This document shows positions 1 to 10,358 of a stretch of DNA of 10,358 bases, one piece after another. Both the position numbers and the translations under genes were made by a program. Where the stretch lies: UHGV virus genome UHGV-1708535. The stretch is one strand, 5' to 3'. This DNA comes from a virus. The notes below the pieces were generated by a model. It saw nothing but the letters and a program-made list of their open reading frames with translations. It did not search any database and was not told the DNA's origin. Every line of letters starts with the position of its first letter. Within the stretch, counting starts at the first letter, position 1.

Positions 1-143
1 TTCCCGGCAATTGCGCCGACATCAGCTCCCTGATTTATGACATACAGCAGGTAAGACTGGCTGAATATATTGCGTGGAAGGATTGATGTATCGAGCCGCG
101 TCGCCTGCACAATAACAGGGGTGTTGAGATTCGAATCAGCCAT
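1..143 (-). CDS. Tail needle protein (P22 gp26-like), N-terminal 47 codons only; gene continues past the window start
   Basis: Reverse-complement translation from ATG at 141-143 gives [47 protein letters not shown], which matches my recollection of the P22 gp26 N-terminus ([47 protein letters not shown]). Start overlaps the stop of the upstream gene as TAATG. Too short for the 60-aa track. Confidence 0.8.
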
Positions 144-1561
144 TACTCAATCCTTATCTGGCAACCAGACAGGGTGACAGGTGACTTCGTGATAACGCGC
201 AATTTGAAGCCGACATTTTTCCTGATGCGTCCGACCCGCTTCCACAAAACGCGTTTGTCGTAAACGAACGGTTCATTCTGCTCAATCATCTGCTCACGCC
301 CGTAATTGATGCCGTCAGTGGTTGCAGAGAGAAAAAGGCGGTCAGCATACTGCGCAACTCCAGTTGACGATTCAACTTCAAGGTCGAAAACTCTGGCGTT
401 ATCCGCTTTGAACAACGGAGTAAACAGCAGGTGTTCCTGCTGCTTGTCGTACTGGCTGCTGATATCGAACTGCAATTTCCCGGTCACGGATTCCAGCTTA
501 TCGCCGCACGTTATCTGATTGCCTTCGTAAATGAAGTCGATAGCGCGGTACACATCGTCATACAAGCCAGTTTTCAACACACACCATTGCGGACCATTGG
601 CGCTTGAAGATGCGTCGTACACGAGAACATGGCGCGGAAGGTGGATAATCAGCAACTCATGAGCATCAAATCGCAGCGATTCCATCACACCATCAGCCAG
701 TTCATCAGCAGTGTAGGAGCGGAGGATTTTCTCAATGCTCGCGCTGGCGATTGGTGACACCTGACCGGAACCGATGATGTACACAGACGGCGCACCTGTT
801 GCCGGATTGCTGATGAACGCATACGAATCAGCAAACGGCGTTTTGCAGTAAGTCCCGGCAATGCCTTTCTGCACCATCAGCGATGGCTGTGCGACATACA
901 AAGCAGCACCAACTGTGGTTGCACCAGTCAGGGAGAAATATTCAATCGTCGATGAGCCAAAGCAGACGATGAAGTCTCGCCATGTTCCGATGCCGATGAT
1001 GCCGTCAGGCTGTGATTCTGCCCGATATTGTGCGCTGTAGCGGTCAGGATGCGATTCGTCTTCAAGATCAGTGATAAACCATGAATCAGTACCGTCTTTT
1101 GACCACGCATAACGCCCACGTAAGCGAGTAATGTCACGAACCGAACCTAATTCATACTGCGTAAATCCGCTGTCTGCAGGCCAGTTTGAGACGGTTTTAA
1201 CCGTGCCATCATAGCGATACTCGAAAAGTTGACCATTAACGCCTACCGCCTGTGATGTCCGACCATGCGCCATTGATACGCGACCACTTCCGGCAACATC
1301 ACCGACTTCGCTTTCGCCTTTGTAGAGCTTGCCACCACACACACGATAAACAGCATTCTGCGCCATGTTGTACTCGACGCCCCGCGATACGCCGTTCACG
1401 TCGGAACGTTTGGCAATGCCTGGGAATGAGCGAAGATATCCGCTGCTGTTAAGGATTTCTTTGGGTGTAGCCAACATATTTACTGGCAGATAGTCGATAT
1501 AGTCGGCGTTTCGAAAGTCTTTGCCGACACCTTTCATAAGCGGAAGTTGCTGAATCGGCAT
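143..1561 (-). CDS. Head completion / tail hub protein (P22 gp10-like), 472 aa
   Basis: ORF track 143..1561; same length as P22 gp10 as I recall it; sits between the gp4-like and gp26-like genes; GAGGTG Shine-Dalgarno 6 nt upstream of the ATG at 1559-1561. Confidence 0.8.
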
Positions 1562-1570
1562 TTATTCACC

Positions 1571-2032
1571 TCACGTACTCGGATCATCTTTCTCGATGTA
1601 AAACCGATTCCACGTAAACGCGCTTTTGTTACCACTACCGCGAGGCATGTCATTTCGTCGCTCAAGTGGTGGTATTTTGGTTAAAGCGATACAGATTGTC
1701 TGATATGCACTGTCAGCAGCGGTAAGGAGAGCGTCTGACGGCTGAATGACGTTATCCATGCACACTTGCACAGCGAGTTTCAAAGCGACGCCATCATTTG
1801 CCCATGCAGGGATACCTGAATCATCGTCAGGTAACGGCATGATGCCGTTTTCTGTATCAGCAAACTGATACCCAAGCTCGATACCTTTAGCCTGCCATGC
1901 TGCCATCATGTCTTCGAGGTCATTAATGGCATCTTCAATTGCCTGAGGGTCAGCATCTGTCAACGTGGCATTGGAATACAGCCCGGCTTTTCGTAAAGCC
2001 TTAAGAACGAGATCACCCTTCGTTTTCGCCAT
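1571..2032 (-). CDS. Head completion protein (P22 gp4-like), 153 aa
   Basis: ORF track 1571..2032; N-terminus MAKTKGDLVLKALRKAGLYSNATLTDADPQAIEDAINDLEDMMAAW resembles the P22 gp4 N-terminus as I remember it; lies between the coat-proximal small ORF and gp10. Confidence 0.75.
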   Translation of the reverse strand: MAKTKGDLVLKALRKAGLYSNATLTDADPQAIEDAINDLEDMMAAWQAKGIELGYQFADTENGIMPLPDDDSGIPAWANDGVALKLAVQVCMDNVIQPSDALLTAADSAYQTICIALTKIPPLERRNDMPRGSGNKSAFTWNRFYIEKDDPST

Positions 2033-2201
2033 CTTCTTCCGCCTTAGCCACTTTTTGCTTCGTTGCGGTTTCTTCAGGAGTTTTTACCCAGCCTTTTTTC
2101 AGGTGAGATTTAACTTCTTCGTCATCAACAATGATGTAATCGACAGCAAACTGACCACAGGTGATCATGTTGCCAGGCTTATAGAGCATTGTTCGTGCCA
2201 T
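2013..2201 (-). CDS. Small hypothetical protein between coat and gp4 genes, 62 aa from the ATG at 2199-2201
   Basis: Track ORF 2013..2240 starts at a TTG that lies inside the terminator hairpin. The in-frame ATG at 2199-2201 is preceded by GGAG with a 6-nt spacer and is the more plausible start. Product MARTMLYKPGNMITCGQFAVDYIIVDDEEVKSHLKKGWVKTPEETATKQKVAKAEEDGENEG has an acidic, lysine-rich tail. The 3' end overlaps the gp4 start by 20 nt. Confidence 0.5.
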   Translation of the reverse strand: MARTMLYKPGNMITCGQFAVDYIIVDDEEVKSHLKKGWVKTPEETATKQKVAKAEEDGENEG

Positions 2202-2212
2202 TGTCTTCTCCC

Positions 2213-2235
2213 AATAAAAATGGGGCCGAAGCCCC
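2213..2235 (-). terminator. Intrinsic (Rho-independent) terminator-like hairpin immediately downstream of the coat gene
   Basis: Minus-strand RNA reads GGGGC-UUCG-GCCCC (plus 2222-2235) followed by AUUUUUAUU (plus 2213-2221), 7 nt after the coat stop codon: a 5-bp all-GC stem with a UUCG tetraloop and a U-tract. Confidence 0.7.
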
Positions 2236-2242
2236 ACCAAAA

Positions 2243-3496
2243 TTACTGCCCGGCAATAACGATGCCCGTATATTCAGGAACCAGTACAGAGCAACCGTAC
2301 AGAGTGGTGAAACGTGCAGTGGTTACGCCTTTGATGTGGTCGAAGGCGTAAGACATGATCAGCGTAGCGCCCTGCTCGGTGGTTGCTGTCATTACCTGTG
2401 GCCCCTGACCAGTCGGGAATGCCAGTTTGCCGTACATCAGTTCAACAGAACCATCAGCCCAGAACAGGTTAGCCGGTGCGGCATTTTTGTTGAGAATGGT
2501 AATTGCTGCACCATTTGCCGCGTTAGCATCAACGTTTGCATATGGACGGCTGGCGACATCCGCGTTGTCAGGCGGCAAAATTTTCGGGGAGATAGTTACT
2601 GTCGTTCCGCTAACTGCCAGAACGCGGAATACCTGCGGCTGCCCGGTGGTGTCTTTGGTGATCTGGTGTACAGAATTCACCCCTGCAATGGTAAATGCAT
2701 CGCCAACCTGCAAACCTTCAGCAGATACCGTAATGGTCCCCTGTCGGTTATCAACTGGCATATCGTTAGCATCTTTCGCTTCAACTTTGTGCGCAGGTGC
2801 TGCTGCCAGCGTAATGGAAGTTGCTGTCCCTTTCGGAACACGACCAGAAATATCGGTCTTGTAGCTATCAAAGGAAGCAACCGGAGGGATCTGCGCTTTT
2901 TCGTATGCTGTCAGGGTTGCGCCCTGAGCGTAGGCACGATGACCAAGCTCGCCAGCAAGGTCTTTGTAGTTGAAGGGGTTCCAGAAAGAGCGACGGTTGA
3001 TACCCTGCGGTACACCAATCGCCGTCATGGTGGCATCAATACCTGCCGCACAGTTCCACAAATCACGGCCCTGTGAACCAGTGGTTGAGTCAGCCATTGC
3101 GATCACGTTAGTAGCACGCTGCGTGACCATGGAAATCAGGTCAGAGTCAATCTGTGCAGCAAGGCGCATACCTGCGGCGCGACCAGCTTCAGTTTTATGT
3201 TCCGGGTCACGCATTTCACGCGCATCCAGAGTGTACAGAATGTTTTTAGGCTCCTTGAACACAGAAGGAACAAGGCGCTGAACCAGTGCTGTTGGCGTTT
3301 TGCTGCTGAGGTCGAGGCCTTCCTCAATGTTCATGTGGTAATGCTGCGGACGATACAGAACATCACCTGCTCGCTGCATTGCTGTATCACCGGGACGGAA
3401 TTTTTTAGCGTTACGGGAAACTACGCAGGCGGCCTCAAAGCCTTCAACGTAGTTTTCGAACATGATTTCAAGGTCTTTTGCTAATTGGTTAGCCAT
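2243..3496 (-). CDS. Major capsid (coat) protein, P22 gp5-like, 417 aa
   Basis: ORF track 2243..3496; position directly after the scaffolding gene; segments such as AMQRAGDVLYRP and RPYANVDANAANGAAITILNKNAAPANLFWADGS resemble P22 coat segments as I recall them ([46 protein letters not shown]); GGAG 8 nt upstream of the ATG. Confidence 0.88.
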   Translation of the reverse strand: MANQLAKDLEIMFENYVEGFEAACVVSRNAKKFRPGDTAMQRAGDVLYRPQHYHMNIEEGLDLSSKTPTALVQRLVPSVFKEPKNILYTLDAREMRDPEHKTEAGRAAGMRLAAQIDSDLISMVTQRATNVIAMADSTTGSQGRDLWNCAAGIDATMTAIGVPQGINRRSFWNPFNYKDLAGELGHRAYAQGATLTAYEKAQIPPVASFDSYKTDISGRVPKGTATSITLAAAPAHKVEAKDANDMPVDNRQGTITVSAEGLQVGDAFTIAGVNSVHQITKDTTGQPQVFRVLAVSGTTVTISPKILPPDNADVASRPYANVDANAANGAAITILNKNAAPANLFWADGSVELMYGKLAFPTGQGPQVMTATTEQGATLIMSYAFDHIKGVTTARFTTLYGCSVLVPEYTGIVIAGQ

Positions 3497-3514
3497 GCTT
3501 AATGCTCCGATAGG

Positions 3515-4408
3515 TTATTTTTTTGCCTTTTTAGCGGCGAAATACGGCGTCCAGTCACCAGTTTCCAGCGCCTTGGCTTTCAATTTGTCGAGGTTGTTGA
3601 TTACTGCGCCGTTGCTCCCCTTAACTGTCGGGGTTGTGGCTGCCGTGGTTTTTGCTTTTGGCATGATTCTGGCCTTCGATTCGATACGTTCCAGCAGACG
3701 ACCAATTGCTACGGGGTTGGTAGCTTCTGCCAGTTGCTTGCGCAGTTCAGCGTTGCGACCGAGTGCCAGAACAACGATTTCCGGCTTCTCTGACTCAAAC
3801 AGGATCGCGTTTTGTGTCTCGATGGGGATTTCCTCGAGTACGGCCTGTTCTGCTTCCTGATAGCCAGGGACCTTGAGAGCCTTAACACGTTGTTGATATT
3901 TGGATAATCGCTCTTGATAGGCAGCATGAAGCTCCTGTTCCTTCTGCTTGCGAGCCATCTCCTGTTGCTGGTACTTGCCGTTATCCTCTGCCCACTTAGT
4001 CATGCGTTGCTGGTAGATTTCTTCATCGAAACCGATGTCCTCATCATCCAGTTTTGGCATTCGCGGTGGTTGAGTGATTACCGGCTGCTGCTCGACGGGT
4101 TTCTGAGACTGACGCATCAGCTCTTTCAGCTCGCGGTCCTTCTCTTTAATCGTCTTGCGCAGGTGTTTTACCAGTCCATGCTCTGCGCCATCTTCGCTGG
4201 TTGGCGAATCCAGCTTTTCGTCACCAAAGTAGAATTCCTGTTCTGATTCGTCGTCATCAGTTTCAGTAGCTTCCTCTGCATCATTTCCGGAGGGCTTACT
4301 GCCATCTTCTGTTTCGACTTCTTCAGCCAGTTCGACATCATCAGGAATCTGCTCTGATGTATCGGTTTCGATTTCAACTTCTGGTGTGTTTTCTGCCATC
4401 TGGTCCAT
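3515..4408 (-). CDS. Scaffolding protein, P22 gp8-like, 297 aa
   Basis: ORF track 3515..4408; between portal and coat genes; strongly acidic N-terminal ~75 aa, charged helical middle, basic C-terminus (LDKLKAKALETGDWTPYFAAKKAKK) consistent with a coat-binding C-terminal domain; AGGGG Shine-Dalgarno upstream. Confidence 0.85.
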   Translation of the reverse strand: MDQMAENTPEVEIETDTSEQIPDDVELAEEVETEDGSKPSGNDAEEATETDDDESEQEFYFGDEKLDSPTSEDGAEHGLVKHLRKTIKEKDRELKELMRQSQKPVEQQPVITQPPRMPKLDDEDIGFDEEIYQQRMTKWAEDNGKYQQQEMARKQKEQELHAAYQERLSKYQQRVKALKVPGYQEAEQAVLEEIPIETQNAILFESEKPEIVVLALGRNAELRKQLAEATNPVAIGRLLERIESKARIMPKAKTTAATTPTVKGSNGAVINNLDKLKAKALETGDWTPYFAAKKAKK

Positions 4409-4498
4409 TTGTTACCCCTGTTTACTCGATGTTCAGCCCATCGGAAGGCAATAGGGTGCTAGGCCTCATAAAGACAGCCATTGCACGTTATGGGTTAA

Positions 4499-6694
4499 TT
4501 ACTGCTGTGGTTGTTGCTGAGTTGATTTTTTCAGGATGCTGCTGATGCCCATACGCTGCGCATGACCCTGTGCCTGACTTTTCAGGACAAGCTCTGCATC
4601 AGCACGGGCATTGTCTCCTTGCTGTTGCTGGAACTGTCCGAGCAGTTTCAGAGCCTCGCGGATATCAGATTTCTGCTGACTATCGGCAGATGCGAGGATT
4701 TTCACAACATTTGCCGCTGCAACCTGAGCATCAGTCTGTGCCTGGAATGCTTTAACCTGAATGGCTGCCTGTTCGTTCTGTGCTTTCTGCAATTCAGCCT
4801 GACCAGCAAGAAGCTGACCTTGCGCTGCAACCATAGCCGGATCTGGCTGACTGGCCTGTTGTTTCGCCTGCTCAACCATTTGCTGTTCTTCAGGCGTTCT
4901 CGGCTTGATAACGCCAGACAGAAGCAACTGATTGCGGTTGTATTCTTTAAGGTCGTCCATCCCTTCGCCGTCCATATTGTCGAGAATCATCGACGATACA
5001 AGGTCGTGCTTCGGCGTCCCTGGCGGGATAAGTGCCAGCATGGAAAGTAACGACTTAACCGTTGCATCACGGCGAGTAGCGAACGACTGACCGACATCGA
5101 CAGTCACTTCGTAGTTACCCTGCGAAAGGTCGTTAAGCGCGATAACCTGCCCTGTCTGACGGTCAACCACTTCACCAGTCATCAGCGCCACGTCATCGCT
5201 GCCGTCCTCATTAACGATACGCATCGGCGTATCGCTGCCATAGACTTCACGCGCCATAGAAAGCCACACAACGCCAGCGCGACGCATGGATTTAGCCATG
5301 TTGTCCATGTAGATATAGGACTGCGTATCCATCCGGTTAAAGATGCTATCAACGGTATCGGTGGCGACGTTGCTCGGCATGTTCTCAAGCTGCGACGCAC
5401 CTGTAATTTGCTGAATAGCCGTTCCGGTGTACTGCAATAGCCCGGCAAGAGCTGGAGGCATTTGTGTCGGAGGTGTATAACTGCTGACCTGAGCCTGCGC
5501 AGTAATATCTCCGTTTTTGTTTTTCAGACTGACCATCGGCAGGAACGCCGGGCGCTTTTTGTTGCGCTCCGCCCAATGAGTGGCAAGAGGACCAGGAATC
5601 ATGTCAACATCAACTACAGGAATGCCATCACCGCCAGCCTGAGTGGCGTTATCTGCAATCATGGAAACCATCAGGTTCTCAAGACGCTGTGCATCCATCG
5701 CTTTTGCTGCGTGGCCTTCGATTCGCTCCTGATTATCAACAAATGAGCGACGCCCATATACCGGGATGAGAGGAATATGTTCGCCCGGAATACGCTTCGG
5801 TTCTTCCAGCCATTCAGCGCCAGACAGAAGGCCGCAATAAACGCGGCGTTTCTTCACTGTCCGCTCGCCAATCAGTTCGAATGCGCCATCGGTCAGCTCG
5901 TCAACAACATCTTTGATTTGCTCTTCATCATAGATTGCCGTTTCTCCGCTAACAGGGTTGCGCCACGCCGTGAGCTTCACCTTCTCTATGCGAACTTCGT
6001 AGTAGCGTCCAACATAGATGGCATCAGGCGTTGACCAGTCATACTGAGTACCAGTGTCATCACGAGAAAGACTTGCCGCGATGGAGTCAGGGTATTCAGC
6101 CTTGAACGCTTTAGGCGTCATGGAGAACATTTCCATAGCCCACATAGCATCAGAGCGGTCATATTGCTTGCTGTCCTGATCGAAGAAGACGCATGTCGCT
6201 GGGTCGTAAACAGGAAGAAGACTGATGCGTCGCTGCTCGTTACTCGGATCCATTTCATCTTCGTAATCAGCACACATGCGGAAACAACCGAATCCGCCCG
6301 TTACAGCATCATCAAATGCGTTATCACACGCTTCGCCACCGGATGTTTCCTGATAGTCAGCGCGGAATTTGCCGTTCATCTTTTCGGCTAACGCTTCCGA
6401 TGCCTTATCGTCCTTCGGCCTGAATTTAACGCTGATGCGATTCTGTCGATACTCGCCAATGATGCGATCACATTCACGGGCAATCTTATTCAGTTCAAAG
6501 CGCGGGTAATGCTCAAACCTTCCTTCATCAAATGAGTAACCAGCGTTTGTGCTGCCTTCCCACTGTGCGCCGGACACCCGGACGAAACGTTGAGCCTCAA
6601 TAATCTGCTCACGCATATCCTGCGTTGCTGACCAGGCATTATCAAAGTTGCACAGCACCTTGCGATGCCAGTCAGTCATCTTTTTTTCTGCCAT
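4499..6694 (-). CDS. Portal protein, P22 gp1-like, 731 aa
   Basis: ORF track 4499..6694; directly downstream of the large terminase gene (TGA-t-ATG junction); length close to the P22 portal (about 725 aa as I recall); internal segments (DYEDEMDPSNEQRRISLLPVYDP, GEHIPLIPVYG) and the Gln/Ala-rich helical C-terminus resemble the P22 portal from memory. Confidence 0.9.
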   Translation of the reverse strand: MAEKKMTDWHRKVLCNFDNAWSATQDMREQIIEAQRFVRVSGAQWEGSTNAGYSFDEGRFEHYPRFELNKIARECDRIIGEYRQNRISVKFRPKDDKASEALAEKMNGKFRADYQETSGGEACDNAFDDAVTGGFGCFRMCADYEDEMDPSNEQRRISLLPVYDPATCVFFDQDSKQYDRSDAMWAMEMFSMTPKAFKAEYPDSIAASLSRDDTGTQYDWSTPDAIYVGRYYEVRIEKVKLTAWRNPVSGETAIYDEEQIKDVVDELTDGAFELIGERTVKKRRVYCGLLSGAEWLEEPKRIPGEHIPLIPVYGRRSFVDNQERIEGHAAKAMDAQRLENLMVSMIADNATQAGGDGIPVVDVDMIPGPLATHWAERNKKRPAFLPMVSLKNKNGDITAQAQVSSYTPPTQMPPALAGLLQYTGTAIQQITGASQLENMPSNVATDTVDSIFNRMDTQSYIYMDNMAKSMRRAGVVWLSMAREVYGSDTPMRIVNEDGSDDVALMTGEVVDRQTGQVIALNDLSQGNYEVTVDVGQSFATRRDATVKSLLSMLALIPPGTPKHDLVSSMILDNMDGEGMDDLKEYNRNQLLLSGVIKPRTPEEQQMVEQAKQQASQPDPAMVAAQGQLLAGQAELQKAQNEQAAIQVKAFQAQTDAQVAAANVVKILASADSQQKSDIREALKLLGQFQQQQGDNARADAELVLKSQAQGHAQRMGISSILKKSTQQQPQQ

Positions 6695-6695
6695 A

Positions 6696-8111
6696 TCAAC
6701 CTACACCACAAGGAATTGAGTAACTGGAATAGTCGGGTTGCGCAGCCGACTCCGGGCAATGCATACACATCATCAACGCATCAGCCAGGTTAGGAGATGG
6801 GATCCCGAGCTTTTGCTTCATTTCGACCTTAGTCATAAGCTCCAGCTTCCCGTTGTTATTGAATTTGCGCTGAATCTGCGTCAGTTCTGCAAACAGCTTC
6901 TCCAGCATCTTCTCGCCTATCGCTTCTTTGTCGAAACTCAGCATGTCGTCGGGGTCTGCATACTCACCGTGAACAACCGCCCGATATGTCAGATACAGCC
7001 TGTCAGCCAGCGCGTAATAGAATTGCGCTCGCTTATTGCGGAATACATCGCCAATAGTGCGAACATTGTCGCCCTGTACGACTTCATCAGCCCATGCTCC
7101 GGCCTGATATGGCGCATCTTCATCGAATGGCGATTCGCTGCCCTTGAACATCGTGGCGGTGATTTTCTTGCCGGAGAACGCTTCCGTTGTCTGTCTGCGT
7201 AGACCCGCACCAACACCATCACCATCCCACAGGTAATGGTCAGAGCCGTCTTCAATCGCCAGCGAAGTAGCCCAGTCAGCACCCTCGTTGATGTCCATCA
7301 GCAGACCTTCGGCAATGCGCTTAACTACCGAACCGTGACGCGATGCATAACCTTTAGCATCTGGCCCTGTATCTGATGGGTCATGCGCAGAAACAACAGC
7401 GCCTTTCGCTTTCCATCCGAGTTTCTTGTGCGCATCGGTTGCAGCTTCAAGCCATTCACGTTTGATGATTGCCATATCACTTGCGCTTACTGGCTCACCA
7501 AGCCAGATGTGACGATACAGTGTCGGATTTCTGCGTTTGCACTCTTCCATCTCCAGACGGAGAACTTCAGGAAAGTGCGGGTTGTCGGTGTAGTTCACCG
7601 TCAGCAGGCAAATATCATCGGGAGGATTTACGACGAATCGCTGATAGGTATCGTCGAGGATGTTCTTCGGGTTAAAGCTCACCCATATTTCAGAGAACGG
7701 CTTACGGATGGTTGGGATCAGGATATCCCATGATTCCTTCGTTACCGCTTCCGCTTCTTCCACCCAGCAGATATCAATGCCTTCGAGCGATTTAATCTTC
7801 GTCGGGTTGTTTTTGATGCCGTAGAACATGAACTCAGCATTCGTTCCGAGATGACGAATCATGGAACGCTGAATTTCAAACTCAGCCGAATACCCTTCCC
7901 GCTCGATGGTGTCTTCAAGCAACCGGATTACCGAATCGCTGATACTGTTTTGCAGTTCACGAGCGCAGAGAATACGCACAGGCTGTCGGCGCGCCGCTTC
8001 AACAAGCAGCCTCGCAATTGCCCATGATTTACCGCTACCTCGACCGCCTTTGGTGACTTTGTAGCGATGCGCCTCAATGAACGGTTCAAAGATAGGATTA
8101 ATCGAGGTCAT
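6696..8111 (-). CDS. terL: Terminase large subunit (ATPase/nuclease), 471 aa
   Basis: ORF track 6696..8111; Walker A P-loop GGRGSGKS near the N-terminus (KVTKGGRGSGKSWAIARLL); size typical of P22/Sf6 large terminases; ATGA start/stop overlap with the small terminase gene. Confidence 0.9.
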   Translation of the reverse strand: MTSINPIFEPFIEAHRYKVTKGGRGSGKSWAIARLLVEAARRQPVRILCARELQNSISDSVIRLLEDTIEREGYSAEFEIQRSMIRHLGTNAEFMFYGIKNNPTKIKSLEGIDICWVEEAEAVTKESWDILIPTIRKPFSEIWVSFNPKNILDDTYQRFVVNPPDDICLLTVNYTDNPHFPEVLRLEMEECKRRNPTLYRHIWLGEPVSASDMAIIKREWLEAATDAHKKLGWKAKGAVVSAHDPSDTGPDAKGYASRHGSVVKRIAEGLLMDINEGADWATSLAIEDGSDHYLWDGDGVGAGLRRQTTEAFSGKKITATMFKGSESPFDEDAPYQAGAWADEVVQGDNVRTIGDVFRNKRAQFYYALADRLYLTYRAVVHGEYADPDDMLSFDKEAIGEKMLEKLFAELTQIQRKFNNNGKLELMTKVEMKQKLGIPSPNLADALMMCMHCPESAAQPDYSSYSIPCGVG

Positions 8112-8530
8112 TTTCCGAATAGAGTGCTCATCGGTGATGTTTCAATCTGGATTGCGCCGCCGTCCTTACCGACAAGCTCGTTAGTTACCTTGTCGCCATA
8201 CTTACGGGGATTCATTCGGGCCAACGCCCATTTACGGGTATCTACGCGAAGTCTTGCCTTTGCCACCTCAGCAGCATCTGGAATCGCAGTGTCAGCAATT
8301 TCGAATATCTCTTCGAAAATAGAATCAGCTCGTGCCTCAGTTGCCTTCGCGTACTTGTCGCGAAAATCCTCATGCTTTGCCAACCAGCGGAAAACAGTGG
8401 ACTTATCCGGCATACCAGGACGCTTACATACTTTCAGCAGACTTTCGCCAGAAGAAAGCAACGAGCAGATATCGTCAGCCACCTCCGGCATATAATCAGA
8501 GGGGCGACCAGCTTTTGGTTCAGTCGCCAT
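8108..8530 (-). CDS. terS: Terminase small subunit (Sf6 gp1-like), 140 aa from the second ATG (142 aa if the ATG at 8534-8536 is used)
   Basis: ORF track 8108..8536; gene immediately upstream of terL and overlapping it by 4 nt; sequence MATEPKAGRPSDYMPEVADDICSLLSSGESLLKVCKRPGMPDKSTVFRWLAKHEDFRDKY has the HTH-like N-terminal DNA-binding region typical of small terminases. I chose the second ATG (8528-8530) because the GTGAG purine run abuts the first ATG with no spacer; this choice is uncertain. Confidence 0.8.
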   Translation of the reverse strand: MATEPKAGRPSDYMPEVADDICSLLSSGESLLKVCKRPGMPDKSTVFRWLAKHEDFRDKYAKATEARADSIFEEIFEIADTAIPDAAEVAKARLRVDTRKWALARMNPRKYGDKVTNELVGKDGGAIQIETSPMSTLFGK

Positions 8531-8553
8531 ATTCATCTCACTTAGTTGTTATT

Positions 8554-8733
8554 TCAGGCTGAGGACTCTTTCGCGCCTTCAATCAGTGACTGCTTCAGCA
8601 ATTCGAGTGTGCCAATCGCCTCACATAAACTGATTTCACCATCGTAATCATGAATGACGCTTTCCAGCCGCTCGTATAGCTCTTGAGTAATTGGGAATTT
8701 CTTCTCCTTACCAAAATTGATTACGCGGCTCAC
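8554..8733 (-). CDS. Hypothetical small protein, 59 codons, GTG start; possible ribbon-helix-helix-like fold
   Basis: Not in the track (below 60 aa). Open frame from GTG at 8731-8733 to TGA at 8554-8556, GGAG 6 nt upstream of the GTG, 2 nt after the stop of the 80-aa ORF and 17 nt before terS. Translation (V)SRVINFGKEKKFPITQELYERLESVIHDYDGEISLCEAIGTLELLKQSLIEGAKESSA shows a strand-helix-turn-helix pattern reminiscent of RHH proteins; this is pattern inference only. Confidence 0.4.
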   Translation of the reverse strand: MSRVINFGKEKKFPITQELYERLESVIHDYDGEISLCEAIGTLELLKQSLIEGAKESSA

Positions 8734-8734
8734 A

Positions 8735-8977
8735 TCATGCTCCGGTAGTGAACAGGTCTAACGCTTCCTTCGATTTACGCACTGCTTCGATAGTGCGGGT
8801 CGTGATATCTGAATTAGCGCCGCCTGACTGGAAGTGAATTTTAAATAGCTCAAGCTTCAGCTCGTCAGTGCCAATGAACTGAAATGCTTCTTCTGCGGCT
8901 GCGTTCTGGTTCATGACCAGTTTGTAAATCTCTAACTGGAATTTCTGTTCTTCAGTCATGGGAATAATCTCTGCCAT
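8735..8977 (-). CDS. Hypothetical protein, 80 aa
   Basis: ORF track 8735..8977; GGAG 7 nt upstream of the ATG at 8975-8977; same strand and tight packing with neighbours; predicted helical, no family recognised. Confidence 0.6.
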   Translation of the reverse strand: MAEIIPMTEEQKFQLEIYKLVMNQNAAAEEAFQFIGTDELKLELFKIHFQSGGANSDITTRTIEAVRKSKEALDLFTTGA

Positions 8978-8990
8978 TGTTGGCTCCGTT

Positions 8991-9071
8991 TATCCGTTAA
9001 AAGGGATATCAGTTAAGTTATCCCGTGTAGGGTATAAGCCATTATCAAAGCCACTCTGTAGGGAATGGCTT
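8991..9071. repeat. Cluster of nested inverted repeats in the 103-bp spacer upstream of the 80-aa ORF
   Basis: Plus strand: TATCC (8991-8995) and TATCCC (9019-9024) can each pair with GGGATA (9003-9008); AAGCCATT (9036-9043) and AAGCCA (9046-9051) can each pair with AATGGCTT (9064-9071). These form two sets of mutually exclusive stems, adjacent to the Shine-Dalgarno of the 80-aa ORF. Confidence 0.6.
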
Positions 9072-9080
9072 TTGTAATAA

Positions 9081-9455
9081 CTACTGTTCGCTTAGCTTCT
9101 GCTTCAGCAAGTAACCTTCGAGCATCCAGATTTTGTTTACAGCATTCTGCCGGGCAATCTTCCGACCAATTTCTGCATCAAAGTTTTCCGGGCTCGCACA
9201 GGCACTCTCTCCGGTAACGGTGAAGCCATTCTTCAGTACCAATACGCAGAAAGTGAGAAGGTGCAGAGCATCAGGGGTGGCTTCGACATAAGGCTCCGGA
9301 TTATAAATAAGGTCATCTTCTTTAGCCTGGTGGTCACCCTGCGCAGCAGTGAAAAAATGCTCACTGCAAATGAGGCCTTCAATTTTCTCGGGTGTTACAC
9401 GCGGTGCCGTTTTGCCTTTCTCAACGATTTCTTTTTCGATTTGCTGGTCGTTCAT
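9081..9455 (-). CDS. Hypothetical protein, 124 aa, no family recognised
   Basis: ORF track 9081..9455; AGGGG 9 nt upstream of the ATG at 9453-9455; in-frame TGA 16 codons upstream rules out a longer N-terminus; flanked by non-coding spacers of 289 bp and 103 bp. Confidence 0.65.
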   Translation of the reverse strand: MNDQQIEKEIVEKGKTAPRVTPEKIEGLICSEHFFTAAQGDHQAKEDDLIYNPEPYVEATPDALHLLTFCVLVLKNGFTVTGESACASPENFDAEIGRKIARQNAVNKIWMLEGYLLKQKLSEQ

Positions 9456-9651
9456 AATTATGCCCCTGTGGAGTGGTTGCTTGATTAGGATGTCTTTCCA
9501 TCAGTCCGCCACCACAAAGAATCTTTTTTGCCATAAGGCAGGAGGTTCATCTTTCAGTGGCTGCCAGTGTTATTTCCCCGCTTACTGGCTTGGGTTGTTT
9601 CGCTGTACTGCCGTTAATTGGTTGCCCAGAATAAATTCCGGTTTCATTATC

Positions 9652-9673
9652 AAGCCCACCCGTAGATGGGCTT
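9652..9673. repeat. Stable hairpin (7-bp stem, 8-nt loop) in the 289-bp spacer
   Basis: Plus strand AAGCCCA (9652-9658) pairs with TGGGCTT (9667-9673). On the plus strand it is followed by TGTAAT (weak U-rich tail); on the minus strand by GAUAAUG (no U-tract). Confidence 0.7.
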
Positions 9674-9723
9674 TGTAATGGATAGCCGTTGCTCAGTTCT
9701 CGTAATGCTTTGATTTTTTCGAT

Positions 9724-9739
9724 AACGCAGTTTTGCGTT
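9724..9739. repeat. Hairpin (6-bp stem, 4-nt loop) immediately 3' of the KilA-N gene stop
   Basis: Plus strand AACGCA (9724-9729), loop GTTT, TGCGTT (9734-9739). On the minus-strand RNA it is followed by AUCGAAAAAAUC (A-rich, not a terminator tail). Confidence 0.65.
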
Positions 9740-9744
9740 TGCCA

Positions 9745-10266
9745 TCAGCACGCGATATCGAGAGTCAACTGCAGTTGCTCGCGCCAGTACTCGACATTTG
9801 CTTCAATAACCGGCTTATCCCATCGCCAGCGAGCCATCTCTCTTGCCCCATTGCTGGCTTTTGATTTCCGGTCATCGCGAATGCGACATGCTTGCTCATA
9901 TTTCTGCTGCTCAGTCAGTTCACCGCGAAGCAGACTATCAATGTGCAGGTCGCACCACACAGCAAAACGAGCATCACACCAACGGGCAAATGCAACTGAA
10001 AGTTTTGGATGTAGCCACGTACCACCACCCCTGTCCTTTCGTGCCTTGCTGGTTTTTACATACCTCGATTGTGAGGGATGTAAAATTTGAGATTCTTTCC
10101 CGGTCAACGCTTCGTCTAAAGCACGAACGTATTCAAGCGTTTCTGCCAAACGCATCCAGTTATCAATGCGTTTCCCAAATCTCTCAGCAACACCTGTGAC
10201 GTTGATCCAACCATCAGTGTTGAAACTGACAATTTCACCTTTGTAGTTAAGTGGCACGATATTCAT
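9745..10266 (-). CDS. KilA-N domain-containing protein, 173 aa
   Basis: ORF track 9745..10266; the translation contains the pattern I associate with KilA-N/APSES-type domains (GGGTWLHPKLSVAFARWCDARFAVW preceded by an N-terminal region NYKGEIVSFNTDGWINVTGVAERFGK); AT-rich codon choice relative to the structural genes. Domain assignment is from memory. Confidence 0.65.
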   Translation of the reverse strand: MNIVPLNYKGEIVSFNTDGWINVTGVAERFGKRIDNWMRLAETLEYVRALDEALTGKESQILHPSQSRYVKTSKARKDRGGGTWLHPKLSVAFARWCDARFAVWCDLHIDSLLRGELTEQQKYEQACRIRDDRKSKASNGAREMARWRWDKPVIEANVEYWREQLQLTLDIAC

Positions 10267-10358
10267 AACGTTTACCTACCATTTGAAATGAACCTTTGCC
10301 GCACAGGAAACCAGCCCACCGAGGCTCGCCAGCACTAACTGGTATCCTCAAAGGCCCA

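Follow-up and report, generated by a model that had tools for sequence, protein, structure and literature searches.

A conserved terminator-like hairpin directly after the coat gene in the late operon of a CUS-3-type P22-like phage

Introduction

A hairpin located directly after the coat gene of the virus genome UHGV-1708535 raises the question of what role a canonical terminator that abuts a stop codon could have in a Q-antiterminated operon. The whole stretch of DNA that was analysed, 10,358 nucleotides in length, is referred to here as the window. The element itself is already known from relatives of this phage; annotations of it in HK620, Sf6, and P22 go back to 2001-2004. In the same slot, the GenBank record of HK620 gives a terminator "tGP5", described as a consensus termination sequence after the major capsid transcript; that of Sf6 gives "t coat", a stem-loop and likely transcription terminator; and that of P22-pbi gives an "RNA stem-loop". 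The post-coat hairpin is not annotated in the GenBank records of CUS-3 and Sf101.

The genome paper of phage L discusses the post-coat hairpin and describes the roles of such terminators as "not known" (PMC8022706). The first option considered there is partial termination that lowers the level of downstream mRNA (PMC8022706), and the second is the halting of spurious transcription that has begun without antitermination (PMC8022706). The initial annotation of the window, which was made from the letters alone, had proposed that the hairpin might, in an antiterminated late operon, serve for partial termination or for 3' stabilisation, so that coat mRNA would be raised relative to the downstream low-copy proteins; these hypotheses were already in print. 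No published 3'-end mapping or mutational test of the post-coat hairpin was found for P22-like phages in the accessible literature.

Gene content of the window

All long ORFs of the window were located on the minus strand, and the gene order was P22-like. The window was 95-98% identical to CUS-3, Sf101, Kapi1, and related Lederbergvirus genomes, with an identity of 96.7% across 89% of the window in the case of Kapi1. At least 80% of the window was present in 333 of 5,426 complete E. coli genomes. The window is a P22-like (Lederbergvirus) late operon of the CUS-3/Kapi1 type.

On the minus strand, the genes for the small terminase (8108-8536), the large terminase (6696-8111), and the portal (4499-6694) precede the scaffolding protein gene (3515..4408), which was taken from the ORF list, is labelled scaffold in the CUS-3 and Sf101 annotations, and lies directly 5' of the coat gene. 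The coat (major capsid) gene (2243..3496, minus strand) encodes a protein of 417 aa that matched Pfam PF11651 (P22_CoatProtein, E=3e-76), and the coat region showed 96-99% nucleotide identity to those of CUS-3, Sf101, and Kapi1. It is followed on the same strand by a small conserved ORF of 62 aa (2013..2201; PHROG 1175, E=9e-29), whose counterparts are P22 orf69, Sf6 gene 6, and HK620 hkbT, by the gp4 head-completion/tail accessory gene (1571..2032; Pfam PF11650, E=7e-41), and by the gp10 head-completion gene (143..1561; Pfam PF11134, E=6e-301). The coat gene, the small ORF, gp4, and gp10 had been named in the initial annotation, and the profile matches bear these identities out.

The region from 8554 to 10266 on the minus strand, 5' of the small terminase gene, encodes a 59-aa product with no Pfam match and an 80-aa DUF2560 product (PF10834), which correspond in size and position to HK620 hkbN and hkbM, respectively. 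A 124-aa Phage_gp49_66 product (PF13876) and a 173-aa product with a KilA-N domain (PF04383) are also encoded 5' of the small terminase gene. The equivalent slot of BTP1 holds rha and the lysogen-expressed pid.

In both Kapi1 and Sf6, a Q antiterminator lies ahead of this operon; the window itself does not include the Q gene. By analogy with Kapi1 and Sf6, the late operon of the UHGV-1708535 phage is presumably Q-antiterminated.

Anatomy of the hairpin

From 2245 to 2199, the minus strand reads UAA-UUUU-GGU-GGGGC-UUCG-GCCCC-A-UUUUUAUU-GGGAG-AAGACA-AUG, and all the features described below lie on this strand. The coat stop codon TAA (2245-2243) is followed by the 5' arm of the hairpin, GGU plus GGGGC (2231..2238, with the core at 2235-2231), which was recovered from the sequence, the consensus scan, the fold, and our own scan. 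The UUCG tetraloop (2227..2230) was evident in both the sequence and the fold. The 3' arm, GCCCC plus AUU (2219..2226, with the core at 2226-2222), was supported by the scans, the sequence, the fold, and the covariation. The U-tract, as read from the sequence, occupies 2213..2220; it follows an A at 2221 and consists of UUUUU (2220-2216), one A, and UU (2214-2213). The GGGAG Shine-Dalgarno sequence of the small ORF (2208..2212) was likewise read from the sequence, 6 nt 5' of the ATG.

The 5-bp G-C core together with one U-A and two G-U pairs makes a stem of 8 bp (2238-2219) with a folding energy of -13.3 kcal/mol, and the first two U of the U-tract are able to pair with G2237 and G2238. The core stem begins 7 nt, and the extended stem 4 nt, 3' of the coat stop codon. 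The gap between the coat gene and the small ORF is 41 nt long, and the 17 nt from the end of the stem to the ATG are mostly taken up by the U-tract and the Shine-Dalgarno sequence. The initial annotation had placed a hairpin at 2213-2235, at a distance of 7 nt from the coat stop codon. The hairpin is real; these coordinates span precisely the 5-bp core, the tetraloop, and the U-tract, and 7 nt holds true for the core stem.

The structural features looked for in an intrinsic (Rho-independent) terminator were all found at this site, namely a G-C-rich stem of ~5-14 bp, a loop of 3-8 nt, a U-rich tract directly 3' of the stem (at least 5 T in 8, the scan threshold), and a sense orientation on the late-operon (minus) strand, 3' of the coat gene. 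The anatomy is that of a canonical intrinsic terminator, and termination activity is predicted for it. The hairpin had also been called strong and terminator-like. The site was the top-ranked terminator-like one in the window; however, the stem is short (five G-C pairs and three weak ones) and the U-tract is interrupted, and "strong" is somewhat generous.

The hairpin resembles the tGP5 and t coat elements of P22-like phages in its slot, in which the coat stop codon is followed by a hairpin with a U-tract, the small ORF, gp4, and gp10. It also resembles them in having 5-7 G-C-rich pairs and a tetraloop, in being on the same strand, and in its similar closeness to the stop codon. It differs from them in its flanking bases and coat gene, which are of the CUS-3 type. 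By position, the hairpin of the window is the CUS-3-type copy of this P22-like post-coat element.

Two further candidates were considered for the structure. A bidirectional terminator was ruled out, as the stem on the plus strand is followed by ACCAAAATT with no T-run, the 5' flank of the hairpin being UAAUUUU. An RNase III processing site was dismissed on general knowledge, the 8-bp stem being too short.

Scans, folding, and promoter-like sites

In the consensus scan, the post-coat hairpin (8 pairs, 5 G-C, loop of 4) ranked first among the 18 terminator-like sites in the window. In our own scan, no hairpin-plus-T-tract of the late-operon strand was more stable, its energy being -13.3 vs -9.2 kcal/mol for the runner-up. 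It was the sole canonical terminator in the head-to-tail part of the late operon. A perfect palindrome in the portal gene, GCCGC...GCGGC (5831-5847), scored as terminator-like on either strand, at -9.2 and -8.0 kcal/mol, but its T-tracts were poor; this hairpin is probably a coincidence. When positions 1500-3600 were searched against Rfam at a permissive E-value, only chance hits below the gathering score were obtained, such as fstAT, with 17.8 bits vs 72.

A 66-nt region was folded with RNAfold, and the hairpin was present in both the MFE and the centroid structures. Both also contained a long-range interaction in which the 3' end of the coat gene paired with the AUG of the small ORF. One reading considered was that the hairpin is a product of chance or has a local role only, such as the tuning of translation initiation at the small ORF. 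In favour of this reading, the end of the hairpin is 6 nt from the Shine-Dalgarno sequence, the 66-nt region folded only modestly better than its shuffles (z = -2.2), and an equally stable terminator-like hairpin occurred anywhere in 11 of 300 dinucleotide shuffles (3.7%) of the whole 10.3 kb. Against it, the hairpin sequestered neither the Shine-Dalgarno sequence nor the AUG in the centroid structure. The chance that such a hairpin would fall within the 41-nt gap was inferred to be of the order of 1e-4.

Matches to sigma-70-like promoters were scarce in the window on both strands (3 vs 10.8 +/- 2.9 in dinucleotide shuffles), and the window scan gave no promoter-like site on the minus strand near 2200. 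For the late region of BTP1, the number of such matches (16 vs 21.5 +/- 5.5) was within ~1 standard deviation of the shuffles.

Conservation among related phages

The coat-to-gp4 regions of 16 phages, chosen via gp4 homology (which links roughly 180 phage records), were surveyed. A hairpin with a U-tract was present directly 3' of the coat stop codon in 15 of the 16 loci, and Ralstonia phage RSK1 was the sole locus without a post-coat hairpin. Temperate relatives carrying the hairpin were CUS-3, Sf101, P22, epsilon34, Sf6, HK620, IME10, NM-3, APSE-1, and phiSG1, and more distant relatives carrying it were sortkaff, Kc237, IME_EC2, Skarpretter, C130_2, and Kc259. As in HK620, Sf6, P22, and CUS-3, the hairpin of the window lies between the coat gene on one side and the small ORF, gp4, and gp10 on the other.

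The stems of the relatives differed from one another in a compensatory manner, with GGGGC/GCCCC, GGGAGC/GCUCCC, GGGCGC/GUGCCC, and GGGGGC/GCCCCC among them, and the loops were UUCG, UGCG, UUAC, UUCC, GUAA, UUUA, UUUG, UACG, and GAAA. The core of BTP1 and epsilon34, GGGGC-UUCG-GCCCC, was identical to that of the window. The hairpin and its U-tract were thus conserved in structure rather than in sequence across coat types. The coat types share 14-28% protein identity (PMC2629481). Since the coat proteins are only 14-28% identical, the conservation of the hairpin is not simple sequence inheritance.

Covariation was assessed in an alignment of 13 sequences, in which 95.6% of the cells were paired, 3 of 7 pairs were changed on both sides, and 0 of 500 shuffles scored as high; as the sequences were hand-registered on the tetraloop and sortkaff and IME_EC2 (whose loops are not 4 nt) were left out, this alignment leans towards structure. 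The checks that the initial annotation had named for its reading included the recurrence of this hairpin behind the coat genes of relatives and a step in transcript abundance across it. The former was borne out by the 15 of 16 loci together with the covariation.

The U-tract was also well kept. Within the 8 nt that follow the G-C core, 14 of the 15 related hairpins carry 6-8 U, and that of phiSG1 carries 4. Furthermore, the U-tract is retained in six relatives whose next start codon lies 19-47 nt from the hairpin. This retention points to selection on the anatomy of a terminator and not merely on a hairpin. Because the U-tract is retained with the start codon 19-47 nt off, it argues for selection on termination at the level of the polymerase, and not only on an exonuclease barrier or on the context of the ribosome-binding site.

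IMG/VR was searched by alignment to gp10, and among the best 80 contigs, all with gp10 at least 99% identical to that of the window, three coat types were found. Each coat type had its own hairpin, and the core stem was invariant within a type. For the CUS-3 type, the few variants were confined to the 5' flank or the Shine-Dalgarno sequence, one of them having TGGAG in place of GGGAG. Three coat types behind a near-identical gp10 indicate a frequent recombination joint between the coat gene and gp10. By type, these best 80 contigs comprised 35 CUS-3-like ones by match to the intergenic region and, as tallied from groups of ORF tails, ~21 IME10-like and ~17 Sf6-like ones, and the rest were mis-picked ORFs or were skipped. 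The gp4 identities of ~40% place the recombination joint near the gp4/gp10 border.

Read-through of the hairpin

Since essential genes lie downstream and there is no room for a promoter, the hairpin cannot be a full stop. The gp4 gene has no promoter of its own, and therefore its expression must use read-through of the hairpin; the expression of gp10 also depends on this read-through.

Two features of the locus bear on how such read-through could be achieved. Firstly, it is established that Q-modified RNA polymerase is resistant to terminators (PMC8022706). Secondly, the 5' arm of the hairpin, 4-7 nt past the stop codon, falls inside the zone of ~10 nt downstream of the A site that is protected by the ribosome. 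With a stop codon only 5 bp away, lambda tR2 lost most of its efficiency, going from ~90% to <10% (Li et al. 2016, PMC4824070), and uncoupling of translation abolished this repression by the stop codon (PMC4824070). The 5' arm in the tR2 construct was ~5-8 nt from the stop codon (PMC4824070), similar to the 4-7 nt in the window; however, tR2 was assayed in an engineered plasmid reporter (PMC4824070), whereas the hairpin of the window belongs to phage late transcripts. Given Q antitermination and the masking of the 5' arm by the ribosome, leakiness is predicted. With these features, termination would mainly affect polymerases that are unmodified or not closely trailed by a ribosome.

RNA levels in the BTP1 prophage

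BTP1 is a P22-type prophage with high spontaneous induction, for which TPM values in 17 growth conditions have been published (PMC7067206, supplementary file 1). The 8 conditions with a coat TPM of at least 15 were taken as a high-signal set. In these values, which are population averages from a lysogen with ~0.2% spontaneously induced cells and another coat type, the RNA ratio from the coat gene to the next gene was 0.64 over the 17 conditions (lower in 16 of 17; Wilcoxon p=5e-5) and 0.56 over the high-signal set. The ratio from this next gene to gp4 was 1.06 and 0.99, respectively, and that from portal to scaffold was 1.05 and 1.5. In the high-signal conditions, scaffold-coat RNA was thus ~1.5-2x that of its neighbours, and the hairpin was located at the 3' edge of this segment.

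The abundance step foreseen in the initial annotation was therefore observed in BTP1, and comparable steps were also observed where there is no terminator. From gp10 to gp26 (junction 8823-8827), RNA dropped to 0.51, with a drop in 17 of 17 conditions, and from holin to lysozyme the ratio was 0.65. The scan gave no canonical terminator at the gp10/gp26 or the holin/lysozyme junction, and the post-coat hairpin was the only good internal terminator-like site that it gave on the BTP1 late strand. As equal steps occurred without a terminator, the step at the BTP1 hairpin could be ordinary differential decay, and differential decay or processing shapes the BTP1 late operon beyond the hairpin. The step fits partial termination and/or 3' stabilisation, and it excludes a strong stop. 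The supplements of Owen et al. list no non-coding RNA for the 3' end of the BTP1 coat gene.

Possible roles of the hairpin

Among the roles considered, we find it moderately probable that the hairpin is a leaky conditional terminator, which most late transcription passes and which leaves a modest excess of coat RNA. With Q-modified polymerase and a ribosome at the coat stop codon, most late transcription would read through. A minority of polymerases, those not modified by Q or without a close ribosome, would terminate at the hairpin, which would then stand at the 3' end of the RNA and shield the scaffold-coat RNA from 3' exonucleases. Scaffold and coat would together make up a stretch of RNA bounded by the hairpin on its 3' side, and this RNA would be about two-fold more abundant than the downstream messages for the low-copy proteins of head completion and ejection. 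It is presumably the hairpin that causes the RNA step, its effect being split between termination and stabilisation. Q modification and ribosome masking might cut termination to almost nothing, and the conserved U-tract would then need another explanation.

Structures that follow the gene for a major subunit include the f1 gene VIII terminator and those of papA, pufBA, and the rplL-rpoB attenuator. They resemble the hairpin of the window in that a structure after a high-copy gene favours its RNA over that of the downstream low-copy genes; however, their sequences and hosts are unrelated, and several of them use RNase E processing. To our knowledge, none of them lies within a Q-antiterminated operon. 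In phage T7, Tphi is a leaky terminator directly after gene 10 (major capsid), and the essential genes downstream are expressed by read-through. The likeness to the hairpin of the window is that of a leaky terminator after the most abundant structural gene. In contrast, Tphi works on T7 RNA polymerase, is unrelated to the hairpin in sequence, and has the promoters phi9, phi10, and phi13 around it, whereas no promoter is detectable near the hairpin of the window. T7 is known to balance its expression with inefficient terminators (PMC9163698).

A second explanation, which we hold to be possible but a good deal less probable than the leaky terminator, is that of an insulator. Q-modified polymerase would ignore the hairpin, and polymerases that had set out without Q, be it from internal or spurious promoters or in the lysogen, would be kept from entering the genes for head completion, ejection, and the tailspike. 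Should scaffold and coat be served by internal promoters, transcripts that end at the hairpin would moreover boost scaffold/coat RNA, as in the phi10-gene 10-Tphi arrangement of T7. A full terminator anatomy with a conserved U-tract makes most sense for polymerases that are competent to terminate, and insulation is explicitly one of the two options in the phage L paper (PMC8022706). In BTP1, four starts of transcription on the coding strand were mapped to the capsid gene cluster by dRNA-seq (PMC7067206), and in the high-signal conditions RNA rose 1.5-fold from portal to scaffold and fell 0.56-fold after coat. However, no sigma-70-like site was found on the minus strand of the window upstream of scaffold or coat. 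Furthermore, a terminator 4-7 nt past a stop codon should be weak for unmodified polymerase as well when translation is coupled, and insulation alone does not explain the constant placement directly after the coat gene. The insulator role is compatible with the leaky terminator, and the two are not exclusive.

That the hairpin does not terminate in vivo and is purely a stability element seems improbable. In this case, it would be a barrier to PNPase or RNase II after endonucleolytic cleavage downstream and would prolong the life of the scaffold-coat RNA. Intercistronic stabilising hairpins occur in puf, pap, and malEFG. Very little termination is indeed what Q modification and ribosome masking predict, the scaffold-coat plateau of BTP1 is bounded by the hairpin on its 3' side, and the terminator-free RNA steps in the BTP1 operon show that differential decay is at work. 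On the other hand, an exonuclease barrier needs no U-tract, yet nearly all of the related hairpins keep one of 6-8 U, and a stem of five G-C pairs is short compared with the classic stabilisers. Finally, a chance hairpin or one with only a local role is hardly credible, as its position is kept, with compensatory changes in the stem, across coat types of such low protein identity, and as the six relatives with a distant start codon keep the U-tract.

Spacing between the stop codon and the hairpin

In 8 of the 9 temperate, Q-dependent relatives, only 2-5 nt separate the hairpin from the coat stop codon; in APSE-1, the distance is 14 nt. In six non-Lederbergvirus relatives (regions L010 856-947, L011 820-911, L012 863-953, L013 1092-1166, L015 1086-1157, and L016 861-924), the hairpin begins 15-33 nt after the stop codon and has a longer stem and 7-8 U. 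This sample is small and phylogenetically clustered, its lineages being few and not independent. We speculate that the hairpin may abut the stop codon by design, as a terminator gated by both the ribosome and Q, though we consider this rather unlikely. If it were so, coupled antiterminated transcription would pass, and transcripts that are uncoupled or unmodified would be selectively killed; the difference in spacing would then be a general rule for terminators inside antiterminated operons. A TATACT motif just 3' of the U-tract is common to sortkaff, Kc237, and IME_EC2.

Start codon of the small ORF

In the ORF list, the small ORF is given as 2013..2240 with a TTG start, and this version, which is a mechanical extension, passes through the hairpin. 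The initial annotation had considered the TTG-extended version unlikely to be real, and several observations agree with it. An in-frame ATG is present at 2201 with its Shine-Dalgarno sequence GGGAG at the distance given above, the small ORF is annotated as a 189-nt CDS in CUS-3 and Sf101, and position 1 of the PHROG 1175 profile aligns at residue 2 of the small ORF. Moreover, each of the other coat types has an ATG and a Shine-Dalgarno-like sequence soon after its hairpin. The true start of the small ORF is ATG 2201 and not TTG 2240, and a practical use of the present analysis is that the annotation of this ORF can be fixed at ATG 2201.

The entries of two relatives differ from this arrangement. 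In IME10 (NC_019501, 900-1689), gp4 is annotated as a 606-nt CDS from 1084, and the small post-hairpin ORF (ATG ~946) is absent from the annotation. In APSE-1 (AF157835, 966-1298), the antisense P25/P26 are annotated, and the sense strand has a small ORF starting MERKSVF. Both entries are probably annotation errors.

Follow-up and report, generated by a model that had tools for sequence, protein, structure and literature searches.

The closest described relatives of the gene considered here are found in the model phages P22, HK620 and Sf6, where a short gene lies between a DUF2560 gene and terS. Its products—P22 Orf59c (NP_597915), HK620 HkbN (NP_112074) and Sf6 gp68 (AAQ12253)—belong to PHROG 3546, a family listed under 'unknown function', and in E. 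coli genomes the label given by PGAP is 'hypothetical protein'. The searchable literature holds no mention of orf59c, hkbN, their locus tags or their protein accessions; matches to 'orf80' concern an unrelated Stx-phage gene, and DUF2560 is named only in unrelated papers. Public records are uneven in their treatment of the gene. It is unannotated in BTP1 records and in the original P22 record (AF217253), while the records of Salmonella phages 22, 25 and 34 (KR296686-KR296688) place a 'site-specific recombinase' over orf59c, probably in error.

The window analysed here, a stretch of 10,358 nucleotides from the virus genome UHGV-1708535, is approximately 97% identical to Escherichia phage Kapi1 and other P22-like phages (Lederbergvirus). 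It is encoded throughout on the minus strand, in the order KilA-N, gp66, DUF2560, the 59-codon ORF under study, terS, terL, portal, a 297-aa ORF, coat, gp4-like and gp10-like (Table 1). The 297-aa ORF between portal and coat (3515-4408, minus) has no Pfam match at E <= 0.001 and presumably encodes a scaffolding protein of the Sf6 type.

The product of the 59-codon ORF matches phrog_3546 over its entire length (E 2.8e-42; residues 1-59 on profile positions 1-59 of 59), and is 98% identical to Orf59c, 97% identical to the homologues of Kapi1 and Sf101, 95% identical to HkbN and 89% identical to gp68. Orf59c and HkbN share its length and GTG start, and the genes of P22, HK620 and Sf6 occupy the same place. 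Family members in P22 and HK620 show single-residue differences only (F7 instead of L7, for example), whereas in Sf6 gp68 D31 is missing and the tail is longer and of different sequence. No match to the ORF was found in NCBIfam or PADLOC, and there is no Rfam match within the window. The ORF is therefore an already known gene, annotated in P22, HK620, Sf6 and Kapi1, with no function recorded for any member. The initial annotation had described it as untracked, which holds only in that it fell beneath the 60-aa cutoff applied there; such a cutoff conceals a genuine gene of P22, HK620 and Sf6. The same annotation's reading of a 59-codon GTG-initiated frame with its own GGAG, ending 17 nt ahead of terS, was confirmed from the sequence and the peptide had been quoted correctly, but the strand had to be corrected to minus, as for every gene in the window.

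Table 1. Position of the 59-codon ORF and of neighbouring features, in window coordinates
Feature	Position	Strand	Remarks
59-codon ORF	8554..8733	minus	GTG start 8733..8731; TGA stop 8556..8554; homologue of P22 orf59c / HK620 hkbN / Sf6 gene 68 (PHROG 3546)
Shine-Dalgarno GGAG	8740..8743	minus	6 nt upstream of the ORF GTG; within the final DUF2560 codons
DUF2560 gene, 80 aa (P22 orf80 / hkbM / Sf6 gene 67)	8735..8977	minus	PF10834, E 1.1e-43; stop 8737..8735
Spacer, ORF stop to first terS ATG, 17 nt	8537..8553	minus	23 nt if counted to the annotated ATG at 8530
terS, Sf6 type	8108..8536	minus	PF20901, E 1e-44; neighbour, no part in ORF function
KilA-N gene	10266..9745	minus	in the window, upstream of the gp66-family gene
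Sf6 gp66 / N4 gp49 family gene	9455..9081	minus	between the KilA-N and DUF2560 genes
169 nt absent in phage Huey	8564..8732	minus	nearly the whole ORF; sequence comparison with Huey PQ850609.1

Coding evidence and translation signals

The length of the ORF is uninformative by itself, as the window contains 105 ORFs of at least 30 aa; it is conservation, not length, that marks the ORF as a real gene. Conservation was assessed in the best 80 IMG/VR loci from a search with the narrower alignment, all of which are close relatives. Exactly 59 codons are intact in all 80, with GTG as the start codon in 68 and ATG in 12. The ribosome binding site and start context, CCGGAGCATGATGTG, is retained in 65 of the 68 GTG-initiated loci. 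Across 55 distinct DNA versions the variable sites number 17, 10 and 29 at codon positions 1, 2 and 3, and among minority codons the ratio of synonymous to nonsynonymous changes is 31:29 in the frame of the ORF, but 14:42 and 8:46 when the two alternative frames are read. The dN/dS ratio is 0.09 relative to HK620 and 0.15 relative to P22. Relative to a 61%-identical homologue in the P22-like prophage L010, pS is 0.94 (saturated) and pN is 0.26.

A sceptic might suppose that the frame is open by chance, inside a block of DNA conserved as a recombination boundary, and the block does retain 95-97% DNA identity across phages of Salmonella, E. coli and Shigella that differ on both flanks. This reading has next to no probability and is refuted by the conservation data: substitutions track codon position, the synonymous to nonsynonymous contrast is specific to the frame of the ORF, the protein remains 61% identical to its L010 counterpart with synonymous sites saturated, and protein homologues extend to approximately 30% identity in unrelated genomic contexts. 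As judged from these substitution patterns, the ORF is a genuine gene under purifying selection.

A single base (8734) separates the stop codon of the DUF2560 gene from the GTG of the ORF, and because the stop lies only 1 nt ahead of the start, translational coupling between the two is likely. The ORF would then be translated via coupling to whichever gene precedes it, DUF2560 or, in some phages, a 95-aa gene. Downstream, a pair of in-frame ATGs separated by two codons (8536 and 8530; MNMATEP...) stands at the head of terS, and public records, including those of HK620 and Sf6, start the gene at the second, giving a product of 140 aa.

The slot between the lysis cassette and terS

The initial annotation had considered a gene of this kind beside the packaging genes to be unusual. 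Its position is instead explained by a mosaic slot for accessory genes between the lysis cassette and terS, and it is this slot that places the ORF beside terS. In the best 80 IMG/VR loci the genes upstream of the ORF vary and include Rha, gp66, KilA-N, a GIY-YIG nuclease, a Tad2-like gene and hkbL. On the other side, the ORF directly precedes terS in all 72 of these loci that reach it, the remaining eight ending earlier, and the adjoining terS is of the P22 type (gp3 type, PF16677) in 36 loci and of the Sf6 type (PF20901) in 36. The terS of the window is 99-100% identical to those of Gally, Sf6, HK620, Kapi1 and Huey.

A Tad2-like (anti-Thoeris) gene lies in the same slot in five of the best 80 IMG/VR loci and just upstream in L010. 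The window's KilA-N protein has a weak PADLOC match to the candidate defence protein PDC-S22 (E 1.2e-5), and its Sf6 gp66 / N4 gp49-family protein matches phrog_322, listed under 'unknown function' in PHROGs v4. In the record of phage Huey the label 'anti-CRISPR protein' is given to two slot genes (L100 280-780 and 1015-1395), of which one occupies the place of gp66.

Not all P22-like phages carry the ORF. Phages epsilon34 and L lack it and have orf129 and Dec in its place, and in CUS-3, which also lacks it, DUF2560 is joined directly to terS. The CUS-3 terS (L099 966-1406) begins 2 nt after DUF2560 and is of a third type, related to the Sf6 type solely in the C-terminal 31 residues, which are likely the terL-binding tail; a mosaic joint thus lies inside terS.

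The most informative absence is that in Huey (L100, PQ850609.1, 1741-1776), where 169 nt have been cleanly deleted; DUF2560, the spacer and the final 9 nt of the ORF are all still present. Two similar hexamers, TGAGCC and TCAGCC, flank the junction, suggesting deletion by microhomology. When isolated, Huey formed plaques, which were turbid, and was able to lysogenise (PMC11990801). Because Huey is viable without it, the ORF is dispensable for growth and packaging on the laboratory host. A frame disrupted without phenotype in related genomes had been named beforehand as evidence that would count against a ribbon-helix-helix (RHH) regulator at this position; this is found in part, in that Huey lacks the ORF and is viable (PMC11990801).

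The constant position of the ORF just before terS could instead reflect a role in packaging or in terS expression, rather than shared ancestry. The protein, or the act of translating its frame, would on this reading help terS or the recognition of pac, or set the translation of terS, as the 72 of 72 loci reaching terS and the short spacer of 17-23 nt might suggest. P22-type and Sf6-type terS are nevertheless preceded by the ORF equally often, CUS-3, epsilon34 and L do without it, and distant homologues lie far from packaging genes. Huey, which is viable with an Sf6-type terS 99.3% identical to that of the window and no ORF, largely refutes such a role, and its probability is very small. The ORF is better described as an optional gene, restricted to phages and situated in the late operon in the P22-like clade.

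Pairing with DUF2560 and the wider family

The block formed by DUF2560 and the ORF occurs in 143 of 5,426 complete genomes, and in 79 of the best 80 IMG/VR loci the two are adjacent, sometimes with a 95-aa gene between them. In the L010 prophage (GCA_033898505.1; 5605-6416) the order is reversed, the homologue of the ORF preceding DUF2560 with a 4-nt overlap. In Bas106 the 95-aa gene is flanked by the ORF and a Rha-like gene, and there is no full-length DUF2560 gene.

The 95-aa gene, found ahead of the ORF in Bas106 (L014 1204-1680) and between DUF2560 and the ORF in 12 of the best 80 IMG/VR loci, is in frame with the ORF, with only a TAG and three codons (E-S-S) before the ATG of the ORF. Five database proteins of 158 aa (P0213-P0217) are fusions of the two, in which the TAG has become Q, E or W by three different single-base changes; on sequence comparison, these fusions point to repeated stop loss or to a read-through stop. 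A further protein of 140 aa (P0218) is a fusion of DUF2560 with the ORF via a 1-nt deletion just ahead of the DUF2560 stop (...EALDLLLPEHDVSRVINLGKEKK...). This fusion comes from one assembly and could be a sequencing error.

The initial annotation had raised the prospect of a regulator or antitoxin-like protein. An RHH-class antitoxin would form a toxin-antitoxin-like pair with DUF2560, and the tight coupling of the two genes in both orders, together with the frameshift fusion P0218, is what such a pair might produce. DUF2560, however, mostly occurs on its own (178 phage records, compared with 45 for the ORF), and in Huey it persists alone in a viable phage; conversely, the ORF is found without DUF2560 in Bas106 and in every distant context examined. 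No conserved partner gene emerges, since neighbours vary between the contexts examined, and neither plasmid copies nor a PADLOC match were found. The product also has no C-terminal neutralising extension, as helix B runs to the end of the 59 residues. Nor does the locus resemble that of a regulator: no sigma-70-like promoter was found between 8000 and 10358, no terminator-like site inside or adjoining the ORF and no operator-like repeats nearby above chance. Neither part of the proposal is supported by these observations, and an antitoxin role is very unlikely.

The family extends well beyond the P22 group. A profile search returned 194 matches among 1.84 billion representative proteins, mostly stand-alone proteins of 50-65 aa, and the family amounts to approximately 190 representatives, largely metagenomic. 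All 129 relatives tested belong to the one PHROG, 3546. Relatives made longer by fusion invariably carry the domain at their C-terminus, behind varied N-terminal segments of which several are cysteine-rich or basic, an arrangement in keeping with a module for oligomerisation or binding. Giant proteins of 2,000-5,000 aa (P0067, P0088, P0128, P0133, P0154 and P0172) were rejected as relatives, as only profile positions 22-40 were matched, six to nine times each, and such matches are probably repeat or low-complexity artefacts.

Distant homologues occur in a Providencia phage (nin region) and in Erwinia phage AH03 (early region). Others adjoin recombination genes (Rad52-like/Gp157 or ERF) or a prophage integrase, or share a run of genes with Thy1 and DNA ligase. 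They usually lie mid-run among small early or accessory genes, far from packaging genes and with no DUF2560 nearby. Searches with tblastn using two distant members revealed no further well-studied phage carrying the family, and related-locus searches with the single distant proteins P0099 and P0070 gave no matches.

Predicted fold and comparison with known systems

The product is a 59-residue acidic protein with a net charge of -4, and the median pI of the family is 4.8. Its conserved features are an N-terminal arm (x-V-V-x-L-x-K-E-K-x-F-P), an amphipathic helix, a Y-x-G-x-I-S turn and a hydrophobic second helix, in which nine of the 11 positions between residues 36 and 46 are hydrophobic and Gly41 is 99% conserved; an acidic tail follows. 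The turn, at first read as G-x-S, is G32-E-I-S35 and so has the spacing G-x-x-S, with G32 conserved at 76% and S35 at 80%. Because the hydrophobic second helix cannot be buried in a monomer of 59 residues, the product is predicted to form a homo-oligomer, most likely a dimer. Direct-coupling analysis (247 unique sequences, Meff approximately 160) returned N-terminal gap artefacts as its top couplings and gave nothing usable.

An RHH-like dimer is one form that the oligomer might take, and an RHH-like arrangement is what had been proposed from the sequence pattern. Two AlphaFold monomer models bear on this proposal, and they differ over the N-terminal 16 residues. The first, built from 37 close homologues (pLDDT 69), places strands at residues 2-7 and 11-16 ahead of helices at 17-30 and 36-58, a topology compatible with the RHH fold. 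In the second, built from 129 diverse homologues (pLDDT 89, pTM 0.60), residues 1-13 are coil and the helices span 14-28 and 36-58, helix A starting from Pro14; this higher-confidence model has no ribbon strand and no RHH structural neighbour. Structure prediction, suggested as a check by the initial annotation, gave an RHH-like model from the shallower alignment and a different one from the deeper.

On this proposal, the product would be a homodimeric RHH DNA-binding protein that regulates a phage or host promoter, its strand at approximately K11-T16 pairing with its twin and entering the major groove. By eye, the sequence can be matched to RHH_1, Ser35 taking the N-cap position and Gly41 falling six residues beyond it, and the RHH-like model would permit DNA binding via K9, K11 and K12. 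Profile comparisons do not bear this out: none of 129 members matches any Pfam RHH family at E <= 0.1, and the best PDB profile E-value, 0.79, is to a non-RHH protein. Alignment of profiles by hhalign gave 4.6% against Arc and 0.1% against CopG, the latter being a weak test because the CopG alignment had gathered close relatives only and was shallow (Neff 1.5). Along the supposed ribbon, position 13 alone (F or Y, 80%) is well conserved as a buried residue; a hydrophobic residue occupies position 15 in only 54% of sequences, with Lys at position 11 in 53% and Glu at position 16 in 39%. The net charge and the low pI do not favour DNA binding, and the gene lies mid-operon, away from any promoter or operator repeat, its distant homologues being usually not promoter-proximal. 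The fold guess is plausible, but it finds no sequence or profile link to RHH families and the better model departs from it. An RHH-like dimer is accordingly possible, if on the unlikely side, and the protein cannot be assigned to the RHH superfamily.

On balance, the product is slightly more likely than not an accessory factor that the phage can dispense with, made late in infection and working through attachment to a partner, probably as a homo-oligomer. The ORF would be an optional small gene of the late operon, in the last position of the mosaic slot, and the predicted oligomer would bind its partner as an accessory or host-interaction factor. A part in packaging, in a toxin-antitoxin pair as the antitoxin, or in autoregulation as a classical RHH repressor is less likely.

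A narrower possibility is that the product is a late-acting counter-defence protein, a small acidic oligomer blocking a host immune sensor or effector that is triggered by terminase, portal or capsid. Such a role would suit the small size and acidity of the protein, its patchy presence across near-identical phages, the clusters of small early genes in which distant homologues are found, and the company it keeps in the slot, namely the Tad2-like gene of five of the best 80 IMG/VR loci and of L010 and the two genes labelled 'anti-CRISPR' in Huey. The protein has, however, no homology to any described anti-defence family, and genomic context alone is weak evidence, which leaves this reading rather improbable. 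More speculative still is the idea that the whole family might be an unrecognised class of small acidic oligomers, possibly divergent RHH-like dimers, which neutralise a host immunity factor and which, in P22-like phages, moved into the late operon ahead of the terminase so as to act as the defence-triggering late proteins appear.

For the accessory, partner-binding factor favoured here, the importance beyond annotation hygiene is at present small. The family is nevertheless far wider than the P22 group, with all of its representatives of unknown function, and since Huey is a natural knockout with close carriers in Kapi1, HK620 and Bas106, a phenotype is testable. If the product did prove to be an anti-defence factor or a new variant of the RHH fold, an orphan gene of one of the classic model phages would gain a function. 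'RHH-like' calls from a sequence pattern or from an AlphaFold model of a shallow alignment should be treated with caution, because here a deeper alignment altered the predicted fold.

Among known systems, the RHH proteins—Arc and Mnt of P22, CopG, ParD, TacA, omega and the N-domain of TraM—show no sequence or profile similarity to the ORF family, which is unlike them in its atypical ribbon with acidic residues, its overall acidity, its mid-operon position and its restriction to phages. The small helix-loop-helix oligomeriser NblA (1ojh), whose function is phycobilisome degradation, has a generic fold resemblance at weak Z and no sequence relation. Parallels in distribution and position are offered by other occupants of the slot—Rha, KilA-N, GIY-YIG, Tad2-like, the Sf6 gp66 family, Dec and orf129—which have the same patchy mosaic spread, the same place in the late operon and the same dispensability. 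Their proteins are unrelated to that of the ORF and, unlike them, the ORF, when present, is always the last gene before terS.

Follow-up and report, generated by a model that had tools for sequence, protein, structure and literature searches.

A covarying intercistronic hairpin resembling T7 RNase III sites, with adjoining tandem palindromes, in the late operon of an Sf6/P22-like phage

The DNA under study is a stretch of 10,358 nucleotides from the virus genome UHGV-1708535 (hereafter the window), which represents the late operon of an Sf6/P22-like phage (Lederbergvirus) transcribed from the minus strand. In the order of transcription it encodes a KilA-N protein (10266-9745), a 124-aa protein (9455..9081), an 80-aa DUF2560 protein (8977-8735), a 59-aa ORF, the small terminase, the large terminase and the portal, with a spacer of 103 nt separating the 124-aa and 80-aa genes. 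The 124-aa protein belongs to the Phage_gp49_66 family (Pfam E = 2.4e-34) and is the homologue of the Sf6 gene 66 product, while the DUF2560 gene is the homologue of P22 orf80. The closest record is that of Sf6, where the spacer sits between genes 66 and 67 and bears no annotation. In the window the spacer extends over 8978-9080, between the ORFs at 9455-9081 and 8977-8735, in agreement with the limits drawn in an earlier note on this DNA. The initiation region of the DUF2560 gene on the minus strand (8975..8987) consists of a GGAG Shine-Dalgarno sequence (8987-8984) and an ATG (8977-8975). The same module of Shine-Dalgarno sequence plus ATGGCA heads other genes in other phages, and three of the related loci (L138, L140 and L063) have a different downstream ORF.

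The earlier note had drawn attention to short complementary words in the spacer and had taken them to form two sets of mutually exclusive hairpins. The words themselves are largely where it placed them: on the plus strand, GGGATA lies at 9003-9008, TATCC at 8991-8995, TATCCC at 9019-9024, AATGGCTT at 9064-9071 and AAGCCATT at 9036-9043, and the 5'-most element is indeed 3 nt from the GGAG Shine-Dalgarno sequence of the transcribed strand. A second AAGCCA is also present, albeit at 9048-9053 and not at 9046-9051, an offset of 2. The region is structured far beyond chance expectation, with a 131-nt minus-strand fold having a z-score of -4.24 (0 of 200 shuffles) as against -2.46 for the opposite strand. 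The scheme of two exclusive sets did not survive closer scrutiny: the left half, adjoining the 124-aa gene, is a single nested bipartite hairpin, and the apparent alternatives in the right half are a by-product of tandem imperfect palindromes. Hence, the observation is partly confirmed, and the interpretation is partly supported in that the switch the note favoured finds no support, and the evidence favours two of its fallback ideas.

The left half, which we term hairpin A (9036..9082, minus strand), is recovered as a bipartite stem-loop on the late mRNA by both minimum free energy (MFE) and centroid folds, by covariation and by a covariance-model match of 64.4 bits. Its lower stem of 7 bp pairs GUUAUUA (9081-9075) with UAAUGGC (9044-9038); above this is a symmetric 2x2 internal loop, with CA (9074-9073) opposite GA (9046-9045), followed by an upper stem of 10 bp in which AAAGCCAUUC (9072-9063) pairs with GAGUGGCUUU (9056-9047), and by the apical loop CCUACA (9062-9057). 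The lower stem reaches into the preceding gene, with G9081 being the last base of its UAG stop codon, and the helix can be extended by 1-2 further pairs through this codon. Folded on its own, hairpin A has a z-score of -5.59.

The nested structure is strongly preserved across homologues. Among 36 distinct homologues, 98.1% of the cells are paired and six pairs have changed on both sides. In a larger set of 89 distinct family members, 94.6% of the cells are paired as against 83.2% in shuffled controls, figures that are somewhat inflated as pairing counts by the fitting of this alignment to the hairpin model, and most retrievals of homologues fixed part of the sequence by pattern. Compensatory double changes are seen in 13 of the 17 pairs in the 89 sequences, and the covariation score is 0.375 versus 0.165 for shuffled alignments; on all four measures the outcome was 0 of 500 shuffles. 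The 89 variants contain 221 G·U cells and 26 A·C cells, and the sense strand has the lower MFE in 86 of them, and therefore the selected structure is that on the late-mRNA strand. The CA/GA internal loop is invariant or nearly so, also in the set for which the search pattern had left the loop unfixed. The 3' side of the lower stem carries an AUG that 54 of 55 unconstrained variants retain; its pairing partner can be C or U.

BLAST comparisons revealed that a core of ~90 nt behaves as a separate mosaic unit. It occurs with orf80 and other upstream genes in HK97, HK022, HK620 and epsilon34, with the end of gene 66 and other downstream sequence in Stx phages, and with neither of the flanking genes in mEp460 and Ayreon; in all, it has at least nine different upstream and at least five different downstream neighbours. 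The composite element is found in 2557 of 5426 complete E. coli genomes, where it is unannotated, and a pattern scan of IMG/VR yielded 55 distinct versions with three types of hairpin. A wider search, in which only the outer arms CATTACAAAG...CTTGATAATG were fixed and the common inner stem was excluded, retrieved more than 190 further loci. Across the loci, 84 different inner stems are found between the fixed arms, of which ~79 fold into a fully paired stem of 9 bp capped by a loop of 4 nt. The upstream sense ORF often stops right at the hairpin: of 176 distinct contexts, 62 have its stop codon finishing exactly 1 nt ahead of the hairpin, and 113 have it within 6 nt. Among the contexts of the hairpin are the spacer after the major tail subunit genes in Klebsiella and Cronobacter phages and a moron adjoining Q. 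Overall, the hairpin is found repeatedly at the borders of gene cassettes in many phages of gut bacteria. For E. coli K-12, RNase III sites and 3' ends have been mapped, but the two prophage regions examined in this strain, the DLP12 lysis region and all of Qin, lack the motif. Searches of the literature with the motif sequences as strings returned only unrelated primer matches.

The window itself contains a second copy of hairpin A, of type 3 (CCATTACAAAGCCCATCTACGGGTGGGCTTGATAATG; 9643..9683, minus strand), downstream of the KilA-N gene, which is detected by the covariance model with 48.6 bits (E = 1e-10) and has a fold z-score of -4.65. When searched with the hairpin model, the complete genome of Sf6 yielded exactly two copies; HK97 and HK620 have two each, and P22 has one. 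Two direct copies are present in 42 of 126 loci, with spacings that range from 244 to about 3000 nt. Between both copies in the window is a conserved non-coding stretch, unit X (9489..9642, minus strand), which is common to HK97, HK620, P22 and ST64T. Unit X ends in GGAAAGACATC, and the position directly behind it holds an inserted small cassette that varies with the phage, five different ones being seen. The gene-66 homologue of the window is one of them: comparison with HK97, HK620 and P22 indicates that this cistron was inserted as a cassette and now separates unit X from hairpin A. The unit-X segment is present in some forms and missing from others, a difference of the kind that recombination between the hairpin copies would leave, and in one locus (L019) a cassette junction falls inside the 5' arm of the hairpin.

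The right half of the spacer has a different character. It comprises two palindromic units on the minus strand, namely TTATACCCTACACGGGATAA (9018..9037), which contains the TATCCC/GGGATA word at 9024-9019, and ATATCCCTTTTAACGGATAA (8990..9009), which contains TATCCC at 9008-9003 and GGATA at 8995-8991. The pattern describing them, WTATMC-N8-GGATAA, has two matches in the 10.4 kb, both in the spacer, where chance would give 0. In divergent relatives, what reads as a linker followed by GGGATA...TATCCC and GGATA amounts to two tandem units of the form TTATCC(CC)-N4-8-(GG)GGATAA, as exemplified by AATATCCCCTTGCGGGGATAAAACAAAAATATCCCCGATCGCGGATAAAGAGG. The complementarity that the earlier note had seen arises because inverted half-sites are repeated. 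Across 22 divergent versions, the half-site cores TTATCC and GGATAA are invariant or nearly so, and neither arrangement shows covariation: pairing within units is 77.6% versus 77.9% in shuffled controls, and pairing between units, which corresponds to the hairpin originally proposed, is 75.0% versus 74.4%. One column pair (9-16) is unpaired in 17 of the 22 versions. The units are missing from ST64T-like phages, and P22 has a diverged copy inside the annotated ORF25.

Hence, the palindromes retain inverted half-sites as sequence and accumulate uncompensated changes, in the manner of dimeric operators. This suggests, from sequence, a putative site for specific recognition by a factor that is probably host-encoded, in line with the protein-binding site that the earlier note had listed among its options; a role at the RNA level is possible. 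The lambda operator is a 17-bp sequence, TATCACC...GGTGATA, and the 7-bp half-sites of the palindromes, TATCCCC/GGGGATA, are one base off the lambda half-site. Further operator-like features are the adjacency of the units, which are 27-28 bp apart from centre to centre, and the uncompensated half-site variation. Unlike lambda operators, however, the units measure 18-20 bp and not 17 bp, and they lie inside a late operon without a promoter. The palindromic element is common to phages with different terminases and immunity regions, and this conservation across immunity types makes a phage repressor an unlikely partner. The flanking proteins include no informative family that would point to a partner binding the palindromes.

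We compared hairpin A with the processing sites of T7 by means of reciprocal searches. A model built from lambdoid hairpins only places T7 positions 36830-36853, 5861-5884 and 3104-3143 among its top five plus-strand matches in the 40-kb T7 genome, and these are the spacers of genes 18-18.5, 1-1.1 and 0.7-1. These spacers we take to be the RNase III sites R18.5, R1.1 and R1, respectively, the site names and coordinates being those attributed to Dunn & Studier (1983) and not an annotation of the T7 record. In the converse direction, seven T7 sites were made into a model, and most of its top-scoring matches in 59 kb proved to be copies of hairpin A, namely those of the window, Sf6, HK620 and P22. 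The reciprocal scores are individually weak (E = 0.015 to 1.4), and for the type-1 copy the T7-derived model gives the antisense strand a slight advantage. Alongside hairpin A, we also folded the T7 spacers of genes 1-1.1 and 1.2-1.3. The upper stems of T7 R1.1, AAGGUCAUUC-GCAA-GAGUGGCCUU, and of the window, AAAGCCAUUC-CCUACA-GAGUGGCUUU, are nearly identical, including the U·G/U-A step; the GCAA tetraloop of R1.1 is confirmed by published work (PMC1540722). Likewise, UUACAGGUCAUCUGCGGGUGGCCUGAAUAGG of T7 R1 parallels the common family variant UUACAAAGCUCAUCUGCGGGUGGGCUUGAUAAUGG, and the flanks are also similar (UUACA...GAAUAGG in R1).

More generally, the T7 RNase III signals (R1.1, R1, R0.5, R1.3, R4.7 and R18.5) and hairpin A are both intercistronic hairpins in a long polycistronic phage mRNA, and each is built from a lower stem, an internal loop and an upper stem of 9-10 bp that ends in a small loop. 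They differ in that the carriers of hairpin A are temperate lambdoid and P22-like phages that use the host RNA polymerase, in that hairpin A has a symmetric internal loop (2x2, CA/GA) where T7 has an asymmetric one, and in that the lower stem CAUUA/UAAUG is itself strongly conserved. Substrates of E. coli RNase III typically have about two helical turns, with UA/UG being the optimal distal box; where an internal loop is present, only one strand is cut, and the 3' hairpin left behind gives protection from exonucleases (PMC1540722). With 17-19 bp, the helix of hairpin A falls short of good substrates, which have roughly 22 bp (PMC1540722). Hairpin A combines a quasi-continuous helix of about two turns bearing an internal loop, similarity to T7 in sequence and structure, and a place between cistrons on the sense strand of a polycistronic mRNA. 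A precedent exists in lambda, whose late RNA is reported to be processed by RNase III (Daniels et al., 1988, cited in PMC7547250). In both lambda, with the sib/tI retroregulation of int and the late-RNA sites, and hairpin A, host RNase III would act on antiterminated lambdoid transcripts, the latter being our proposal by analogy. Some copies of hairpin A lie just beyond a canonical terminator, so only read-through RNA would contain the hairpin in those contexts, as is the case for sib. Its location is unlike that of the lambda sites, being between Rz and the terminase, or after tail genes in other phages. Taken together, the likeness to T7, the substrate features (PMC1540722) and the lambda late-RNA precedent lead us to read hairpin A as an RNase III processing and stability signal, which was one of the fallback options of the earlier note.

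Known RNase III sequence preferences do not obviously account for the strong conservation of the lower stem. Of the rules for RNase III cleavage in vivo (PMC6212723), none is applicable to hairpin A without a mapped cleavage site. A hairpin may also stabilise mRNA without the involvement of any endonuclease.

Several other explanations of the spacer deserve consideration. The reading preferred in the earlier note was an RNA switch, in which the two pairs of mutually exclusive hairpins would toggle translation of the 80-aa ORF and the genes following it. The complementary segments do exist, the TATCC:GGATA alternative attains an ensemble probability of ~16% as against 81% for GGGATA:TATCCC, the 3' alternative is the MFE helix in P22, and GGATA lies 3 nt from the Shine-Dalgarno sequence. 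However, in the hairpin A region the nested fold has -19.5 kcal/mol and the proposed alternative AAGCCAUU:AAUGGCUU only -7.1, which makes it 12 kcal/mol weaker with an ensemble probability of ~0. The alternative helix AAGCCATT:AATGGCTT is 87.5% paired across homologues, is broken at three of its pairs in 17, 11 and 6 of the 36 sequences, and shows no double changes, and neither of the GGGATA pairings does better than shuffled controls in the 22 divergent homologues. Thus folding with covariation across homologous phages, the check that the earlier note had suggested, bears out the nested hairpin A but neither the alternative helix nor the GGGATA pairings. Moreover, the GGAG and AUG are not paired with the element in the MFE or centroid folds, no terminator was detected, the element precedes unrelated or convergent genes in other phages, and ST64T does without the palindrome part altogether. 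Rfam 15 offers nothing relevant in the window at E <= 10 and nothing at gathering score in 13 related loci, and hence no match to a described aptamer or cis-regulatory family. We accordingly give the switch next to no credence. Hardly better placed is translational coupling, whereby a ribosome terminating on the upstream gene would melt the lower stem and restart at its AUG on a short ORF running into the start of the next gene. The near-invariance of this AUG, which pairs with a CAU one base after the upstream stop, the abutment of stop codon and stem in many contexts, and the short ORFs that in some phages end on or beside the next start codon are all in keeping with such coupling; but the AUG has no consistent Shine-Dalgarno sequence, the length and frame of the short ORFs change from one context to another, their peptides show no conservation, and conservation of the lower stem explains the AUG pattern equally well. 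We therefore regard coupling as very improbable.

Two further possibilities, which we judge to be unlikely and about equally so, concern termination and DNA-level function. The element might be an intrinsic or bidirectional terminator, or an insulator closing each accessory ('moron') cassette, that acts on RNA polymerase not modified by Q or on antisense transcripts of convergent moron genes. The upper stem is GC-rich, the annotators of Ayreon labelled hairpin A as a terminator, the element lies between convergent genes in several phages, and on the antisense strand CUUUUGUAAU follows the stem. Nevertheless, a terminator scan of 8400-10358 placed no site at hairpin A and found no U tract there, the sense 3' flank being GAUAAUG; type 2 is fully paired, with compensatory changes, although neither of its strands has a U run; the antisense hairpin is weaker in the same 86 of 89 variants owing to G·U wobbles; three variants replace the UUUU after the second part; and in more than 20 contexts a canonical terminator with GC stem and T run stands immediately 5' of the hairpin. 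On these grounds, hairpin A is not an intrinsic terminator. Alternatively, the element could act primarily as DNA, that is, as a boundary sequence or a single-strand hairpin for recombination that shuffles cassettes (compare the T4-type PeSLs and integron attC), with any effect on RNA being secondary. The many different neighbours of the ~90-nt core, the direct copies flanking inserts, the presence or absence of unit X as if by inter-copy recombination, and the junction within a 5' arm speak for such a role, and there are precedents in boundary sequences and PeSLs. Indeed, like the lambdoid boundary sequences (bsq) and the PeSLs, hairpin A is a short conserved intergenic sequence at junctions of non-homologous modules, with copies that flank variable ORFs, although the boundary sequences marked in the Sf6 record, bsq2-bsq7, lie at other places and the gene 66-67 spacer is left bare. 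Against a primarily DNA-level role, the compensatory substitutions and the asymmetry of G·U over A·C denote selection on the folded sense single strand, and a recombination site would not be expected to follow stop codons so exactly or to look like the processing sites of T7. PeSLs contain an early promoter, whereas no sigma-70-like site was detected on either strand of 8400-10358, and what is conserved here is an RNA hairpin with covariation. Read directly, the element has no attC core sites (RYYYAAC/GTTRRRY), its arms being CCATTAC...GATAATGG, and there is no integrase-type gene among the window ORFs examined.

We favour, with moderate confidence, the explanation that the spacer is a composite cis-acting intercistronic module, in which an RNase III signal of the T7 type is joined to palindromes serving as recognition sites. 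Such a module would act in the Q-antiterminated late transcript of the minus strand. Host RNase III would cut in or beside the internal loop of hairpin A, with predicted sites near 9074/9073 and 9045/9044. The cut is expected to leave the upstream gp66-family cistron with a 3' stem-loop that would block 3'-exonucleases and thereby affect mRNA stability, and to give the message for orf80, orf59 and terminase a new 5' end. With the conservation of the outer arms, one accessory cassette after another ends, on its 3' side, in the same hairpin, which is therefore also a shared sequence where cassettes are swapped or deleted. The 20-bp palindrome units, in turn, would be the recognition site of a factor that is probably encoded by the host.

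A more general proposal, which we regard as rather doubtful, is that hairpin A belongs to one family of RNase III-type signals common to virulent T7-like and temperate lambdoid and P22-like phages. Under this proposal, its arms would double as patches of homology for the insertion, deletion and exchange of moron cassettes in late operons, making it a lambdoid counterpart of the T4 PeSL, and the palindromes would dock a host factor acting on the late mRNA, or on the DNA, just upstream of the packaging genes. At a more basic level, the element is widespread, without annotation and absent from Rfam. If hairpin A is indeed a target of RNase III, the long Q-antiterminated late RNAs of prophages that are very common in E. 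coli, Shigella and Salmonella would be cut at defined points. How stable the messages for lysis-accessory, packaging and tail functions are relative to one another would then depend on these cuts, which would be a layer of late gene control that current annotation ignores. The element also offers a tractable case for the dispute on mosaicism, in which conserved linkers are set against random illegitimate recombination: here a functional RNA signal supplies the conserved linker, and natural variants display the gain and loss of cassettes between its copies.

Other candidate identities were considered and set aside. By inspection only, neither an HK022 put-like antitermination RNA nor a DnaA box, IHF site, FNR box, LexA-like box, NarL heptamers or CsrA GGA sites fits all the variants; the core motifs of attC, IS200/IS605 ends and REP/RAYT are absent; and bypassing of the T4 gene 60 type is without matched take-off and landing codons. 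The known prophage sRNAs, namely svsR at the cI 3' end and AgvB, AsxR and StxS near pR', were likewise rejected, and among the BTP1 ncRNAs there is nothing relevant to the element. The deletions seen in the experimental evolution of Sf6 fall in the nin region and not at the spacer. We also rejected coding potential for the small ORFs that run through the element (37 aa in HK97, ORF25 in P22, and the ORF from the hairpin AUG) because their frame, length and end point differ between phages. The genes annotated over the element in two phages, P22 ORF25 and ST64T orf-118, are likely to be mis-annotations.

The bipartite stem-loop of the spacer (hairpin A), which covaries and resembles the RNase III sites of T7, has a second copy in the window. 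This copy, of type 3, lies on the minus strand at 9643-9683, downstream of the KilA-N gene and ~600 nt upstream of the spacer hairpin; Sf6 carries the same two copies and none besides in its whole genome. Between the two copies is a conserved, non-coding segment of ~155 nt (window 9489-9642, minus strand), unit X, which is common to the window, HK97, HK620, P22 and ST64T, with counterparts at L002 2345-2499, L130 1587-1799 and, in P22, L129 ~985-1109 (L-numbers denote loci of related phages). The small ORFs within unit X show no conservation, and the Rfam family Proteo-phage-1 matches inside it at a sub-threshold 16.8 bits.

The end of unit X (window ~9489), directly after GGAAAGACATC, is an insertion hotspot. 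A comparison of the window with loci L015, L040, L060, L016, L085, L012 and L019 revealed that what follows GGAAAGACATC varies by phage: no insert at all, a 23-aa ORF, a homologue of gene 66, or a 57-aa or an 80-aa ORF, each of the last two with its own terminator, while some phages have tandem pairs of these inserts. Escherichia phage Huey (hits H6 and H31) encodes a homologue of this 124-aa protein of the gp49/gp66 family, which the phage's record labels 'anti-CRISPR protein'.

Hairpin A and the palindromic units that lie 3' of it in the spacer are also found in other arrangements. In some phages the palindrome pair is flanked by hairpin A copies at both ends (L233 921-963 and 1007-1050; L171 4469-4511 and 4555-4598), as if the bracketed pair were a cassette in its own right. 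In L031, a small ORF lies just 3' of the Q gene. After it comes a form of hairpin A whose inner stem differs (5004-5044) and then, before the lysis genes, a 172-aa ORF (5093-5611) that on inspection of its sequence looks like an endonuclease of the HNH/NUMOD type.

Two annotated genes overlap the element. The P22 'ORF25' (L129 1131-1232) is probably not a real gene because it begins within the hairpin A loop and spans diverged palindromes. The ST64T 'orf-118' (L131 1480-1836) begins in unit X, crosses the hairpin and extends into the DUF2560 gene; the true start of the latter is likely at L131 1596. P22 also carries an insertion between its diverged copy of the element and orf80, the DUF2560 gene: an unannotated opposite-strand ORF of ~90 aa (L129 ~1240-1515) that comes with a strong antisense terminator, AAGCCGCTAAGTAAGCGGCTTTTTT. 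This ORF resembles an antisense moron, i.e., an accessory cassette.

Near-identical copies of the E. coli phage element were also observed in metagenome bins (L134, L135, L136, L143 and L144) that bear the labels Cellvibrionaceae, Nanosynbacter, Bacillota and Collinsella; the contigs were probably assigned to the wrong bins.

Outside the late region, the top match of the covariance model built from seven T7 RNase III sites (20.5 bits, E = 0.005) is a minus-strand stem at Sf6 L146 24783-24818, followed by UUUAUUUUUG, between genes 34 and 35 (ral) of the early-left operon; this stem may serve in transcription termination or in RNA processing.

Follow-up and report, generated by a model that had tools for sequence, protein, structure and literature searches.

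The window analyzed here, a 10,358-nt stretch of the viral genome UHGV-1708535, carries at positions 9081–9455 the gene of a 124-aa protein that stands apart from its neighbors. This raises the question of what the protein does for the phage and how its gene came to occupy this site. A sequence-only reading of the window had recognized no domain in the protein, had left its function open and had proposed, from the isolation of the gene between two structured spacers, that it was independently acquired cargo.

Genomic context of the gene

All genes in the window are on the minus strand (Table 1). The window represents the late genes of a phage or prophage of the P22/Sf6-like (Lederbergvirus-type) group, and the gene occupies the slot between the lysis genes, together with the KilA-N gene, and the DUF2560 and terminase genes. 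The DNA around it has piecewise matches in many P22-like phages of Salmonella, Escherichia and Shigella and in thousands of E. coli prophages. The isolation of the gene is real: 289 nt (9456–9744) separate it from the KilA-N stop and 103 nt (8978–9080) from the ATG of the DUF2560 gene, whereas the next four junctions downstream consist of 1 nt, 17 nt, a 4-nt overlap and 1 nt. The translation start proposed by the sequence-only reading also stands. On the minus strand, which the sequence-only reading had not named, the ATG is preceded by ...CCACAGGGGCATAATT-ATG, where AGGGG and its 7-nt gap make an acceptable Shine-Dalgarno sequence. Furthermore, the start is well defined because all 58 aligned homologues begin at the same N-terminus, M(N/S/T)D..IE.

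Several observations concern the neighboring genes. The two small genes at 8554–8977, encoding the DUF2560 and 59-aa proteins, adjoin the candidate counter-defense gene and could be further accessory or anti-defense cargo. The 59-aa gene is absent from several relatives (e.g., E. coli M18 and S10). The KilA-N protein (9745–10266) recurs at 100% identity in Salmonella phage Emek and in many E. coli prophages. Its C-terminal part includes an ORF11CD3-like stretch (a weak Pfam match, E 0.013, below the cut-off), and the protein has a weak PADLOC match to the candidate defense protein PDC-S22 (E 1.2e-5). Its gene is another swappable module because sister prophages carry a Rha-family gene, Sf6 gene 65 or nothing in its place.

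Table 1. Features in and around the 124-aa gene, followed by the residues of its product that align with the ligand contacts of SPO1 Acb4.
Feature	Position	Strand	Remarks
KilA-N protein	10266..9745	minus	Upstream neighbor of the gene
Hairpin, copy 1	9645..9679	minus	Just after the KilA-N stop; left-hand cassette boundary
Conserved leader/spacer, 189 nt	9456..9644	minus	Between hairpin 1 and the gene; from the alignment and the Emek sequence; retained in M18 and Emek, which lack the gene
Shine-Dalgarno-like AGGGG	9463..9467	minus	Read from the sequence; 7 nt before the ATG of the gene
CDS, 124 aa plus stop	9455..9081	minus	From the ORF listing; ATG start; 9081–9455 includes the stop codon
Codons 38–65, hypervariable insertion between beta1 and beta2, intragenic mosaic	9261..9344	minus	From entropy, DNA identity and allele recurrence
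Codons 66–124, highly conserved core (beta2, beta3, C-terminal helices)	9084..9260	minus	Mean column entropy 0.44 bits; aligns with SPO1 Acb4 ligand-pocket residues
Hairpin, copy 2	9040..9078	minus	Directly after the stop of the gene; right-hand cassette boundary
DUF2560 protein, P22 orf80-like, 80 aa	8977..8735	minus	Downstream neighbor of the gene
59-aa ORF, phrog_3546	8733..8554	minus	After the DUF2560 gene; like HK620 hkbN / Sf6 gene 68
Sf6-type small terminase	8536..8108	minus	Followed by large terminase, portal, scaffold, coat and further head genes
Aligned to SPO1 K36	L66		Guanine edge
Aligned to SPO1 F48	F78		Stacks on guanine
Aligned to SPO1 E49	T79		Guanine edge
Aligned to SPO1 V56	C86		Adenine pocket; conservative
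Aligned to SPO1 Y57	A87		Phosphate
Aligned to SPO1 F62	F92		Adenine pocket
Aligned to SPO1 N63	D93		Backbone contact to adenine
Aligned to SPO1 I66	I96		Adenine pocket
Aligned to SPO1 T70	I100		Phosphate
Aligned to SPO1 K81	M111		Phosphate

Family assignment and predicted fold

The protein does contain a recognizable domain, which the sequence-only reading had missed. Residues 20–121 cover positions 1–82 of the 82-position profile of PF13876 (Phage_gp49_66), the "Phage protein (N4 Gp49/phage Sf6 gene 66) family" of Pfam, with an E value of 2.4e-34 and 118.1 bits against a gathering score of 27. The protein also matches phrog_322 (E 1.2e-61), a group of unknown function in PHROGs v4, and neither it nor its three small neighbors had a match in NCBIfam; a PADLOC search with the protein was likewise negative. 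Among PDB sequences, the sole phmmer match was 9E4W, the anti-CBASS 4 protein (Acb4) of phage SPO1, and an hhalign comparison of the subfamily alignment with SPO1 Acb4 gave a probability of 94.7% over L67–I109.

The predicted structure leads to the same protein. The AlphaFold2 model of the monomer (mean pLDDT 78) has block means of ~78–96 over residues 21–110, with ~88–94 in the core segment from residue 66 to ~110 and values below 50 in residues 114–124. It has strands at 29–36, 67–74 and 79–85 and then a long C-terminal helix. A Foldseek search of the PDB with this model returned 9E4W chains only (probability 1.00). The modeled protomer thus combines three antiparallel strands with an N-terminal helical region and long C-terminal helices, and it can be superimposed on 9E4W. 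The region that would form the subunit interfaces (beta2-beta3 and alpha4) is the most conserved part of the protein, a pattern of sequence conservation that is compatible with a homotetrameric pinwheel. The protein, a small stand-alone product of a P22/Sf6-like late region (124 aa), almost certainly belongs to the Acb4/PF13876 family, and its gene is orthologous to Sf6 gene 66, one of the namesakes of PF13876.

The family to which we assign the protein has been characterized as one of anti-CBASS sponges since late 2024, which replaces the earlier description of its function as unknown. The SPO1 protein, 96 aa long, assembles as a pinwheel tetramer and binds four molecules of 3'3'-cGAMP per tetramer (Kd ~157 nM) in pockets built by three protomers; by itself, it prevents the activation of a CBASS effector in vitro and, in vivo, it rescues phage (Chang et al., bioRxiv 10.1101/2024.12.30.630793). 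The same study equated Acb4 with PF13876 (1,331 members). All eight homologues purified by the authors bound 3'3'-cGAMP and none bound c-di-GMP, and binding of c-di-AMP was restricted to homologues from phages whose hosts are Gram-negative (Chang et al., bioRxiv 10.1101/2024.12.30.630793). Sf6 gp66 (Q716B1) is among the Acb4 homologues in Table S3 of that study, as are 280 sequences with the exact core motif of the 124-aa protein, NGFTVTGESACASPENF. The Acb4 of phage N4 binds c-di-AMP (Kd 111 nM) as well as cUA-type CBASS-like signals. It triggers two guard systems, Panoptes and PanDA, for which it is both necessary and sufficient. A literature search found no paper on Sf6 gp66 or phrog_322 and no report of binding, oligomeric state or phage phenotype for the 124-aa protein or Sf6 gp66. 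The protein is an ordinary member of an already known and already characterized family.

The distribution of homologues is broad. In NCBI, the exact 124-aa sequence is found on at least 1000 contigs, under the name "MULTISPECIES: Gp49 family protein [Enterobacteriaceae]", and more than 8000 protein clusters match it. Homologues are found in 616 phage records (Ralstonia, Pseudomonas, Escherichia, Vibrio, Klebsiella, Bacillus and other phages). Furthermore, a close DNA homologue of the core is present in 514 of 5,426 complete E. coli genomes (~9%, or about one in eleven). Among 515 matching E. coli genome records, each of the 30 sampled carried the annotation "Gp49 family protein", and the four whose genomic context was inspected all had the gene in P22-like prophages.

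Predicted ligand pocket

We mapped the ligand pocket (Table 1) by combining the MAFFT alignment, the hhalign register and the contacts named by Chang et al. (bioRxiv 10.1101/2024.12.30.630793). Three of the ten named ligand-contacting side chains of SPO1 Acb4 are identical in the 124-aa protein (F78, F92 and I96). The aromatic and hydrophobic cradle for the nucleobases is retained, and the guanine-specific and phosphate-contacting side chains are replaced. For comparison, the proven sponge N4 Acb4 agrees with the 124-aa protein at three of these positions, with T for SPO1 E49, C for V56 and F for F62. Because the SPO1 contacts are only partly conserved, we describe the protein as a candidate cyclic-dinucleotide sponge and assign no particular ligand to it. 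Analogy with the members from phages of Gram-negative hosts suggests 3'3'-cGAMP together with c-di-AMP or cUA-type signals as the likeliest targets.

A swappable cassette between two hairpins

The gene is bracketed by two copies of a hairpin of 35–39 nt whose core reads, on the plus strand, CATTATCAA(A)GCC...GGCTTT(T)GTAAT. The full plus-strand sequences are CATTATCAAGCCCACCCGTAGATGGGCTTTGTAAT at 9645–9679 and CATTATCAAAGCCACTCTGTAGGGAATGGCTTTTGTAAT at 9040–9078, and the pattern matches twice in the window against 0 matches expected by chance. Paired changes on the two stem arms distinguish the copies (GCCCA/TGGGC versus GCCA/TGGC). The two spacers that the sequence-only reading had called structured are not equally so. 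The 103-nt spacer folds with -29.8 kcal/mol versus -15.1 for shuffled sequences (z -4.8; 0 of 200 shuffles as good), in agreement with that description, and the 289-nt spacer does so more weakly (z -2.4). No Rfam family matched between 8400 and 10358 at E values up to 1.

Comparison with sister prophages and phages revealed the boundaries of the cassette. Many KilA-N to DUF2560 regions in complete E. coli genomes are 98% identical to the window and lack the gene. For example, E. coli S10 runs from hairpin 1 (...GGGCTTGATAATG; ...GATAATG) directly on to GCTTATACCC..., which in the window comes after hairpin 2, so that the spacer, the gene and the second hairpin are precisely missing. In E. coli M18, the 189-nt spacer is kept and a different short hairpin replaces the gene. 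Phage Emek keeps both the spacer and hairpin 2 and has, instead of the gene, an unannotated 23-aa ORF (MSAEGFNNPSKFRDEWDSSVKSK; ~386–457 of the Emek locus, minus strand) with a strong AAGGAG Shine-Dalgarno sequence and with hairpin 2 following it. This small ORF is an alternative micro-cargo of the same slot.

The association of gene and hairpins extends to related loci, of which 20 were examined. A homologue of the gene lies between the hairpins in all seven loci that have both copies (eight with the window), and the gene is absent from all 13 loci with a single hairpin under the strict pattern (11 with hairpin 1 and two with hairpin 2). The gene before hairpin 1 varies (KilA-N in the window, gene 65 in Sf6 and another gene in Huey), and the same slot is found in prophages that differ in terminase type and in the upstream gene, which is KilA-N, Rha or neither of these. 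The gene is, therefore, a swappable cassette bracketed by two hairpin copies, in a slot that is empty or holds other cargo in sister prophages. This bears out the idea of independently acquired cargo, as does the occurrence of the family in unrelated phages (N4-like, SPO1, Ralstonia and Vibrio phages). The hairpins look like module boundary sequences or mRNA-end hairpins rather than terminators because they lack a U-tail and coincide exactly with the indel boundaries.

Two further observations were made on these elements. The 189-nt leader holds only short ORFs, one of 37 aa at 9421–9534 that overlaps the start of the gene (a hypothetical protein in Huey and, in extended form, orf53 in Emek) and one of 21 aa at 9485–9550, as well as a plus-strand terminator-like hairpin at 9524–9545. 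A scan of IMG/VR with the loose pattern CATTATCAA-N(10-30)-TTGTAAT returned 120 loci, mostly chance matches in unrelated viruses, 14 of them with a real hairpin; its use was limited to confirming that the gene is present wherever both hairpins are. Copies of the hairpin 2 type in two of the contigs (L028, 7445–7483; L047, 5895–5933) have no detectable Acb4, DUF2560 or KilA-N homologue nearby, so the hairpin element also exists in other contexts.

A hypervariable segment within a conserved gene

Variation within the gene is concentrated in its center. In the subfamily alignment, mean column entropy is 2.6 bits at residues 38–63 versus 0.8 at residues 1–37 and 0.4 at residues 64–124. DNA identity to Sf6, Huey and MLI106K1 follows the same division, with 91–94% in codons 1–22, 33–36% in codons 38–65 and 92–97% in codons 66–124. 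One and the same central allele can be combined with different flanks, as is the case for the type present in the window, AQGDHQAKEDDL..PEPYVEATPD, which four of the aligned homologues share (P0002, P0009, P0011 and P0019). This recurrence points to the recombination of discrete cassettes rather than to drift by point mutation. None of the 616 phage records with homologues has an identical central allele, and the best protein identity among them is 75%.

In the AlphaFold2 model, the central segment is a helix (residues 37–51) followed by a loop. It lies four or five residues before the position that MAFFT aligned to SPO1 K36, and it is missing from SPO1 Acb4 and from some proteobacterial homologues. 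This surface helix-loop of 25–30 residues (38–65), beside the position that reads the guanine base in SPO1 Acb4, may be a recombining specificity or guard-evasion module, although we hold this reading tentatively and consider it rather doubtful. A role of the segment in tuning specificity or avoiding guards is speculation. If it were true, shuffling of the segment could retune which cyclic nucleotide is captured or allow escape from the guards Panoptes and PanDA. The presence or absence of the whole cassette would then reflect the same trade-off, being useful against CBASS and harmful in guard-carrying hosts.

Expression of the gene

A consensus-based scan of 8400–10358 detected no sigma-70-like promoter site, against 2.3 expected by chance, and a scan of the same kind detected no minus-strand terminator-like site in either spacer, where the flanking hairpins have no U-tails. 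An autonomous moron with its own promoter and terminator was considered and dropped, as the scan found neither. Because no promoter was detected and the hairpins lack a U-tract, the gene looks like a passenger of the late operon rather than an autonomous lysogenic-conversion gene. Its expression would most likely depend on read-through of the Q-antiterminated late transcript, and a sponge made in this way would therefore appear together with the late structural proteins. Such late expression is unusual for a counter-defense gene and counts against the interpretation of the protein as an anti-CBASS sponge.

Function of the protein and alternative explanations

On balance, we consider it likely that the protein is an Acb4-family sponge with an anti-CBASS function. 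In favor of this are the family and structure matches, the published activity of relatives, the retained nucleobase cradle and the accessory-gene behavior of the cassette. Besides late expression, the incomplete conservation of the SPO1 ligand contacts, the hypervariable insertion next to the K36 position and the basic pattern R98/K99...R102 weigh against it. Homology predicts its tetramer formation, ligand binding and anti-CBASS effect. The small protein, with a dsRBD-like alpha-beta-beta-beta-alpha core, would form a homotetramer and, in the pockets between its subunits, capture the cyclic dinucleotides that host CBASS produces. The likely ligands would be 3'3'-cGAMP and, as in other members from phages of Gram-negative hosts, 3'3'-c-di-AMP or cUA-type signals; c-di-GMP, a housekeeping signal, would not be bound. 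Sequestration of the signal would keep the CBASS effector inactive and allow the phage to complete its cycle.

A related explanation keeps the sponge mechanism and assigns it a ligand from outside CBASS, be it a messenger of Thoeris, of type III CRISPR or of another system, or 2'3'-c-di-AMP of the Panoptes-like type. The replacement of the guanine-specific and phosphate contacts of SPO1 Acb4 and the position of the hypervariable segment beside a pocket-lining residue are consistent with such a shift. Furthermore, Acb4 domains bind 2'3'-cAA, and their fusions with Sequestin or Tad2 target Thoeris. However, the anti-Thoeris activity of the fusions has been assigned to the partner domain, all eight of the diverse Acb4 homologues tested bound 3'3'-cGAMP, and the signals bound by N4 Acb4, which among the tested proteins is the closest relative, are CBASS-like (c-di-AMP and the cUA type). 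We therefore regard a non-CBASS ligand as unlikely. Less likely still is a dsRBD-like protein that binds dsRNA instead of nucleotide signals and that might shield phage dsRNA or influence how RNase III processes the late transcript. Canonical dsRBDs require a [KR]-x(1,3)-[KR] motif (KKxAK-type) at the N-terminus of the second core helix to bind dsRNA, and the stretch G97-R98-K99-I100-A101-R102 (9154–9168), at the start of the helix after beta3, fits this motif. The motif is described as lost in SPO1 Acb4 and kept in some phage Acb4-like proteins, and a similar K-EVA-R pattern appears in the Litunavirus Acb4-Sequestin fusions (MAFFT alignment). By its length and architecture, Ab09 gp59, a fusion shown to be a tetrameric sponge for cGAMP and 2'3'-cAA, would be one of these 147-aa fusions, although Ab09 is not among the 60 listed of their 72 records. 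In Acb4, residues of this region line the nucleotide pocket, which is positively charged, so the RKIAR pattern does not discriminate between the two functions; by analogy, the stretch could line the predicted nucleotide pocket of the 124-aa protein. Nor is the protein more similar, in structure or sequence, to dsRBDs than to other families.

Two annotations suggested by database labels or gene order are very improbable. Recent records of Escherichia phages Huey and Mimir124 and of Klebsiella phage phi1_146050 label close homologues as anti-CRISPR proteins, which would make the protein an inhibitor of CRISPR. In Huey (382–762 and 997–1497 for the two labeled genes), however, the same label and note are attached to an unrelated neighboring gene, and we judged them to be automated. 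Moreover, phrog_322 carries no such function in PHROGs v4, the NCBI name is "Gp49 family protein", and our literature search found no paper linking the family to CRISPR inhibition. We rejected the label, which for these homologues is probably a mislabel given the Acb4 literature. The location of the gene in a P22-like late operon, directly upstream of the genes for DUF2560 and the small and large terminases, could likewise indicate a head, packaging or lysis accessory protein. Yet the gene is dispensable, as many otherwise near-identical prophages and phages lack it. Terminase types differ among the prophages that carry it, and unrelated phage families have it too. Searches of Pfam, PHROGs and NCBIfam matched the protein to no structural or packaging family; the sequence-only reading had named a match to a head, tail or packaging protein as the result that would speak against cargo. 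We rejected a packaging-accessory role as well, since the pattern of presence and absence largely refutes it.

Acceptance of the protein as a likely anti-CBASS sponge has consequences for annotation and for phage-host relations. The annotation "unknown function" can be replaced by candidate anti-CBASS sponge, Acb4 family (PF13876), and the junction of lysis and terminase genes in P22/Sf6-like prophages is suggested to be a slot for accessory or counter-defense cargo. With a close copy in about one in eleven complete E. coli genomes, the family bears on the way in which temperate enterobacterial phages deal with CBASS, and also on the question of which hosts, by means of Panoptes- or PanDA-type guards, can use the sponge against the phage. 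Current understanding of the Acb4 family is unchanged by these results, and the modest leads that they offer are the hairpin-bracketed cassette slot and the recombining hypervariable insertion.

Comparison with known systems

The cassette resembles the morons of lambdoid phages in being a discrete insertion between conserved genes, with sharp boundaries and with presence or absence among close relatives. Unlike them, it has no detected promoter of its own, and its hairpins lack the U-tract of intrinsic terminators. The nearest counterpart at the level of the locus is Sf6 gene 66, which also follows the lysis genes and precedes the genes for DUF2560 (gene 67), gene 68 and the terminase, with the same flanking hairpins. 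Its product (Q716B1) is 75% identical overall, nearly identical in residues 1–22 and identical in the core (66–124). In contrast, the segment at residues 38–65 is unrelated (36% DNA identity), and the upstream neighbor in Sf6 is gene 65 rather than a KilA-N gene.

Among characterized sponges, SPO1 Acb4 (PDB 9E4W), the founding member of the family, is the more distant. At 96 aa, it lacks the insertion between beta1 and beta2, has different N-terminal helices and carries residues (K36, E49, Y57, T70 and K81) that are not conserved in the 124-aa protein. It also rejects c-di-AMP, which homologues from phages of Gram-negative hosts accept. N4 Acb4 (A0MZD7; gp48 in the literature and Gp49 in the Pfam name) is closer. 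Over 106 residues it is 44% identical to the 124-aa protein (E 5e-30); it likewise has an insertion between strands beta1 and beta2, and its phage infects the same host group. It differs from the 124-aa protein in its Cys-rich C-terminal tail, in having GKKYAY in place of the RKIAR pattern, and in its location in an anti-defense hot spot of the N4 type rather than in a lambdoid late operon.
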